The notes under the pieces: model-generated
Seen by the model: only the letters and a program-made list of their open reading frames with translations
Databases searched by the model: none
What the model was told of the DNA's origin: nothing
Source: a virus
Lineage: Duplodnaviria; Heunggongvirae; Uroviricota; Caudoviricetes
Strand: one strand, 5' to 3'
DNA length: 11,969 bases
IMG/VR virus record: IMGVR_UViG_2734482785_000020
Span: 1 to 11,969 of that record
Translations under genes and position numbers: made by a program
In this document: one piece after another, positions 1 through 11,969 of the stretch
How positions within the stretch are numbered: position 1 is the first letter of the stretch
How the letters are laid out: each line of letters begins with the position of its first letter

Positions 1-147
1 ATGACGCAAATTCCGTTAAAAACCCTGCTACTGTGTTTAACCGCAGTAGCGATAATCTGGATCCTCCACACATCACCTTGTGAGTTGCGATTCAGGTTTG
101 CAGGAACGGAAATTGCGGCATTCTTACAATGTAAGTCTACACAGTAA
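1..147 (+). CDS. hok: Hok/Gef-family type I toxin (small membrane peptide), 48 aa
   Basis: ATG at 1 to TAA at 145-147. Translation MTQIPLKTLLLCLTAVAIIWILHTSPCELRFRFAGTEIAAFLQCKSTQ has an N-terminal hydrophobic helix and the C-E-L-R-F-R ... E-I-A-A-F-L-x-C-K signature recalled from Hok family toxins. It is below the 60-aa cutoff of the ORF track. Any mok/sok partner would lie upstream, outside the window. Confidence 0.75.
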   Translation: MTQIPLKTLLLCLTAVAIIWILHTSPCELRFRFAGTEIAAFLQCKSTQ

Positions 148-155
148 GGAACCGC

Positions 156-179
156 GACGGGGAAGTCAACTTCCCCGTC
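156..179 (+). other. Stable stem-loop in the hok 3' region (10-bp GC-rich stem GACGGGGAAG / CTTCCCCGTC, 4-nt loop)
   Basis: Perfect inverted repeat read directly from the sequence, 9 nt after the hok stop. It has no U-tract, so it is more likely an mRNA-stabilising or fold-back element than a terminator. Confidence 0.5.
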
Positions 180-237
180 AATCGGTTGCCAGGGTAAAGG
201 CCGGAACGGCACCCTATCTGCAGTCATGAACATCACA

Positions 238-270
238 AACCCGCCGTGTAAAAGCTGCGGGTTTTCTTTT
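238..270 (+). terminator. Rho-independent terminator-like hairpin oriented for the + strand (hok transcript)
   Basis: Stem AACCCGC / GCGGGTT with a 12-nt loop, followed by TTTTCTTTT. It lies between the hok stop and the 3' end of the convergent ogr-like gene. Confidence 0.45.
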
Positions 271-281
271 GGCTGGTATCC

Positions 282-536
282 TCAGGCCTGTAGTAGTTCC
301 AGCGCCATTTGCTTTTCCTCCGGGCGCATTCGTTCGATCAACAGCTTCAACACGCCGTTCTCCAGTCCGCTGGGGGTCAGTGTGTGCGAGTAGGTCAGAT
401 TCATCACCCAGGTATGCCCGCACTCAAGACGCTTGCAACGATAATACACGTCAGCAAACCGATCATCTTTCCAGAAGGTCTTTTCAATCACTGCTTGCTC
501 ACCACAGCAAAAACACCGCGCTTTCTGTCTGCGCAC
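282..536 (-). CDS. ogr: Ogr/Delta-family zinc-finger late-gene transcriptional activator (84 aa, GTG start)
   Basis: Cys-x2-Cys ... Cys-x4-Cys arrangement (RCFCCGEQ ... YRCKRLECGHTWV) followed by an aromatic-rich segment, matching the P2 Ogr / P4 Delta fold as recalled. The start codon is GTG at 536-534 with a GGAGG Shine-Dalgarno 7 nt upstream; stop TGA at 282-284. Confidence 0.75.
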   Translation of the reverse strand: MRRQKARCFCCGEQAVIEKTFWKDDRFADVYYRCKRLECGHTWVMNLTYSHTLTPSGLENGVLKLLIERMRPEEKQMALELLQA

Positions 537-686
537 TCCGGCACCTCCTGAATAAACGCTGATTGCTTGACCTGATTTTACTCGTCATCACGGGGGGGGG
601 TAACAGTCATTTCATTCAGTATCACTGTGTTAATTTTGTGTTACTGGTCTAACCAGTGGTTTTTGGGCTCTGTCTCATAATCCGGT

Positions 687-992
687 GGGGGGTGCGCAAG
701 TGGGTCACAAAGGTCACAACAGTCAAAAACAATGCTTAATATCATGATTTAAAAAGGAAATATTTGTGACCTTTTCAAGGTCACAGAAGGTCACACGAGG
801 TCACAGCCTTCAAAAATACCTTAATTATCAATTTGTTATAATTTTAATGTGTGACCTTTAGTGACTTCTCCAAAAGGTTACATGTGACTTTGTTGTGACC
901 CATTTGTGACCTTTAAAATTTACAGCAATATATTGATATATAATATGTTTTTCTATTTGTGACTTTTGTGACCCACTTGCGCACCCCCCCCC
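687..992. repeat. Iteron array (about 13 copies of GGTCACA / TGTGACC) in dyad arrangement with an AT-rich centre, bounded by 32-bp inverted repeats; putative ori/crr-like replication region or recombinase site
   Basis: GGTCACA at 703, 712, 779, 789, 799; TGTGACC or TGTGACT at 765, 850, 883, 894, 905, 958, 967, plus a degenerate copy at 861; spacing 9-11 bp. Left arm 687-718 (GGGGGGTGCGCAAGTGGGTCACAAAGGTCACA) is the reverse complement of 958-992 with one mismatch. AT-rich segments at about 820-848 and 912-957. The array is non-coding and sits immediately 3' of the recombinase and alpha-like genes. Confidence 0.7.
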
Positions 993-1190
993 AAATTTTA
1001 GCGCGACCCCTTAAAATGTTAATTAAACTCACTTGCTCTGTCTCACTCTCGCTAACTCTCTGTGATTGAAATGTATATCGCTACTGTTTGACTCTTTCTG
1101 ATAATTCGGGTGCGAGAGCAAAAAAATTGATGACGGCCACCGCTGCAATATGACCGTCATCGCATTGCTGTTACCGTTGGTTCTGGCCAA

Positions 1191-1218
1191 CAAAAAAGGT
1201 CAGTGGAAAACCGACCTC
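1191..1218 (-). terminator. Weak candidate intrinsic terminator for the alpha-recombinase operon
   Basis: On the minus strand a short stem (AGGTC / GACCT, 11-nt loop) is followed by TTTTTT, about 30 nt downstream of the recombinase stop. The stem is short, so support is weak. Confidence 0.3.
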
Positions 1219-1246
1219 TTTTGCTGCGAATGTAGCGTTCTGTGGG

Positions 1247-2248
1247 TTACTCTGCTGGCTCTTTTTGTTCAGTGAATGCCATATTAGCTATCGGGTTAAA
1301 CCTTATGGCATCCGCCAGATAGTCGGGGGAAAAATGCGCATAAGTCATCGTTTGCTGGATAGTCGCATGTCCAAGAATCCGTTGTAATGTAACGATATTC
1401 CCACCGTTCATCATAAAGTGTGTGGCAAATGTATGACGCATGACATGCGTAGCCTGCCCCTTCGGTAAATCCGGCTTCACCTCCTGAAGGATCTCCCGGA
1501 ACTTCAGATAATCAACCTGATACAACAACCCCGTCCGGCGGGTCTTAATCAGCGGCACGACCGAATCAGCCACAGGAACCGAACGGGATTTTCCGTTTTT
1601 GGTGTTAAAGAACGTCACCCGGTTGCCAATGATGTGCTCTCCACGTAGTTCCGATGCTTCACTCCATCGGGCACCAGTAGAAAGACACAGAATGGCAACA
1701 CAACGCGCATCACCCTCCAGTCGCTCAAGAAGCCGCTCAATCTCATCATCAGAAAGAAAGGCCATCTCTGTATTCTGAATTTTTAGCTTGCGTATACTGC
1801 GCACAGGGTTCGGGTTGTGAAAGACTCCTGCTTCAATCAGCACCGTGAACATGGTAGACAGAACGCACAAGTCACGATTAATGCTGGATGGCATTAAGCC
1901 GGCCTGTAATTTCTCTGATCGATACTCAAGCATAAATTTTTGTGTCATCTGGCTGGCGCGCGGATCTCCCATTTCACGAATCACTTTCTCCAGCCGGATC
2001 CTATAGGTATCGCCGTAAGCCTGGTTACGGCCATCAAGCATCCACCACGTATCAAGCAACTCTGATAATCGCCGGCGATCTGCGGGTTTAGCCAGCCATG
2101 GGTTGTTATGGAAATTCTGTAAAATATGTTTTTCGAAGACCTCTGCACTCCCTTTCCTGACAAAAATTTTCCGTATCCGTTTGCCGTACGCCCCTTGGGG
2201 CCTGATATCGAGCATCCATCGCCCATCATCCATCTTTCTGATCGACAT
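1247..2248 (-). CDS. Tyrosine site-specific recombinase / integrase (333 aa, P2-Int-like size)
   Basis: C-terminal catalytic region HVMRHTFATHFMMNGGNIVTLQRILGHATIQQTMTYAHFSPDYL carries the conserved R, H-x-x-R and terminal Tyr of the phage-integrase fold. The ATG at 2248 lies 2 nt after the alpha-like stop (TAA 2251-2253), with a GGAGG-type Shine-Dalgarno embedded in the alpha 3' end, so the two are translationally coupled. Confidence 0.85.
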   Translation of the reverse strand: MSIRKMDDGRWMLDIRPQGAYGKRIRKIFVRKGSAEVFEKHILQNFHNNPWLAKPADRRRLSELLDTWWMLDGRNQAYGDTYRIRLEKVIREMGDPRASQMTQKFMLEYRSEKLQAGLMPSSINRDLCVLSTMFTVLIEAGVFHNPNPVRSIRKLKIQNTEMAFLSDDEIERLLERLEGDARCVAILCLSTGARWSEASELRGEHIIGNRVTFFNTKNGKSRSVPVADSVVPLIKTRRTGLLYQVDYLKFREILQEVKPDLPKGQATHVMRHTFATHFMMNGGNIVTLQRILGHATIQQTMTYAHFSPDYLADAIRFNPIANMAFTEQKEPAE

Positions 2249-2250
2249 AC

Positions 2251-4920
2251 TTAAGCCCCCTCCTTGTTACTAAATATCCAGCATTTCAGTGTATCCGGCT
2301 CTTTGCTTTCTGCTGCCCCTCTTCCGACATTTGCCTGCCTGGATACCTCGCTACGGACGGTTTTGTACTCAACCAGCGGTCGGGAACGCCCAGACCTGAG
2401 AAGCTCTAACATTTCCGGCTCAGTCCTGATCTCAACGCGGTGAATGGCGGCAGTCTGCCTCAGTTGCGGGATGCTGACGGCGAACCCCTTCCGGTATTCC
2501 TTGCCGAAGTGATTTACGCCGTATTTTGTTGTGCTGTCCAGGTAGTCGAATGCCTCCCAGAACGCTATGACCTCCGGTAAGTCATCCGTCACCGCTTCAG
2601 CCTGCGCTGCTGCCATTTCCTCCAGTTCCCGGCATGTGGCATCAAGCCATTCATCCGGGATATCAATAACGCATTTCAGCGCCCTGACCAGCGCGATAAG
2701 TTGTGCGTGATTTTTGGCGATGCGGGGATGGCGAATATTTTCGCAACCGCAAAGGCGGGTCGTTTCAGGCTCTGAGATCGCCAGAAACATTTCCATAATT
2801 GCCCGTTCGCGGCTGACCGCCCGATGAATAAAGCCTGATACTTCCTCAACGGGGTAGAGTTCCAGCCGTCTCGCCGCCAGTCGGGTATCAGGTGAATGGC
2901 GTTTTTTATCGGTATATATGCGAATCAGTCGCTCAATAATTGCCAGTGAGGCATTTACCCTGGCATTCTGTGCAATCACGATAGCACCCTTAAAATCCGG
3001 GTCGTAGGTGTTGTTATTGTTGGTCTTAACGCCACGAACGCCGATACCACCGCCGTTATAGAGGCTTTTCAGGTTGTCAAAGTCAAACGCGCCTTTTTTC
3101 TGCACCTTGTCCCCCCTGTCAGCCTCAATCAGCACAACGGGCAACCCGGCGACCTGTCCAAAAGTGCGCTTCCAGCCCGCTTCAGAGCCTTTCGTTGGAT
3201 CAACGCCTTCGTAGTTGTCACGACCGCACAGTCGCCAGCAAAAATCAATCAATGTTGATTTGCCCGTTCCGGGCTCTCCGGTGACTTCAAGGAAAGGGAA
3301 AGATTCTGCTTTATCCCGGATTTGCTCACTGAACAGCGAACCCAGCCAGAAAGCCAGGGTAATAATTCCCTTTTCACCAAAAGCCAGCCAGAGATCTTTC
3401 ACCCAGAATTCTGTGAATTCATCCGGTTTTTTATAGTTAATCTGTAATGTTGGTGTTTTACTTAATGGTTTTGCGTTTATGCCATCAATTTCAAAATAAT
3501 CCTCGTCATTGATTTCGTAGGTTTTACCATTACAAACCGCGACATCATTAAACAGCCACGCGCCAATCTCTTTGTTGTATCCGATAAAATCCTGACCAAT
3601 AACCTCTTTTATTGCGGGAAGGTCATTTTTTATTAATGCGTCAAGCTGCGTAGTCGTTCCGGTATAAATACCACCTTTTGCCACATGTAACAGGCGTTTC
3701 TTAAATTCAGATGCGGATGTTAATTGTCCTGATGTAAAAGTATTTTTCACTGTAGTACCATCCGGGAACGTTACACGGAAGTAATACCATGCTTCATCCG
3801 TGTCATTGTTTCGAATGTAATAAAGCGGCGCTGGGTTACAGTTTGCGATTTCTTTTACTGCACCGGATTCCTTAAGTGCAATTTTTCGCGCTTCATCTTC
3901 GTCAACATTTCGCTCATTAATGACACGCTCAACAGCCTTCATATGGCGCTCAATATCCAGCTTGAACCAGAAAACACGGTTATCAAAAGTAAAATGAAAT
4001 TCCTTTCGCTCACGAAAGGAAAACATTATTAGCGCCTTATCTCTTGGAGATTTCGCCAGCAATAAATCACCGTAATAGCGGTATCTTTTCACATCATGGC
4101 CATGCAGCCTTCCGGCGATGTGTAAATCATTCCAGTCGCGTTTATTGCTGTTTTTACCTGGTAATGCTGCCGCCGTTCTCCAGCCGTCTTCGGCGCTGCG
4201 TTCTGCATGTTTTTTCGCGTAACGCTCACCCGCACGCCCGTTATCCAGCGCCCACACGATAACCGGGCGTGGATTATCCCCGCACAGCTTCGCCAGTTCT
4301 TCCAGCGATTTATCAGGGTAGTTCACGGCAGACATGACAGAAACGGCCGCAATGCCATTCTGGTTAAGGCTGATGGCATCAAAGATACCCTCACAAATCC
4401 AGATTTCTTTGGCCTTGCTTAAATCCGCTCCCGGATAAGCCCACCACAGCCCCTTGTAACTGCCGGAAAAATTCGCCTTGCGAGCGAAGCGTTCCGGTCG
4501 GTCTATGATGCGCTCCCACCACACGCCGTCAGCCAGCGTAAAACGCACAGTAGCGGCCTGTTCGCCGCTTTCCTTGTCCTGGTATCGCTCCTGAGTAAAT
4601 GCCCCTTTCAGTGGCTCCACAGCAATATTGCGCGCCTCCTGAAGATAAGCTGCCGCTGCTGCACATGGGTCGTCTTTCGTGCTGATATAGCGATCTGACC
4701 ATGACGAAAACACATCCGGGTAAAGTTCTTTGGTCAGCAGGTCTGTACCGCATTTATTTTCGCGGCCACAGTGTACGATGTACGGCCTCTCAAGACTGGT
4801 AAACAGTTCCTTCTTTCCACATTGCGGACAAACACCATAGCGAAGATAGTTATTTTCTTCTTTAAAGTTGTAATCACGAATAAGACGGTTAATAATCTCT
4901 TTTCTGGTGTTATGTTTCAT
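2251..4920 (-). CDS. P4 alpha-like bifunctional DNA primase / SF3 helicase (about 889 aa)
   Basis: N-terminal zinc-binding motif (CPQCG ... HCGRENKCG), TOPRIM-like EGIFDAISLNQNG, Walker A VTGEPGTGKSTLIDF and a downstream VVLIEADRGD-type acidic motif, then a roughly 250-aa C-terminal extension, as in the iteron-binding domain of P4 alpha. Start placed at ATG 4920 (MKHNTRKEI); the ORF-track start at 4944 lies inside a hairpin and is less likely. Confidence 0.85.
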   Translation of the reverse strand: MKHNTRKEIINRLIRDYNFKEENNYLRYGVCPQCGKKELFTSLERPYIVHCGRENKCGTDLLTKELYPDVFSSWSDRYISTKDDPCAAAAAYLQEARNIAVEPLKGAFTQERYQDKESGEQAATVRFTLADGVWWERIIDRPERFARKANFSGSYKGLWWAYPGADLSKAKEIWICEGIFDAISLNQNGIAAVSVMSAVNYPDKSLEELAKLCGDNPRPVIVWALDNGRAGERYAKKHAERSAEDGWRTAAALPGKNSNKRDWNDLHIAGRLHGHDVKRYRYYGDLLLAKSPRDKALIMFSFRERKEFHFTFDNRVFWFKLDIERHMKAVERVINERNVDEDEARKIALKESGAVKEIANCNPAPLYYIRNNDTDEAWYYFRVTFPDGTTVKNTFTSGQLTSASEFKKRLLHVAKGGIYTGTTTQLDALIKNDLPAIKEVIGQDFIGYNKEIGAWLFNDVAVCNGKTYEINDEDYFEIDGINAKPLSKTPTLQINYKKPDEFTEFWVKDLWLAFGEKGIITLAFWLGSLFSEQIRDKAESFPFLEVTGEPGTGKSTLIDFCWRLCGRDNYEGVDPTKGSEAGWKRTFGQVAGLPVVLIEADRGDKVQKKGAFDFDNLKSLYNGGGIGVRGVKTNNNNTYDPDFKGAIVIAQNARVNASLAIIERLIRIYTDKKRHSPDTRLAARRLELYPVEEVSGFIHRAVSRERAIMEMFLAISEPETTRLCGCENIRHPRIAKNHAQLIALVRALKCVIDIPDEWLDATCRELEEMAAAQAEAVTDDLPEVIAFWEAFDYLDSTTKYGVNHFGKEYRKGFAVSIPQLRQTAAIHRVEIRTEPEMLELLRSGRSRPLVEYKTVRSEVSRQANVGRGAAESKEPDTLKCWIFSNKEGA

Positions 4921-4933
4921 ATATAAATCCCCC

Positions 4934-4963
4934 CCCCACTGCACCTTTTGCAGTGGGGTTTTT
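4934..4963 (+). terminator. Intrinsic-terminator-like hairpin oriented for the + strand, overlapping the alpha translation-initiation region
   Basis: 10-bp stem CCCCACTGCA / TGCAGTGGGG (4934-4943 and 4949-4958), 5-nt loop, then TTTTT (4959-4963); preceded by a C9 tract (4929-4937). On the minus-strand mRNA the same hairpin has no U-tract and partly sequesters the G-rich Shine-Dalgarno of alpha. Confidence 0.45.
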
Positions 4964-4964
4964 A

Positions 4965-5270
4965 TTAATTACTCGTTACTTCTTGTTTCCGGGCAATCCC
5001 TGCGGCTTCAGCCTGACGCCATGAAAAAATGCCGCCAGAAAGATGCATACCTGATTTTATTGATTGTAATTCCCGACTAATAATATTAGACAGAGATGTA
5101 ATATCTTTATTGGTAATTTCTGCACCCACTCCGCAGCTTCTTTCATCAAACATGATAGACATAAGGTTGATGAGATTAATTACATCTGTGAGATCTTCTT
5201 TTGCATCCTCTGTAAAAAAACCAACATATTCTTTATGTAAAAGATTTGCGTAATTCTGATTTTCAGACAT
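4965..5270 (-). CDS. Hypothetical protein (101 aa), AT-rich cargo-like ORF upstream of alpha
   Basis: Uninterrupted 101-codon ORF with GGGGAG about 5 nt upstream of the ATG. The composition is visibly more AT-rich than flanking genes. No recognisable motif. Confidence 0.55.
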   Translation of the reverse strand: MSENQNYANLLHKEYVGFFTEDAKEDLTDVINLINLMSIMFDERSCGVGAEITNKDITSLSNIISRELQSIKSGMHLSGGIFSWRQAEAAGIARKQEVTSN

Positions 5271-5337
5271 AAAAACTCCCCGACCCGTAAAGGTCGAAAT
5301 ATAAATTGAATTCAGTTATCAGTGGATAATTCGGGAA

Positions 5338-5556
5338 TCAGGCGGAAAGCTGCGTCACCTTTAACGCCTTAAAGTGAGTCATTCCCAGCTCTTCCAGCCC
5401 TTCGGCTGCGCGGCGTATGGCTTCGCCCGGTCCCGTTCCGTATACCGTTGCATGTGCATGTTTGGTTAACCCACGTTTATTAACGGCATAACCCAGCACA
5501 AAGAAACGTTTTTCACCGCTGCCATTATTTTTACGGGATGCTGAACGGGTTTTCAT
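5338..5556 (-). CDS. Hypothetical small protein (72 aa)
   Basis: ORF with an AAGGTG Shine-Dalgarno about 6 nt upstream; its ATG overlaps the stop of the upstream 62-aa ORF (ATGA overlap at 5553-5556), indicating translational coupling. Confidence 0.5.
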   Translation of the reverse strand: MKTRSASRKNNGSGEKRFFVLGYAVNKRGLTKHAHATVYGTGPGEAIRRAAEGLEELGMTHFKALKVTQLSA

Positions 5557-5741
5557 TTCTTCACCTTTACCACTGATGCTGTGAGTTCTTCTTCTGGTAA
5601 TTGATATTTCGGCGCAATTTCTTCCGTATACCTGATAGCGTCCCTTGCCGCTTTTCCTTTTGATTTATATTTATATGTGGTCCGGTAGTTTTCTTCCTCT
5701 CCTGTTACCACATTACGCAATTTAATATGAATCTCGTACAT
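5553..5741 (-). CDS. Hypothetical small basic protein (62 aa, MYEIHIKLRN...)
   Basis: Start chosen at ATG 5741 because of a GGAGGGG Shine-Dalgarno 7-8 nt upstream; the longer ORF-track version (to 5870) has no ribosome-binding site and overlaps the neighbouring ORF. Lys/Glu-rich. Confidence 0.45.
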   Translation of the reverse strand: MYEIHIKLRNVVTGEEENYRTTYKYKSKGKAARDAIRYTEEIAPKYQLPEEELTASVVKVKK

Positions 5742-5784
5742 CGTTACCCCTCCATCTCCAGAATGTTTACCGTGCATTTGTGGG

Positions 5785-5931
5785 TTAATTTCCCCGTTCA
5801 TTCGTGCGGCTGTACTCCATGCGGCTGGCAGCACGCAGGGCATCATCACAGGTCTGATATTCCCTGACATGAAAAAACTGACGAACGTCGCCGCTCTGGC
5901 AGTTAATCAGGGTGATAAGGAGCTTAAACAT
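5785..5931 (-). CDS. Hypothetical small protein (48 aa, MFKLLITLINCQSGD...)
   Basis: ATG at 5931 preceded by GGGAGG about 6 nt upstream; the start overlaps the stop of the upstream ORF. Short, so support is limited. Confidence 0.35.
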   Translation of the reverse strand: MFKLLITLINCQSGDVRQFFHVREYQTCDDALRAASRMEYSRTNERGN

Positions 5932-6445
5932 TGCACGCCTCCCGGATACGAATACGGGAAACAAAGACCAGACGGGATGCCGGAAGCAGGGCGCGTGCTT
6001 CGCGCTCACTGGCAGCGGTAACGGTATGAAGGCGAATATTTTTACCGTGGCACTGCATAAAGCGCCAGATAAAATCAGGGCGTGTTGATATAGCCATTTT
6101 GGCGGCTCCTCTTACTGATTTACGGAGTCTCGCCAGCACGCTGCTAAACATGGTGGCGGGACGTAACAGGGTTAGCAGACTGGCGTAAGAGAAACCAGCG
6201 AGCACAAAGGCTCCCCCATTACGCCCCGCCATAATACGGGGTAGGGTGGAATTACGGGCACAAAAAAACCGCATTACGGAAATATAGCGGCTACCCGCTC
6301 TTACAATCAGGCTGCTAAACCCGGCACCTGTTTTCTGAGGCGCGGGCAAACGATACGCCATGACAAAAAAGCGAGTCAAGCAATATTGCAAATTATTTTT
6401 GTGCAATTGCGCTGAGTGATTGATTTCTGTACGTAAAAAGTTCAT
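5924..6445 (-). CDS. Hypothetical protein (about 173 aa), Arg/Ala/Ser-rich
   Basis: Only long ORF in any frame across 5924-6451. ATG at 6445 with GGGA 6 nt upstream (an alternative ATG at 6451). The unusual composition leaves the frame and boundaries uncertain. Confidence 0.4.
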   Translation of the reverse strand: MNFLRTEINHSAQLHKNNLQYCLTRFFVMAYRLPAPQKTGAGFSSLIVRAGSRYISVMRFFCARNSTLPRIMAGRNGGAFVLAGFSYASLLTLLRPATMFSSVLARLRKSVRGAAKMAISTRPDFIWRFMQCHGKNIRLHTVTAASEREARALLPASRLVFVSRIRIREACNV

Positions 6446-6493
6446 AATCATTCCCGAACTGTAGATTCATAGATTTTTCCTTTTGTTGGTGAA

Positions 6494-6519
6494 CGGCCTG
6501 CATCCTGCGGGCCGTTTTT
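6494..6519 (+). terminator. Terminator-like hairpin oriented for the + strand between the capsid-like gene and the small-ORF chain
   Basis: Stem CGGCCTGCA / TGCGGGCCG (one mismatch, 3-nt loop) followed by TTTTT at 6515-6519. On the minus strand it is preceded by an A-tract rather than followed by a U-tract. Confidence 0.35.
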
Positions 6520-6531
6520 CTTATCCAGCTA

Positions 6532-7584
6532 TCACGAATTAAACGTAATCACCCCTTCATCCACCGCCGCATAAAGGTTCACATTCGCCAGTCCATAGCC
6601 CTGATGACGCCATGCCCGCATGTTCAGACGTTTGGTGTCTTCGTTCATGTCGAACTCTGTACGGTAAGAGCCTTCAATGATGTTAATCAGCAGGTTCGAA
6701 AGTGTGGTCACAGCCAGGCGTCCACCCGGCATAAACGGCGGCACAAAGGCAAAATGCCCGGCAATGGTGCTTCCCCATGCGCTGGCGGCTTCGGTGTCTC
6801 CTGCGCCGTTTGCGGTGCTGAAAAGACGCAGACGTTCAGCAGCTGCAAGTTCTGATCCCACCATCACCACAAGGCGCGGATCGTTCTGCCATTGTGCGGG
6901 AATTTTCGTTCTAATCAGATGCTGCGCCAGTGCATCCACCCCCGGAAAATCACCGCCTGCGCCCAGCGTGATGGCATCGCTGATAATCTGTCGCCCTTCG
7001 CTGGTCTTCCTGGCAATTTCATGCCAGCCGGGCGCAACATCCTCGCCGTTCGGGTTGATGTTCGGTGCGGTGAAGGTTGCCGCTGACGTGCCGTTAAAGC
7101 CAATCCGCAGATCATCCAGGTAAATTTTACTGGTCAGATAGCCACACAAAATCCCCAGCAGTGCATCGCGGTTTTTATCGTCATTCACTGCATTGGCCAT
7201 CACAACCAGGTTAATCCAGTCGAGATATTCACATGAGTCCATCTCATAGCATTCAACCGGAGAGCCTTTAATATCCATGGCACGGCTAAAGCGTCCTTCC
7301 TCGGCGCGTCCGGTGGATAAGCGCGCATCCCCAATAAGGTTAATAGCGGACTGATGCGGATTAACTGACAGATATTTTATTTGCCCGGAAAGCCAGTTAG
7401 AGGGGGAAATAAAATGCACAAACGGATTTTTTTGCGTGTATGCGCTGATACGTGCGTAAAGCTCTCTTTCTGCAAGCACGGTATTAATGGCGCTTTCGTT
7501 TTCGTTCATCGCCGGAGATGAAATATTGATACTTTCAAGCACGCTTTCGGCTTTATCTTTCAGTTCATTAATATTAAAAAACAT
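6532..7584 (-). CDS. P2 gpN-family major capsid protein homolog (about 350 aa)
   Basis: Alignment by eye with the recalled P2 gpN sequence: GFNG...V.GW, G.GGD...DAL and DP.LVV.VG..L.A blocks (ours LRIGFNGTS ... VAPGW ... LGAGGDFPGVDALA ... QNDPRLVVMVGSELAA) in the same order and spacing. Start placed at ATG 7584 (MFFNINELKDK) with an AGGGGA Shine-Dalgarno; the ORF-track start at 7656 would overlap the upstream gene by about 60 nt. Confidence 0.65.
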   Translation of the reverse strand: MFFNINELKDKAESVLESINISSPAMNENESAINTVLAERELYARISAYTQKNPFVHFISPSNWLSGQIKYLSVNPHQSAINLIGDARLSTGRAEEGRFSRAMDIKGSPVECYEMDSCEYLDWINLVVMANAVNDDKNRDALLGILCGYLTSKIYLDDLRIGFNGTSAATFTAPNINPNGEDVAPGWHEIARKTSEGRQIISDAITLGAGGDFPGVDALAQHLIRTKIPAQWQNDPRLVVMVGSELAAAERLRLFSTANGAGDTEAASAWGSTIAGHFAFVPPFMPGGRLAVTTLSNLLINIIEGSYRTEFDMNEDTKRLNMRAWRHQGYGLANVNLYAAVDEGVITFNS

Positions 7585-7594
7585 ACATTTCCCC

Positions 7595-8470
7595 TTAAAT
7601 AATATCTTTCTTTTCGGTATGTACAGACAGCAAAGCGGTCGCCGCATCCCGTTCAATTCGTGGCATACTTATTCTGGTATATTCCTGTAACGTCATCGCG
7701 TGGCGAATGGATTCGCTGCCGTTGCTGTAATAATGCTTCGTCAGAGTGCGTAACGCATCATTAATATATTCCTGCCGCAAATGGTTGTATTTAGCCATTA
7801 CTGAATAAGGAATGAATTTGATTTCCTCATTGCGTAAAGTGACGATCGCACTGACTGCCGAAATAATCTCCTTATAAAGATTGATACGGCGATTTGTTTC
7901 CGCCTCCAGTCCGTCAAGCGAAGCGGAAAAAATCCACGCATTATCGCCATCATGAGAAAGATTTTTCCCTGTATTAATAAGGCGTATAGCTTGCTCACAG
8001 GTGGCGCGCGTCTTGCCGCAATTTCGTTTCTCATTTTCAAGCAGATGCGTTTCATGCTCGATAACGTCTTTTACTGAATACCGATCACCATAAGGGTTAT
8101 CAGCACCAGTGGGCTGTAACGGAGTGTTACGCAATTCGCTGATTTTATTTTCCTGAGCAGTCACTTTGTTTTCTGCTTCGCGGATTTTTTGCTGAATTCG
8201 CGCAATGGCAATATCGCAATCTTCCGCAATATCCCGCATTTCTTCATCACTGATTTCATGCACTAATGGCAGGCAATACCCTGTGATATCGCGATATTCC
8301 TCGGCGTGTCTGTGCATGTATTTTGATGCAATGATATCTATCAGGCGAATAACCAGAGAGACTTCAGATTGTCCCTTTTGATATACAAAACTACGGGACC
8401 ACGATGCAATCGTGGTCATTTCCGGGCAGTTTTTAAAAACGGGTGTTAATATCGTGATTGTGTTTTCCAT
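7595..8470 (-). CDS. Hypothetical protein (291 aa), unknown function, with a predicted helical central segment
   Basis: Long ORF with GGAG upstream; stop 10 nt before the capsid-like start. The central segment (IARIQQKIREAENKVTAQENKISELRN) looks coiled-coil-like. No catalytic motif recognised. Confidence 0.6.
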   Translation of the reverse strand: MENTITILTPVFKNCPEMTTIASWSRSFVYQKGQSEVSLVIRLIDIIASKYMHRHAEEYRDITGYCLPLVHEISDEEMRDIAEDCDIAIARIQQKIREAENKVTAQENKISELRNTPLQPTGADNPYGDRYSVKDVIEHETHLLENEKRNCGKTRATCEQAIRLINTGKNLSHDGDNAWIFSASLDGLEAETNRRINLYKEIISAVSAIVTLRNEEIKFIPYSVMAKYNHLRQEYINDALRTLTKHYYSNGSESIRHAMTLQEYTRISMPRIERDAATALLSVHTEKKDII

Positions 8471-8475
8471 AAATG

Positions 8476-8787
8476 TTACTCCGGTAAATCAGTGTCTCTC
8501 TTTTTCTTTTTAGCGTGTTCATGCGGGTTATTTGCTTCGGCAATAGTTGGCGGATTGCGCAACCACCATAAAACATCACTTAACAACCAGGTGCATGAAC
8601 AGCGCCCCAAAGAATGACGGGGAGGAAAAGCGCCGATTTTCTCCAGTTCCCAACGCCGGGAGCGTGAAAGCGTTGTCATCTTTTTACACTTCTCTTCCCT
8701 GATGCGTTCTTCGCAGTCAAAACCATACTCGGCGAGTATGGTGCGACGCTGTTCTGGAGTTGGTGGAATGAATGCGGATTGAGTCAT
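8476..8787 (-). CDS. AlpA-like helix-turn-helix regulator with an N-terminal extension (103 aa)
   Basis: C-terminal half (MTTLSRSRRWELEKIGAFPPRHSLGRCSCTWLLSDVLWWL) fits the AlpA/Xis-type HTH pattern (S.S.....E..G.FP....LG.....W...EV..W). GGGAG Shine-Dalgarno 7 nt upstream of ATG 8787. The roughly 36-aa N-terminal extension is unexplained. Confidence 0.6.
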   Translation of the reverse strand: MTQSAFIPPTPEQRRTILAEYGFDCEERIREEKCKKMTTLSRSRRWELEKIGAFPPRHSLGRCSCTWLLSDVLWWLRNPPTIAEANNPHEHAKKKKRDTDLPE

Positions 8788-8860
8788 GTTTTTCTCCCGT
8801 GCTCTGAACTTTTCGGGGGTTATTTTTCACAAACCGCTCCAATCAGCTCAAGGAGAAGAG

Positions 8861-8894
8861 GGCTAAATTAGCCTACCGGAAGGCTAATTTAGCG
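8861..8894. promoter_or_regulatory. Tandem palindromic operator-like sites (GGCTAAATTAGCC, 8 bp, GGCTAATTTAGCG) upstream of the alpA-like gene
   Basis: Two 13-bp near-palindromes centred 21 bp apart (two helical turns); together they form a 12-bp perfect inverted repeat. They lie in the 121-bp gap between the cargo ORF stop and the alpA-like start and are followed on the + strand by a T-rich run. Confidence 0.45.
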
Positions 8895-8908
8895 TTTAGA
8901 GAATAATT

Positions 8909-9964
8909 TTATCTTTTTAACCAATTGGTTATAGTGTCCTTCGAAATAGTAAATTTCTTTCCATTTTTTTCTGCAATCGCCTCTAGTGCTGTCGCTATCT
9001 TGGTTGGTTGGTCTTTCACGTCACTGAGATACTCACCTATAAGTAAAGCCAAAACATCCCGCATACGGCCAGATACGCGTTCTGACTTAGGTTTTGAGTG
9101 TGTTAATTTGTTGTCTTGGGATGTTGATTTGCTATCAGTCTCTGGAAGGGGGCCAAATGCGGAGGCTCTCCATTTATGAAGATTAGACATAATATAGGAG
9201 CTGTATTTCTTTGTCATTACACCATCACTACCCTCATTATTAATAACACTTTTAATAGTTAAAAAATCTGACTTTGACAGATACAAATCATCAATATCAA
9301 ACTTAATTTCTTTATCAGTTAACAGGCTTACGCTGAAATTACTATCAGGCGCATATATTCTATTGTCTTCACCTGGTTGAATTAACGGGCGAAATTTCCA
9401 TACACTGAAGAAAAAATCGGCATCTAATCCAAAAAAACCATGAACACTAGCATAGTATTTTAAATTTGGTGTAGAGGCATCTATTCCATATCGTGCTAAA
9501 CTTTCTAATTCTCTTTTAAGTGAGTCAGGAAATAATAAAACACTATTCACCACGCAAAAATCATCGCTCACACATAAATTAGTTTTGTAAGTAAAACTTT
9601 GATAAAAATCCCTTACATCCAGATTATCTATTGCAGATATTCCACCTGAACGCCTTTCTATTATATCAACAATGCGCCCGGCAATCTCGCTAAAGTTATT
9701 AAATGACTCATCAAGCCCTAAAAAGACCTCTTTTTCTGACTCATTCAATTCTTGTAAATCGTTAACAAAATCAATTAATTTATCATGCCAGACAAAATTA
9801 TCAGCACAAAATGGTTCAACATAGCAATAACCATCTTCAATCAATATATATAACCTTATATTCCCAGTCATAGCCCAATGAATAAAATCATCAACTGTAC
9901 AACCTAACAACTCCGCAGCCCTTGTTATTGGGTAAAACTCTCTTAGCGGTAATGCCATATTCAT
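8909..9964 (-). CDS. Hypothetical cargo protein (about 351 aa) with N- and C-terminal helix-turn-helix-like segments; AT-rich
   Basis: A 357-codon ORF open from TTG 9982; first ATGs at 9964 and 9958. N-terminus YPITRAAELLGCTVDDFIHWAMTGNI and C-terminus KIATALEAIAEKNGKKFTISKDTITNWLKR both resemble HTH motifs; the middle roughly 200 aa has no recognised motif. The composition is far more AT-rich than the integrase and the backbone, and the gene starts about 15 nt after the integrase stop. Confidence 0.65.
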   Translation of the reverse strand: MNMALPLREFYPITRAAELLGCTVDDFIHWAMTGNIRLYILIEDGYCYVEPFCADNFVWHDKLIDFVNDLQELNESEKEVFLGLDESFNNFSEIAGRIVDIIERRSGGISAIDNLDVRDFYQSFTYKTNLCVSDDFCVVNSVLLFPDSLKRELESLARYGIDASTPNLKYYASVHGFFGLDADFFFSVWKFRPLIQPGEDNRIYAPDSNFSVSLLTDKEIKFDIDDLYLSKSDFLTIKSVINNEGSDGVMTKKYSSYIMSNLHKWRASAFGPLPETDSKSTSQDNKLTHSKPKSERVSGRMRDVLALLIGEYLSDVKDQPTKIATALEAIAEKNGKKFTISKDTITNWLKR

Positions 9965-9978
9965 TCTCGCAAATAAAA

Positions 9979-11181
9979 TCAATCTCTTTTATTCAGTTTT
10001 TCCAGATATTCAAACCAGTCATTTAACGCTTGTAATTTAAAAGGAATATACTGGCTAAGGTTATAGTTAAATTCTGCCGAGCCAGCATTATAAACGTGCC
10101 CTAATAATGACTCGACAATATGAGGCATCACCCCCATATTATTTAGCCCCGTTGAAAATGTTCGTCTTAAATCGTGTAGCGTCCATTTCTCATTATGGCC
10201 AAACATTTTATACATTCGACGACCTTTCAGGGATACGGCTGTGTGTGTTCGTTCTTCCCCTAAAAGCAATCCTGTATCTCCTGTTTTTCCCTTTAAATCT
10301 TTTAACCAACCTCTTATAGCTACAGGTATTGGGCGAACAATTTTTTTACTGTTTTTGCTATTCCCCCGTGGAACTGTCCATTCCCATGAAATGAAATCCC
10401 ACTCACTCCAACGGGAGCGGCGCAACTCTGCCGTTCTGGCACCAAATAAAATCAATAGTTTTATTAGTCGAGAAAAATAAATATCTCCGCGCTCTTCTTT
10501 TCCAAAACGCCAAAGATCTGCTAATTCCCTGTCACTCAACACTCGATCGCGTTGCCCGGCAGCTTCGCCCACATCGCTTAAAGTTAAGTGGGCAAGCGCA
10601 TCGCAAACGGCATAATGCCGAACATTACAGAACCTCAATGCCTGTTTTGCGTGTTGAAACATTCTTCCGGCTGTTTTGGGGCTGATTGCACGTATTTCGT
10701 CAAAGCAGTTAACCCAATACCGCGTATCGCACCGTGATAACGGAAAACTCCCAATTCTGGGGTAAATATGTTTGCACAATTGCGCCCGTATCAGATCTTC
10801 ATCTTTGCGTTTGTGCCTTGCATAGTTAACAAGCCAGTACTCCAGCGCATCCCGAACAGTAACAGGGGTGCGGGTTTCTTCGGTAAAAAGCTGAATCTCA
10901 ATTTTGGGGTTAAGTCCGTTAGCCAACCAGTGGCGGCAGCGTTCCCGCCATTTACGGGCATCTTTCAAACTCATATCAGGATAACGCCCCAACGTTACCC
11001 GATTAAGAGTGCTATCACGCCCACCGAGCCGATATGAAAAAACCCAGCTCACATGCCCTCTTGTGGACAATCTAACCCCCAGCCCTTCACCATCAGCAAT
11101 CATCTCAACATGCTTTCTGGTTGTGCCTGTCAGGGCTTTTAGTTTCCTGTCACTCAGCTTATTAGTTCCAGACACCTTCAT
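9979..11181 (-). CDS. P4-type tyrosine integrase (about 400 aa)
   Basis: N-terminal arm-binding-type domain (GLGVRLSTRGHVSWVFSYRLGGRDSTLNRVTLGRYPDMSLKDARKWRE) and C-terminal catalytic core (LHDLRRTFSTGLNNMGVMPHIVESLLGHV...). Start at ATG 11181 (MKVSGTNK) with GGAG upstream; the ORF-track extension to 11271 has no ribosome-binding site. Confidence 0.85.
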   Translation of the reverse strand: MKVSGTNKLSDRKLKALTGTTRKHVEMIADGEGLGVRLSTRGHVSWVFSYRLGGRDSTLNRVTLGRYPDMSLKDARKWRERCRHWLANGLNPKIEIQLFTEETRTPVTVRDALEYWLVNYARHKRKDEDLIRAQLCKHIYPRIGSFPLSRCDTRYWVNCFDEIRAISPKTAGRMFQHAKQALRFCNVRHYAVCDALAHLTLSDVGEAAGQRDRVLSDRELADLWRFGKEERGDIYFSRLIKLLILFGARTAELRRSRWSEWDFISWEWTVPRGNSKNSKKIVRPIPVAIRGWLKDLKGKTGDTGLLLGEERTHTAVSLKGRRMYKMFGHNEKWTLHDLRRTFSTGLNNMGVMPHIVESLLGHVYNAGSAEFNYNLSQYIPFKLQALNDWFEYLEKLNKRD

Positions 11182-11188
11182 AACTCCA

Positions 11189-11214
11189 ATGTGTATACAC
11201 GTATTGATACACAT
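11189..11214. promoter_or_regulatory. Palindromic element (ATGTGTAT-N10-ATACACAT, containing the perfect palindrome GTGTATACAC) abutting the integrase ribosome-binding site
   Basis: Read directly from the sequence; it sits 8-33 nt upstream of the integrase start codon. Candidate operator or RNA structure controlling integrase expression. Confidence 0.35.
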
Positions 11215-11355
11215 AACATGGTAATACTCAGAAAAACTGAAGTCACCCAAGAACAGAAAATGCTGTAACACAATGGAATTAAATAATTTTTTATACGGAA
11301 CGTGAAAAAGTCAGAAAGGGAGAGAACAAGAAAAACATTACTTCTTGCGTTATTT

Positions 11356-11383
11356 TCGGCACCTTTTATGTAGCGAAGGTGCC
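11356..11383. other. 9-bp inverted repeat CGGCACCTT / AAGGTGCCG with a 10-nt loop in the integrase-upstream intergenic region
   Basis: Perfect inverted repeat in AT-rich intergenic DNA, followed on the + strand by a T-rich stretch. Could be a terminator, an att-associated site or a regulator-binding site. Confidence 0.3.
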
Positions 11384-11670
11384 GGAATATATTCTCTTTT
11401 GTTACTTATTTCTATACCGTGCACAATATTTTTATCCCTCATATTTATAGGGTAAATTACCTGTAAAGTAGTGTCTAATTACCCGCCTCGCAAACTCCAG
11501 TTTTCAAATATCTATTTCAGGTCAAAAGATTGAATTATTCACTGGAGACGATTCGTAAATTCGCTGGATTTTTGACTAAAGTTTCTTTAGGATTTGTCTC
11601 ATCGTATGATTAATTACACCAATCGTTCAACGTCTTGCTGATAAGTGATGGCGATTATATGAGGTTAGCA

Positions 11671-11799
11671 ATGCCTTCTGGAAATCAGGAACCCCGCCGC
11701 GATCCTGAATTAAAACGTAAAGCCTGGCTGGCGGTTTTTCTTGGTTCTGCACTTTTCTGGGTGGTTGTCGCACTGCTGATTTGGAAAGTGTGGGGATAA
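11671..11799 (+). CDS. Small single-pass membrane protein (42 aa)
   Basis: ATG 11671 with GAGG about 7 nt upstream. Translation MPSGNQEPRRDPELKRKAWLAVFLGSALFWVVVALLIWKVWG has a charged N-terminus and one hydrophobic helix. Stop TAA 11797-11799. Confidence 0.5.
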   Translation: MPSGNQEPRRDPELKRKAWLAVFLGSALFWVVVALLIWKVWG

Positions 11800-11801
11800 C
11801 T

Positions 11802-11969
11802 ATGGTCGGTCAGGAGCAACTGGAGTCGTCACCATTATGCCAGCATAGTGACAATGAAACAGAAACGAAACGGGAATGTTCCGTCGTTATTCCAGACGAC
11901 TGGCAACTAACATCGCAGCAGCAAGCCTTTATAGAACTGTTTGCTGAAGATGATCAGCCGAAACAATAA
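11802..11969 (+). CDS. Small acidic protein (55 aa)
   Basis: ATG 11802 lies 2 nt after the upstream stop, with GGGGA 6 nt upstream. Translation MVGQEQLESSPLCQHSDNETETKRECSVVIPDDWQLTSQQQAFIELFAEDDQPKQ; stop TAA at 11967-11969, the window end. Confidence 0.45.
   Translation: MVGQEQLESSPLCQHSDNETETKRECSVVIPDDWQLTSQQQAFIELFAEDDQPKQ

Follow-up and report, generated by a model that had tools for sequence, protein, structure and literature searches.

Homopolymeric G/C tracts at non-coding control regions of a P2-dependent satellite-type island in E. coli

The DNA analysed here is a window of 11,969 nucleotides with four homopolymeric G or C tracts, and the element that bears them is a P2-dependent satellite-type island of E. 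coli. On the minus strand, the window encodes an Ogr/Delta-like zinc-finger protein of 84 aa (282–536; Pfam PF04606, E = 6e-11; phrog_603; annotated homologues) and a Toprim primase-helicase of 889 aa (2251–4920; an "alpha"-like Pri-Rep with a Pfam Toprim_2 match and a full-length match to phrog_1139), the latter 52% identical to a Peduoviridae primase. A gene for a Xer-like tyrosine recombinase (1247–2248) adjoins the inverted repeat of the origin described below. The search for known RNA families returned a C4 RNA at 6149–6236 as the sole match in the window and no match at any tract. The island family is rare, with about 70 carriers among 5426 complete E. coli genomes, and the origin-region DNA matched nothing in phage and plasmid collections. 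SRR2239630 agrees with the window without a difference over 7.2 kb. We fetched 80 loci of distant recombinase homologues from many gammaproteobacterial genera, which were used solely as a composition control. None of the 80 holds a G/C run of at least 8, and no inverted repeat like that of the origin was found downstream of the recombinase homologues in the 40-odd loci scanned; on this basis the feature is restricted to the E. coli clade. An E. albertii locus whose recombinase is 88% identical has an unrelated downstream region.

The four tracts, located in a first-pass annotation of the window, are indeed present as described: G9 at 592–600 (T1), G6 at 687–692 (T2), C9 at 984–992 (T3) and C9 at 4929–4937 (T4). 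All are non-coding, and no G/C run in the whole window other than T1, T3 and T4 exceeds 6. The accompanying statement that such runs are rare was also correct. A first-order Markov model of the window predicts ~0.04 (0.042) G/C runs of 9 or more per window, and 3 were seen. In the 822 kb of gammaproteobacterial DNA around recombinase homologues, 76 runs reached a length of 6 or more and 13 a length of 7 or more, but not one extended to 8, while 12 kb of E. coli chromosomal DNA flanking a related island contained none of at least 6; in phage P4, the longest G/C run is 6. Variable G/C runs are also held by other intergenic sites of the island family (C5 vs C10, G5–G8 and G5–G9). T1, T3 and T4 reach the length needed for slippage (roughly 7 nt upwards) and the G6 of T2 is borderline. 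A cloning artefact of dG/dC tailing was ruled out, as the tracts recur in dozens of independent genomes, and G-quadruplex formation was rejected because runs on the same strand are too widely spaced.

The iteron array at 703–973 is the predicted origin at which the primase-helicase would start replication. It contains 10 exact copies of GGTCACA together with degenerate copies, in both orientations around AT-rich cores; the whole window has 11 exact matches where 1 is expected. The cluster consists of two repeat sets flanking AT-rich DNA. The origin does not lie immediately 3′ of the initiator gene, as the 1-kb recombinase gene and a conserved block of 250 nt intervene. On the plus strand, the array is bounded by a 41-nt inverted repeat with arms that are 90% complementary: the left arm (679–719) reads AATCCGGT-GGGGGG-TGCGCAA and then the outermost iteron pair, and the right arm (957–997) reads an iteron pair and then TTGCGCA-CCCCCCCCC-AAATT. 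Both arms have the same elements in the same order, a −10-like hexamer, 11 nt with the G run, TGCGCAA and the iteron pair. They are in register in 15 elements, and in one clade TGCGCAA is replaced by TGCGGAA in both arms. Three draft-assembly contigs stop within or next to the origin repeats.

T2 (plus strand) lies inside the left arm, and T3 (C9 on the plus strand, G9 on the minus strand) is at the outer end of the right arm, where it covers a predicted transcription start. The first-pass annotation had the tracts flanking the iterons in complementary orientation, which holds for T2 and T3 and does not hold for T1, located about 80 nt outside the repeat. Its picture of a single clamp had to be abandoned: the G6 and the C9 at 984–992 are ends of a larger inverted repeat, whereas T1 belongs upstream of the ogr/delta-like gene and is complementary to T3 (10 nt) merely in the way that any G run matches a C run. 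We consider it rather unlikely that the tracts are contingency loci, in which fast and reversible slippage would switch or tune primase translation and origin structure and the G and C runs would pair in single-stranded DNA to clamp the origin. Such loci were recently reported in coliphages (bioRxiv 10.1101/2025.10.21.683753), and positions 670–1005, taken as single-stranded DNA, fold into a long stem that includes G6:C9 (z = −11.5). However, it is the inverted iterons and the 41-nt repeat in its entirety, not the runs, that give the region its capacity to pair, and T1, which lies beyond the repeat, lacks an extended partner.

T2 and T3 persist across the three iteron classes (GGTCACA, CGGTTACA and RGGTTACA). 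Iteron class and the last ~190 aa of the primase vary together; between classes, the C-terminus is 67–82% identical compared with 94–99% for the N-terminal 600 aa. Among the 31 relatives with a readable region, which cover the three iteron classes, 30 have a run of at least 7 C at T3. The run lengths are 5–11, and the spacing from iteron to anchor is 21–25 with a mode of 23 in 20 of the 31 sequences. Interrupted versions of T3 (C7TC or TCTTC5) also occur in relatives, and T2 reads G6, G5A or AG5 with a total length that is constant in all of them. The kept T3 spacing and the fixed T2 length favor constraint over free phase variation, and thus speak against contingency loci.

Aligned relatives indicate that much of the difference in run length at the origin is edge substitution with the total spacing kept, as in G8-TTG versus G11 at T3 and T-C8 versus C9. 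T-to-G hotspots at GnT are a documented mutation bias and not a function (Horton et al. 2025, PMC12344412). We also considered whether mutation bias turned functional G-rich elements (a Shine-Dalgarno sequence, a stem, the repeat ends) into homopolymers that have no function of their own, with most short-range differences being assembly errors, and find this doubtful. The interrupted forms of T3 and T2 are in line with it, as are length changes at constant spacing of the GnT type (PMC12344412). On the other hand, a T3 run of at least 7 C in nearly all relatives is hard to square with a neutral mutable run, as the iteron classes differ by ~20% in the DNA around T3. Variable runs at further intergenic sites, set against a control with none of at least 8, also count against a neutral origin. 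The G6-T of the left arm is never converted to a longer G run in relatives, which suggests that this position may be under selection.

The promoter scan predicted a sigma-70-like promoter on the minus strand that faces the origin (995–1022; TTAACA-16 nt-TAAAAT, 10 of 12 positions). Its −10 ends 2 nt ahead of the G run of T3, and the predicted start, ~7 nt downstream of the −10, would be at ~988 and within the run. The hexamers (−35 TTAACA, −10 TAAART) are invariant in all relatives while spacer positions vary, and the same conservation is seen in L114, a relative found independently of the search pattern. Upstream of this promoter, a terminator-like hairpin on the minus strand can be read at ~1198–1222. 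The primase-integrase operon apparently ends there, so that a separate start at the origin-facing promoter is plausible.

These features fit a control of the origin through transcription. A start in the G run would then lead to reiterative initiation, or to an R-loop in which the G-rich RNA is stably paired with the C-run template beside the origin, and origin opening or primase-helicase loading would be coupled to transcription at a level that depends on tract length. Reiterative initiation is established for homopolymers at or just after the start (PMC8812562). We nevertheless regard this form of control as quite improbable. The left arm has the same −10-like hexamer at the same distance from its run and no −35, and the right-hand promoter could for this reason be in part a by-product of the repeat symmetry. 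Moreover, a replicon with a primase-helicase has no obvious need for an RNA primer or an R-loop, and the region matches no known RNA family. The left-arm CATAAT was itself rejected as a promoter, as no −35 is present at 16–18 nt in any iteron class.

An inverted repeat that adjoins a tyrosine recombinase gene and whose arms evolve in concert could also be an invertible switch, with the 41-nt repeats as sites of the Xer-like recombinase and a 237-bp core that flips. We give this next to no credence and rejected an invertible segment: relative to its flanks, the core faces the same way in all 20 non-redundant relatives that were aligned and in the 10 nearest, it is packed with iterons that covary with the primase, and the distant recombinase homologues have no such repeat downstream in the 40-odd loci scanned.

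T4 is a G9 on the strand of the primase mRNA (minus). Its first four G pair in a conserved hairpin that separates orf101 from the primase gene (4934–4958; 10 bp, −20 kcal/mol), and the other five occupy the Shine-Dalgarno site, 8 nt ahead of the AUG (4920). The tract had been assigned to the ribosome-binding region of the gene, and its position relative to the ATG agrees with this. The name "alpha" given to the gene claims too much, as it is at most an analogue of P4 alpha, with no nucleotide similarity and marginal protein similarity. Read on the plus strand, the hairpin has the form of a canonical intrinsic terminator, its 10-bp stem leading into TTTTTATTAA. The primase-coding strand has GGGGGAUUUAUAU after the stem, which is not the T/U run of a terminator.

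At the position of T4, relatives read GGGG-TGGAG, GGGGGAGGGA (one lineage) or G7–G10. Seven read GGGGTGGAG-TTTTATATATG, and others have in its place a different stem (C5-9/G7-9 plus TGTA/TACA) followed by AGAGG. It follows that the hairpin and a purine-rich Shine-Dalgarno sequence are conserved and that the homopolymer state is not. That relatives function with TGGAG or GGGGGAGGGA interrupting T4 is as expected if the pure run were a neutral by-product. In the other arm of the leader hairpin, GGGGT changes to GGGGG among relatives. A longer T4 run leaves the distance from Shine-Dalgarno to AUG at 8 nt and alters solely the count of unpaired G 3′ of the hairpin. This insensitivity of the spacing to tract length is a further argument against a contingency locus, and the non-coding location of the tracts means that there is no frameshift to act as an on/off switch.

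T1 is a G9 on the plus strand, so that the coding strand of the ogr/delta-like gene reads C9 there, and it lies outside the inverted repeat of the origin. A conserved −10-like hexamer, TAAAAT (575–580, minus strand), follows 11 nt downstream of the run, and we read it as the predicted −10 of that gene. The best −35-like hexamer, TTACCC, is at a spacing of 17 nt with G9 and 16 nt with G8. The predicted promoter is weak, with a −35 that matches at 3 of 6 positions, and it was not called by the promoter scan; T1 would be in its spacer or −35 zone. The sequence CTGATTTTAC is conserved in every relative that has T1. Relatives with the same T1 flanks have G7, G8 (11 sequences), G9 or G12, and unequal lengths between the same flanks indicate true indels. 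The site of the P2/P4 late-promoter activator (TGT-N12-ACA) is absent upstream of the ogr/delta-like gene. A plus-strand small RNA extending from T1 to a hairpin at 642–665 was discarded as it has no acceptable promoter.

The runs had been proposed as sites of slipped-strand mispairing with variable length. When we compared about 45 relatives, the lengths were not invariant: T1 is G7–12, T3 is C7–11 and T4 is C7–10. Such polymorphism is what contingency loci would produce, and the near-clonal isolates point the same way. Over 8–10 kb, almost the sole differences between these isolates are indels of 1–3 nt in tracts, with 8 of 9 indels in tracts or the hairpin partner and 1 SNP. Elements that are 96–100% identical and come from independent assemblies have G8 or G9 at T1 and C8 or C9 at T4. 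In the ETEC1748 lineage, T3 runs from C8 to C11 in DNA that is otherwise identical, which sits badly with a strict constraint on spacing. In contrast to what fast slippage would predict, T3 in the closest relatives (96–100% identity, 10 assemblies) is either C9 or C7TC with identical spacing.

These near-clonal differences could be homopolymer errors of long-read assembly, which would remove some of the evidence for contingency loci. One of them is a C6/C5 frameshift inside the primase gene, as is typical of homopolymer miscalls, and three STEC isolates are identical; both observations are consistent with neutral runs and assembly noise. Against sequencing error as the general cause, short-read-derived assemblies also differ in tract length. 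The idea of slippage is therefore partly supported, and tract length may in addition tune function.

We favor, with about even confidence, the explanation that the tracts are three unrelated G/C-rich control elements, each of which was turned into a pure homopolymer, and not one clamp. T4 would consist of the last four G of the hairpin after orf101 and a Shine-Dalgarno sequence made of G only. T2 and T3 would be G-rich boxes, one at each outer end of the repeat around the iteron origin, and on the right side, the −35 would complete a sigma-70 promoter so that transcription into the origin starts within the G run. T1 would belong to the weak predicted promoter of the ogr/delta-like activator gene. 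Run-extending substitutions (GnT to Gn+1 and similar) would have fused adjacent G-rich elements into homopolymers, and runs of at least 8 would then slip by ±1–3 nt. Slippage at T4 would change the number of unpaired G open to the ribosome, slippage at T1 the −35/−10 geometry at the ogr/delta-like gene, and slippage at T3 both the promoter-origin distance and the 5′ G content. The tracts would thereby serve as mutable dials about a preferred length and not as on/off switches. This explanation gives no reason for G/C runs over other GC-rich sequence at the origin ends.

A stronger version, that the runs are selected heritable dials with T3 for origin firing, T1 for late-gene activation and T4 for initiator supply, seems to us highly improbable. 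If it were true, T3 would act via stuttering of RNA polymerase or via an R-loop on the edge of the origin, and slippage would give rise to lysogen subpopulations with differing satellite responses to the helper, a form of bet-hedging that uses non-coding tracts. More generally, if tract length sets primase translation, activator transcription or origin firing, the satellites of this rare E. coli family would carry built-in mutable dials for their response to the helper, and contingency-locus biology would extend from phage coding regions to the non-coding control regions of satellites. Should the tracts be without effect, they are an ordinary curiosity of sequence composition. The runs are in any case the chief indel sites between clonal isolates in the island, which matters for SNP/indel-based typing, as do contigs that end at the origin repeats. 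The alignments also provide a natural example of G runs that grow by edge substitution at fixed spacing.

The instance described here is new, while the underlying phenomena are already known. As presented in passages of Fillol-Salom et al. (2018; PMC6092414), Gram-negative PICI origins of the EcCICFT073-type pri-rep-ori resemble the arrangement here in that the elements have an integrase, AlpA and a primase-type initiator, and in that the origin is 3′ of the initiator gene with two iteron sets flanking AT-rich DNA. By the same passages, which contain no G/C-run feature that we found, the island differs in having a Xer-like recombinase gene between initiator and origin, an origin bounded by a 41-nt inverted repeat that ends in G/C runs, and a P2/P4-type C4/CI RNA, Ogr/Delta, an Icd-like protein and a P2-family capsid homologue.

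P4 shares several properties with the island. Like the primase here, P4 alpha is a multidomain Toprim primase-helicase whose C-terminal part apparently sets iteron specificity. Both elements also have an immunity RNA of the C4/CI type and a Delta-like activator, and their iterons, 7–8 bp long, occur in both orientations. However, the P4 origin is composed of ori plus crr whereas the island has one iteron cluster, and the iterons are TGTTCACC in P4 and GGTCACA here. The window has no nucleotide similarity to P4 and lacks the P4 cos site. Orthology of the primase to P4 alpha was not supported, with a best BLASTP segment of 27 aa (E = 2e-4), and P4 was absent from the best 15 of 41 phage matches to the primase. 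As P4 has neither this similarity nor a long G/C run, it offers no direct precedent for the tracts.

Phase variation by homopolymeric tracts in promoter spacers or upstream regions occurs at the poly-C of Bordetella fim and at the poly-G/C of Neisseria porA and opc. T1 is comparable to these tracts in being a long C run on the coding strand before a −10-like hexamer, with true indels that give lengths of 7, 8, 9 and 12; it differs in that its promoter is predicted and in that the element is a mobile satellite and not a surface-antigen gene. The GnT hotspots (PMC12344412) are matched by T-to-G changes directly next to the 3′ end of a G run that leave the total length unchanged, although the unconverted G6-T of the left arm departs from what they would lead one to expect. 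For reiterative initiation, the known cases have starts mapped by experiment and runs of 3 to about 8 (PMC8812562). T3 would be similar in having its start, here a predicted one, in a homopolymeric run, and unlike those cases, the T3 run doubles as part of an origin repeat.

Four homopolymeric tracts of the window, G9 at 592–600 (T1), G6 at 687–692 (T2), C9 at 984–992 (T3) and C9 at 4929–4937 (T4), were found exactly where the first-pass annotation had placed them, and there is no other G or C run longer than 6 nt. Three runs of at least 9 nt were observed where a first-order Markov model predicts 0.04 per window. We counted 76 runs of at least 6 nt, 13 of at least 7 nt and none of at least 8 nt in 822 kb of control gammaproteobacterial DNA, taken from regions around homologues of the window's internal recombinase. 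In E. coli, 12 kb of chromosomal sequence bordering a related island contained no run of at least 6 nt, and the longest G/C run in phage P4 is 6 nt. The Markov expectation, the control DNA and the chromosomal flanks all bear out the claimed rarity: the G/C runs in the window are real and far above chance expectation. The explanation we prefer, at about even chances, is that three G-rich control elements with no relation to one another have become homopolymers by drift and now gain or lose a few nucleotides by slippage. The elements would be a Shine-Dalgarno plus stem in the primase leader, origin-end boxes overlapped by a predicted promoter start, and the predicted promoter spacer of an ogr/delta-like gene; their slippage would likely have quantitative effects.

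The island carrying the tracts (window 1–11300) is of the P2-dependent satellite type. On the minus strand are genes for a 430-aa integrase (9979–11271), an AlpA-type regulator (8476–8787), a 374-aa homologue of the P2-family major capsid protein (6532–7656), an Icd-like protein (5924–6451) overlapping a C4/CI-type antisense RNA (6149–6236; RF01695, 74 bits), small ORFs, an 889-aa Toprim primase-helicase (2251–4920, ATG at 4920; Toprim_2, full-length phrog_1139), a 333-aa Xer-like tyrosine recombinase (1247–2248) and, beyond the iteron region (about 700–975), an Ogr/Delta-like zinc-finger protein (282–536, GTG start at 536); a Hok/Gef gene (1–147) lies on the plus strand. Related islands are chromosomal in about 49–70 of 5426 complete E. 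coli genomes, and their sites include positions between hpt and gcd, beside a lacY-like/PfkB locus and beside topA. The window has no nucleotide similarity to P4 and lacks the P4 cos, and the similarity of its primase to P4 alpha is marginal, which ruled out P4 itself. Because of that marginal similarity, and because the nearest phage homologue is a Peduoviridae primase (52% identity), the name "alpha" used for the primase-helicase in the first-pass annotation is a functional label only.

T4 does lie in the ribosome-binding region of the primase gene, where the run provides both the end of a hairpin and the Shine-Dalgarno; the mRNA strand reads AAAAACCCCACUGCA-AAAGG-UGCAGUGGGG-GGGGG-AUUUAUAU-AUG. 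The hairpin (4934–4958; 10 bp, −20.1 kcal/mol, z = −3.2) begins 6 nt after the stop codon of orf101 and, read on the plus strand, is a canonical intrinsic terminator. On that strand, the antisense of the primase and recombinase genes, no gene is annotated. Pure runs in relatives are G7, G8, G9 or G10; seven relatives have GGGG-TGGAG at this position, the STEC316/306-308 lineage has GGGGGAGGGA, and a third group has another hairpin (C5–9 UGUAUUUUUACA G7–9) followed by AGAGG. The interrupted and alternative variants indicate that a hairpin is conserved together with a purine-rich Shine-Dalgarno at 8 nt from the AUG, and that the pure homopolymer is one state among several. Since an extra G is added on the hairpin side, the distance from Shine-Dalgarno to AUG stays at 8 nt; the unpaired Gs range from 3 to 6 with run length and nothing else changes.

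On the coding strand of the ogr/delta-like gene, T1 reads C9, and 11 nt downstream of its end comes a conserved TAAAAT (580 to 575), itself ~ 35 nt before GGAGG and the start codon GTG. The hexamer closest to a −35, TTACCC (3/6), is spaced at 17 nt with C9 and at 16 nt with C8. A promoter scan did not call the T1 site, and no TGT-N12-ACA activator site is present upstream of the gene. Relatives with identical flanks carry G7 (1), G8 (11) or G9 (3) and a second flank type carries G8 or G12, length differences that are true indels. T1 is restricted to the subfamily in which the ogr/delta-like gene abuts the origin.

GGTCACA occurs ten times in 703–973, where both orientations are present; the whole window has 11 copies (1 expected) and no second iteron cluster. 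The iterons of relatives form three classes (GGTCACA, CGGTTACA and RGGTTACA) that track the divergence of the last ~ 190 aa of the primase (67–82% identity to the window there), its first 600 aa being 94–99% identical across classes. The iteron region thus appears to be the cognate origin of the primase-helicase, and the core of this origin seems to have been swapped together with the DNA-binding end of the initiator (window 2251–2820), even though the Xer-like recombinase gene sits between the two.

The G and C runs had been proposed to clamp the iterons in complementary orientation. T2 and T3 do flank the array in that orientation, at the ends of a 41-nt inverted repeat (679–719/957–997, 90% complementary), but T1 lies ~ 80 nt outside it. 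In 15 elements we aligned the left arm to the right arm in reverse complement. Each arm consisted of a −10-like hexamer (left, CATAAT or CAAAAT; right, TAAAAT or TAAAGT), 11 nt holding the G run, TGCGCAA (TGCGGAA in both arms of one clade) and an iteron pair, and the non-iteron parts were retained in all three specificity classes. T2 is G6, G5A or AG5 at constant total length. Seven or more C remain at T3 in 30 of 31 sequences; the range of 5–11 there largely reflects edge substitution with total length unchanged (TTGCGCAA-C8 vs TTGCGC-C11, T-C8 vs C9, C7TC vs C9). The spacing from the iterons to the right anchor is 23 nt in 20 of the 31, 22 nt in five, 24 nt in four, and 21 and 25 nt in one each. 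Folded as single-stranded DNA the origin gives a long stem (z = −11.5), in keeping with the proposed single-strand pairing, although the stability is owed to the whole repeat and the inverted iterons and not to the runs. Length polymorphism speaks for contingency loci combined with a single-strand clamp, which we nevertheless consider unlikely, given that T2 is fixed, that the spacing at T3 has a mode, that T1 lies outside the repeat and that the tracts are non-coding.

Just left of the left arm, a conserved short hairpin (ACTGGT-CTA-ACCAGT, 642–665) is followed by a plus-strand T run; every subfamily has it, although the stem sequence differs. Short-read assemblies break at the iterons and inverted repeat: in three draft assemblies encoding the identical recombinase (L123, L124 and L125), contigs end in or beside the origin, 20–125 nt left of the right anchor.

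A promoter is predicted on the minus strand at T3 (TTAACA-16 nt-TAAAAT, 1022 to 995), with 10 of 12 positions agreeing with the consensus. Two nucleotides separate its −10 from the G run, so that the predicted start, ~ 7 nt downstream at ~ 988, would fall within the run. Both hexamers are invariant and spacer positions variable in all relatives, including L114, which was retrieved independently of the search pattern. In the left arm, no acceptable −35 accompanies the hexamer. A terminator-like hairpin with a minus-strand T run (~ 1198–1222, as read from the sequence) follows the primase-recombinase operon upstream of the promoter. Promoters with homopolymeric start regions are known to stutter (PMC8812562); control of the origin coupled to transcription, via stuttering or an R-loop, is an unlikely account of the runs.

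Two inverted iterons at 765–785 (minus strand) form a 9-bp hairpin with a U-rich tail, terminator-like in the scan, at which a transcript from this promoter could end after ~ 230 nt; the tail is not conserved in other iteron classes. Conservation is very high, whatever the iteron class, in the 220 nt between the promoter and the stop codon of the Xer-like recombinase (window 1023–1246). In most relatives this stretch includes a dyad, TGCAAT-N9-ATTGCA (TGCAATATGGCCACCATTGCA), which reads TGCAATATGACCGTCATCGCA in the window (~ 1146–1166); the dyad may serve the 333-aa recombinase as a recombination (multimer-resolution) site. An invertible switch operated by the adjacent recombinase was rejected because orientation is constant in all aligned relatives.

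We compared about 45 related sequences from complete E. coli genomes, IMG/VR, metagenomes and ten assemblies encoding the identical recombinase, one of which matches the window at 100% over 7.2 kb. The tract lengths, which had been proposed to vary by slippage, do differ between related elements at T1, T3 and T4, and the total length of T2 is fixed. The ten closest relatives (96–100% identity) have fixed T2 and T3, with either G8 or G9 at T1 and either C8 or C9 at T4. Among near-clonal sets, ETEC1732 and ETEC1734 differ at three positions over 9.6 kb, each an indel of 1 nt in a C run (at T3, at the leader run and at a C6 within the primase gene); mip270_05 and mip270_22 only at T4 (C10 vs C9); OkiPb01677 and OkiPb01692 only in the leader hairpin (G7 vs G8). 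ETEC1748, 4069, 4071 and 4079 show one SNP and indels only at T3 (C11, C9, C8 and C9), two IMG/VR copies 2 SNPs apart have one indel, at T3, and STEC306, 307 and 308 do not differ. Other intergenic runs in the family also vary (C5 vs C10, G5–G8 near window 1105–1113, C4–C6). The G5–G8 run (window 1099–1126; L114 1092–1099), counted as a fifth variable one, lies after GATAAT-CA and before an A6–8 run and is interrupted in the window (TTCGGGTGCGAGAGC). The C5 to C10 expansion, at 4167–4176 of L088, lies in intergenic DNA of a subfamily with a different left flank; L088 otherwise has 16 SNPs in 5.6 kb relative to L101, L085, L087, L089 and L090.

The clonal pattern is expected of slipped-strand mispairing around a preferred length and also of long-read homopolymer miscalls. 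The C6/C5 difference (L107 6987, ETEC1734) frameshifts the primase gene, annotated as a pseudogene, and is either a real inactivation or a miscall; as a warning sign of miscalls it bears on trust in the other clonal differences. Differences among short-read-derived assemblies argue that at least part of the variation is real. That the runs are a neutral by-product overlaid with sequencing noise would fit the interrupted variants; we find this improbable, as a mutable run of at least 7 C is retained across diverged classes and such runs recur in this E. coli satellite family.

Several differences are T to G changes directly 3′ of a G run at constant length, such as G8-TTG to G11 at T3 and, in the leader hairpin's second arm, GGGGT to GGGGG; at T4, GGGG-TGGAG and G9 are separated by this T to G and a single A to G. 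Mutational hotspots of the GnT to Gn+1 type have been documented (PMC12344412), and the runs probably grew by substitutions of this type. The left-arm G6-T is never converted in relatives, which suggests selection on that T.

The literature searched contained no report of this combination in a rare E. coli satellite family, nor of an origin repeat whose ends carry conserved G/C runs. The kinds of component are already known: slipping homopolymeric tracts, G-rich Shine-Dalgarno sequences, iteron origins with dyad symmetry and promoters with homopolymeric starts. The gene order of the island (integrase, alpA, pri-rep, origin) resembles that of Gram-negative PICIs (PMC6092414), and P2/P4-type modules are added to it: the C4/CI RNA, the Icd-like ORF, the Ogr/Delta-like gene and the P2-family capsid homologue.

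Follow-up and report, generated by a model that had tools for sequence, protein, structure and literature searches.

The closest described relatives of the locus analyzed here are the iteron-containing replication origins of SaPIs, E. coli PICIs and the satellite P4. The origins of SaPIs contain 6-12 iterons downstream of rep, which are opposed around an AT-rich center and recognized by the winged helix of a self-loading helicase (PMC9371898). E. coli PICIs contain two iteron sets that flank an AT-rich region, and these are needed for the pri-rep-dependent maintenance of plasmids (PMC6092414). The initiator of both island types is a self-loading helicase that is fused to a primase in some islands, and its C-terminal winged helix sets origin specificity (PMC9371898, PMC6092414). 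In the P4 genome we see iterons of the sequence TGTTCACC, and the iteron-bearing crr is located directly 3' of the alpha gene.

Here we describe an array of short iterons at positions 687-992 of an 11,969-nucleotide stretch of DNA from an IMG/VR virus record (IMGVR_UViG_2734482785_000020; the whole stretch is referred to as the window). The array very probably acts in cis in the replication of a ~12.5-kb integrated satellite of P2-like phages, most likely as its origin. We favor an origin that is bound by the satellite's own primase-helicase, because in relatives the repeats change together with the predicted DNA-binding tail of that protein. The locus resembles the SaPI and PICI origins in that short opposed iterons surround an AT-rich region downstream of an initiator gene (PMC9371898, PMC6092414), and in that its candidate initiator has a predicted C-terminal winged helix matching those of SaPI Rep (8tch) and Cch (5dgk). 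It differs from them as there is no detectable sequence similarity between their Reps and the initiator here, and as 14 iterons in four clusters, three AT-rich spacers and two IHF sites are present, whereas SaPIs and PICIs contain two simple sets. Moreover, the array is bounded by 41-nt terminal inverted repeats capped by a G-run, a 1-kb integrase cassette is inserted between the gene and the proposed origin, and the element carries P4-type immunity (a C4-like RNA and an Icd-like protein) as well as an ogr/delta gene. Judged by these sequence features, the array most likely joins P4 and the SaPI/PICI islands in the class of iteron origins that are read by a self-loading primase/helicase.

Anatomy of the iteron array

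Exact copies of the heptamer GGTCACA occur ten times within 703-973 and only once more in the window, at position 6706. The chance expectation is ~0.99 copies per 11,969 bases, and none of 200 shuffled sequences reached 11 copies. Three additional iterons contain one mismatch (GGTTACA at 876 on the plus strand, and AGTCACA at 883 and 958 on the minus strand), and one contains two (AGTGACT, 860-866); the latter is an intact site in relatives. The array thereby holds 14 GT[CT]AC cores, ten exact and four degenerate, and this count is equal in nearly every relative. A previous sequence-only reading had described about 13 copies of a 7-bp motif at helical-turn spacing; the array and its periodicity stand, as adjacent iterons are 9-11 bp apart (9, 10, 10, 10, 11, 11 and 9 bp), and the count is corrected to 14.

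The iterons are grouped into four clusters with the orientations >>, < >>>, << > <<< and <<, respectively. Cluster 1 (703-709 and 712-718, both on the plus strand) is located inside the left arm of the terminal inverted repeat. Cluster 2 (765-805) consists of a minus-strand iteron at 765-771 followed by three plus-strand iterons (779-785, 789-795 and 799-805) that are aimed at the central spacer. Cluster 3 (850-911) contains iterons at 850-856 (minus), 860-866 (minus, degenerate), 876-882 (plus, GGTTACA), 883-889, 894-900 and 905-911 (all minus), while cluster 4 (958-964 and 967-973, both minus) is located inside the right arm. The left arm (679-719, plus strand) is composed of a G-run, the sequence TGCGCAAGT and the two iterons of cluster 1, and the right arm (957-997, minus strand) is composed of the two iterons of cluster 4, the sequence ACTTGCGCA and a C-run. 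The arms are 41 nt long and 90% complementary, and they enclose the 32-bp terminal inverted repeats noted previously as a core that matches at 31 of 32 positions.

Three AT-rich spacers separate the clusters (720-764, 806-849 and 912-957; 17-27% GC), which replaces the single AT-rich center of the sequence-only reading. The central spacer (806-849, 20-27% GC) is the proposed melting site and has convergent iterons on either side (779>, 789> and 799> to its left, <850 and <860 to its right). It contains a plus-strand match to the IHF consensus WATCAANNNNTTR (826-838, TATCAATTTGTTA), and a second match on the minus strand (926-938, TATCAATATATTG) is found in the right spacer, whose GC content is 17.5%. 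The window as a whole contains three matches to this consensus, as compared to 0.68 expected, such that two of the three are positioned in the central and right spacers of the array. The array had also been described as a non-coding module of ~300 bp beside the alpha-like gene. It is indeed non-coding, as no ORF of 50 or more residues overlaps 563-1028, but a 1-kb integrase gene and a further 255 bp intervene between it and the gene in question, which is 1.3 kb distant.

Helical-turn iterons beside an AT-rich region and an IHF site, recognized by winged-helix initiators, are likewise found in theta plasmids (pSC101, R6K, pPS10 and F RepE). However, the small Reps of these plasmids recruit the host DnaA, DnaB and DnaC proteins, whereas here the predicted binding domain is fused to a helicase and a primase, and the array contains neither a DnaA box (with up to one mismatch) nor a GATC site.

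The single-stranded fold of 679-997 has a z score of -11.6. It was set aside as an explanation of the array, as it only restates the inverted arrangement and gives no account of the concerted change in direct copies that is described below. Rfam matches to MIR9563 and MIR398 within the array (E values of 0.2-0.3, far below the gathering scores) were rejected as artefacts of the dyad symmetry.

Concerted change of the iterons and the initiator C-terminus

A DNA search with positions 600-1100 produced matches in only 6 of 5426 E. coli genomes and none in phages or plasmids. A widespread intergenic repeat unrelated to the element, a possibility that the sequence-only reading had kept in view, is therefore excluded. 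Thirteen close relatives contain the array; they comprise three of the six complete E. coli genomes with a match, a genome contig of an Escherichia sp. and nine contigs from IMG/VR. Across these relatives the order, orientation, spacing and number of the iterons are constant, apart from one locus that has one copy fewer. Both IHF matches are kept in all 13, with differences at the N positions of the 826-838 site, and a consensus match of the 826-838 type is also present at three more distant homologues (L016, L017 and L022, see below).

The sequence of the iteron defines three types (A, B and C) that differ at two iteron positions: AGGTCACA is found in the window and in one relative (L001; type A), CGGTTACA in eight loci and AGGTTACA in three loci. 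Within a locus, all 14 iterons change in concert, direct and inverted copies alike. Concerted change of the direct copies could not be imposed by a hairpin or cruciform, but is possible through one sequence-specific binding protein. The outer part of the inverted repeat likewise changes in concert, as in two relatives (L009 and L014) both arms are altered, with GCGCAA becoming GCGGAA on the left and TTGCGC becoming TTCCGC on the right. Clusters 3 and 4 are separated by 53 bp in types A and C and by 63 bp in type B, a difference of one helical turn.

The proposed initiator is an 889-residue protein encoded on the minus strand at 2251-4920 (an alternative GTG start at 4944 would yield 897 residues). 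It consists of a Zn-ribbon, a Toprim domain, a P-loop helicase and a C-terminal domain, and it matches phrog_1139 over its full length. Pfam identifies only Toprim_2, Toprim_3 and a weak DUF5906 in this protein, with Pox_D5/PF03288 absent, and BLASTP aligns it with P4 alpha only in the Toprim domain (32% identity over 97 residues) and the Walker A region, which are colinear in the two proteins. A sequence search against PDB chains returned nothing useful. AlphaFold models built from an alignment of 42 sequences (pLDDT of 91.5 for residues 680-889 and 92.8 for residues 775-889) predict with high confidence that the C-terminus forms a winged helix. Its most relevant fold matches are SaPI Rep (8tch) and Cch (5dgk), and RepA and RepE are also among the matches. 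These models agree with the earlier proposal that the alpha-like protein possesses a C-terminal extension comparable to the DNA-binding tail of P4 alpha.

Comparison of the iterons with variation at this C-terminus across related elements, which had been proposed on the basis of the window alone, revealed covariation that is sharpest at residues ~805-889. In the primase-helicase alignment 68 columns separate the iteron types, and all of them are located at or beyond residue 439. Residues 1-438 do not track iteron type (distance of 0.035 within types and 0.041 between them), whereas residues 805-889 are separated by a distance of 0.036 within types and 0.323 between them. The codons for residues ~805-889 (2254-2508, minus strand), which are predicted to encode the winged helix, form the smallest segment that tracks iteron type. 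Two recombinants (L006 and L007) narrow the boundary, as their residues 761-800 are unlike those of other type B proteins and both their residues ~805-889 and their iterons are of type B. Together with the column distances, these recombinants couple iteron type to the last ~85 residues of the primase-helicase, even though the gene between the two is itself freely swapped. The association with iteron type was assessed by label permutation, which ignores shared ancestry. The concerted iterons, the C-terminal covariation and the position of the array 3' of the primase-helicase gene lend comparative support to the ori/crr-like role first suggested for the array.

In the mechanism that we propose, the 889-residue primase-helicase would recognize the 8-bp iterons (consensus AGGTCACA) via its C-terminal winged-helix domain. 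Two oppositely oriented oligomers would assemble at the 806-849 spacer, as the iterons on either side of it point towards each other. IHF would bend the DNA at the conserved spacer sites, the AT-rich DNA would then melt, and the helicase would load itself without DnaA, with the Toprim domain laying primers for the host polymerase. The three iteron types and their matching winged-helix variants probably define separate replicon specificities. These three natural variants, which are distinguished by two iteron positions and by a compact stretch of the winged helix, constitute a system for studying how initiator-origin specificity, and with it replicon incompatibility, evolves, and each of the three is a candidate source of orthogonal parts for vectors based on satellites.

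At least 928 homologues of the initiator were detected, in Enterobacterales, Ralstonia, Pseudomonas and other bacteria. A tblastn search of plasmids with the initiator returned only large, probably phage-like records and no small replicon of the kind that would be a minimal replicon in nature. We found no characterized origin for the ~890-residue primase-helicase family, and a literature search for GGTTACA as an iteron returned nothing relevant. The present analysis provides this large, uncharacterized family with a probable origin and a probable domain for origin binding; its members serve phage satellites as well as P2-like phages in which the gene replaces gene A.

The integrase cassette and the arrays of distant homologues

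A P2-type integrase gene (1247-2248, minus strand, 333 residues; PDB 5c6k, E value of 5e-92) is positioned between the primase-helicase gene and the array, and its end is separated from the array by 255 bp of conserved non-coding DNA. The protein contains an N-terminal arm-type domain (Pfam Int_N). The sequence-only reading had offered recombinase arm sites as a second interpretation. Spelled out for this locus, the repeats would be the arm-type sites of an attP-like site where the enzyme encoded at 1247-2248 builds an intasome for integration, excision or multimer resolution. The short distance from the end of the recombinase gene and the close homology of its product to P2 Int, including the arm-type domain, are consistent with this interpretation, as are the IHF sites and the two-orientation repeats, which are typical of attP arms. 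The gene order in P2, ogr-attP-int, is also comparable. However, several observations argue against it. The integrase is 88% identical to the integrases of P88-type P2-like coliphages, yet the DNA common to the window and these coliphages is the integrase ORF only (nt 1286-2211, 86.7% identity); the attP and att region of the P88-type phages is not shared with the satellite, and the phage att region contains no GGTYACA cluster. Moreover, three integrase alleles with 50-58% identity occupy one identical slot in the relatives, where the alleles diverge within the ORF only and the flanking DNA is conserved, and these alleles pair largely independently with the iteron types (allele 1 occurs with all three types, allele 2 with B and C, and allele 3 with B). 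None of the 204 variable integrase columns separates the iteron types, and the association between integrase and iteron is weak (p ~0.013 by label permutation ignoring shared ancestry) and is explained by allele 3, which was seen only with type B. Because only the integrase ORF is shared with phages and because its alleles assort independently, we consider the arm-site interpretation to be ruled out for practical purposes. The comparison of the cassette covered L002, L004, L010 and L024 besides the window, and the island's own P4-type integrase is encoded separately (9979-11271, minus strand).

The arrays of distant homologues travel with the primase-helicase gene. In satellites from Salmonella (L016, 61% identity; L017, 54%) and in Pectobacterium (L022, 54%), the primase-helicase gene is not followed by an integrase gene, and a GGTTACA or CGTTACA array of the window's design is located directly 3' of it, which further argues against arm-type sites. 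The initiators of the distant homologues that have the array and lack an adjacent integrase are 52-61% identical to that of the window. L017 and L022 match the iteron map of the window almost site for site, including the central IHF match, and their terminal inverted repeats are composed of a G-run, CGGAAA and two iterons. In Providencia (L018) the primase-helicase gene resides in a P2-like prophage at the place of gene A, with a CGTTACA array and incomplete copies of the module behind it, while in Yersinia (L015, 77%) both the integrase cassette and a CGGTTACA array are present. The array thus directly follows the initiator gene in L016, L017, L018 and L022, and at the locus analyzed here and in its close relatives the integrase ORF is inserted between the gene and the array 3' of it. 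No array was found in the sequence around the gene in five other homologues (L005 and, by a k-mer scan, L019, L020, L021 and L025), so that the link between the array and the primase-helicase gene is common but not universal. The repeat cluster in one of these, a Moraxella MAG contig (L005) encoding a 39%-identical homologue, was rejected as an iteron array; it is an unrelated CRISPR array (1-610; repeat GTCGCACCCCACACGGGTGCGTGGATTGAAAC, ~10 units).

The same comparison bears on another alternative, a fim-type promoter switch in which the neighboring tyrosine recombinase would invert a segment of ~240 bp between the 41-nt inverted repeats. Long inverted repeats do surround a short non-coding segment next to a tyrosine recombinase gene, and promoter-like hexamers are present inside and next to this segment. 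However, both the array and the inverted repeats are retained at loci without an adjacent recombinase gene, the segment between the repeats is an ordered set of iterons in its own right, and it has one orientation only in the window and its 13 close relatives, which are independent assemblies. We find a promoter switch scarcely credible, as the orientation of the segment is identical in all 14 loci.

Members of the primase-helicase family in P2-like prophages and phages are encoded at 5001-7661 of L018 (Providencia), 4001-6658 of L019 (Salmonella) and 3001-5658 of L025 (Escherichia phage ESSI2_ev239). In each case the gene comes after cox and a few small genes, which we take to be the expected site of gene A, encoding the rolling-circle initiator, in P2. 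The presence of the initiator at the gene A position implies that replication modules have been swapped between helpers and satellites.

The host satellite and the flanks of the array

The window constitutes most of a ~12.5-kb integrated island, which in the close E. coli relatives is located between hpt and gcd. All assigned genes are on the minus strand, except for a hok-like gene encoding a Hok/Gef-type toxin (1-147, plus strand). An ogr/delta zinc-finger gene (282-536, minus strand, 84 residues) lies to the left of the array, and the region left of ~640 is a variable accessory region, because there the relatives are not homologous to the window. A C4 antisense RNA (6149-6356, minus strand; RF01695, 74 bits, above gathering) identifies an RNA immunity module of the P4/P1 type. 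Matches to isrK-like and c4-a1b1 target families are found beside the C4 RNA, both below their gathering scores, and an Icd-like ORF adjoins it. The remaining assigned genes encode a homologue of the P2-family major capsid protein (6532-7656, minus strand; Pfam Phage_cap_P2, E value of 5e-43, below the NCBIfam equivalog cut-off), a 291-residue protein upstream of it that has no family match above threshold (7595-8470, minus strand) and an AlpA-like regulator (8476-8787, minus strand). The Psu profile has no match in the satellite, and a P2-capsid homologue without a Psu match suggests a capsid-redirection strategy unlike that of P4. Apart from the integrase ORF, the element has no DNA in common with any phage record. 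Its gene content identifies it as a satellite of P2-like phages whose immunity and late control are of the P4 style. Satellites of this kind would escape the published P4-like definition because they have no alpha (PF03288), psu or epsilon profile matches (PMC8628076), and, against that definition, they contain a P2-capsid homologue in place of an identifiable sid (PMC8628076).

P4 and the element described here are alike in being satellites of P2-like phages and in having delta/ogr, AlpA-type and C4/CI-RNA functions. The Zn ribbon, Toprim domain, P-loop helicase and C-terminal DNA-binding tail predicted for the initiator follow alpha's order, both elements contain iteron clusters in both orientations, and the position of crr 3' of alpha parallels that of the array 3' of the initiator gene. 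However, the iteron here is (A/C)GGT(C/T)ACA, as compared to TGTTCACC in P4, and in keeping with the earlier remark that the motif is unlike the P4 type I iteron, the window contains no TGTTCACC cluster and no exact copy of TGTTCACC. In addition, alpha belongs to the Pox_D5/PF03288 family, which the initiator here does not match, and a single iteron site is present here where P4 has both ori and crr, while the 120-bp direct repeats found in crr are missing. Judged by its domain matches, the satellite's replication protein is not P4 alpha in the family sense.

A search for a cos site of the P2/186/P4 type (GGCGAGGCGGGGAAAGCAC, up to three mismatches) found none in the window or in the complete L001 island, which gives room to a reading in which the terminase of a helper phage would use the array for packaging, as a cos or pac signal. 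We regard this as highly improbable, as the repeats covary with the satellite's own primase-helicase, the DNA of the array is found in no phage record, and the P2-like phages and prophages that contain this initiator family have their terminase genes elsewhere.

A sigma-70-like promoter (995-1022, minus strand; TTAACA, 16 nt, TAAAAT; 10 of 12 consensus positions) is located in the conserved right flank and reads into the array towards ogr/delta. Its position is relevant to a reading in which the primase-helicase binds the array and the start site is elsewhere, such that the array functions as a crr-like enhancer, a copy-control or incompatibility site, or an operator gating this promoter. The P4 cluster that immediately follows alpha is crr, with ori 4.5 kb away, and the 14 sites of the array exceed the numbers found in SaPI origins (PMC9371898). 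However, no second iteron cluster was found anywhere in the 11,969-nt window, and convergent iterons at an AT-rich, IHF-marked spacer are a classic origin arrangement. We therefore consider a start site elsewhere to be unlikely, although worth some weight. An enhancer or regulatory role would be compatible with that of an origin, and the array could have both.

More speculatively, the array may be more than an origin, an extension that we think rather doubtful. As the conserved promoter-like element at 995-1022 reads through all 14 iterons towards ogr/delta, initiator occupancy could couple replication to late-gene switching. Bare integrase ORFs of P2-like helper phages appear to have entered the slot between the initiator gene and the origin several times, in three alleles, and their repeated capture without attP hints that the rep-ori region is a landing pad for helper functions that act on the helper's att sites. 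The iteron/winged-helix pairs would then constitute incompatibility types, which, if true, would let related satellites coexist.

Additional elements surround the array. The non-coding DNA between the array and the integrase stop codon (993-1246) is 80-91% conserved among relatives, as compared to 61-82% for the array itself, and it contains a hairpin at 1129-1161 and, by eye, a terminator-like element near 1190-1225. On either side of the array, a hexamer resembling a -10 element (CATAAT to the left and TAAAAT to the right) is located 3-5 bp beyond the terminal G-run, and a hexamer akin to them is present in L017, L018 and L022. An 11-bp direct repeat, GCTCTGTCTCA, is found 10 bp to the left (667-677) and 43 bp to the right (1035-1045) of the array, and both copies are conserved in relatives; it is probably not a target-site duplication, because the copies are not adjacent to the ends of the inverted repeats. 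Finally, a third G-run (CGGGGGGGGGT, 588-605) followed by a one-mismatch iteron (GGTAACA) is located ~85 bp to the left of the array. This pair resembles the terminal G-run-plus-iteron unit of the array, is also present in L009 and may be an outlying half-site.

Follow-up and report, generated by a model that had tools for sequence, protein, structure and literature searches.

The 11,969-nt stretch of virus DNA analysed here (the window) is a probable P4-like phage satellite that carries two tyrosine recombinases, one encoded by int2 (1247-2248) and the other a P4-type integrase at the right end, as a sequence-only reading had noticed. Sequence comparisons show that the int2 product is a heterobivalent integrase from the family of P2 Int, full in extent and with its catalytic residues intact, and that the gene was captured from P2-like helper phages and is fixed in the satellite lineage. 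We tentatively propose, at somewhat less than an even chance, that Int2 has no att site of its own and acts in trans on the att sites of helper prophages. This proposal is drawn from the conservation of int2, the purifying selection on it, its match to helper integrases and a search of the window and related loci that found no site in cis.

The P4-type integrase (400 aa from the RefSeq start; 9979..11181, minus strand, in ORF 9979-11271) matches Arm-DNA-bind_3 and Phage_integrase. Together with the Vis (AlpA) gene at 8476-8787, it forms a module like P4 Int/Vis, which explains the chromosomal junction. The satellite match stops at 11345 and the chromosomal match begins at 11332; this overlap defines AAAACATTACTTCT (11332..11345), a core common to the satellite end and to the chromosome in the cysB-ymiA region. 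The integrase is 99.2% identical to its copy in STEC313, an element with direct repeats at its boundaries that start at this same end. The P4-type integrase accounts for the chromosomal integration of the satellite. Int2, about 8 kb away, belongs to another family, with a P2-type N-terminal arm-binding region instead of Arm-DNA-bind_3.

The int2 ORF (1247..2248, minus strand) encodes 333 aa and matches Pfam Int_N (3.8e-29) and Phage_integrase (2.1e-19). P2 Int (PDB 5c6k) was matched with E = 5e-92 and 56% identity, with the same catalytic motifs, which bears out the earlier description of a P2-Int-sized enzyme. The protein is 86-88% identical to the integrases of P2-like prophages at serS/dmsA (88% over aa 1-321), and tblastn alignments with P2-like phage Ints run from residue 1 to 321-325. 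At the DNA level, 1286..2211 (minus strand) is 86.6% identical over 926 nt to int of the UTI89 serS/dmsA prophage (blastn), and about 300 E. coli prophage int genes gave an 87.7% match over 1321-2211. This DNA homology ends before the arm-site-bearing 3′ end of the helper gene. As in P2 Int (PDB 5C6K / 5DOR) and in Peduoviridae prophage Ints (UTI89/ST131; 330-337 aa), three domains are laid out in Int2: arm-binding (aa 1-55; 2248-2084), core-binding (aa 56-160; 2083-1769) and catalytic (aa 161-312; 1768-1313). A satellite-specific tail follows (aa 313-333; 1312-1250).

The catalytic set R194, K217, H268, R271, H294 and Y303 is invariant in all satellite and phage sequences aligned, and R/K/HxxR/H/Y is unchanged across five satellite allele groups. 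Loss of catalytic residues, which the sequence-only reading had named as one outcome that would refute it, was thus not seen. The GKR.R..F and D.RP.G motifs are also kept, as is the N-terminal arm-binding domain that characterizes P2-type integrases. With XerC/XerD (dif, cer), Int2 shares the tyrosine recombinase fold and the idea of a coupling to replicon maintenance. However, its NCBIfam scores are far below the cut-offs (XerC, 87.3 bits against 335; XerD, 86.2 against 329.6), PDB Xer matches reach E = 1e-8 to 1e-12 as compared to 5e-92 for P2 Int, and no resolution site was found in the loci compared. These scores, the arm-binding domain and the P2 Int match rule out Int2 as a Xer-type enzyme or resolvase, and the question of P2-Int versus Xer-like placement is settled on the P2-Int side.

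Upstream of int2 lies the gene of an alpha-like primase-helicase (the replicase; 889 aa from the ATG used in RefSeq relatives; 2251..4920, minus strand), an ORF with Toprim_2/Toprim_3 matches. At the junction (2246..2265, minus strand), the replicase TAA (2253-2251) is followed by GT and by the int2 ATG (2248-2246), the 2-nt distance that had been reported before. An AAGGAGG Shine-Dalgarno sequence of int2 (2265-2259) lies within the final codons of the replicase gene. A tight junction was observed in every relative examined, as TAA-nn-ATG in int2 alleles A, B and D, as an ATGA overlap in allele C and with a 9-nt gap in locus L016 (allele A2); the Shine-Dalgarno sequence and the close spacing are kept throughout. 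The 3′ end of int2 does look towards the iterons (679-997) and the Ogr-like gene (282-536), but it does not abut the array as had been claimed. About 250 nt (998-1246) separate the two and hold a hairpin at 1189..1225 (minus strand; -20.1 kcal/mol, z = -4.7) followed by a U-run. The structure of this hairpin is preserved with base changes in loci L001 and L008 and is conserved in all alleles; by RNA folding it resembles an intrinsic terminator and is the counterpart of P4 t-alpha. Thus, int2 is the last gene of the replicase operon, which the terminator ends. Between terminator and array, a conserved spacer (998..1188) showed 92% mean column identity in an alignment of seven loci with different int2 alleles, with no allele-specific differences.

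The int2 body has changed repeatedly by cassette exchange, with four or more alleles involved; P2-like phage integrases include a counterpart for three of them: allele A in the serS/dmsA prophage int (85-86%), allele C in that of the ppa prophage (87%) and allele B in the Chuche/pdxB type (79-82%). For allele D, no close relative among phages was present in the collections searched. Whatever the allele, the satellite-specific C-terminal tail is retained. It differs from every phage Int compared and takes the place of the last ~20 phage residues, which are encoded there by the P′ arm sites. Among alleles, the tail shows 76-100% amino acid identity and a dN/dS of 0.15-0.2. Loci L010 (allele A) and L009 (allele C) are 97.6% identical across the 4.8 kb that lie towards the iterons from int2 and 94% identical towards the replicase gene, but ~780 nt within int2 are non-homologous. 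The breakpoint of allele C falls within the final replicase codons, where no homology helps exchange. This swapping of alleles shows, in a clear natural case, how cassettes pass between a parasite and the virus that hosts it.

The catalytic domain of the window int2 is closer to that of the helper (98% aa, 92% nt) than to that of other A-type satellites (92% aa, 84% nt). Between allele A and the dmsA prophage Int, the arm-binding domain is only 67% identical, with a dN of 0.25 as compared to 0.015 for the catalytic domain; alleles A2 and C kept helper-like arm-binding domains. Between satellite copies, dN/dS of int2 is 0.06-0.07 (dS about 0.6) and is lowest, 0.04, in the catalytic domain. These ratios show int2 to be under purifying selection, though part of the low dN/dS may date from the time that the sequences spent in phages.

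The gene is constant in its satellite lineage. It was full-length in 17/17 loci examined and directly follows the replicase gene in all nine close IMG/VR relatives. Its tail was detected in 65/65 E. coli genomes carrying the downstream satellite DNA, and in L016 int2 persists through a replacement of both replicase and iterons. Four distant replicase homologues (41% identity) have no int2 after the replicase. A scan of one genome per species, by a word-pattern method that limits sensitivity, turned up just an Escherichia sp. and, from Thauera, a distant replicase that lacks int2.

We then considered where Int2 might act in cis. The helper attP has a core, AAAGCGCCTGCGGGCGCTTT (serS terminator core), and paired TGTCCA arm sites, AAGTGTCCATAAACTGTCCATC, which fit the published tgTGGaCa consensus (PMC3448106); arm sites are required by the P2 Int clade (PMC3448106). 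In the phages, direct repeats of the arm sites flank the core, the P′ pair overlapping the 3′ end of int. Allowing up to 3 mismatches and taking TGYCCA pairs spaced 8-14 nt, neither this core nor paired arm sites were found in the window or in loci L001, L002, L007 and L009, so hidden helper sites there were rejected, as were the core- and arm-type sites that the sequence-only reading had proposed to look for in 687-992. An inverted repeat at 1128-1165, GATGACGGCCA...TGACCGTCATC, was discarded as a core because it is not kept as an inverted repeat in relatives.

The stretch from int2 to the flank of a Hok/Gef toxin gene (1-147, plus strand, by RefSeq annotation of a relative; 1..284 with its 3′ flank) is colinear with int...attP...hok of a P2-like prophage, with 76% identity between 52-284 and the hok flank in the serS/dmsA prophage (blastn, tblastn). 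On both the int2 and hok sides, homology to the helper ends just before the arm sites. The likeness to a P2 ogr-attP-int neighbourhood seen by the sequence-only reading therefore holds for this colinearity, while the Ogr-like gene is oriented opposite to P2 ogr relative to int; a hybrid with a P2-type att module, also suggested there, finds no such core or arm pairs to rest on anywhere in the satellite. Int2 also differs from P2 and P2-like Ints in lacking attP and a neighbouring C/cox, and in being transcribed with a replicase rather than with the immunity repressor. No C repressor/Cox switch is linked to int2 in the satellite, where the neighbours are the replicase gene and the terminator instead of the int-C-cox order of phage loci.

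The DNA 3′ of int2 is alike whichever allele is present. Because satellites whose recombinase alleles are about 50% identical share flanks that are 97-100% identical, nothing points to a resolution site in cis. Compared over ~9 kb, loci representing alleles A, B and C drop below 80% identity only in the int2 body and, 5′ of the gene for the replicase, in a short stretch around L010 position 8400. An allele-specific site elsewhere was ruled out in these loci, coverage beyond the replicase being partial.

The array at 679..997 is built of AGGTCACA units that point either way on the two sides of, and surround, an AT-rich centre. There are 10 exact copies of the GGTCACA/TGTGACC motif in 703-973 and 11 across the window as a whole, where about 1 would be expected; 0/200 shuffles reach that number. 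Near-perfect 41-nt inverted arms with G/C runs (679-719 and 957-997) bound the array and flank an AT-rich segment of ~240 nt with promoter-like hexamers. In related satellites, units of AGGTCACA, CGGTTACA and AGGTTACA were found, and each of these three iteron classes goes with its own class of replicase C-terminus (last 190 aa) in 15/15 related loci. Iteron class is independent of the int2 allele, allele A being found with all three. In L016, a replicase of a different family is paired with GGGGAACA units, yet int2 is similar. Since it is the replicase C-terminus, rather than the allele of the recombinase, that iteron sequence follows, the iterons are best read as replicase sites (ori/crr) unrelated to int2, with the C-terminal ~190 aa of the replicase as the presumed iteron-binding region. 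On the same grounds, they were rejected as candidates for Int2 arm sites or for a P2-type attP. The array also occupies the position of crr in the P4 annotation, 3′ of the replicase gene and its terminator, and its clustered short repeats in both orientations, co-varying with the replicase, are as expected of a P4-type ori/crr. Replicase gene, terminator and repeats thus recall P4 alpha/t-alpha/crr. In contrast to P4, an integrase gene is inserted between replicase and terminator, alpha is no more than a distant relative of the replicase (Toprim_2/3 matches only), and the AGGTCACA array forms a single block within long inverted arms. The three natural specificity classes could be used to map iteron recognition.

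If Int2 acts in trans on helper att sites, it would be made when the replication operon of the satellite turns on. P2-like prophages excise poorly, Int being limiting. In the simplest version, Int2 would be the source of integrase when a resident P2-like helper prophage undergoes Cox-dependent attL x attR excision, which would give the satellite control over that step. P2 Cox both switches on the P4 late promoter from which the alpha operon is driven and serves as the excision directionality factor (PMC3936717). The dmsA-type helper attL was found in 7-8/21 genomes with an A-type satellite, in 3/39 with other alleles and in 345/5361 without a satellite, as counted from chimeric-query matches plus one verified example, STEC316, where a P2-like prophage int adjoins dmsA. 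This enrichment gave Fisher p values of 0.011 (against other alleles) and 3e-5 (against satellite-free genomes), for strains that are not phylogenetically independent. Recombination that did no more than copy the allele from a resident helper would lead one to expect it just as well. A pdxB-site prophage of the Chuche type was found in ETEC4077.

Several observations count against action in trans: the arm-binding divergence of allele A, the missing matching helper prophage in about 13/21 A-type satellite genomes and the orphan allele D. Replacement of the C-terminal tail could also change or do away with the normal regulation of the tetramer. Classical P4 exploits P2 with no need for helper excision.

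Helper matching, cassette exchange and the failure to find a site in cis would be explained as well if Int2 were a mimic of the helper subunit, with the core-binding and catalytic domains of the helper, and were directed against the helper, binding its core sites or co-assembling with its Int to block or misdirect excision or integration. The helper genome would then not enter capsids, yet its late genes would go on serving the satellite. Helper interference is the rule among satellites, and both the tail, common to all satellite alleles and unlike every phage Int, and the diverged N-terminal domain of allele A would fit. Nevertheless, we consider this explanation unlikely, since a pure poison subunit would have no need of catalytic residues whereas these are invariant and dN/dS is at its lowest in the catalytic domain, and since arm-binding domains remain helper-like in A2 and C. 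About as improbable is a passenger of no use to the satellite, a captured helper int fragment that stays intact only because resident helper prophages keep converting it. Mosaicism and helper-like stretches do show frequent recombination with helper int genes, for which co-resident matching helpers would be the donors. Against this stand the full-length gene in all 17 loci and the tail in all 65 genomes, the survival of int2 through replacement of replicase and iterons, the maintained Shine-Dalgarno sequence and spacing, and the installation of allele C through a breakpoint without homology; moreover, the conserved tail cannot be refreshed from phages.

Readings in which Int2 acts on satellite DNA fare worse. 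Its complete, arm-binding integrase and the colinearity with int-attP-hok would suit a second autonomous integration module using an attP in or near 540-1246 to enter another chromosomal site. We regard this as distinctly improbable: the core and TGYCCA pairs are missing, homology to the helper breaks off on either side before the arm sites are reached, alleles whose core-binding domains are ~50% identical share their DNA from the int2 tail as far as the iterons, and the window junction adjoins the P4-type integrase, where the STEC313 direct repeats also begin. The multimer resolution or replication-linked recombination favoured by the sequence-only reading, with a site in 679-997, draws on the tight coupling of int2 to the replicase gene near the array, and P4-type elements can indeed persist as plasmids. 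It must be judged very improbable for an enzyme that is not Xer-like and whose clade needs arm sites (PMC3448106), when the iterons track the replicase, even in L016, a terminator lies between int2 and array, and no flank co-varies with the allele. Finally, the inverted repeats, the AT-rich segment with its promoter-like hexamers and the nearby recombinase gene recall a fimS-like switch in which the segment between the 41-nt arms is flipped. Such an invertase is scarcely credible here: the segment has one orientation relative to int2 in 17/17 loci, where a FimB/E-like switch would be expected to show both in a population, and its arms are built of replicase iterons that change with the replicase. 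The inverted forms of the array that had been suggested as a check were accordingly not seen in these loci.

Under the proposed action in trans, an att-less, helper-matched integrase co-expressed with the replicase might control helper excision, either switching on the excision of otherwise non-inducible P2-like prophages or locking them in the chromosome, although we hold this to be doubtful. If true, control of helper excision would be an undescribed layer of satellite-helper manipulation through site-specific recombination. Action on helper att sites would add to derepression, late-gene activation and capsid resizing, and could explain how satellites cope with poorly excising P2-like prophages. 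In Vibrio cholerae, PLE uses ICP1 PexA as an excision factor. There as here, components of site-specific recombination are common to, or borrowed between, satellite and helper; but the helper protein steers the integrase of PLE, whereas the present satellite carries a copy of a helper integrase without a site. No description of a conserved second integrase was found in literature searches directed at satellites. Detection pipelines start from a single integrase per element and drop any others (PMC10085698, PMC8628076), so that such a gene would escape notice. With the cognate att sites (serS terminator core, TGTCCA arm sites) and natural strains with both partners (TOE17, P15-25, A36, ETEC4077) identified, the system is directly testable.

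As to the remaining gene content, PADLOC gave no defence-system match for int2 or the neighbouring unknown ORFs, and membership of int2 in such a system was rejected. Psu had no Pfam match on the six accessory ORFs scanned, and Pfam is without a Sid model. The satellite has Int, AlpA, Ogr/Delta (an 84-aa zinc-finger late-gene activator, 282..536, minus strand; Pfam Ogr_Delta, 6.1e-11) and a Toprim replicase, all genes expected of a P4-like satellite in the SatelliteFinder sense, and also a P2-family capsid homologue. An Icd-like gene was observed in RefSeq relatives of the satellite.

The second recombinase gene, int2 (1247-2248, minus strand), encodes a member of the P2 integrase family. Its product matched P2 integrase (PDB 5c6k) with E = 5e-92, all catalytic motifs being identical, and HP1 integrase with 8e-47, whereas matches to Xer proteins were no better than 1e-8 to 1e-12 and scores fell far under the cut-offs of the NCBIfam Xer models. 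In comparisons with phage genomes, P2 Int was 56% identical to int2, and the integrases of three P2-like E. coli phages were 88% identical over residues 1-321. Because int2 matches these enzymes rather than Xer, it is placed in the P2-Int clade, and the loss of catalytic residues contemplated in the sequence-only reading was not observed. The three phages are prophages inserted between serS and dmsA, and their layout is the usual int-C-cox; the int of such dmsA-type prophages was found in about 300 E. coli genomes, with 87.7% DNA identity to window positions 1321-2211. int2 belongs to the P2 Int family by its sequence, domain layout and catalytic residues, but the adjacent attP and the C/cox switch are absent around it.

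To look for P2-type sites, helper att sites were derived from the UTI89 prophage. The core is AAAGCGCCTGCGGGCGCTTT, the serS terminator, and the arm sites are AAGTGTCCATAAACTGTCCATC, at the 3′ end of int, and a pair like it close to hok. They agree with the P2-type arm consensus tgTGGaCa (PMC3448106), and ppa-site, Chuche and pdxB phages carry equivalent TGTCCA/TGCCCA pairs within the last int codons. Neither the helper core, with up to 3 mismatches, nor same-strand TGYCCA pairs spaced by 8-14 nt were present in the window or any of four related loci. Two stretches of the window are homologous to the helper, int2 (1286-2211, 86.6%) and the hok flank (52-284, 76%); they are colinear with helper int...attP...hok, and on both sides the homology ends just short of the arm sites. 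The Hok/Gef gene (1-147, plus strand) with its 3′ flank (window 1-284, compared with L006 1325-1599) resembles that of the dmsA prophage (76% over 237 nt). It looks as if a helper int-attP-hok stretch had been captured, the place of attP being taken by the terminator, the iterons and ogr.

The int2 tail was present in 65/65 E. coli genomes holding downstream satellite DNA (5426 genomes searched), and int2 directly follows the replicase in 9/9 close IMG/VR relatives; it does not in four replicase homologues at 41% identity. At least five allele groups (A, A2, B, C, D) could be distinguished, 47-58% identical to one another except for the A/A2 pair (83%). A and A2 have their phage counterpart in the dmsA prophage (85-86%), B in Chuche-pdxB (79-82%) and C in the ppa prophage (87%); no close phage counterpart of D was found in the collections searched. 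All satellite alleles have in common a C-terminal tail (...PDYLADAMRFNPVAN..TE.KEPAE), found in no phage Int, which stands where the phage gene has its arm-site-encoding end. Two related satellites, L010 (allele A) and L009 (allele C), cannot be aligned over about 780 nt of int2, although their flanks agree closely, with 97.6% identity across 4.8 kb towards the iterons and 94% towards the replicase, reflecting a cassette swap. The catalytic domain in the window shares 98% of its aa and 92% of its nt with the helper's, but only 92% and 84% with other A-type satellites, which indicates that exchange with helper int is continuing. Between satellite copies, dN/dS was 0.06-0.07 at dS ~0.6, with 0.04 for the catalytic domain and 0.15-0.2 for the satellite-specific tail. 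Being under such purifying selection, the gene is not an inactive remnant, a case that had been envisaged.

Co-residence with helpers was searched for with a chimeric query joining satellite-specific DNA to the dmsA prophage int tail and P′ arm. Among genomes with an A-type satellite, 7-8 of 21 had a dmsA-type attL, as compared to 3/39 with other alleles and 345/5361 satellite-free genomes (Fisher p = 0.011 and 3e-5); with clones collapsed, the count was 5/12 (p = 6e-4). One match was checked and showed a P2-like prophage int beside dmsA. Functional matching and plain copying from a resident helper fit this co-residence equally well. Several potential helpers that differ in integrase type can occur together in one strain: ETEC4077 carries an A-type satellite and, 63 kb from it, a Chuche-type P2-like prophage at pdxB (L033, a stretch of its chromosome, 3255-4259; chromosome 1663254-1664258), whose Int corresponds to allele B of the satellites (79%).

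As had been proposed, int2 is tightly coupled to the replicase, a Toprim primase-helicase (2251-4920, minus strand): the replicase TAA lies at 2253-2251, the int2 ATG at 2248-2246 and an AAGGAGG motif at 2265-2259. The same close junction was seen in every relative examined. The neighbouring iteron array (679-997) is also real, with 10 exact GGTCACA units for about one expected in the whole window and 41-nt inverted arms at its bounds, but int2 does not abut it; between the two come a conserved spacer of about 190 nt and, at 1189-1225, a hairpin (16-bp stem; -20 kcal/mol, z = -4.7) with a U-run behind it. P4 has alpha, t-alpha, crr (type-1 repeats in both orientations), attP and int in succession; in the window, the replicase is followed by int2, terminator and iterons. 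Because this order parallels alpha/t-alpha/crr, the array is, by position, the analogue of P4 crr and counts as a P4-type ori/crr analogue. Homopolymer runs bound it (G9 592-600, G6 687-692, C9 984-992), with lengths varying among relatives, for instance C11 in the related satellite L007; such slippage-prone tracts are unusual at an origin.

Among 15 related loci, three iteron classes (AGGTCACA, CGGTTACA, AGGTTACA) match perfectly three classes of the replicase C-terminal ~190 residues, which are 86-100% identical within and 72-81% between classes; the first ~700 residues are mostly at least 90% identical throughout. All three classes of iteron occur beside int2 allele A, and two of them beside allele D. 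In the sister satellite L016, the GGGGAACA iterons go with a replicase of a different family (Zn_Ribbon_Prim/Toprim_3/DUF927), and the int2 that follows this replicase is 83% identical to that of the window. These associations indicate that the iterons belong to the replicase. Differing mainly in the last ~190 replicase residues, the three classes (including L021, L023 and L027 from IMG/VR) are a ready data set for mapping iteron recognition. In L016 (4334-8560), the whole replicase and iterons are swapped, with int2, Ogr and Hok still in place; its GGGGAACA units resemble P4 type-1.

Chromosomal integration is accounted for by the P4-type integrase (9979-11181, minus strand; Arm-DNA-bind_3 and Phage_integrase). 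The satellite ends at about 11345, flanked by DNA of the E. coli cysB-ymiA region. In the closest complete E. coli relative, STEC313 (94%), the element lies between hpt and gcd with direct repeats at its bounds, its P4-type integrase is 99.2% identical to that of the window, and AAAACATTACTTCT is all that both sites share at the junction (window 11332-11345; L001, a related satellite locus, 4404-4427 and 17345-17368). From these junctions, one P4-type integrase appears to use two attB sites.

Overall, the data show int2 to be a P2-family integrase that is complete, under selection and matched to helpers; it is fixed in the satellite, has no cis site and belongs to the replicase operon. Once this operon is on, the enzyme would work in trans, with att sites of the helper as its targets. 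The equivalent P4 promoter is activated by P2 Cox, which also serves as the excision directionality factor (PMC3936717). Because attL x attR of a resident helper prophage would then be the only ready substrate for active Int2, we tentatively favour, at less than even chances, a satellite-supplied integrase for helper excision. The same matching to helpers would suit interference, with Int2 as a poison subunit against the helper, which we consider unlikely. A functionless passenger renewed by gene conversion seems equally unlikely.

Other readings give int2 a site within the satellite. Use of a second, unrecognised attP is improbable beside the searches for core and arm sites. Resolution of multimers at the iterons, a role suggested from the coupling to the replicase, is more doubtful still, int2 allele A being found with each of the three iteron classes. 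An invertase would have the 41-nt inverted arms at hand; the segment between them is oriented alike in 17/17 loci compared, and this reading is hardly credible. Satellite pipelines in the literature retain a single integrase for each element and leave out any further ones (PMC10085698, PMC8628076), and a minor defence hotspot is all that a 2026 survey of P2/P4 hotspots mentions between primase and an att site. In the literature searched on satellites, no conserved integrase of helper type was found to be described. The enzyme is familiar; its context is unusual, conserved and testable.

All element genes in the window are carried by the minus strand. Next to the P4-type integrase, a low-GC ORF (8909-9982; 357 aa, ~33% GC) had no match in Pfam, NCBIfam or PADLOC; it precedes AlpA (8476-8787) and sits where P4 has its known defence hotspot. 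A 291-aa ORF (7595-8470) precedes a P2-family major capsid protein homologue (6532-7656; Pfam 5e-43; NCBIfam 2e-40, under the equivalog cut-off), and small ORFs lie between the latter and the primase-helicase. Against gpN of a P2-like prophage, the capsid homologue reaches only 26% identity. Because Psu had no Pfam match on the ORFs scanned and Sid is without any Pfam model, capsid hijacking may be unlike that of P4. Beyond the iterons lies an Ogr/Delta-like gene (282-536). A second architecture occurs in the same satellite family (L002, L008-L010, L015), where the stretch from the iterons to the left end has, in place of Hok and the 84-aa Ogr, the capsid homologue, two uncharacterised ORFs, an Ogr of 60 aa and the toxin-antitoxin pair MazEF.

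Follow-up and report, generated by a model that had tools for sequence, protein, structure and literature searches.

The gap in front of a primase-helicase gene carries an intrinsic terminator that points against every gene around it, and by its structure and conservation this hairpin, at 4934-4963, is real and probably works as a terminator for transcription running against the genes. Our leading reading, held with moderate confidence, is that it most likely ends a short cis-antisense RNA that would damp translation of the primase.

Coordinates are those of the window, the whole 11,969-nt stretch of DNA that was analysed. The element from which it comes is a P4-like phage satellite. Homology to P4 was sought with the whole window, and no phage record matched at the DNA level. 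The features at the site are:

2251-4920, minus strand: primase-helicase gene, 889 aa, with a Toprim and a weak DUF5906 match; the presumed regulated target
4918-4933, minus strand: primase initiation region, with ATG 4920-4918, spacer AUUUAUAU and a Shine-Dalgarno sequence (SD) that abuts the hairpin
4934-4963, plus strand: intrinsic terminator oriented against the genes, with stem 4934-4943/4949-4958, loop 4944-4948 and T5 4959-4963
4965-5270, minus strand: orf101, the upstream gene, no Pfam match, stop codon 4967-4965
4868-4896, plus strand: candidate sigma-70 promoter in primase codons 9-18, with -35 TTGTAA at 4868-4873, a 17-nt spacer and -10 AATAAT at 4891-4896

The convincing genes around the terminator all lie on the minus strand, as the original prediction held, and the primase ATG is the same one used as the CDS start in RefSeq relatives. 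The earlier label "alpha" for this gene is corrected: it encodes a Toprim primase-helicase akin to the primases of P2-like phages, and a tblastn search with it gave no match to P4 alpha. Its likely SD is a G-run, the complement of 4928-4933. The orf101 start, for its part, is preceded by a sense-oriented hairpin, SD and U-run at 5278-5299. The site was found in 66 E. coli genomes, none from a standard laboratory strain; carriers of the element include E. coli A36 (NZ_CP028739), STEC388 (NZ_CP041425) and porcine ETEC and STEC strains. A primase scan of genome contigs yielded two loci only, and the diversity described below was drawn from metagenome and IMG/VR scans.

On the plus strand the terminator reads CCCCACTGCA (4934-4943), a CCTTT loop, TGCAGTGGGG (4949-4958) and then TTTTT. 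The stem has 10 bp, seven of them G-C pairs, around a 5-nt loop, and the hairpin alone is worth about -19.4 kcal/mol. RNA folding of 4897-4970 gave -23.8 kcal/mol (z = -5.97), which none of 200 shuffles equalled, and the claim of a canonical plus-strand terminator with this stem, loop and T5 is thus borne out beyond chance. Terminator-like sites number 29 in the window against 12.8 +/- 3.9 in shuffles, and this one ranks second. It lies between the orf101 stop codon (4965-4967), which sits 1 nt past the T-run, and the primase SD and ATG (4920). It had been described as overlapping the SD and start region; with the ATG at 4920-4918, the SD at 4928-4933 and the stem beginning at 4934, it only adjoins them. 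After the stem, the plus-strand tail (TTTTTATT) is U-rich, whereas the minus-strand tail (GGGGGATT) is not terminator-like. A terminator acting on the sense strand was considered and rejected, as the minus-strand tail after the stem is the SD and only GGTGGAGTTTTAT variants weakly pass the scan.

The same order of upstream-gene stop, A-tract, GC hairpin, SD and primase ATG recurs down to about 54% primase identity, in satellites and in some P2-like prophages with homologous primases. At least six stems, unrelated in sequence, occupy the shared position; the arms of those listed are:

CCCCACTGCA/TGCAGTGGGG, the stem in the window
CCCCCCCTGTA/TACAGGGGGGG
CCCCACCGT/ACGGTGGGG
AAGCGCCG/CGGCGCTT
AAGCGCCCT/AGGGCGCTT
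AGCACACAA...TTGTGTGCT

All six run into a TTTT(T)ATT-type tail when read as antisense and into the SD when read as sense. Read on the antisense strand, the hairpin is a canonical terminator in nearly all hairpin-bearing lineages, with the U-rich tail kept there, and the distance from stem to SD is always 0-3 nt. Among close relatives, three stem pairs have changed on both sides in a compensatory manner, and 90% of cells are paired versus 41-59% in slid controls. Hairpins and 9-of-12 promoter matches are common in A/T-rich mobile DNA, and the structure could in principle be a functionless inverted repeat that arose by chance or neutrally. This is very improbable: the fold z of about -6, the occurrence of unrelated stems and compensatory changes at one position in lineages 54-100% identical, and the absence of the hairpin from about 50 other phage-type relatives all speak against it, and the pattern of conservation, in our view, effectively refutes it.

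G.U pairs and fold energies gave mixed signals as arbiters of the folding strand and are not decisive. Across 29 variants the antisense strand is the more stable in 9 and the sense strand in 20, and the wobble pairs conflict between clades, with a strand preference that differs from one to another. In L014 and L026 they occur on the antisense strand only; the AAGCGCCG clade has a conserved U.G pair, on the sense strand only, that closes variable 5-nt loops, and its sense fold is 2-3 kcal/mol more stable. Because of this sense-only pair, the hairpin may have a function in the mRNA, in addition to or in place of one on the antisense strand. It could be a minus-strand element, the alternative that the original prediction already allowed for: a stem-loop between the two cistrons, just 5' of the primase SD, which would stabilise the 5' end of a processed primase mRNA, with the A-rich tract as an RNase E or ribosome standby site, or would tune translation initiation or coupling with orf101; the T-run on the opposite strand would then be a by-product of an A-rich spacer filled with stop codons. 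We regard this as rather unlikely. The constant 0-3 nt between stem and SD fits such an element, as do the U.G pair and the more stable sense fold of the AAGCGCCG clade, the sense-oriented hairpin that also precedes orf101, and a predicted mRNA fold in which the hairpin does not sequester the SD. However, the A-tract is conserved beside every stem variant, where it supplies the antisense strand with the tail of a textbook terminator and would be needless for a 5' stabiliser; the wobble pairs of L014 and L026 exist on the antisense strand only, as do, on the plus strand, those in every variant of a further hairpin at 6491-6517; and an mRNA element is silent on the conserved promoter hexamers described below. 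A role in the mRNA and the antisense model can also hold together; on the latter, both RNAs would carry the complementary hairpin.

The proposed promoter, TTGTAA-17-AATAAT, is present with its hexamers and spacing as first described, but in the window it is at chance level: the hexamers match 9 of 12 positions, and there are 24 such sites where 20.4 +/- 5 are expected. Synonymous recoding of the 23 codons produced an equal or better site in 45% of trials, and the window promoter on its own is explained by the amino-acid sequence (P = 0.45); the same recoding in other lineages gave marginal values (P = 0.05-0.29). At the aligned codons in 10 lineages, the antisense strand reads AATAAT, TATAAT (in four), TACAAT (in two), TATGAT, GATAAT or TGTAAT at the -10, with a -35 (TTGTAA, TGGTAA, TGGAAA, TGGAAG or TTGGAA) placed 17 nt upstream in nine of them and 18 nt in L148. 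In most lineages with the hairpin, no antisense site looks more like a promoter than the aligned one, and in about half of those tested it ranks in the top 0-10% of the gene's 125-nt windows. The hexamers are conserved at the nucleotide level. At their third-codon positions (codons 9, 10, 16 and 17) the major allele reaches a frequency of 0.875, compared with 0.579 over all codons (permutation P = 0.0011, for 10 lineages of median 61% amino-acid identity and four codons picked after seeing the data); among the codons used are the rare Ile codon ATA and, in 10 of 10 lineages, C-ending Tyr/Phe codons. Among 92 distinct sequences, terminator and promoter-like site are both present in 30 and both absent in 49, with the terminator alone in 12 and the promoter alone in one; since the lineages are related, this co-occurrence and the hexamer conservation are not independent events. 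Close relatives were also searched for a diversity peak over the predicted RNA and a conservation trough over the promoter, and none stood out; the main diversity signal among them comes from the mosaic upstream gene orf101, and nucleotide diversity in the promoter region is low, not exceptional for the primase gene. That the promoter fires is inferred.

A prophage clade, L121/L030/L115, keeps the terminator and is missing the aligned promoter, with a TGnTATGAT element beside the ATG instead. The L121 clade, with a terminator and no promoter at +24, is what would be expected of an insulating terminator that has no dedicated small RNA and stops diffuse or distant plus-strand transcription, an account that we consider unlikely. 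The transcription could come, for example, from spurious promoters within two A/T-rich genes, those of the primase and the integrase, or from the plus-strand region near the ogr/hok end, the regulatory and immunity genes upstream would be shielded, and any effect on the primase would be incidental. The orientation and conservation of the terminator are as this account would have them, and the promoter close by is weak and does not stand out statistically in the window; further plus-strand promoter-like sites occur deeper in the primase gene and near 906-946, and strong plus-strand terminators recur in the element (6491 and 4934). Insulation leaves unexplained, however, why the terminator always abuts the primase SD and is not found elsewhere in the gap, why synonymous positions are conserved in hexamers 34-40 nt upstream of the stem, and why the layout agrees exactly with that of P22 sar.

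The preferred reading, a short antisense RNA, adds one feature to the site:

4903-4963, plus strand: predicted antisense RNA of about 61 nt, placed from the promoter and terminator positions, with its start about 7 nt after the -10

In the predicted fold, the first 30 nt or so form a 5' tail with little structure, and the terminator hairpin and a U-tail follow. This 5' tail is complementary to the stretch of primase mRNA that runs from the SD over the AUG to codon 6, and the body of the RNA, at about 4903-4933, would cover both SD and AUG. We propose that the weak sigma-70 promoter in primase codons 9-18 starts an antisense RNA of about 60 nt that is stopped at 4934-4963, and that its tail of about 30 nt pairs along its whole length with that stretch. 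The duplex would keep the 30S subunit from binding and would probably also be a substrate for RNase III. Primase synthesis would in this way be kept low while the element is quiescent, and replication of the element would be held down as a consequence. The C4/CI-type RNA immunity region lies further upstream, and the brake would be a second level of control below it. After induction, strong transcription of the sense strand would outpace the antisense RNA or disturb its promoter. Both the existence of the RNA and this role are plausible. The conserved terminator, the conserved synonymous sites in the hexamers, a second unit of the same kind and the sar layout all favour the antisense RNA that was originally suggested, while the P = 0.45 of the window promoter and the promoterless clade count against it. 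RefSeq records carry no RNA annotation at the site (70 matching genomes listed, 15 opened), and literature searches turned up no relevant report of antisense RNA at the primase gene of a satellite or prophage. The whole window was scanned against Rfam 15 (E <= 1) with no match at 4860-4970, and the likeness to sar is therefore an analogy of design and not family membership.

The original prediction also saw a recurring theme in two other plus-strand hairpins with T-runs just upstream of minus-strand gene starts. The structures at these places are:

6420-6522, plus strand: second candidate small-RNA unit, TTGATT-17-CATAAT (6420-6448), terminator 6491-6517, T-run to 6522
8862-8893, no strand assigned: 13-bp A/T-rich hairpin with no adjacent T-run, upstream of an alpA-like gene (ATG 8787)
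8802-8818, plus strand: weak terminator-like hairpin that includes the complement of the alpA SD

The theme holds for the first of these, where a canonical plus-strand terminator does occur, although at 6491-6517 with a T-run to 6522 and not at 6494-6519. The unit is divergent from the minus-strand immunity promoter (6379-6350). Its hexamers stay conserved, 17 nt apart, as the sequences between and downstream of them change, a plus-strand terminator follows the promoter in three unrelated sequence contexts, and the hairpin has its G.U pairs on the plus strand only. Rfam also gave a weak match to Hrs13 at 6449-6522 (18.8 bits, E = 0.86), which we discount as produced by the terminator. The theme fails as stated for the other site (8861-8910), where the hairpin is real but no T-run directly follows it and the terminator scan did not call it. 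The structures at 8802-8893 show compensatory and wobble changes among relatives, and whether they are part of the same theme is uncertain.

A more ambitious version of the antisense model seems to us improbable. It would make sar-like primase control clade-wide, the loops and the SD-to-codon-5 region incompatibility determinants, and the 6455-6522 segment a second antisense RNA, divergent from the immunity promoter, in a three-RNA circuit with C4. The clade would consist of P2-type prophages and P4-like satellites with a shared primase module, and co-resident satellites and helpers would avoid, or exploit, cross-silencing of one another's primases. The loops on conserved stems and the SD-to-codon-5 region do vary between lineages; variable loops on conserved stems fit kissing-loop recognition, but they are equally expected of any terminator.

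To our knowledge, control of a replication gene in P4-like satellites is known from P4 alone, and P4 is without this hairpin feature. The 14-nt gap between the ORF106 (cnr) stop and the alpha ATG of P4 (NC_001609) contains no hairpin, and the idea that the site is a known P4 feature was dropped for that reason. According to PMC8628076, a large fraction of Enterobacterales genomes contain P4-like satellites. Should the RNA exist, it would be a regulator not annotated before, one that frees primase synthesis from its coupling to the other genes of the operon and serves a clade of satellites and prophages as an antisense brake on replication like those of plasmids or P22; it would also define a testable RNA family that current genome annotation misses. 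If the terminator alone is real, it would still be a clear, conserved, anti-oriented terminator selected within a one-directional operon.

Several known RNA regulators resemble the predicted one in part. The Rfam scan placed the C4/CI immunity RNA of P1, P7 and P4 (Rfam RF01695, RF03163) in this element too, at 6149-6236 (74 bits), with a1b1-like and isrK-like leader elements at 6262-6356. C4/CI is likewise an RNA regulator of a temperate element's early operon, but it shares a strand with its targets and, once processed out of the operon transcript, works in trans on short repeat sequences, whereas the RNA predicted here would come from the opposite strand and act by full complementarity.

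RNA II of pMV158/pLS1, CopA of R1 and RNA-OUT of IS10 are short cis-antisense RNAs whose promoter lies within or close to the start of the rep or transposase gene; they end at a hairpin terminator in the upstream gap and pair with the translation initiation region. An initiator of replication or transposition is regulated in each, as proposed here for the primase. They belong to plasmid or IS systems, whereas the element here is an integrated satellite or prophage whose gene lies in a long operon, and no homology was detected. R1 CopA/CopT is listed in a review as cis-encoded translational inhibition (PMC5415839).

The same review lists sar of P22 as inhibiting anti-repression (PMC5415839). 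Its layout, which we read directly from the annotated P22 record, has the same order of upstream stop (arc), antisense terminator, SD and ATG (ant) and a promoter, Psar, in the first ant codons, with an RNA of about 70 nt; the counterparts in the window are the orf101 stop (4965-4967), the terminator (4934-4963), the ATG (4920), the promoter-like site (4868-4896) and an RNA of about 61 nt. The two sites share no sequence similarity, and the target is a primase-helicase, a replication protein, in the window and an antirepressor in P22. The -10 ends 24 nt inside the ORF in the window versus about 6 nt in P22, and the -10-like element of the L121 clade is at the P22-like position. Whereas sar is experimentally established and the RNA in the window is predicted only, both sites lie within a one-directional operon of a temperate element that has an RNA- or repressor-based layer of immunity.

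The hairpin immediately upstream of the primase gene is very probably a real and conserved terminator that points against the genes around it. On the + strand, 4934-4963 reads CCCCACTGCA-CCTTT-TGCAGTGGGG-TTTTT; it is among the window's three best terminator-like sites in a pattern scan, all three of them on the + strand, with an RNA fold of -23.8 kcal/mol (z = -5.97 relative to dinucleotide shuffles). It is not a terminator on the minus strand, because there the stem is followed by GGGGGAUUUAUAUAUG, the primase Shine-Dalgarno (SD) sequence and start codon. The original prediction of a + strand terminator among minus-strand neighbours is borne out, as all convincing genes of the window, a P4-like satellite, are on the minus strand:

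9979-11271, minus strand, integrase
8909-9982, minus strand, orf357
8476-8787, minus strand, AlpA/Vis-like regulator
7595-8470, minus strand, orf291
6532-7656, minus strand, P2-family capsid-like gene
between the capsid-like gene and orf101, minus strand, RNA immunity region, then several small ORFs
4965-5270, minus strand, orf101
2251-4920, minus strand, Toprim primase-helicase, 889 aa
1247-2248, minus strand, second integrase
282-536, minus strand, Ogr/Delta-like zinc-finger gene

The T-run ends 1 nt short of the orf101 stop (4967-4965). Counted from the primase ATG (4920), the stem starts 14 nt upstream, so the terminator lies beside the ribosome-binding site and not, as had been proposed, over the SD and start region. 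At 4929-4937, nine consecutive C (G on the sense strand) cover the primase SD and the hairpin base; near-identical relatives have 7 to 9 of them, which may be slipped-strand variation affecting SD strength or spacing, and in others the run is broken (CCCTCCCC, CTCCACCCC). Immediately before the orf101 start is a sense-oriented minus-strand hairpin of opposite polarity (5278-5299, CGACC-UUUA-CGGGUCG, then GGGGAGUUUUUAUG).

Around 175 loci encoding primase relatives, from E. coli genomes, metagenomes and IMG/VR, were aligned on the start codon. A common layout of upstream-gene stop, A-rich tract, G+C-rich hairpin, SD and ATG is found in all relatives above ~88% identity and in several lineages at 54-76%, with stems that are unrelated in sequence:

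Stem variants of the primase-proximal hairpin
CCCCACTGCA/TGCAGTGGGG
CCCCCCCTGTA/TACAGGGGGGG
CCCCACCGT/ACGGTGGGG
AAGCGCCG/CGGCGCTT, with six different loops
AAGCGCCCT/AGGGCGCTT
AGCACACAA...TTGTGTGCT, longer; inner stem covaries (CTGC/GCAG vs CCGC/GCGG)
AAAATGCAC/GTGCATTTT, in locus L148; weaker, A/T-rich, ~-7 kcal/mol

On the antisense strand nearly every one of these hairpins has a TTTT(T)ATT-type tail and counts as a terminator, L148 being weaker; on the sense strand almost none does. Among close relatives three base pairs are altered on both sides of the stem, and 90% of cells are paired, vs 41-59% with the partners slid. No such hairpin was present in ~50 distinct sequences of other P2-like phages and more distant relatives, or in P4, where the cnr-alpha gap is 14 nt. 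Some hairpin-bearing loci (L111, L113 and the L121 group) are early regions of real P2-like prophages, not satellites, so the feature moves with the primase module. P4 alpha was not detectable as a relative of the window primase, whose best phage matches are P2-like phage primases (42-52% identity). We conclude from the alignments that the hairpin is under selection and that terminator polarity against the genes is its conserved property.

The hairpin may instead function in the mRNA itself, an unlikely reading, though one compatible with an antisense RNA. Two relatives (L014, L026) have U.G or G.U pairs that are possible on the antisense strand only, whereas the AAGCGCCG clade has a conserved loop-closing U.G pair on the sense strand only, and the sense fold is the more stable in 20 of 29 hairpin variants. 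The wobble pairs do not decide the folding strand, and their pattern is as expected from folding of both complementary RNAs; this mixed evidence keeps a purely mRNA-based role alive.

The promoter predicted for the antisense RNA fared less evenly. The sigma-70-like hexamers are present on the + strand at 4868-4896 (TTGTAA-17-AATAAT), but sites of equal quality number 24 on both strands of the window vs 20.4 expected, and synonymous recoding at the gene's own codon usage gave an equal or better site in 45% of trials. In most hairpin-bearing lineages, the best sigma-70-like antisense site in the gene's first 130 nt falls on the window's aligned codons, and in about half of those tested its score is in the top 0-10% of same-gene 125-nt windows. 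The -10 lies on codons 9-10 (Ile-Ile, Ile-Val or Ile-Thr) and reads AATAAT, TATAAT (four lineages), TACAAT (two), TATGAT, GATAAT or TGTAAT; the -35 lies on Asp-Tyr/Phe-Asn/Gln codons (TTGTAA, TGGTAA, TGGAAA, TGGAAG or TTGGAA), spaced by 17 nt in nine of ten lineages and 18 nt in L148. Much of this recurrence is due to conserved amino acids. The four third-codon positions within the hexamers are nonetheless much more conserved than third positions generally, with a major-allele frequency of 0.875 vs 0.579 (permutation P = 0.0011, for codons chosen after seeing the data in 10 related lineages of median 61% amino-acid identity). Codon 10 ends in A in 8/10 lineages (the rare Ile codon ATA, also GTA and ACA), giving T at position 1 of the -10, and codon 17 is TAC or TTC in all ten, giving the G of the -35.

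The terminator and the promoter-like site occur together: among 92 distinct sequences, from lineages related to each other and with the L148 stem below threshold, 30 have both terminator and promoter-like site, 49 neither, 12 the terminator only and one the promoter only. The terminator-only sequences are L167 and 11 of one prophage clade, which has TGnTATGAT immediately beside the ATG instead, the position of Psar in phage P22. That the terminator insulates against non-specific antisense transcription, as the chance-level promoter count might suggest, is unlikely. Its best explanation, about as likely as not, is a predicted cis-antisense RNA like P22 sar, which would end at 4934-4963 and repress primase translation. 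No Rfam family, record annotation or paper describing the feature was found.

The claim that + strand hairpins with T-runs recur upstream of other genes held at one of two further sites. Upstream of the alpA-like gene, 8862-8893 is a genuine hairpin, of 13 bp and A/T-rich, in which relatives show compensatory and wobble changes, but no T-run adjoins it. At 8802-8818 is a weak terminator-like stem of the + strand, in which a G-run pairs with the complement of the alpA SD; a T-run follows on that strand, and the stem variants covary (CCUCC/GGAGG, CCCCC/GGGGG, CUCCCG/CGGGGG). The other site, 6491-6517, is a canonical + strand terminator whose G.U pairs become A.C mismatches on the minus strand (-23.6 vs -15.6 kcal/mol). 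Upstream of it, TTGATT-17-CATAAT (6420-6448) is kept in all relatives of at least 76% identity, while spacer and downstream sequence vary, and further on there is a + strand terminator in each of three unrelated contexts: that of the window, GCTCGCT-loop-AGCGAGC-T-run where the capsid-like genes are lacking, and ATCCCTG-loop-CAGGGAT-T8 in L107. The predicted RNA is ~68 nt in the window and ~95 nt in relatives without capsid-like genes. This unit (6420-6522) is a second candidate small-RNA gene, arguably better supported than the primase one. It points away from the immunity promoter of the minus strand (6379-6350), which has its predicted start at the isrK-like match. The minus strand of 6149-6356 is a P1/P4-type RNA immunity region:

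6149-6236, minus strand, C4 antisense RNA (RF01695; Rfam, 74 bits)
6262-6343, minus strand, isrK-like leader with terminator (Rfam, 47 bits, slightly below gathering score)
6304-6356, minus strand, c4-a1b1-like element (Rfam)

A RefSeq 'Icd-like' ORF (5924-6451) crosses all three RNAs, as the eta/kil ORFs of P4 cross cI.

Close relatives of the element lie in E. coli chromosomes between hpt and gcd or adjoining a tRNA-Arg gene, beside yfdC; in a comparison of L006, L008 and L015 with L001, L004 and L005, the end integrases differ between the two sites, the primase module is the same, and some genomes have two copies. The second tyrosine recombinase gene (1247-2248) begins 3 nt past the primase stop, an arrangement kept in all inspected E. 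coli relatives. The capsid-like gene and orf291 (6532-8470) look like a movable two-gene cassette: they are in some relatives (L001, L009 and L010) and missing from others, where the AlpA-like gene is directly upstream of the immunity region, and L006 has a capsid-like gene at the opposite end. In the gap that separates the second integrase from the ogr/delta-like gene, a long inverted repeat (767-880) resembles plant miRNA-precursor models in shape only (E = 0.2-0.3). Between the integrase start and gcd there is a 13-bp hairpin of the + strand that lacks a T-run (11354-11387). Beyond ogr, relatives have a + strand Hok/Gef gene.

The unit predicted at the primase site has the same anatomy as P22 sar:

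Annotated P22 features and window counterparts
arc stop, 4021-4023; orf101 stop, 4965-4967
sar terminator, 4022-4059; terminator, 4934-4963
ant ATG, 4092; primase ATG, 4920
Psar, 4098-4126; promoter-like site, 4868-4896
sar RNA, 70 nt; predicted RNA, ~61 nt

The predicted RNA would begin with a 5' tail of ~30 nt, weakly structured and complementary to primase codons 1-6, the AUG and the SD, and would end with the terminator. The antisense RNAs that control copy number in small plasmids, and IS10 RNA-OUT, share this design. A review (PMC5415839) gives the plasmid and IS comparison partial support. If true, the primase antisense RNA would be an addition to this well-known kind of regulator.

What the first reader, a model, noticed from the sequence alone, without database searches (positions are those of the whole stretch)
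4965..5270. Second AT-rich insertion-like ORF just upstream of the primase-helicase
The 101-aa ORF is visibly more AT-rich than the flanking small-ORF chain and the alpha gene, especially its 5' two-thirds, and is bracketed by structured intergenic segments. This suggests a second cargo slot within the replication operon. Function is unknown; it could be an anti-defence or helper-interference factor.
Basis: seen in the sequence. Interest (0 to 1): 0.45.

Follow-up and report, generated by a model that had tools for sequence, protein, structure and literature searches.

The report
Hypervariable core gene beside satellite primase
The AT-rich 101-codon gene just upstream of the primase is not an inserted cargo gene: it is a fixed but extremely variable core gene of a P4-related phage satellite, and its variants track the satellite's helper-phage-type integrase, so it probably tunes the satellite to a particular helper phage.

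Summary
ORF 4965-5270 (-) has GC 0.36 and GC3 0.27, against 0.49/0.50 for the adjacent primase-helicase. Conserved hairpins flank it on both sides.

The "insertion / second cargo slot" reading does not hold. A homologous 94-123 aa ORF sits at this position in the window, in all 21 Escherichia relatives fetched, and in the distant metagenomic relatives examined. This is true even where the primase belongs to a different family. Every allele is AT-rich, so low GC is a family trait and not a sign of recent arrival.

The gene is the hypervariable spot of a conserved operon:
- Nucleotide identity falls to 0.53 inside it, against 0.93-0.98 in the flanks.
- Alleles are 36-95% identical, and synonymous sites are also highly diverged, so the alleles are old.
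- The conserved termini are under purifying selection.

It has no Pfam, PHROG, NCBIfam, PADLOC or PDB match. It is not P4 Cnr and not P4 epsilon.

Its allele types co-vary perfectly with the alleles of int2, which lies 2.7 kb downstream, while the primase C-terminus and iterons between and beyond them reassort. Int2 is 77-88% identical to the integrases of different P2-like phages, and each of those phage integrases is paired with a different C repressor and Cox.

Best reading (inferred): a small acidic helical protein matched to the helper lineage. Its function remains untested.

The parts
4965..5270 (-). orf101: 101-aa acidic (pI 4.9) protein of an uncharacterised family; a core gene of the satellite's early/replication operon
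   Evidence: ORF. Homologues are found at the same position in every relative. Outside the central segment pN/pS is 0.27-0.45. pI values are.
5097..5174 (-). Hypervariable central segment (codons 33-58), the predicted tip of a helical hairpin
   Evidence: The protein alignments show conserved YxGFFTE and GGIFS(W) motifs flanking a variable middle. The nucleotide-identity minimum of 0.53 falls at about 5120-5210. The AF2 model has helices at 21-40 and 54-73. In this segment pN is 0.5-0.65 and pS is saturated.
4934..4958 (.). Conserved G+C-rich hairpin between orf101 and the primase start. On the + strand it is followed by TTTTTATT, a canonical terminator for an antisense transcript
   Evidence: dG -20, z -3.7; compensatory variant in L009/L012.
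5278..5299 (-). Terminator-like hairpin followed by GGGAG(SD)-TTTTT-ATG, directly upstream of orf101; a possible attenuator that gates orf101 and alpha
   Evidence: A compensatory A-T to G-C change, with G-U intermediates, is seen in relatives.
2251..4920 (-). Alpha: Zn-finger/Toprim/P-loop primase-helicase, the downstream partner of orf101 in the operon. Its C-terminal third (aa 601-889) is the iteron-specificity region
   Evidence: Pfam Toprim_2/3 and PHROG 1139. It shares only the Toprim and P-loop motifs with P4 alpha. The C-terminal type matches the iteron type in the window and all 21 Escherichia relatives.
1247..2248 (-). int2: P2-phage-type tyrosine integrase whose allele type co-varies with the orf101 allele type
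   Evidence: Pfam Int_N + Phage_integrase. It is 88% identical to the integrase of Peduoviridae phage vB_EcoM-569R5. Co-variation: r = 0.85, and 7 orf101 types map onto 5 int2 types without exception.
679..997 (.). Probable replication origin: 41-nt inverted repeat arms and ten GGTCACA/TGTGACC iterons around an AT-rich core. It contains no link to orf101 and serves as the control for the co-variation argument
4868..4965 (+). Candidate antisense RNA across the alpha ribosome-binding site: TTGTAA-17-AATAAT promoter-like site, a ~60-nt transcript, and the hairpin terminator
   Evidence: promoter and terminator scans. Both hexamers are invariant in 10 loci while neighbouring wobble positions vary. 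The RNA fold has z = -4.9 and places CAU (anti-AUG) in the 5' loop. This is inferred and not shown.

Best explanation
SHOWN.
- orf101 is a real protein-coding core gene of a P4-related satellite family. The family layout is int1, cargo, AlpA, C4/CI-RNA immunity with Icd-like ORF, three small ORFs, orf101, primase-helicase, [int2], ori, ogr/delta, with a P2-type capsid homologue placed variably.
- It is always the gene immediately upstream of the primase. It is always AT-rich.
- It is the one hypervariable gene of an otherwise 90-98% conserved operon.
- Its alleles are old, because synonymous sites are saturated between types. They are mosaic.
- They are inherited together with the alleles of int2, even though the primase C-terminus that lies between them reassorts freely, as do the iterons beyond int2.
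- Int2 alleles are 77-88% identical to the integrases of different P2-like (Peduoviridae) phage lineages. Each of those lineages carries its own C repressor and Cox.

INFERRED.
- orf101 encodes a small acidic helical-hairpin protein made together with the primase once the early operon reads through the upstream terminator-like hairpin.
- Its conserved ends (YxGFFTE, GGIFS) form a common scaffold or contact.
- Its hypervariable tip recognises a lineage-specific protein of the helper's lysogeny module: the C repressor, Cox/Apl or Int.
- It would therefore match the satellite to one helper lineage, a role analogous to P4 epsilon but not homologous to it.
- The low GC is a long-standing property of a fast-turning-over, recombining specificity gene. 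It is not evidence of recent insertion.
For: Core status.
- The gene is present at the same position in all 21 Escherichia relatives. The genome counts agree, at 66 genomes for the ORF region and 66 for the primase.
- It is also present in relatives at 26-35% identity, including elements with a non-homologous DUF927-type primase.

Composition. GC is 0.33-0.42 in every allele, against 0.48-0.56 for the neighbouring primase.

Hypervariability.
- Protein identity to the window is 36-95%, against 88-96% for alpha and 96-99% for orf72.
- A valley of nucleotide identity (0.53) lies exactly over the ORF.
- pS is 0.4-0.77, against 0.06-0.32 for alpha.

The gene is coding. Outside the centre pN/pS is 0.27-0.45, and the motifs are kept down to 26% identity.

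Helper link.
- orf101 type predicts int2 type in 23 of 23 elements. Distance correlation is r = 0.85, against 0.06-0.49 for the neighbouring genes.
- On 13 distinct three-locus haplotypes the permutation p is 1.5e-5.
- The interleaved pair alpha-C-terminus and iterons co-varies independently. Recombination therefore does separate these segments.
- Int2 types match different Peduoviridae integrases: 88% to 569R5, 82% to Xuanwuvirus P884B11/Chuche, 77% to P88.
- About 339 E. coli genomes match window int2 at 80-90% nt identity, and the closest phage-collection match (569R5) is ~87% nt identical, so these are probably P2-like prophage integrases; the annotation under the listed hits says only 'phage integrase'.
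- Those phages differ together in Int (44-53% identity), C (32-47%) and Cox (no more than 29%).

Other points.
- All family members are acidic, pI 4.5-5.7, as expected for a protein-binding factor and not for a DNA-binding one.
- orf101-like genes persist in elements that lack int2 (L020, L022, L024). The protein is therefore not merely an int2 accessory.
Against: - The AF2 model is only moderately confident (pLDDT 69).
- L024 carries a true epsilon homologue (PF25738, E = 1.4e-19) next to its orf101-like gene. orf101 is therefore not simply "the epsilon of this family".
- The co-variation rests on 23 related, non-independent elements, and the type cut-offs were chosen by me.
- The co-variation is equally compatible with direct orf101-Int2 co-adaptation.
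- No dN/dS above 1 could be shown, because synonymous sites are saturated.
- I did not test whether host genomes carry a helper prophage of the matching type.
Confidence: 0.4

Rival explanations
1. Cnr-like replication regulator. orf101 would be the functional analogue of P4 Cnr: a ~100-aa protein encoded directly upstream of the primase-helicase that binds it and limits replication or copy number.
For: - The position and size match P4: ORF106/cnr lies 14 nt upstream of alpha, and 90% of P4-like elements have a cnr-family gene between epsilon and alpha (PMC8628076).
- orf101-like genes always abut the primase, and in L020 the stop overlaps the primase start.
- The conserved terminal motifs could contact a conserved partner.
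Against: - There is no sequence relationship to Cnr/DUF5375: BLASTP finds nothing and profile-profile probability is 0.2%.
- orf101 alleles do not track the primase. Distance correlation is r = 0.06 with the alpha N-terminus. One orf101 type occurs with two or three alpha-C-terminus/iteron types.
- The same protein family sits upstream of two non-homologous primase families.
- A regulator of a 90-96% conserved primase has no obvious reason to be 36-95% variable.
- P4 cnr has backbone GC, 0.60.
Confidence: 0.17
2. Int2 partner. orf101 would be a directionality or activity factor that binds the satellite's P2-type integrase Int2 directly, and the two would co-evolve.
For: orf101 and int2 types are perfectly nested across a recombining interval. 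Recombinases commonly have small, allele-specific accessory proteins (general knowledge).
Against: - orf101-like genes are intact in elements without any int2 (L020, L022, L023, L024; tblastn negative).
- The protein is acidic and is predicted to be a long helical hairpin. Known tyrosine-recombinase RDFs such as Xis, Cox, Apl and AlpA/Vis are basic winged-helix or HTH DNA binders (from knowledge).
- AlpA is already present.
Confidence: 0.17
3. Anti-defence protein. orf101 would be a small acidic early protein that inhibits a variable host immune system, such as a restriction or abortive-infection system.
For: It is small, acidic and early-expressed, and it is hypervariable with old alleles. 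That is a pattern typical of arms-race genes.
Against: - No similarity to any known family.
- The gene is never absent and never swapped for an unrelated gene, as counter-defence cargo usually is.
- Co-variation with int2 is unexplained by this model.
Confidence: 0.1
4. Recently inserted foreign cargo. An AT-rich gene dropped into a second cargo slot in the replication operon.
For: GC is 0.36 in an operon at ~0.49, with hairpins on both sides.
Against: - Presence, synteny and homology are uniform in every relative, including ones whose primase is only 52-59% identical or non-homologous.
- Every allele is equally AT-rich.
- No empty slot and no unrelated occupant was seen.
Confidence: 0.03

Closest known systems
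P4 Cnr (ORF106; Pfam DUF5375/PF17345), copy-number regulator encoded just upstream of P4 alpha
   Same: About 100 aa; it is the last gene before the primase-helicase in the early (left) operon of a P2-dependent satellite.
   Different: - No detectable sequence or profile similarity.
- P4 cnr has backbone GC, 0.60.
- orf101 alleles do not follow the primase specificity domain.
- The primase here shares only the Toprim and P-loop motifs with P4 alpha.
P4 epsilon (Pfam 'Derepression' PF25738), which derepresses the P2 helper prophage
   Same: A small early-operon protein of a P2-dependent satellite. A helper-directed, lineage-specific role is what the int2 co-variation suggests for orf101.
   Different: - No PF25738 match for orf101 or any other small ORF in the window.
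- In L024 a true epsilon homologue and an orf101-like gene sit side by side. They are therefore distinct functions or distinct targets.
Cargo/defence hotspots of P4-like satellites
   Same: AT-rich composition and high sequence diversity. The window's own hotspot gene, orf357, has GC 0.348.
   Different: Hotspots vary in gene content: orf357 is absent or only 26-43% identical in relatives. The orf101 position always holds the same family. There is no PADLOC match.

Membership tests
P4 Cnr / DUF5375 (PF17345) | Sequence match to the DUF5375 profile or to P4 ORF106 | tested here: not met
   Pfam scans of the window protein and of 23 family members gave no PF17345 hit at E <= 1. BLASTP found no alignment. 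hhalign of the orf101 profile against a 19-sequence Cnr profile gave probability 0.2%.
P4 Cnr / DUF5375 (PF17345) | Gene lies immediately upstream of the satellite primase-helicase in the early operon | tested here: met
   The gap to the alpha ATG is 44 nt in the window. The position is the same in every relative. Compare P4.
P4 Cnr / DUF5375 (PF17345) | Binds alpha and down-regulates replication | not testable with these tools
   There is only indirect evidence against: the alleles do not co-vary with any part of alpha.
P4 epsilon / 'Derepression' (PF25738) | Sequence match to PF25738 | tested here: not met
   P4 epsilon scores 170 bits and the L024 neighbour gene scores 70 bits. orf101 and its relatives give no hit at E <= 1.
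P4 epsilon / 'Derepression' (PF25738) | Inactivates the helper's immunity repressor | not testable with these tools
   This is inferred only, from the co-variation with the helper-type int2 and the linked divergence of helper C, Cox and Int.
Satellite cargo / defence hotspot gene | Presence, absence or replacement by unrelated genes among related elements | tested here: not met
   A homologous ORF is present in 21 of 21 Escherichia relatives and in all distant contexts examined.
Satellite cargo / defence hotspot gene | Match to a known defence or anti-defence family | tested here: not met
   PADLOC, Pfam, PHROG and NCBIfam gave no hits.
P2-type C repressor or Cox (the gene next to int in helper phages) | Sequence similarity to GpC or Cox of the phage whose integrase matches int2 | tested here: not met
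   BLASTP of orf101 against GpC and Cox of vB_EcoM-569R5 gave nothing below E = 27. tblastn against 50,697 phage records found nothing at E < 0.7.

The most novel reading that the evidence does not exclude
orf101 and Int2 would form a two-part helper-capture module. The satellite carries a copy of its helper lineage's integrase and an allele-matched small acidic protein that neutralises that lineage's C repressor or Cox. Together these would derepress and excise an otherwise non-inducible P2-like prophage, or otherwise recombine with it. The hypervariable tip of orf101 would be the determinant of which helper a satellite can exploit.
Probability: 0.2. Interest if true: 0.7.

Novelty: new variant of a known kind. 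Interest (0 to 1): 0.45.

Why it matters
Helper range is poorly understood for P4-type satellites beyond P4 and P2 themselves. This work identifies an uncharacterised protein family: only 14 clusters at 50% identity among 1.8 billion representatives. The family is fixed next to the primase, is the fastest-diverging gene of the operon, and is inherited together with a helper-type integrase. That gives a concrete, testable candidate for a helper-specificity determinant. It also shows that AT-richness in a mobile element can mark an old, recombining specificity gene and not a recent insertion.

Tried and rejected
1. Family and fold searches found nothing usable.
   - Pfam, PHROGs, NCBIfam and PADLOC gave no hits.
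   - The PDB sequence profile search gave nothing.
   - Foldseek against BFVD gave E >= 0.5.
   - The AFDB library was unavailable.
2. The Cnr homology tests were negative.
3. AT-richness caused by an origin or iterons inside the ORF was rejected. All GGTCACA copies lie at 703-973, plus one at 6706. No repeats were found in the ORF.
4. Rfam gave no RNA family at or beside orf101.
5. orf101 as a diverged helper C or Cox showed no similarity.
6. I searched next to int2 for a helper attP-like core taken from the 569R5 prophage junction. No shared word of 12 nt or more was found.
7. Positive selection in the central segment could not be assessed because synonymous sites are saturated. pN/pS is 0.6-1.2 between types and 0.28-0.33 between the two closest types.
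8. Literature searches found no description of this satellite subfamily or of this gene.

Full report
**Context**

The window is an integrated P4-related satellite of Escherichia. All genes listed here are on the minus strand.
- int1 at 9979-11181, followed by an AT-rich cargo gene, orf357, at 8909-9982.
- An AlpA-type regulator at 8476-8787.
- orf291 plus a P2-family major-capsid homologue at 6532-7584.
- An "Icd-like" ORF at 5924-6451 that contains a C4/CI-type antisense immunity RNA (RF01695, 74 bits, 6149-6236).
- Small ORFs: orf62 at 5553-5741 and orf72 at 5338-5556.
- The ORF under study, at 4965-5270.
- An 889-aa Zn-finger/Toprim/P-loop primase-helicase ("alpha") at 2251-4920.
- A second integrase, int2, at 1247-2248.
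- An iteron-rich AT-rich region at 679-997.
- An ogr/delta zinc-finger gene at 282-536.

RefSeq annotation of close relatives shows the same layout between gcd and hpt, or at a tRNA-Arg gene.

**Observation**

The 101-codon ORF is there, and it is AT-rich for its operon.
- Its GC is 0.359 and its GC3 is 0.265. Alpha has 0.488/0.503 and orf72 has 0.511/0.466.
- The 5' two-thirds are the most AT-rich: 0.29, 0.34 and 0.44 by thirds.
- Against the whole window it is only the 10.7th percentile, because the cargo gene, the origin and the att flank are equally AT-rich.

Both flanking spacers are structured.
- A 10-bp G+C hairpin lies at 4934-4958 (dG -20 kcal/mol, z -3.7).
- A terminator-like hairpin with a T-run lies at 5299-5278, directly before the start codon.
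- In relatives both keep their pairing through compensatory substitutions. They are therefore functional elements and not chance.

**Not an insertion and not a cargo slot**

- Megablast finds the ORF region in 66 E. coli genomes and most of the alpha gene in 66.
- All 21 Escherichia relatives whose DNA I fetched have a 99-101-aa ORF between orf72 and alpha.
- An exhaustive profile search of 1.84 billion representatives found only 14 clusters.
- Wherever the distant clusters could be placed on contigs, the gene is again the one immediately upstream of a primase, inside the same kind of satellite.
- This includes elements whose primase is a different family (Zn_Ribbon_Prim + Toprim_3 + DUF927, with no BLASTP hit to the window's alpha).
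- More distant, phage-like relatives of alpha (Thauera, 44% identity, and an E. coli L725 prophage) have an ogr/delta gene upstream and no orf101.
- The true cargo slot behaves differently: orf357 is absent or only 26-43% identical in relatives.
- Every orf101 allele is AT-rich. In E. coli GC is 0.35-0.37 and GC3 is 0.27-0.32. In the distant relatives GC is 0.33-0.42, next to primases at 0.49-0.56.

Low GC is therefore a conserved property of the family.

**Hypervariability**

- Protein identity to the window across relatives is 36-95% for orf101. It is 88-96% for alpha, 96-99% for orf72, 91-98% for orf62 and 85-95% for the Icd-like ORF.
- Mean pairwise nucleotide identity is 0.93-0.98 in the flanks and drops to 0.53 in the middle of the ORF.
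- Synonymous divergence is also much higher: pS is 0.4-0.77, against 0.06-0.32 in alpha. dN/dS is 0.25-0.8, against 0.04-0.18.
- The alleles are therefore older than their flanks, and this is more than a gene under relaxed constraint.
- The ends of the protein are conserved even at 26% overall identity: YxGFFTE...L.DVI in the N-terminal part and SL.NI..REL..IK....GGIFS in the C-terminal part. Codons 33-58 and the extreme C-terminus are variable and occur in mosaic combinations.
- Outside the centre pN/pS is 0.27-0.45, which indicates purifying selection.
- In the centre pN is 0.5-0.65 and synonymous sites are saturated, so positive selection cannot be judged.

**What the protein looks like**

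- All members are acidic, with pI 4.5-5.7.
- AlphaFold2 with a 23-sequence alignment gives pLDDT 69 and two long helices (21-40 and 54-73), with the variable segment at their tip.
- No family, solved structure or viral model matches.
- It is unrelated to P4 Cnr/DUF5375.
- It is unrelated to P4 epsilon/PF25738.
- It is unrelated to the C repressor or Cox of the phage whose integrase resembles int2.

**Co-variation**

The C-terminal third of alpha has types that match the iteron variant downstream of int2 without exception: AGGTCACA, CGGTTACA or AGGTTACA. This is the expected initiator-origin pairing. It also shows that recombination separates these segments.

orf101 types do not follow alpha.
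- The distance correlation is 0.06 with the alpha N-terminus in the first 10 loci. With the alpha C-terminus it is 0.49 in those 10 loci and 0.47 in all 23.
- One orf101 type occurs with up to three alpha-C-terminus/iteron types.

orf101 types do follow int2.
- Seven orf101 types map onto five int2 types with no exception (r = 0.85).
- On the 13 distinct three-locus haplotypes, permuting the int2 labels reaches this nesting with p = 1.5e-5.

There are thus two interleaved co-varying pairs: orf101 with int2, and the alpha C-terminus with the iterons. Simple linkage does not explain this pattern, so it points to selection for matched pairs.

Caveats: the elements are related, the sample is small, and I chose the type cut-offs.

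**What int2 is**

- It is 88% identical to the integrase of the P2-like phage vB_EcoM-569R5 and 56% identical to P2 Int.
- DNA similarity to that phage is ~87% and is confined to the integrase coding region, window 1286-2211.
- About 339 E. coli genomes match window int2 at 80-90% nt identity, probably P2-like prophage integrases of the 569R5 type; the annotation under the listed hits says only 'phage integrase'.
- The other int2 types have different best matches: Xuanwuvirus P884B11/Chuche at 82%, P88 at 77%, and for one type nothing closer than 57%.
- In those phages the integrase sits directly downstream of the C repressor and opposite cox.
- The three phages differ together in Int (44-53% identity), C (32-47%) and Cox (no more than 29%).

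Int2 type is therefore a marker of a helper lineage, and orf101 type follows it.

**Mechanism proposed (inferred)**

- orf101 is expressed with alpha from the early operon, downstream of the C4/CI-RNA immunity region and of a terminator-like hairpin. It would be made when the satellite is derepressed.
- Its conserved ends make a common scaffold or contact.
- Its variable tip binds a lineage-specific protein of the helper's lysogeny module (C, Cox/Apl or Int). That would match the satellite to its helper.
- This resembles what P4 epsilon does, but the protein is not a member of that family. L024 has both an epsilon homologue and an orf101-like gene, so the target may differ from epsilon's.
- I put this explanation at about 0.4.

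**Rivals**

- A Cnr-like replication regulator fits the position. It does not fit the lack of co-variation with alpha or the association with two unrelated primase families.
- A direct Int2 partner fits the co-variation. It does not fit the presence of orf101-like genes in elements without int2, nor the acidic, non-HTH protein.
- An anti-defence role has no positive evidence.
- Recent insertion is contradicted.

**The hairpins**

- The upstream hairpin looks like an intrinsic terminator or attenuator on the coding strand.
- The downstream hairpin lacks a U-tract on the coding strand. On the opposite strand it is a canonical terminator.
- On that opposite strand it lies ~40 nt downstream of a promoter-like site, TTGTAA-17-AATAAT at 4868-4896. 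Both hexamers are invariant in 10 loci while nearby wobble positions vary.
- The predicted ~60-nt antisense RNA would cover the alpha Shine-Dalgarno sequence and start codon. It folds well (z -4.9), with CAU in the 5' loop.
- This would be a countertranscript-type control of the initiator. It is a lead and not a result.

**Verdict**

The gene is a family-specific, hypervariable core gene of unknown biochemical function, with a new and testable link to a helper-type integrase.

Noticed in passing
window 679-997: Probable replication origin: 41-nt inverted-repeat arms (679-719 / 957-997) and ten GGTCACA/TGTGACC iterons around an AT-rich core. The iteron variant (AGGTCACA, CGGTTACA or AGGTTACA) matches the type of alpha residues 601-889 in every Escherichia element examined.
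   Followed up: partly
window 1247-2248 (-): A second integrase lies 2 nt downstream of the primase and is of P2-phage type. It is 88% identical to vB_EcoM-569R5 Int. Other alleles best match Xuanwuvirus P884B11 or P88. DNA similarity to the phage is confined to the coding region. No helper attP-like core was found next to it.
   Followed up: partly
window 4868-4965 (+): Candidate ~60-nt antisense RNA over the alpha ribosome-binding site and start codon. It has a conserved promoter-like TTGTAA-17-AATAAT and then the 4934-4958 hairpin plus TTTTTATT. Its fold has z = -4.9 and shows CAU in a loop.
   Followed up: partly
window 6149-6356 (-): C4 antisense RNA (RF01695, 74 bits) lies at 6149-6236. 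An isrK-like element (47 bits, just under the 50-bit threshold) lies at 6262-6343. A c4-a1b1 target-like match (28.6 bits, below the 46.7-bit threshold) lies at 6304-6356. All are inside the annotated "Icd-like" ORF, indicating P4/P1-type RNA immunity.
   Followed up: no
window 5553-6009 (-): The ~60-aa ORF that relatives have between the Icd-like ORF and orf62 appears frameshifted or fused in the window: there is a 105-aa ORF at 5553-5870 and a 74-aa ORF at 5785-6009. One relative (L010) has a fused 375-nt ORF.
   Followed up: no
window 6532-8470 (-); L001, L007, L009-L011: The module of orf291 plus the P2-family capsid homologue lies between AlpA and the Icd-like ORF in the window, L005, L006 and L012. 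In other relatives a ~24%-identical capsid homologue lies at the far end, next to a MazEF pair, so the capsid module is mobile within the family.
   Followed up: no
window 8909-9982 (-): orf357 (GC 0.348) behaves as true cargo. It is absent from the tRNA-Arg-integrated relatives and is only 26-43% identical in most gcd-site relatives. It has no family match.
   Followed up: no
L024 4558-4827 (+): A distant relative of the satellite carries a true P4 epsilon homologue (PF25738, E = 1.4e-19) inserted between its orf101-like gene and the primase.
   Followed up: partly

Follow-up and report, generated by a model that had tools for sequence, protein, structure and literature searches.

What does a gene for a phage-type major capsid protein (MCP) do inside a P4-like satellite? 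The P2/P4 pair is the textbook case of capsid-size piracy, thought to rest on two satellite proteins, Sid for the determination of capsid size and Psu for decoration, for which we know of no phage homologues. The stretch of viral DNA analysed here (11,969 nucleotides, called the window below) carries, in otherwise P4-like surroundings, a gene that a preliminary description took for a homologue of gpN, the P2 MCP, and for which it proposed either a distinct strategy of capsid hijacking or a degenerate remnant of a P2-type phage.

The reading frame lies on the minus strand and ends at 6532. Mechanical ORF identification starts it at a TTG codon at 7656 (374 aa). We place the gene at 6532-7584 (350 aa) because a GGGGAA Shine-Dalgarno sequence (at a distance of 5 nt) and the stop codon of the preceding gene lie before the ATG at 7584, and because the 350-aa form is the one annotated in RefSeq in the orthologues. 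Its product matches the Pfam profile PF05125 (Phage_cap_P2) with E = 5.1e-43 and 147.9 bits, far above the gathering score of 27, over profile positions 42-325 of 327, and PHROG 70 ('major head protein') with E = 2.9e-53. A tblastn search finds it in 466 phage records, the top matches (about 43% identity) being ESSI-2-like Peduoviridae; identity to the MCPs of ESSI-2-like or co-resident phages is 43-54%. Similarity to P2 gpN itself is significant but low (29% identity over 177 aa, E = 2e-18). An AlphaFold model (pLDDT 79.7, pTM 0.76) keeps the full HK97 fold and, using Foldseek, is closest to solved P2-type capsid proteins: the top match is 7oz4, the capsid of the P2-like phage phiRSA1 (E = 1.6e-21), and 7jw1, gpN in the P4 procapsid, matches with E = 1.6e-20 (TM 0.62-0.76 for the two), while a capsid-forming PICI (cf-PICI) protein, 9gyi, is a weaker match (E = 2.5e-11). 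Clearly, the relation to P2-family capsids is far beyond chance, and the gpN-type homology first proposed is borne out by profile search, pairwise alignment and predicted fold.

Homology to gpN does not extend to equivalence with it. The cut-off (219.65) of the NCBIfam equivalog TIGR01551 was used as the criterion for the same function as phage gpN. The window MCP scores only 139.1 bits against this model. Six other MCPs, from satellite contexts or from the same homologue series, score 128-214 bits, all below the cut-off, and four phage MCPs, P2 gpN among them, score 305-327 bits. The satellite MCPs also differ at the N-terminus: the profile match of the window MCP begins only at position 42-53, the first 20-57 profile positions are unmatched in the satellite MCPs, and the N-terminal 65 aa or so do not align to phage MCPs. 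In gpN this region includes the alpha0 helix and the N-arm, through which subunits of the procapsid touch one another, as well as the stretch of 31 residues that gpO cleaves off (PMC7552001); an N-terminus of this type was not found in the window MCP. The satellite MCPs also fall into clades of their own (bootstrap 100% and 94%), of which the satellite-specific clade 'satA' contains the window protein; a single clade of all satellite MCPs receives only 48% neighbour-joining bootstrap. Nor is the gene set in the phage head-gene cluster (Q-P / O-N-M-L). Homologues of Q, P, O, M and L are all present in about 60 phage-type loci, and all are absent from the window and from every satellite-type locus.

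The E. coli element that carries the gene is integrative and roughly 13 kb long (about 12.9 kb between repeats in STEC313), which is close to the 11.6 kb of P4. A P4-type integrase gene (9979-11271, minus strand; Arm-DNA-bind_3 and Phage_integrase domains) lies by a chromosome junction at about 11332-11345. Between int and alpA, at the position of the P4 accessory/defence hotspot, is the gene for a low-GC protein of 357 aa (8909-9982, minus strand), with homologues 30% identical in two other loci (L096 and L098). These elements carry variable defence cargo, as do other P4-like satellites. On the far side of the MCP gene, Rfam identifies (RF01695, 74.1 bits, E = 2.6e-13; RF01394, 47.3 bits; RF03163) a C4/cI-type antisense immunity RNA (6149-6236) together with an a1/b1 target and isrK-like element (6262-6356), all on the minus strand. 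An Icd-like cell-division-inhibitor domain (5948-6073, minus strand; NF033153, E = 7e-13, residues 127-168) occupies the C-terminal part of a 175-aa ORF (5924-6451), whose orthologues are also annotated as Icd in RefSeq.

The replication module includes a Toprim primase/helicase-type protein (2251-4944, minus strand; phrog_1139, 1014.7 bits; Toprim_2/3), which is the predicted functional counterpart of P4 alpha but belongs to a different family: tblastn finds no similarity between the two. The window primase has only a weak DUF5906 match (E = 0.007), and certain P2-like prophages have primases with which it shares 50-52% identity. Next to it are a second tyrosine recombinase (1247-2248, minus strand; Int_N and Phage_integrase domains, Xer-like), conserved in relatives, and a putative replication origin (679-997) with 10 GGTCACA iterons between the arms of a 41-nt inverted repeat. 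A further gene encodes an Ogr/Delta-type zinc-finger activator of the P2 late-gene transactivator family (282-536, minus strand; PF04606, E = 6e-11; phrog_603), a single Ogr-size protein of 84 aa that is negative in tblastn to P4 Delta. No P2-type portal, large or small terminase, gpO or gpL was found in the window by tblastn or Pfam; no head-tail adaptor, connector or terS-like gene was detected there, and no epsilon among its small ORFs. As first described, the MCP gene has the regulatory genes (int, alpA) on one side and the replication module on the other, and no gene for a portal or terminase is close to it. The term 'P4-like backbone' needs qualification: it is apt for the P4-type integrase, AlpA, C4 RNA and Ogr/Delta activator but not for the missing Sid and Psu, the primase with no detectable relation to P4 alpha or the layout, which resembles that of a Gram-negative phage-inducible chromosomal island (PICI).

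Directly upstream of the MCP gene, 10 nt from its start, is the gene (7595-8470, minus strand) for a conserved coiled-coil protein of 291 aa, here called the partner. This all-alpha protein, in which residues ~75-172 form an extended helical hairpin, is a candidate for a scaffold or a determinant of capsid size. It is an orphan, with no family in Pfam, PHROG, NCBIfam or PADLOC. Homologues include one 43% identical in Salmonella and an alignable 284-aa protein of Y. ruckeri. With clustering at 50% identity, the family falls into about 46 groups, almost all of 273-308 aa. The AF2 model is all-helical but of low confidence (pLDDT 62). Neither sequence nor fold similarity to gpO, Sid or known scaffolds was detected (hhalign probability for Sid, 0.2%). 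The partner diverges in step with the MCP: the correlation of MCP and partner distances is r = 0.91 (Mantel p = 2e-4) compared with r = 0.53 for MCP and primase. Only 5 nt further upstream ends the gene for an AlpA-like regulator/excisionase (8476-8787, minus strand; PF05930, E = 3e-7; phrog_2790, E = 3.6e-30), the first gene of an alpA-partner-MCP operon. A GC-rich hairpin (6491-6517), 15 nt past the MCP stop codon, is likely to mark the end of this transcription unit. By eye, no P2-type late promoter (TGT-N12-ACA) was seen upstream of alpA.

One related subfamily has a further gene, for a stand-alone 173-aa protein that corresponds to the protease domain of gpO (gpO residues 11-141, E = 3e-27; PF05929 positions 3-145) and has D, H and S residues aligned to gpO D19, H48 and S107. 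It is apparently an active prohead protease. Together with the MCP and the scaffold-like protein, it would give this sister subfamily a shell-building set. The earlier statement that no scaffold gene is visible was thus too strong, given the co-diverging, all-helical candidate immediately upstream of the MCP gene and the gpO-type protease in the related subfamily.

The cassette is a constant feature of the family. In every satellite-type locus examined the order is alpA, then the partner (~253-340 aa, mostly 279-293 aa), then the MCP, and the partner and MCP occur as a pair in all of these 20+ loci, from more than 15 enterobacterial genera (E. coli, Yersinia, Salmonella, Citrobacter, Pectobacterium, Proteus, Morganella, Xenorhabdus, Pantoea, Buttiauxella, Kosakonia, Phytobacter and others). 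Its position is fixed, while the hotspot genes vary (for example, HATPase_c_3, DndB and GmrSD). None of the satellite-type loci examined has a portal, terminase, Sid or Psu gene; for the latter two, there is neither a tblastn match in the window or related satellite loci nor a Psu or Sid Pfam entry on neighbouring genes, so the cassette and Sid/Psu do not co-occur in our sample. Some close relatives that carry the cassette include more of the core set used for membership of the P4-like group (int, alpA, alpha, delta, epsilon, sid, psu), with epsilon (PF25738), P4 orf106 (DUF5375), a 162-aa double-Ogr Delta and an alpha-like primase (DUF927) that has 36-45% identity to P4 alpha. Relatives are also present on Logan contigs of 10.5 kb and 11.6 kb, which show no terminal overlap, and an IMG/VR predicted provirus of 12,061 bp aligns to window positions 1-8828 at 92%, which is not evidence of packaging.

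The MCP gene is intact in each orthologue examined, with 0 stop codons among 7. Its dN/dS is 0.11-0.18 (0.08-0.15 for the primase), so purifying selection is as strong as on the primase, and low values of about 0.1-0.2 hold up to a dS of ~2. By region, omega is 0.07-0.19 in the core and 0.25-0.54 in the first 65 aa.

The Ogr/Delta activator and the P2-family MCP together lead us to infer a P2-like helper rather than a lambda-like or Mu-like one. We looked for a packaging site in several ways. The P2 19-nt cohesive end is absent from the window (with up to 3 mismatches allowed), and a blastn comparison of the window with P4 found nothing. Satellites were also compared with P2-like prophages resident in the same genomes (Buttiauxella A111, X. 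vietnamensis and Ca. E. dacicola) and with the regions downstream of phage portal genes; the matches were all in coding sequence (MCP, ogr and primase). ESSI-2-like head genes occur in 47 complete E. coli genomes, and the 9 that carry the element are all outside this set; this is uninformative because the number expected was only about 0.05-0.08.

From gene content and sequence comparison, we consider the chances evenly balanced that the MCP is part of a two-gene capsid-morphogenesis cassette that replaces sid/psu in a lineage of P4-like, P2-dependent satellites. An active P2-like helper would lead to expression of the partner and MCP from the AlpA operon. The partner would serve the satellite MCP in particular, either by scaffolding it or by setting the size of its shell; the N-terminal arm of this MCP is unlike those of phage MCPs. 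The two would build a whole small shell, or defined capsomers of one, fitted to the roughly 13-kb element. This shell would form on the helper's portal and be filled by the helper's terminase, and the helper's head-completion proteins and tail would finish the particle. Maturation cleavage would fall to helper gpO in the window's subfamily and to the satellite-encoded gpO-type protease in the sister subfamily. A precedent is that gpN assembly can be driven by Sid on its own, in the absence of gpO (PMC7552001). Satellite DNA would in this way be packaged and the helper genome, of roughly 30 kb, kept out. Against this reading stand the partner's lack of similarity to gpO, Sid or known scaffolds, the low confidence of its model, the negative searches for a cos site and a late promoter, and a PICI whose MCP homologue proved dispensable (EcCICFT073, below).

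A more far-reaching form of this proposal, which we advance tentatively, is that of a minimal capsid-forming satellite. Two proteins alone, an MCP whose N-arm is private to the satellite and a coiled-coil scaffold that is equally private (joined in one subfamily by the stand-alone gpO-type protease), would build its own small shell, taking only the portal, terminase, head-completion proteins and tail from the P2-like helper. Such an element would be intermediate, in evolution and in mechanism, between P4, where Sid reshapes the helper's shell, and the cf-PICIs, which bring a whole head. Control of capsid size would then have been solved twice, independently, on a single family of helpers.

It is also possible that the MCP co-assembles with helper gpN to change capsid size. 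Here the satellite MCP would mix with gpN (for example, in the pentamers) and bias curvature towards a small T=4 shell, with the partner as an external Sid-like cage or chaperone. There is a direct precedent in the SaPIbov5 protein Ccm, an MCP homologue that redirects capsid size and occupies the pentamers of small capsids (PMC8569155). The MCP is of the same family as that of the presumed helper, with the 43-54% identity to phage MCPs given above, the cassette and Sid/Psu are never found together in our sample, and a satellite without a portal would in any case require assembly nucleated by the helper. We nevertheless think mixing of this kind rather doubtful, since the N-terminal arm that mediates gpN procapsid contacts is replaced in the satellite MCPs, and a co-evolving partner, with a protease in one subfamily, exceeds what Ccm needs. 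Co-assembly overlaps with the two-gene cassette as we propose it, and the evidence does not discriminate between them.

Satellites commonly interfere with their helpers, and the MCP and partner might do only this, as a dominant-negative or decoy that poisons P2-like capsid assembly, protecting the host or favouring the satellite, with no place in satellite particles. Purifying selection and co-inheritance with the partner are equally to be expected of a defence pair, and the MCP gene is near the accessory region. In addition, in the one Gram-negative PICI tested, EcCICFT073, deleting the lambda-type MCP homologue changed neither interference nor transfer (PMC6092414; PMC10111431). PADLOC, on the other hand, has no match for the MCP or the partner (nor for the 357-aa protein or the recombinase), the cassette is universal and fixed in position where true hotspot genes vary, the full HK97 fold is predicted to be kept, and the apparently active protease of the sister subfamily would fit maturation better; we consider a role in interference alone unlikely. 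That the MCP is a functionless leftover of a degraded P2-like prophage is highly improbable, and this part of the preliminary description is effectively refuted: MCP, ogr, primase and Int_N recombinase all have homologues in P2-like prophages, and the element's ancestry is therefore partly phage-derived, but all MCP copies are intact and under the selection described, the satellite MCPs form clades of their own, a single 12-13-kb architecture with this fixed cassette recurs across many genera and three chromosomal sites, and an origin, RNA immunity, AlpA and an integrase all belong to the element itself.

If the two-gene cassette does replace sid/psu, then in a sister lineage of P4-like elements, itself widespread, a shell protein of phage origin and a private partner take the place of Sid and Psu. 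Two strategies of size control could then be compared as they occur in nature on a single family of helpers. There would also be a mechanistic link from P4-like elements to PICIs, Ccm and cf-PICIs, and a very small (two-gene) system for studying how an HK97-fold protein settles on T=4 instead of T=7. Because sid and psu are missing while a gene annotated as 'phage major capsid' is present, programs that find satellites and prophages probably mis-bin these elements. In the literature searched (P4-like satellites, PICIs and capsid redirection, with subscription-only papers outside its scope), we found no description of a P2-family MCP in P4-like elements.

Compared with P4 and P4-like satellites, the element has the same size range (~12-13 kb), P4-type integrase, AlpA, C4/cI-type RNA immunity, Icd, Ogr/Delta activator, primase-driven replication of its own and accessory gene flanked by int and the regulatory genes, and equally lacks structural genes for portal, terminase and tail. 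It differs in having no Sid or Psu, whose role is presumably taken by the partner and MCP in the alpA operon, in its unidirectional genes, its primase of another family and its second tyrosine recombinase, and in that no P2/P4 cos was found.

A lone MCP homologue in a satellite has precedents (SaPIbov5 Ccm, PmCI172 and 21/29 reference Gram-negative PICIs), so that the hijacking strategy is less distinct than was first suggested. SaPIbov5, a cos-type SaPI with helper phi12, likewise encodes an HK97 MCP of its helper's family without portal or terminase, and the window element shares this pattern, a satellite homologue of the MCP of its presumed helper with no other head genes. Ccm differs in MCP family, host phylum and helper type, and changes a prolate capsid to an isometric one. 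The change presumed here is from T=7 to T=4, and the MCP gene comes with a co-evolving partner as an obligatory companion and, in one subfamily, with a protease.

Gram-negative PICIs are defined by a unidirectional int-alpA-...-pri-ori layout of 10-20 kb, often with a capsid gene (PMC10111431). The element has this layout and, like EcCICFT073 (c1499) and PmCI172, a lone MCP homologue; PmCI172 forms small capsids on a myovirus helper (PMC6092414, PMC6893505, PMC10111431). It does not have the packaging attributes of the group (terS or rpp, with a lambda-like or Mu-like helper), no terS-like gene having been detected in the window. The MCPs of these PICIs are of lambda-E or Mu type, and these elements have neither Ogr/Delta nor C4-type immunity, whereas in the window element the MCP gene is upstream of the replication genes and has a fixed partner. 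The cf-PICIs (EcCIEDL933 and EcCI2, for example) encode portal, head-tail adaptor, connector and terminase subunits, none of which was detected in the window. They share with the element an HK97-fold capsid protein of their own, a prohead protease (here in the sister subfamily) and reliance on a helper for the rest. Should the element form a shell by itself, it would be a cf-PICI in much more reduced form.

The capsid gene occupies 6532-7584 on the minus strand and encodes a protein of 350 aa (MCP). Its ORF, which stops at 6532, has an earliest in-frame start at TTG 7656. ATG 7584 lies 10 nt past the stop codon of the upstream gene with a GGGGAA Shine-Dalgarno sequence. Because of this context, and because orthologues are annotated in RefSeq as the 350-aa form, the coordinates of the preliminary description are correct. 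In Pfam the product hits PF05125 ('Phage major capsid protein, P2 family') with E=5.1e-43 and 147.9 bits, where the gathering score is 27, and in PHROGs it hits PHROG 70 ('major head protein'; E=2.9e-53). An AlphaFold model with 91 homologues as input (pLDDT 79.7, pTM 0.76) has the full HK97 fold, and it most resembles the phiRSA1 capsid, from a P2-like phage, and gpN, the P2 major capsid protein, as found in the P4 procapsid (E ~1e-21 to 1e-20). The protein is thus a gpN-type homologue, as originally suggested. It is 29% identical to P2 gpN across 177 residues. In tblastn against about 50,000 phage records it matches 466 P2-like phages, with a top identity of only ~43%, and the best matches span only residues ~93-372 of the long ORF.

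The differences from phage MCPs concern in particular the N-terminus. On the NCBIfam equivalog model TIGR01551 (cut-off 219.65 bits), all four phage MCPs score above the cut-off (305-327 bits, the match beginning at profile positions 3-5), whereas the seven tested MCPs that come from satellite loci or belong to the same series of homologues all fall below it (128-214 bits; window MCP, 139.1 bits) and their matches begin at positions 21-58. In gpN, this N-terminal region includes the alpha0 helix and the N-arm, which grasp neighbouring subunits and are located at trimer interfaces inside the procapsid; gpO, the P2 prohead protease-scaffold, removes 31 residues within it (PMC7552001). The first 65 residues of the MCP evolve three to five times faster (omega 0.25-0.54, still below 1) than the strongly constrained HK97 core (0.07-0.19). 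The gene is under purifying selection: it is intact in 7/7 orthologues (E. coli, Y. enterocolitica, Salmonella), with a pairwise dN/dS of 0.11-0.18 among well-diverged pairs, similar to that of the primase (0.08-0.15). Between the window and Yersinia copies, dN is 0.084 and dS 0.72. In a tree of 86 MCPs, built by neighbour-joining only, the window's satellite clade (satA) has 100% bootstrap support and that of the other satellites (satB) 94%; the grouping of all satellite MCPs together receives only 48%. Satellite MCPs are only 48-54% identical to those of co-resident P2-like prophages.

Directly upstream (7595-8470, minus strand) lies the gene for a 291-aa orphan protein, the partner, which Pfam, PHROGs, NCBIfam and PADLOC all leave unassigned. 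Only ~46 clusters, nearly all of 273-308 aa, emerged when 1.84 billion representatives were searched exhaustively by profile. The partner is 43% identical to a 287-aa Salmonella protein, which has a C-terminal motif in common with a 284-aa Y. ruckeri protein. Alignment of the three shows conservation of R42, I44, I46 and T63-G64-Y65 towards the N-terminus and of Y247-Y248, E253 and R256 towards the C-terminus. It is predicted to be all-helical with one confident long hairpin (residues ~75-172) in an overall weak model, and comparison with gpO, the P4 size-determination protein Sid, and solved or predicted viral folds revealed no similarity except generic coiled coils. An ORF of 253-340 aa lies immediately upstream of the MCP gene in 18 of the 23 listed satellite loci; it is shorter, split or cut by the contig end in four, and in one the contig begins at the MCP gene. 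Pairwise divergence of partner and MCP is closely correlated (r=0.91, Mantel p=2e-4), while that of MCP and primase reaches only r=0.53 because replication modules have been swapped between elements. The two proteins thus behave like a single functional unit that co-evolves. The argument for the partner as a scaffold or size determinant comes from its length, helical character, position and co-divergence and not from homology.

All window genes lie on the minus strand. The P4-type integrase (9979-11271) comes first, followed by a 357-aa orphan protein (8909-9982), AlpA (8476-8787), the partner and the MCP. The 357-aa gene lies in a stretch of 33-37% GC between int and alpA, and its product has no match in Pfam, PHROGs, NCBIfam or PADLOC. 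In the Salmonella elements L096 and L098, an integrase of this type is likewise followed by a homologue (348-357 aa, 30% identical), so the gene travels with the integrase and is not random cargo; it is absent from ETEC1716. Between it and alpA is a 32-nt near-perfect palindrome (8862-8893, GCTAAATTAGCCTACC/GGAAGGCTAATTTAGC), which either terminates the upstream gene or serves the alpA operon as operator. The MCP gene is followed by a hairpin (6491-6517) and, directly downstream, by RNA immunity of the P4-cI/P1-C4 type: a C4/cI-type antisense RNA with a1/b1 target and isrK-like element (6149-6356, minus strand; RF01695, E=2.6e-13). After this, together with small ORFs, comes an Icd-like domain in a 175-aa ORF (5924-6451; 'Icd-like' in RefSeq orthologues). 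The Icd match is confined to the last ~45 aa; the N-terminal two-thirds overlap the RNA genes and are probably not coding.

The 897-aa Toprim primase (2251-4944) is directly followed by a second tyrosine recombinase (1247-2248; Int_N and Phage_integrase, Xer-like scores), which is kept in Salmonella, Yersinia and E. coli relatives. It shares 54% identity with a gene of a P2-like prophage in Ca. Erwinia dacicola (L085) and might provide multimer resolution or a second integration specificity. Of the 11 window copies of the heptamer GGTCACA, ten fall within 703-973, oriented both ways; chance would give ~1 across the window. This iteron field is flanked by a 41-nt inverted repeat (679-719/957-997) with G8/C9 tracts close by, and 679-997 is a probable replication origin. 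An Ogr/Delta zinc-finger activator (282-536) follows. The left end (1-281) is a hok/gef-mok-sok-like type I toxin-antitoxin region, 70-77% identical to MokW-like regions from several coliphages; RefSeq annotates a Hok/Gef gene at the matching position in orthologous elements. As remarked in the preliminary description, the window holds no portal or terminase; nor did tblastn and Pfam find homologues of gpO, gpL, Sid or Psu there.

The left edge of the window falls within the element. The right flank, from ~11332, is E. coli core DNA (cysB/ymiA/yciX region, in 5422/5426 genomes), and the element itself is present in only 9/5426 complete E. coli genomes. A copy in STEC313, 94% identical across 1-11345, is placed between hpt and gcd and bounded by 24-nt direct repeats with a spacing of 12.9 kb (L001 3999-4022, 16940-16963). 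The family uses three chromosomal sites: ymiA/yciX-cysB (window, junction 11332-11345), the 5' end of hpt, between it and gcd (STEC313, A36, Salmonella; 24-nt direct repeat), and, with a different integrase, tRNA-Arg/yfdC in ETEC1716 and Yersinia enterocolitica (L091 11426-11500). The window integrase is 99% identical to that of the hpt site despite the different flank. Judged by sequence, the element is mobile, integrative, self-replicating and P4-sized, and is not a prophage.

Homologue searches and context look-ups recovered a recurrent order (alpA, a ~280-290-aa protein, P2-family MCP, immunity and small ORFs, primase, Ogr/Delta) in relatives from Y. ruckeri, Salmonella, E. coli and Klebsiella. 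When each GTDB species was represented by one genome, scanning gave 80 loci, and reference proteins of P2, P4 and the window separated these cleanly by tblastn. True P2-like prophages account for about 60, with Q, P, O and M all present; the 16 satellite-type loci lack these four and carry the partner, Ogr and an alpha-type primase (Morganella, Pectobacterium, Proteus, Xenorhabdus, Pantoea, Ca. Erwinia, Citrobacter, Buttiauxella, Intestinirhabdus, Kosakonia and Phytobacter). Some relatives are, by gene content, plainly P4-like: L096 and L098, for example, carry epsilon (PF25738), P4 orf106 (DUF5375), a 162-aa double-Ogr Delta and a DUF927 primase with 39% identity to P4 alpha. No Sid or Psu was detected by tblastn in any satellite-type locus examined, and the MCP cassette never occurs together with them within the sample (about 25 satellite loci). 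By tblastn, the window primase (phrog_1139) resembles neither P4 alpha nor the DUF927 primases of sister satellites that have this MCP cassette; it is 50-52% identical to primases of some P2-like prophages (among L038, L042, L044, L048, L081 and L085). Replication modules, ogr and the Int_N recombinase are exchanged between helper-type phages and these satellites. The 'otherwise P4-like backbone' first described holds for integrase, AlpA, C4 RNA and Ogr/Delta, but not for Sid/Psu or the primase. In Y. ruckeri (L002-L004, ~16300-18350), the cargo between Ogr/Delta and integrase differs among otherwise identical elements (HATPase_c_3 or DndB, each with an unknown gene, or GmrSD); this site is a P4-like defence hotspot.

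In a satB subclade (Y. ruckeri, Pectobacterium, Proteus, Morganella, Xenorhabdus, Pantoea), the MCP gene is immediately followed by one for a 173-aa stand-alone gpO protease domain (L002-L004 11011-11532; also L010-L012, L014, L015, L017, L069, L070). Its alignment to gpO spans residues 11-141 (39% identity, E=3e-27), which coincide exactly with the protease domain O*, and it covers positions 3-145 of 268 in PF05929; the C-terminal scaffolding domain is missing. Its D, H and S align to gpO D19, H48 and S107, the residues assigned to gpO protease activity. Of these, S107 is the nucleophile, as documented by the O(S107A) mutant (PMC7552001). Just after this gene, non-coding DNA of several satellites (L014 5345-5382, L015 1771-1811, L069 11529-11567, L070 1966-2002) includes a segment of ~40 nt that is ~92% identical in a Gilliamella P2-like prophage (L067 ~4684-4724) and may be a shared small-RNA or regulatory site.

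Taken together, the MCP is a selectively maintained P2-family HK97 shell protein with a private N-terminus. Its gene shares the AlpA operon with that of a private helical partner, within a P4-like element that carries an Ogr/Delta activator but neither Sid nor Psu, and neither portal nor terminase. We infer that the cassette replaces Sid/Psu in obtaining satellite-sized heads. On the helper portal, the partner would act as scaffold for the satellite MCP, which would form a small shell or defined capsomers of such a shell; terminase, head-completion proteins, tail and, in the window's subfamily, the protease would come from the helper. Overall, we regard a morphogenetic role as evenly balanced between right and wrong. 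The same sequence data also fit a variant in which satellite and helper subunits form a Ccm-like mixed shell, which we think rather improbable. A purely interfering role is less probable again: it draws on the dispensability of the MCP homologue of EcCICFT073 (PMC6092414, PMC10111431), but MCP, scaffold-like protein and prohead protease in the satB subclade look like a shell-building set, which favours morphogenesis over a decoy. The earlier alternative of a degenerate P2-type remnant is essentially excluded by the intact orthologues and their low dN/dS.

P4 has no structural genes and relies on its own Sid and Psu (PMC7552001), whereas the window element has neither and carries partner and MCP. 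In the papers on P4-like satellites that were consulted, Psu-Delta-Sid is the conserved subversion module and no MCP is mentioned; full-text searches of the openly accessible literature yielded no account of P4-like elements with a P2-family MCP. RefSeq routinely labels the gene 'P2 family phage major capsid protein', so it is not categorically new. Among other satellites, SaPIbov5 encodes the MCP homologue Ccm, which takes up the pentamer positions in small capsids (PMC8569155), and PmCI172, with a Mu-like helper, forms small capsids and carries an MCP homologue to which no role has been assigned (PMC6092414, PMC6893505). An MCP gene occurs in 21/29 reference Gram-negative PICIs and is not needed for transfer, as tested in EcCICFT073 (PMC10111431). 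The cf-PICIs encode a whole head, unlike the window element, which lacks portal and terminase. The lineage is a P4-like/PICI-like hybrid with an MCP and partner cassette.

Follow-up and report, generated by a model that had tools for sequence, protein, structure and literature searches.

An orphan all-alpha protein encoded beside the capsid gene of enterobacterial phage satellites is a probable capsid-assembly partner

Introduction

Why would a phage satellite that has a capsid gene of its own carry, directly upstream of it, a second gene that resembles no known family? The question is raised by a stretch of 11,969 nucleotides from a virus of the Caudoviricetes (IMG/VR record IMGVR_UViG_2734482785_000020, positions 1 to 11,969; this whole stretch is called the window hereafter), in which the gene of a 291-aa protein, ORF291, precedes a homologue of the P2-family major capsid gene. 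Known tools with which satellites remodel helper phage capsids are Sid, CpmB and TcaP and the capsid paralogue Ccm. Gram-negative PICIs, which measure ~10-20 kb, often include a capsid gene (PMC6092414, PMC10111431), present in 21 of 29 reference elements (PMC10111431), and one of them, PmCI172, forms small capsids through a gene that was not identified (PMC6092414). ORF291 bears on the reason why Gram-negative PICIs carry capsid genes at all.

Results

ORF291 (7595..8470, minus strand) starts with an ATG at 8470, which is preceded by a GGAG ribosome-binding site and separated from the alpA stop codon by 5 nt. It ends with a TAA at 7597-7595, and the ATG of the capsid gene, at 7584, comes exactly 10 nt later, after the spacer GGGGAAATGT (7585..7594, minus strand). 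Judging from this layout, alpA, ORF291 and the capsid gene appear to be a single tightly packed operon. Comparison of E. coli alleles gave similar dN/dS values for ORF291 (0.19-0.23) and for the capsid gene (0.15-0.31); at a dN/dS of ~0.2, ORF291 is therefore a real, translated gene under purifying selection. Its product is mildly acidic (pI 6.0) and in E. coli bears the RefSeq label 'hypothetical protein'. ORF291 has a GC content of 43.0%, whereas the capsid gene reaches 50.8% and the window as a whole 45.4%. A sequence-only reading of this DNA had described a 291-aa reading frame, 10 nt away from a capsid-like gene and slightly shifted towards AT; the coordinates, the ATG, the GGAG and the dN/dS are in agreement with the former description and the GC values with the latter.

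The window represents a small satellite in integrated form, and its main genes all lie on the minus strand, from the integrase gene to ogr. At the island edge lies the gene of a P4-type tyrosine integrase (Arm-DNA-bind_3 plus Phage_integrase, 9979..11271). Between it and alpA there is an orphan, orf357 (8909..9982, minus strand, GC 34.8%), which is found only in some relatives. The alpA gene (8476..8787), encoding an AlpA/Vis-type HTH regulator, comes first in the alpA-ORF291-capsid operon, whose end may be marked by a GC-rich hairpin with a 12-bp stem (6491..6517) placed directly after the capsid stop codon; the T-run of this hairpin is on the plus strand only. Next after the capsid gene comes an Icd-like ORF (5924..6451, minus strand), which contains a C4/CI-type antisense immunity RNA (6149..6236, minus strand; Rfam RF01695, 74 bits), and several small ORFs lie between this ORF and the Toprim primase/replicase gene (2251..4944; PHROG 1139). 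The primase gene is followed by a second integrase gene, of the Int_N type (1247..2248), that is kept in all relatives, and by a field of at least 12 GGTCACA/TGTGACC iterons (679..997), flanked by a 41-nt inverted repeat, which is probably the origin of replication. The last of these genes encodes an Ogr/Delta-type zinc-finger late-gene activator (282..536), which suggests that the helper phage is P2-like. In E. coli STEC313 the same island is inserted between hpt and gcd, in E. coli STEC316 at a tRNA-Arg gene, and one relative was found in tandem with a P2-like prophage.

Apart from the capsid gene, the larger ORFs of the window matched no portal or other virion-structural family; none of its ORFs matched Sid or Psu, and family searches of these ORFs revealed no terminase gene. 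Identity to the P4 counterparts was 25% for int, 32% for AlpA/Vis and 23% for Ogr/Delta, and the match to alpha was marginal. The only copy of the Ogr/Delta-type late-promoter dyad TGT-N12-ACA lies within ORF291, and a single occurrence does not exceed chance expectation. A search for the P2 cos site that allowed 3 mismatches found none in either the window or locus L001. The window and the relatives examined fit the arrangement of Gram-negative PICIs, with int, alpA, late-type genes and primase in one direction, and from its gene content the window reads as a Gram-negative PICI layout to which P2/P4-type regulatory parts have been added. The core set of P4-like elements comprises int, psu, delta, sid, alpA, epsilon and alpha (PMC8628076); since sid and psu are absent here, the element would fall outside the P4-like definition based on int-psu-delta-sid (PMC8628076).

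We then compared ORF291 with known protein families. Pfam, PHROGs, NCBIfam and PADLOC, searched with ORF291 and 16-18 members of its family, returned nothing significant: hits of ORF291 in the family libraries were sub-threshold coiled-coil noise, such as a YwqH-like match of 21 bits against a cut-off of 33.7, and Pfam-type searches detected no HTH, nuclease or other regulatory domain. There was no tblastn match in 50,697 phage genome records, and two ORF291 profiles retrieved only noise and designed helical bundles from the PDB sequences. Against P2 gpO, BLASTP gave E=0.48 and hhalign a probability of 0.3-3.9%, always below 4%, with a 3-sequence gpO alignment as well as in a comparison of 27 ORF291-family with 57 gpO sequences (3.9%). 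Against P4 Sid and Psu, E values were at least 0.3 by BLASTP and probabilities at most 0.3% by hhalign. A short alignment between residues ~56-114 of ORF291 and ~168-237 of gpO recurred and was judged to reflect coiled-coil composition, not homology. The gpO HMM found nothing in the whole window, and the idea that the ORF at 5924-6451 is a remnant of the gpO protease was rejected. Nor did ORF291 match the model of the gpO protease domain, which does match the 173-aa protease-only genes of sister satellites. The sequence-only reading had recognised no likeness to Sid, Psu, gpO or terminase. The BLASTP and profile-profile comparisons agree with it, as does the window, which lacks any terminase gene, and the remote-homology searches it proposed left gpO, Sid and Psu all below 4% probability. 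A match to an unrelated regulatory or housekeeping family, which it had named as grounds for giving up its proposal, was looked for in the family libraries and none was found. In the literature, we found no account of the ORF291 gene or of its pairing with a capsid gene.

An AlphaFold2 model of ORF291 built with 18 diverse homologues (pLDDT 86.3, pTM 0.77) was all-alpha, with helices at residues 36-63, 75-115, 133-170, 190-210, 224-248, 250-258 and 261-286 and two isolated single-residue bridges as its only other secondary structure. The helices 75-115 and 133-170 form an antiparallel hairpin ~40 residues long in the model, in keeping with the helical central segment that had been predicted from the letters of the sequence. 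The structure-based search that had been suggested along with it gave no meaningful fold match, neither among PDB structures nor, by Foldseek, among the viral models of BFVD (best E 0.11), and the predicted fold is thus not a known one; it is shared neither with Psu (3rx6) nor with Sid (7jw1).

The distribution of the family was then determined. When 1.84 billion representative proteins were searched exhaustively with an HMM, only six clusters of the family were recovered. Genomic context was covered for five of them, the sixth (P0014) being an 89-aa fragment that was left out, and in all five the gene order was AlpA, ORF291-like, Phage_cap_P2, primase and integrase. A further profile search, this one word-indexed, extended the family by a Salmonella branch, and a search seeded with the satellite capsid protein brought up genes of 281-290 aa and no Pfam family, upstream of the capsid gene, in Yersinia, Pectobacterium, Enterobacter and Salmonella; the protein from Y. 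ruckeri is a remote homologue of ORF291 (hhalign 97.8%, E=9e-13). ORF291 relatives thus range from 94% down to ~15% identity over at least 10 enterobacterial genera, and wherever the context could be read they have an AlpA-type gene on one side and a Phage_cap_P2 gene on the other, in PICI/P4-like satellites. The broad alignment showed conservation of the N-terminal ~80 residues and of a 'YY..x.E.lRn' motif in the C-terminal part, with a highly variable central hairpin. Residues R42, T63, Y65, E77, Y247, E253 and R256 are invariant, and G64 and P68 nearly so. It contained no stretch conserved enough for pattern searching. A pattern scan of genome contigs of species representatives gave no match because these representatives have no close relatives of ORF291.

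Next, we compiled 80 species-level loci that contain a P2-family capsid gene and classed the neighbouring genes by HMMs. Directly upstream of the capsid gene, a gpO-family gene was present in 63 loci (62 full-length and one, L078, split) and an ORF291-family gene in 16; the remaining locus was cut by the contig end, and in none of the 80 did both occupy the slot. The gpO-type loci carry terminase genes (terS in 62-63 and terL in 60-61 of the 63) and are therefore phages. The ORF291-type loci have no terminase and usually a recognisable alpA, and they are therefore satellites. The co-occurrence analysis called for by the sequence-only reading thus placed the gene next to Phage_cap_P2 in the five clusters and in 16 more species-level loci. 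When pairwise identities were correlated with those of ORF291 over eight loci, r was 0.97 for the capsid protein, 0.64 for the primase, 0.27 for the second integrase and 0.13 for alpA, with ORF291 diverging about twice as much as the capsid protein. Locus L006 is instructive: its primase is 91-98% identical to that of the window type, compared to 33% for ORF291 and 58% for the capsid protein. Together with the correlations, these identities indicate that ORF291 and the capsid gene move as one cassette. Recombination parts alpA from ORF291, which is only 5 nt away, and a separation of ORF291 from the capsid gene was not seen in these loci. This strict co-occurrence and the co-divergence with the capsid protein rather than with alpA support the earlier suggestion that ORF291 is the partner of the capsid homologue.

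By its position, directly 5′ of the P2-family major capsid gene with a 10-nt spacer, ORF291 fills the slot of gpO, the scaffold/protease gene found directly upstream of gpN in P2-like phages. The earlier reading had seen in it the position of Sid or Psu. This part has to be corrected, because P4 keeps sid and psu in a separate late operon. The maturation protease of P2 corresponds to residues 1-141 of gpO and the internal scaffold to residues 195-284 (PMC7552001). A gene of ~170 aa (173 aa, or 169 aa in L018) directly follows the capsid gene in six of the 16 satellite loci and also in L013 and L018, and this gene matched the protease half of gpO only (HMM positions 2-137 of 282; PF05929 5e-44, model positions 3-145 of 268). 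With an ORF291-like gene upstream, such satellites have thus kept the protease and lost the scaffold half, in whose place the ORF291-like gene stands. The window-type satellite, going by its gene content, seems to have lost the gpO protease as well, so its capsid maturation would still depend on the helper.

The capsid protein of the satellite (6532..7584, minus strand, 350 aa) is a homologue of the P2-family, HK97-fold major capsid proteins (PF05125 4e-43; PHROG 70 2e-53). Its identity to P2 gpN is no more than 29%, over 177 aa, and its nearest phage relatives are the capsid proteins of ESSI-2-like Peduoviridae, with 42-44% identity in the core. Its N-arm of ~65 aa is unrelated to the phage N-arms (8-15% identity); that of the protease-bearing satellites L013 and L018 is 29-31% identical to the N-arms of ESSI-2-like phages. 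The N-arm of gpN is the site of cleavage by gpO, and in HK97-fold phages such as 80alpha the C-terminus of the scaffold touches the capsid N-arm, as seen in the 80alpha/SaPI1 procapsid structures.

Discussion

Since ORF291 always accompanies the satellite capsid gene, it probably represents a novel type of partner in capsid assembly, and we consider it likely that the protein is the morphogenetic partner of the satellite capsid protein. A more tentative proposal, plausible as it stands, is that it is an internal scaffold-type factor standing in for the scaffold domain of gpO. Its all-alpha hairpin, its mild acidity and its divergence, faster than that of the capsid protein, are scaffold-like traits, and the position of its gene and the remodelled N-arm of the capsid protein lend indirect support. 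Against a scaffold speak the searches, which detected no homology or fold likeness to gpO, Sid, Psu or proteins of the PDB and BFVD, and the model, whose confident and apparently compact shape would be less typical, internal scaffolds often being extended and flexible. We infer that ORF291 would bind the capsid protein and have a scaffolding role, and that it may affect capsid size, be it as an internal scaffold, as an external size determinant or in some other role.

Such a partner might work as follows. A P2-like (ESSI-2-like) helper phage would turn on alpA, and transcription of the alpA-ORF291-capsid operon would yield ORF291 and the capsid protein together. The conserved base of ORF291, made of its N- and C-terminal parts, would bind the capsid protein, plausibly at the remodelled N-arm, and the long, fast-evolving helical hairpin could be an oligomerisation or spacer element. 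The satellite capsid protein would then assemble without the scaffold domain of the helper gpO, alone or mixed with helper gpN, into shells that are possibly small and would suit an element of ~12 kb. Portal, terminase, head completion protein, protease and tail would be provided by the helper.

The same co-occurrence and co-divergence would be expected if ORF291 were instead an external scaffold or size determinant with a function like that of P4 Sid or PLE TcaP, binding the outside of the capsomers, made of satellite capsid protein and/or helper gpN, and directing them into a T=4 shell for the ~12-kb satellite rather than one for the ~30-kb helper. The element lacks sid and psu, its length is about one third of that of an ESSI-2-like genome, and the related PICI PmCI172 combines a capsid homologue with small capsids whose size gene is unidentified (PMC6092414, PMC6893505); all of this would suit an external scaffold, a role that we nevertheless hold to be rather unlikely. 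A decoration or stabilisation protein on the outside of mature satellite capsids, analogous to P4 Psu or lambda gpD, strikes us as very improbable.

ORF291 could also have no part in morphogenesis and sit beside the capsid gene because both belong to a helper-specific cassette, acting as a regulatory or helper-exploitation factor in Rpp-like redirection of packaging, in inhibition of gpO, gpN or terminase, or in control of helper late genes. It matches no structural-protein family and its model resembles a compact helical protein; the lack of a P2 cos site in the window and L001 also fits, since packaging redirection of some kind may then be needed. EcCICFT073, the sole Gram-negative PICI tested genetically, has a lambda-type capsid gene whose deletion left transfer and interference intact (PMC6092414; PMC10111431), so that satellite capsid modules may be dispensable or serve another purpose, and such dispensability (PMC6092414) favours a factor of this sort. 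The co-divergence, too, could arise from ORF291 and the capsid protein both tracking one helper component and not each other, possibly through joint adaptation to a single helper lineage. However, hitch-hiking alone would hardly explain why ORF291 and gpO exclude each other from the exact upstream slot or why sister satellites have lost only the scaffold half of gpO. In addition, recombination has split alpA from ORF291 and not, at these loci, ORF291 from the capsid gene, and the protein has no HTH, nuclease or other regulatory domain. A non-morphogenetic role therefore seems to us improbable, and we retain the reading of ORF291 as a likely partner of the capsid protein in morphogenesis.

As a gene family that replaces the helper-type scaffold gene beside a satellite capsid gene in at least 10 genera, ORF291 and its relatives are testable candidates for this partner role. 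If ORF291 is a scaffold or size determinant, it would enlarge the structural repertoire of capsid piracy by a new solution, imply that satellites can split gpO, retaining the protease and replacing the scaffold, and offer a stepping stone from capsid-stealing to capsid-forming satellites. It is possible, though we regard it as doubtful, that ORF291 and the satellite capsid protein make up an undescribed two-gene module of capsid piracy, in which a novel scaffold displaces the scaffold domain of gpO and a widespread lineage of enterobacterial satellites could form shells of its own, probably small ones, taking only the portal, terminase, protease and tail from P2-like helpers. Such a module would be intermediate between P4 or the SaPIs and capsid-forming PICIs, and it could account for the unexplained capsid genes of Gram-negative PICIs. 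An ORF291-like gene next to Phage_cap_P2, with no terminase gene, can serve as a genomic marker for these satellites.

By function and position, the closest known counterpart of ORF291 is gpO of P2 (PF05929). Both occupy the slot directly upstream of a P2-family capsid gene, where they were mutually exclusive at 79 informative loci, both are of similar length (284 aa for gpO and 291 aa for ORF291), and the C-terminal scaffold domain of gpO is helical (PMC7552001). ORF291 differs from gpO in being unrelated in sequence (hhalign at most 3.9%), in lacking the protease domain, in being all-alpha and in residing in satellites devoid of terminase. In concept, the closest systems are Sid and Psu of P4, CpmB of SaPI1, TcaP of PLE and Ccm of SaPIbov5. 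The external size-determining scaffold Sid and the decoration protein Psu are satellite-encoded, all-alpha proteins directed at the capsids of P2-like helpers, and a capsid-directed role is predicted for ORF291, whose element also has functions of the Ogr/Delta, AlpA/Vis and C4/CI-RNA types. Yet neither protein shows sequence or fold similarity to ORF291, their operon context is different, and ORF291 is paired with a satellite capsid homologue, a kind of gene that P4 lacks.

CpmB and TcaP, both small, helical and satellite-encoded, alter capsid size by competing with the helper scaffold or taking its place (10.1101/2022.09.08.507074; PMC10945586), but they act on the helper capsid protein only, are unrelated to ORF291 in sequence and have no fold match to it in the PDB search. 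Ccm, like the capsid protein studied here, is a diverged copy of a helper capsid protein, with 23% identity as against 42-44% for the core in our case (PMC6893505). The excerpted description of SaPIbov5 mentions no comparable satellite-encoded partner upstream of ccm (PMC6893505), whereas ORF291 accompanies the capsid gene at every locus examined. The layout of int, alpA, late-type gene(s) and primase is common to the window, to the Gram-negative PICIs EcCICFT073 and PmCI172 and to cf-PICIs. The window is distinguished from the former by its P2-family capsid gene, Ogr/Delta activator, C4-type RNA and second integrase, and from cf-PICIs by having no portal, terminase or connector gene. What is new with respect to all these systems is a putative capsid-directed satellite module that consists of an orphan protein family and a satellite capsid gene.

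Results

In sister satellites from Yersinia, Pectobacterium, Rahnella and Brenneria, the capsid gene is followed directly by a gene of ~170 aa whose match to gpO, the P2 capsid scaffold/protease, is confined to the protease half (L013, 8011-8532; L018, 3563-4072; L019-L022, L025 and L087, about 4855-5391). In these satellites gpO is in effect split, with the scaffold half discarded. The N-arm of the window capsid, encoded by the first ~65 codons of 6532-7584 (about 7390-7584), is unrelated to that of phage capsids (8-15% identity), whereas the core shares 42-44% identity with them. In the satellites that retain the gpO protease, the N-arm is nearer to the phage type (29-31% identity).

The element carries two tyrosine recombinases: the integrase on the edge of the island (9979-11271, minus strand) is of the P4 type, and that after the primase (1247-2248, minus strand) is of the Int_N type. 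In the relatives inspected with their complete gene context, the latter is conserved. The relative L010 (CP030026.1) has no P4-type integrase and lies beside a P2-like prophage, ~2.8 kb from its gpD-ogr end. This layout (L010, 1-5842 and 8642-16743) looks like a tandem integration of the satellite and a likely helper, possibly by way of the Int_N-type integrase. Between the ogr gene and its own Int_N-type integrase, the window contains a field of at least 12 copies of the iteron GGTCACA/TGTGACC in both orientations (679-997), flanked by a 41-nt inverted repeat whose arms (679-719 and 957-997) are 90% complementary. The field is probably a replication origin; alternatively, the repeats would represent integrase arm sites.

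The orphan gene orf357 (8909-9982, minus strand) showed a very low GC content (34.8%; GC3, 27.9%), and searches of Pfam, PHROGs, NCBIfam and PADLOC returned no match. Homologues occupy the same int-alpA slot in an Enterobacter satellite (L017, 4508-5581; 29% identity) and in a Salmonella satellite (L015, 4787-5707; 26% identity), and other satellites, such as L002, do without it. The gene may serve an accessory or a defence function. Between orf357 and alpA, the sequence GCTAAATTAGCC...GGCTAATTTAGC (8860-8895, minus strand) forms a near-perfect 12-nt inverted repeat that could act either as the orf357 terminator or as an operator 5′ of the alpA promoter.

The database protein P0011 (249 aa) proved to be a truncated call of the L010 ORF 8887-9750, which encodes 287 aa, conserved N-terminus included, when read from the upstream ATG. 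The window has a small Hok/Gef-type toxin ORF at its left end (1-147, plus strand), a match to the Hok/Gef annotation of the E. coli islands, and therefore the satellite continues past this end.

Two further elements were found 3′ of the capsid gene. A GC-rich hairpin with a 12-bp stem (6491-6517) is located 15 nt past the capsid stop codon; because its T-run is on the plus strand only, it resembles either a terminator of antisense transcription or an operon end without a U-tract. Shortly beyond, a C4/CI-type antisense immunity RNA (6149-6236, minus strand; Rfam RF01695, 74 bits; gathering score, 45) is nested within an 'Icd-like' ORF (5924-6451), a match that suggests an RNA-based immunity of the P1/P4 style for this satellite.

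Follow-up and report, generated by a model that had tools for sequence, protein, structure and literature searches.

Comparison of gene orders and sequences indicates that in one broad class of phage satellites from enterobacteria the integrase-AlpA module has a fixed third gene, undescribed so far and here called X, and that the central domain of the X protein is exchanged between alleles of otherwise near-identical elements. The gene was analyzed in an 11,969-nt stretch of viral DNA (IMG/VR record IMGVR_UViG_2734482785_000020; "the window" refers to this whole stretch), which is a roughly 12-kb phage satellite. We tentatively favor a reading in which the X protein, tethered to DNA, senses or regulates induction by the integrase-AlpA module in an allele-specific manner.

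Gene X and the satellite that carries it

The minus strand of the satellite encodes, in order, int, X, alpA, a 291-aa protein without assigned function, a P2 gpN-like capsid protein and an Icd-like region (see Table 1 for X and its surroundings). These are followed by small open reading frames, a toprim/DUF5906 primase, a second tyrosine recombinase (Int_N) and an Ogr/Delta zinc-finger protein. The Icd-like region carries a C4/CI-type antisense RNA (74 bits) together with an isrK-like RNA, and the element bears P4-type CI (C4) RNA immunity. Neither psu nor sid was found in the element, whose order runs from int-X-alpA to primase-int2-ogr/delta. A 98.5 to 99.3% identical copy is present in E. 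coli STEC313 between hpt and gcd. The element family was detected in about 43 to 46 of 5,426 complete E. coli genomes and the X allele of the window in 3 of them.

Table 1. Features of the X locus in the window
Feature	Position	Strand	Remarks
P4-type tyrosine integrase (Arm-DNA-bind_3 + Phage_integrase)	9979-11181	minus	Annotated with 400 aa in STEC313, whose copy is near-identical; 20 nt upstream of X
Gene X, encoding 349 aa; undescribed protein family	8909-9958	minus	ATG 9956-9958; stop TAA 8909-8911
N-terminal domain of X, aa 1-50	9809-9958	minus	Conserved acidic winged helix-turn-helix, MerR/excisionase-like
Central alpha/beta domain of X, aa 51-250	9209-9808	minus	Hypervariable, acidic; matches no known fold
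Basic disordered linker of X, aa 251-293	9080-9208	minus	pLDDT <50 for aa 259-293; pI 9.5
C-terminal basic three-helix HTH-like domain of X, aa 294-349	8912-9079	minus	pI 9.8
Near-perfect AT-rich palindrome, 32 bp	8862-8893		16 nt beyond the X stop codon and ahead of the putative alpA promoter
alpA leader hairpin	8796-8817	minus	Anti-SD (CCCC) pairs with the alpA Shine-Dalgarno sequence; weak in the window copy, strong in relatives
AlpA/Vis-family regulator or excisionase, next gene after X	8476-8787	minus	Pfam Phage_AlpA, 3e-7; phrog_2790, 3.6e-30

A version of the X frame with a TTG start has 357 codons (8909 to 9982, minus strand), and this TTG overlaps the integrase stop codon at 9979 to 9981. 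Database homologs are ~349 aa long and begin with MALPLREF or MPLPLREY in 21 of 21 cases; therefore, the ATG at 9956 to 9958 is taken as the true start. With a GC content of 0.350 (GC3, 0.28), X lies below the integrase (0.44), alpA (0.484) and the window as a whole (0.454). The probability of 357 open codons, computed from the base composition, is ~2e-13, and the longest open frame in 1,000 shuffles was 162 codons. Comparisons with related alleles gave a dN/dS of 0.27 to 0.33 overall and 0.03 to 0.15 for the N-terminal domain, indicative of purifying selection and hence of a genuine coding gene, and the reading frame was intact at every locus inspected. A preliminary description of this DNA had presented X as a real gene, AT-rich relative to its neighbors, very unlikely to be a chance frame, lying between a P4-type integrase upstream and an alpA-like gene downstream and probably co-expressed with the integrase. 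Each of these points was borne out, co-expression in the form that X and the integrase probably share one transcript, as the gap between them is 8 to 25 nt in 10 of 15 lineages. The gap of about 15 nt after the integrase stop given in that description was right as to closeness but not as to the figure, which is 20 nt when counted from the ATG used by the homologs.

Occupancy of the slot between int and alpA

A query spanning alpA to int matched 43 E. coli genomes, in which both flanking genes are related to those of the window. An integrase, a hypothetical protein of ~350 aa and an HTH regulator were present in all 40 of the matches listed, and the int-alpA interval in these was nearly constant (2,721 to 2,795 bp). 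Six E. coli loci were inspected, and at all six the slot protein was homologous to X, with 27 to 98% identity. The same int-X-alpA order on one strand was found in Salmonella elements beside gcd, in Candidatus Erwinia dacicola and in a MAG. It was also present in six more distant lineages with different primases or capsid modules, in which the resemblance to X was limited to the N-terminal end or to both ends. These comprised a 5-kb toprim island (L013), a D5-primase island (L014), a Pectobacterium island of cf-PICI-like type with an HK97 capsid, a protease and a portal (L016), an island with Bro-N genes (L020), an island beside yicC (L022) and L017. Thus, X lay at the inspected loci on the same strand as its neighbors, directly after an Arm-DNA-bind_3 integrase and directly before alpA. 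For a Klebsiella plasmid island, only an X-AlpA pair, with the X homolog directly before the AlpA gene, was listed. Two contigs were too short for gene order to be judged. A scan of genome contigs yielded two loci and the plasmid collection one X homolog, while the phage collection that was searched yielded none. In the model satellite EcCICFT073, int is followed directly by alpA, without X. YfjH, the occupant of the int-alpA slot in CP4-57, was tested as a relative of X and was found to be unrelated.

These observations do not agree with the proposal, made in the preliminary description, that X is variable cargo in an integrase-proximal hotspot. Different, unrelated genes were not found in the slot across related elements; the comparison of the int-alpA interval suggested at that time showed a constant content, with homology to X wherever the slot protein was inspected, and a hypervariable sequence of X itself. 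The layout of the element also differs from the canonical P4 order, whose defense hotspot is bounded by int and psu-delta-sid (PMC8628076; bioRxiv 10.64898/2026.02.27.708500), and X is not located in an interval of that kind. The candidacy of X for defense was to be given up if it turned out to be a conserved backbone gene with a known housekeeping role; the first part of this holds for related elements, but a known housekeeping role was not found. On the gene orders compared here, X is a lineage-fixed third gene of the integration zone, neither universal nor exchangeable cargo. Its constant placement between the integrase and the AlpA regulator makes it more like a specificity or regulatory part than swappable anti-phage cargo.

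Family and domain architecture of X

A profile search of 1.84 billion representatives detected 420 clusters of the X family at an E value of ≤1e-3 and 30 full-length clusters at ≤1e-30. Named members derive from Escherichia, Salmonella, Hafnia, Pectobacterium and Serratia, and all are annotated as "hypothetical"; architecture and position are kept down to ~20% identity and across genera. Searches with X itself of Pfam, NCBIfam, PADLOC and PHROGs gave nothing beyond a weak N-terminal match to phrog_13283, and no match was obtained in PADLOC-DB 2.0 at an E value of ≤0.1. A scan of 123 relatives of X matched no Pfam or NCBIfam family, and phrog_7144 (function not assigned) covered 10 of them. PADLOC reported eight weak matches of these relatives to PDC-S05 models, which were near noise (E ≥ 5e-4) and were not recovered in a follow-up scan of 10 relatives, in which only a weak mad1-like N-terminal HTH match appeared. 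The Pfam domain Virulence_RhuM was absent from all 123. Sequence searches of the PDB with a family-wide profile and with one for the N-terminal domain gave chance matches only, and a Foldseek comparison of the X model with the PDB and BFVD gave nothing significant. The possibility that the N-terminal domain is a paralog of AlpA was ruled out by hhalign, with a probability of 0.5% against the neighboring AlpA family. The earlier statement that X cannot be assigned to a named defense family therefore stands, as none of the profile and structure searches of the kind then called for, which covered Pfam, NCBIfam, PADLOC and the PDB, turned up a credible family, defense or fold match. As far as these searches reach, the X family is undescribed, rapidly diversifying and tightly tied to the int-alpA module.

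The AlphaFold model of X (pLDDT, 79; pTM, 0.66) consists of a folded unit (aa 1 to 250), a disordered segment (aa 259 to 293) and a C-terminal domain of three helices (aa 297 to 310, 318 to 331 and 340 to 348). The N-terminal signature LPLREYYxxxRAAELLxCxxDDLxHWA is nearly invariant throughout the family, while conservation in the central domain is restricted to G174 and an LxLSKSDFLxI helix (aa 225 to 239). Residues R294, S296, P318, K320, T342 and W346 are invariant in the C-terminal domain, the end of which (...SKDTITNWLKR) resembles a recognition helix. The N-terminal and middle domains each have a pI of 4.4, and the linker and C-terminal HTH have values of 9.5 to 9.8. The putative N-terminal recognition helix is itself acidic, with invariant D23/D24, which is atypical for DNA binding. 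The HTH-like segments noticed earlier at both termini were thus confirmed as HTH-type ends, and the domains identified from the sequence and the model are of the DNA-binding type only; an enzymatic domain was not found.

The first 50 aa of X resemble AlpA, P4 Vis and the excisionases (HTH_17 and Phage_AlpA) in being of the winged-helix class and in belonging to the same satellite integration zone. Unlike these proteins, X is 349 rather than 60 to 100 aa long, has an acidic putative recognition helix and has no Pfam match. Scores against MerR-family regulators were weak, and no MerR match was present in Pfam or NCBIfam for X or the 123 relatives; X further differs from MerR regulators in having an extra C-terminal HTH on a disordered linker and in the position of its palindrome, which is upstream of the −35 region instead of between −35 and −10.

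These data bear on the suggestion that X is a selfish or neutral passenger without a satellite or defense role, such as a decaying or host-directed gene kept by its linkage to int. In favor of this are the lack of an assignable function and the rarity of the element family and of the window allele. This explanation is, nevertheless, very improbable given the intact frames at every inspected locus, the strong purifying selection on the N-terminal domain and an architecture and position that have been conserved between genera.

Allelic divergence and selection

Among the E. coli elements, identities were 81 to 83% for Int, 92 to 94% for AlpA and ~91% for the primase versus 27 to 76% for X, which evolves much more quickly than the genes beside it; the hypervariability expected of X between related elements was thus observed. 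The identity of X falls to ~45% exactly over the central domain, and the divergence breakpoints coincide with domain borders. Allele L004 retains 85 to 98% identity in the C-terminal HTH and in the intergenic DNA that follows, while in allele L005 both are replaced as well. X alleles reassort independently of the backbone type, as defined by which Int2 allele is present and where the capsid module lies. The GC content of X is low relative to its flanks in 14 of 15 lineages. The dN/dS is ~0.3 for X versus 0.08 to 0.15 for its neighbors; within X, values outside the N-terminal domain are 0.3 to 0.6. The X genes of the window and STEC313, the closest pair, have 7 nonsynonymous and 0 synonymous differences. 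The pattern as a whole looks typical of specificity determinants, with a central domain that is exchanged between alleles.

The independent behavior of X and its neighbors is relevant to a third possibility, that X is an accessory recombination factor of the P4-type integrase, i.e., a large Xis-like directionality or target-choice factor acting with Int and AlpA at att sites. X does constantly accompany Arm-DNA-bind_3 integrases, usually at 8 to 25 nt from int, but 99%-identical integrases occur with changed X sequences and ~82%-identical integrases with 27%-identical X alleles, and hypervariability of a middle domain has no obvious purpose in recombination. The excisionase role is, moreover, already filled by AlpA/Vis, with which X has no homology in profile comparisons, and EcCICFT073 excises without X (PMC6092414). 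We regard such a role as improbable and as less likely than either a regulatory or a defensive one.

The main and a serious rival to the regulatory reading is phage defense or phage recognition, because the arms-race signatures fit this equally well. X would then be an undescribed single-gene anti-phage, superinfection-exclusion or helper-interference factor, made constitutively with the integrase, with a central domain that recognizes phage proteins and HTH domains that act on phage DNA or transcription. The low GC content in nearly all lineages, the hypervariability with its raised dN/dS and the exclusively nonsynonymous differences from the closest relative are all consistent with this explanation, as are the dispensability of the gene in model PICIs and its probable co-transcription with int in the quiescent state. 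Like the cargo of the P4-like satellite defense hotspot (Rousset et al. 2022, PMC9122126; PMC8628076), X is integrase-proximal, AT-rich and variable among related satellites; unlike that hotspot, which holds unrelated systems between int and psu-delta-sid, the int-alpA slot holds one family, and no other gene type was found in it, in contrast to known satellite defense hotspots (PMC8628076). X also resembles the RhuM-domain PADLOC candidate PDC-S05, one representative of which has been reported to be protective (bioRxiv 10.1101/2024.09.26.614923), in being a single gene with an HTH, and the eight weak matches noted above came from a few distant relatives; however, these matches were near noise, the defining RhuM domain is absent from the family in Pfam and the window protein had no PADLOC match even at an E value of 0.1. 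No effector or enzymatic domain was found, and the strict same-strand pairing with alpA is left unexplained. On balance, we consider a defensive function unlikely, though well above the passenger and recombination-factor explanations.

The palindrome and the alpA leader

An inverted repeat is present at a position equivalent to that of the palindrome in 10 of 15 lineages, with differing sequences, and no further copies of the palindrome were found within the window. The palindrome at 8862 to 8893 may be either a terminator of the int-X transcript or an operator. Its type tracks the allele of the C-terminal HTH, the recognition helix DTITNWLK being associated with GCTAAATTAGCC and xTxxRWxK with TTAATAAG-type repeats. 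A different C-terminal domain is, however, combined with the same palindrome in L003, and the joint inheritance of HTH and palindrome could be due to plain linkage. Downstream of the palindrome, the anti-SD/SD hairpins of the alpA leaders exhibit compensatory changes (CCCCC/GGGGG, CCTCC/GGAGG, TCTC/GAGA and CCTGCA/TGCAGG). Separate folding of each leader, with shuffles, gave a mean z-score of −2.35 for alpA leaders versus −0.29 for X leaders, which served as a control.

Discussion

Gram-negative PICIs have no known master repressor or helper sensor, and the helper signal that turns on alpA has yet to be identified (PMC6092414). Of the functions considered for X, that of a sensor or regulator of the integrase-AlpA module fits best: the gene keeps one place between int and alpA, the architecture is HTH-only, alleles are replaced module by module and a palindrome lies next to the gene. 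While the island is quiescent, the integrase transcript would supply the protein constitutively, and the C-terminal HTH would tether the protein to DNA at or near the palindrome before the alpA promoter. The conserved N-terminal domain would touch a conserved partner, which may be AlpA, the integrase or DNA, while the hypervariable central domain would recognize a ligand that varies, for which a helper-phage protein is the most plausible candidate. X could thereby set the timing and the choice of helper for release of alpA expression or for excision.

Several observations stand against this regulatory role. EcCICFT073 runs from int to alpA without X, indicating that a satellite can complete its basic cycle in the absence of X. 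With the CI-RNA immunity of the present element, there is no obvious need for a master repressor that is a protein. In addition, the N-terminal domain of X is acidic, and the palindrome may be a mere terminator.

The closest analogy for a regulatory X is with Stl, the SaPI master repressor of Gram-positive PICIs. Both are encoded beside a phage-satellite integrase, combine a DNA-binding-type HTH with a highly divergent, allele-specific portion and keep their position from one related island to the next although the alleles differ greatly. Unlike Stl, which is transcribed divergently, X points in the same direction as int and alpA, with the palindrome between X and alpA as a putative operator, and it has two HTH-type domains and an acidic N terminus; no similarity to Stl in sequence or fold was detected. 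The evolutionary logic of X would then be that of an Stl-like or immunity-repressor-like specificity switch without sequence kinship. The more far-reaching proposal is that, across a large class of Gram-negative satellites, the X family as a whole serves as the helper-phage sensor or specificity switch; it would be a counterpart of Stl, so far lacking for AlpA-controlled islands, in which the swappable central domain picks the helper that triggers induction or is blocked. This is rather doubtful and, in our estimate, a shade less likely than a defensive function of X.

The results correct a habit of annotation, since a location that is integrase-proximal and AT-rich does not by itself imply exchangeable defense cargo. 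The placement of X between int and alpA spans P4-like, PICI-like and capsid-encoding islands. X is a concrete candidate for the missing step (PMC6092414) at which satellites of Gram-negative hosts perceive their helper phage and turn alpA on; alternatively, X may represent a new kind of satellite-borne phage-recognition protein.

Putative regulatory elements in the integrase-X-alpA region

Folding of individual sequences predicted a hairpin in the alpA leader of the satellite in which an anti-SD segment is base-paired with the Shine-Dalgarno sequence of this AlpA-family regulator gene (Table). The same hairpin was detected immediately 5′ of alpA in related loci (L005, L008, L010, L013, L016, L017, L019, L020 and L022). 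X denotes the gene for a 349-aa protein that separates the integrase gene from alpA. The mean folding z-score was −2.35 for the alpA leaders as compared with −0.29 for the control leaders, which are those of X genes, and the weakest of the alpA leader hairpins was the copy in the window. As the anti-SD/SD pairing is conserved, with compensatory changes preserving the hairpin among widely differing islands, these analyses suggest that alpA is subject to translational control.

A 32-bp palindrome, present as a single copy within the window, separates X from alpA, and an inverted repeat was found at the equivalent position in 10 of the 15 related loci. Several of these repeats have a TTAATAAG-like core in common, a feature that is unusual for a plain terminator.

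In one member of the X family, P0077 (a metagenomic relative of 380 aa), the N-terminal HTH plus beta-rich unit is duplicated in tandem, and a single C-terminal region follows. This arrangement is a hint that, as a rule, the N-terminal unit functions as a dimer.

Features of the satellite other than X, with their positions in the window
Feature	Position	Strand	Basis or remark
Ogr/Delta zinc-finger gene	282-536	-	left end, within 1-1250
Second tyrosine recombinase, 333 aa	1247-2248	-	Int_N + Phage_integrase
AT-rich gene, 101 aa	4965-5270	-	GC 0.36, GC3 0.26
C4/P4-CI-type antisense RNA, isrK-like and c4-a1b1 target-like elements	6149-6236 and 6262-6356	-	Rfam
P2 gpN-family major capsid homologue and 291-aa protein gene	6532-8470	-	Pfam 5e-43 (capsid)
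Anti-SD/alpA Shine-Dalgarno hairpin	8796-8817	-	per-sequence folding
Near-perfect AT-rich palindrome, 32 bp	8862-8893		between X and alpA
Host flank, E. coli core ymiA-yciX region	about 11346-11969		100% identical to many genomes

RNA immunity and gene content

An Icd-like ORF contains a C4/P4-CI-type antisense RNA (Rfam RF01695; 74 bits, exceeding the gathering score), which is adjoined by an isrK-like element (47 bits, slightly below threshold) and likewise by a c4-a1b1 target-like element. The presence of this set indicates P4-type RNA immunity in the satellite. The satellite also carries its own major capsid homologue, preceded by the gene for the 291-aa protein, which has no assigned function; the two behave as a mobile module.

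The gene for the second tyrosine recombinase directly follows the primase gene and is conserved throughout the E. coli and Salmonella relatives, where it occurs as two strongly divergent allele groups (about 92% versus 54 to 58% identity). The second strikingly AT-rich gene of the window lies just before the primase gene in the direction of transcription; a search for a family match to its 101-aa product found none.

Insertion site and variable end

Every related element inspected in complete E. coli genomes was located between hpt and gcd. Similarity between the window and the copy in one of these genomes, STEC313, ends on the upstream side of the integrase gene, about 165 nt from its start, and the flank here is ymiA-yciX rather than hpt-gcd; hence, a 99%-identical integrase is found at two different sites.

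The preliminary description had placed hypervariable cargo next to the integrase. Besides the Ogr/Delta zinc-finger gene, the left end (1-1250) carries a Hok/Gef toxin gene, as judged from the annotated homologous region in STEC313, while in relatives it is replaced by MazEF. Due to this exchange, it is the left end rather than the integrase end that holds the true variable cargo in this element family.
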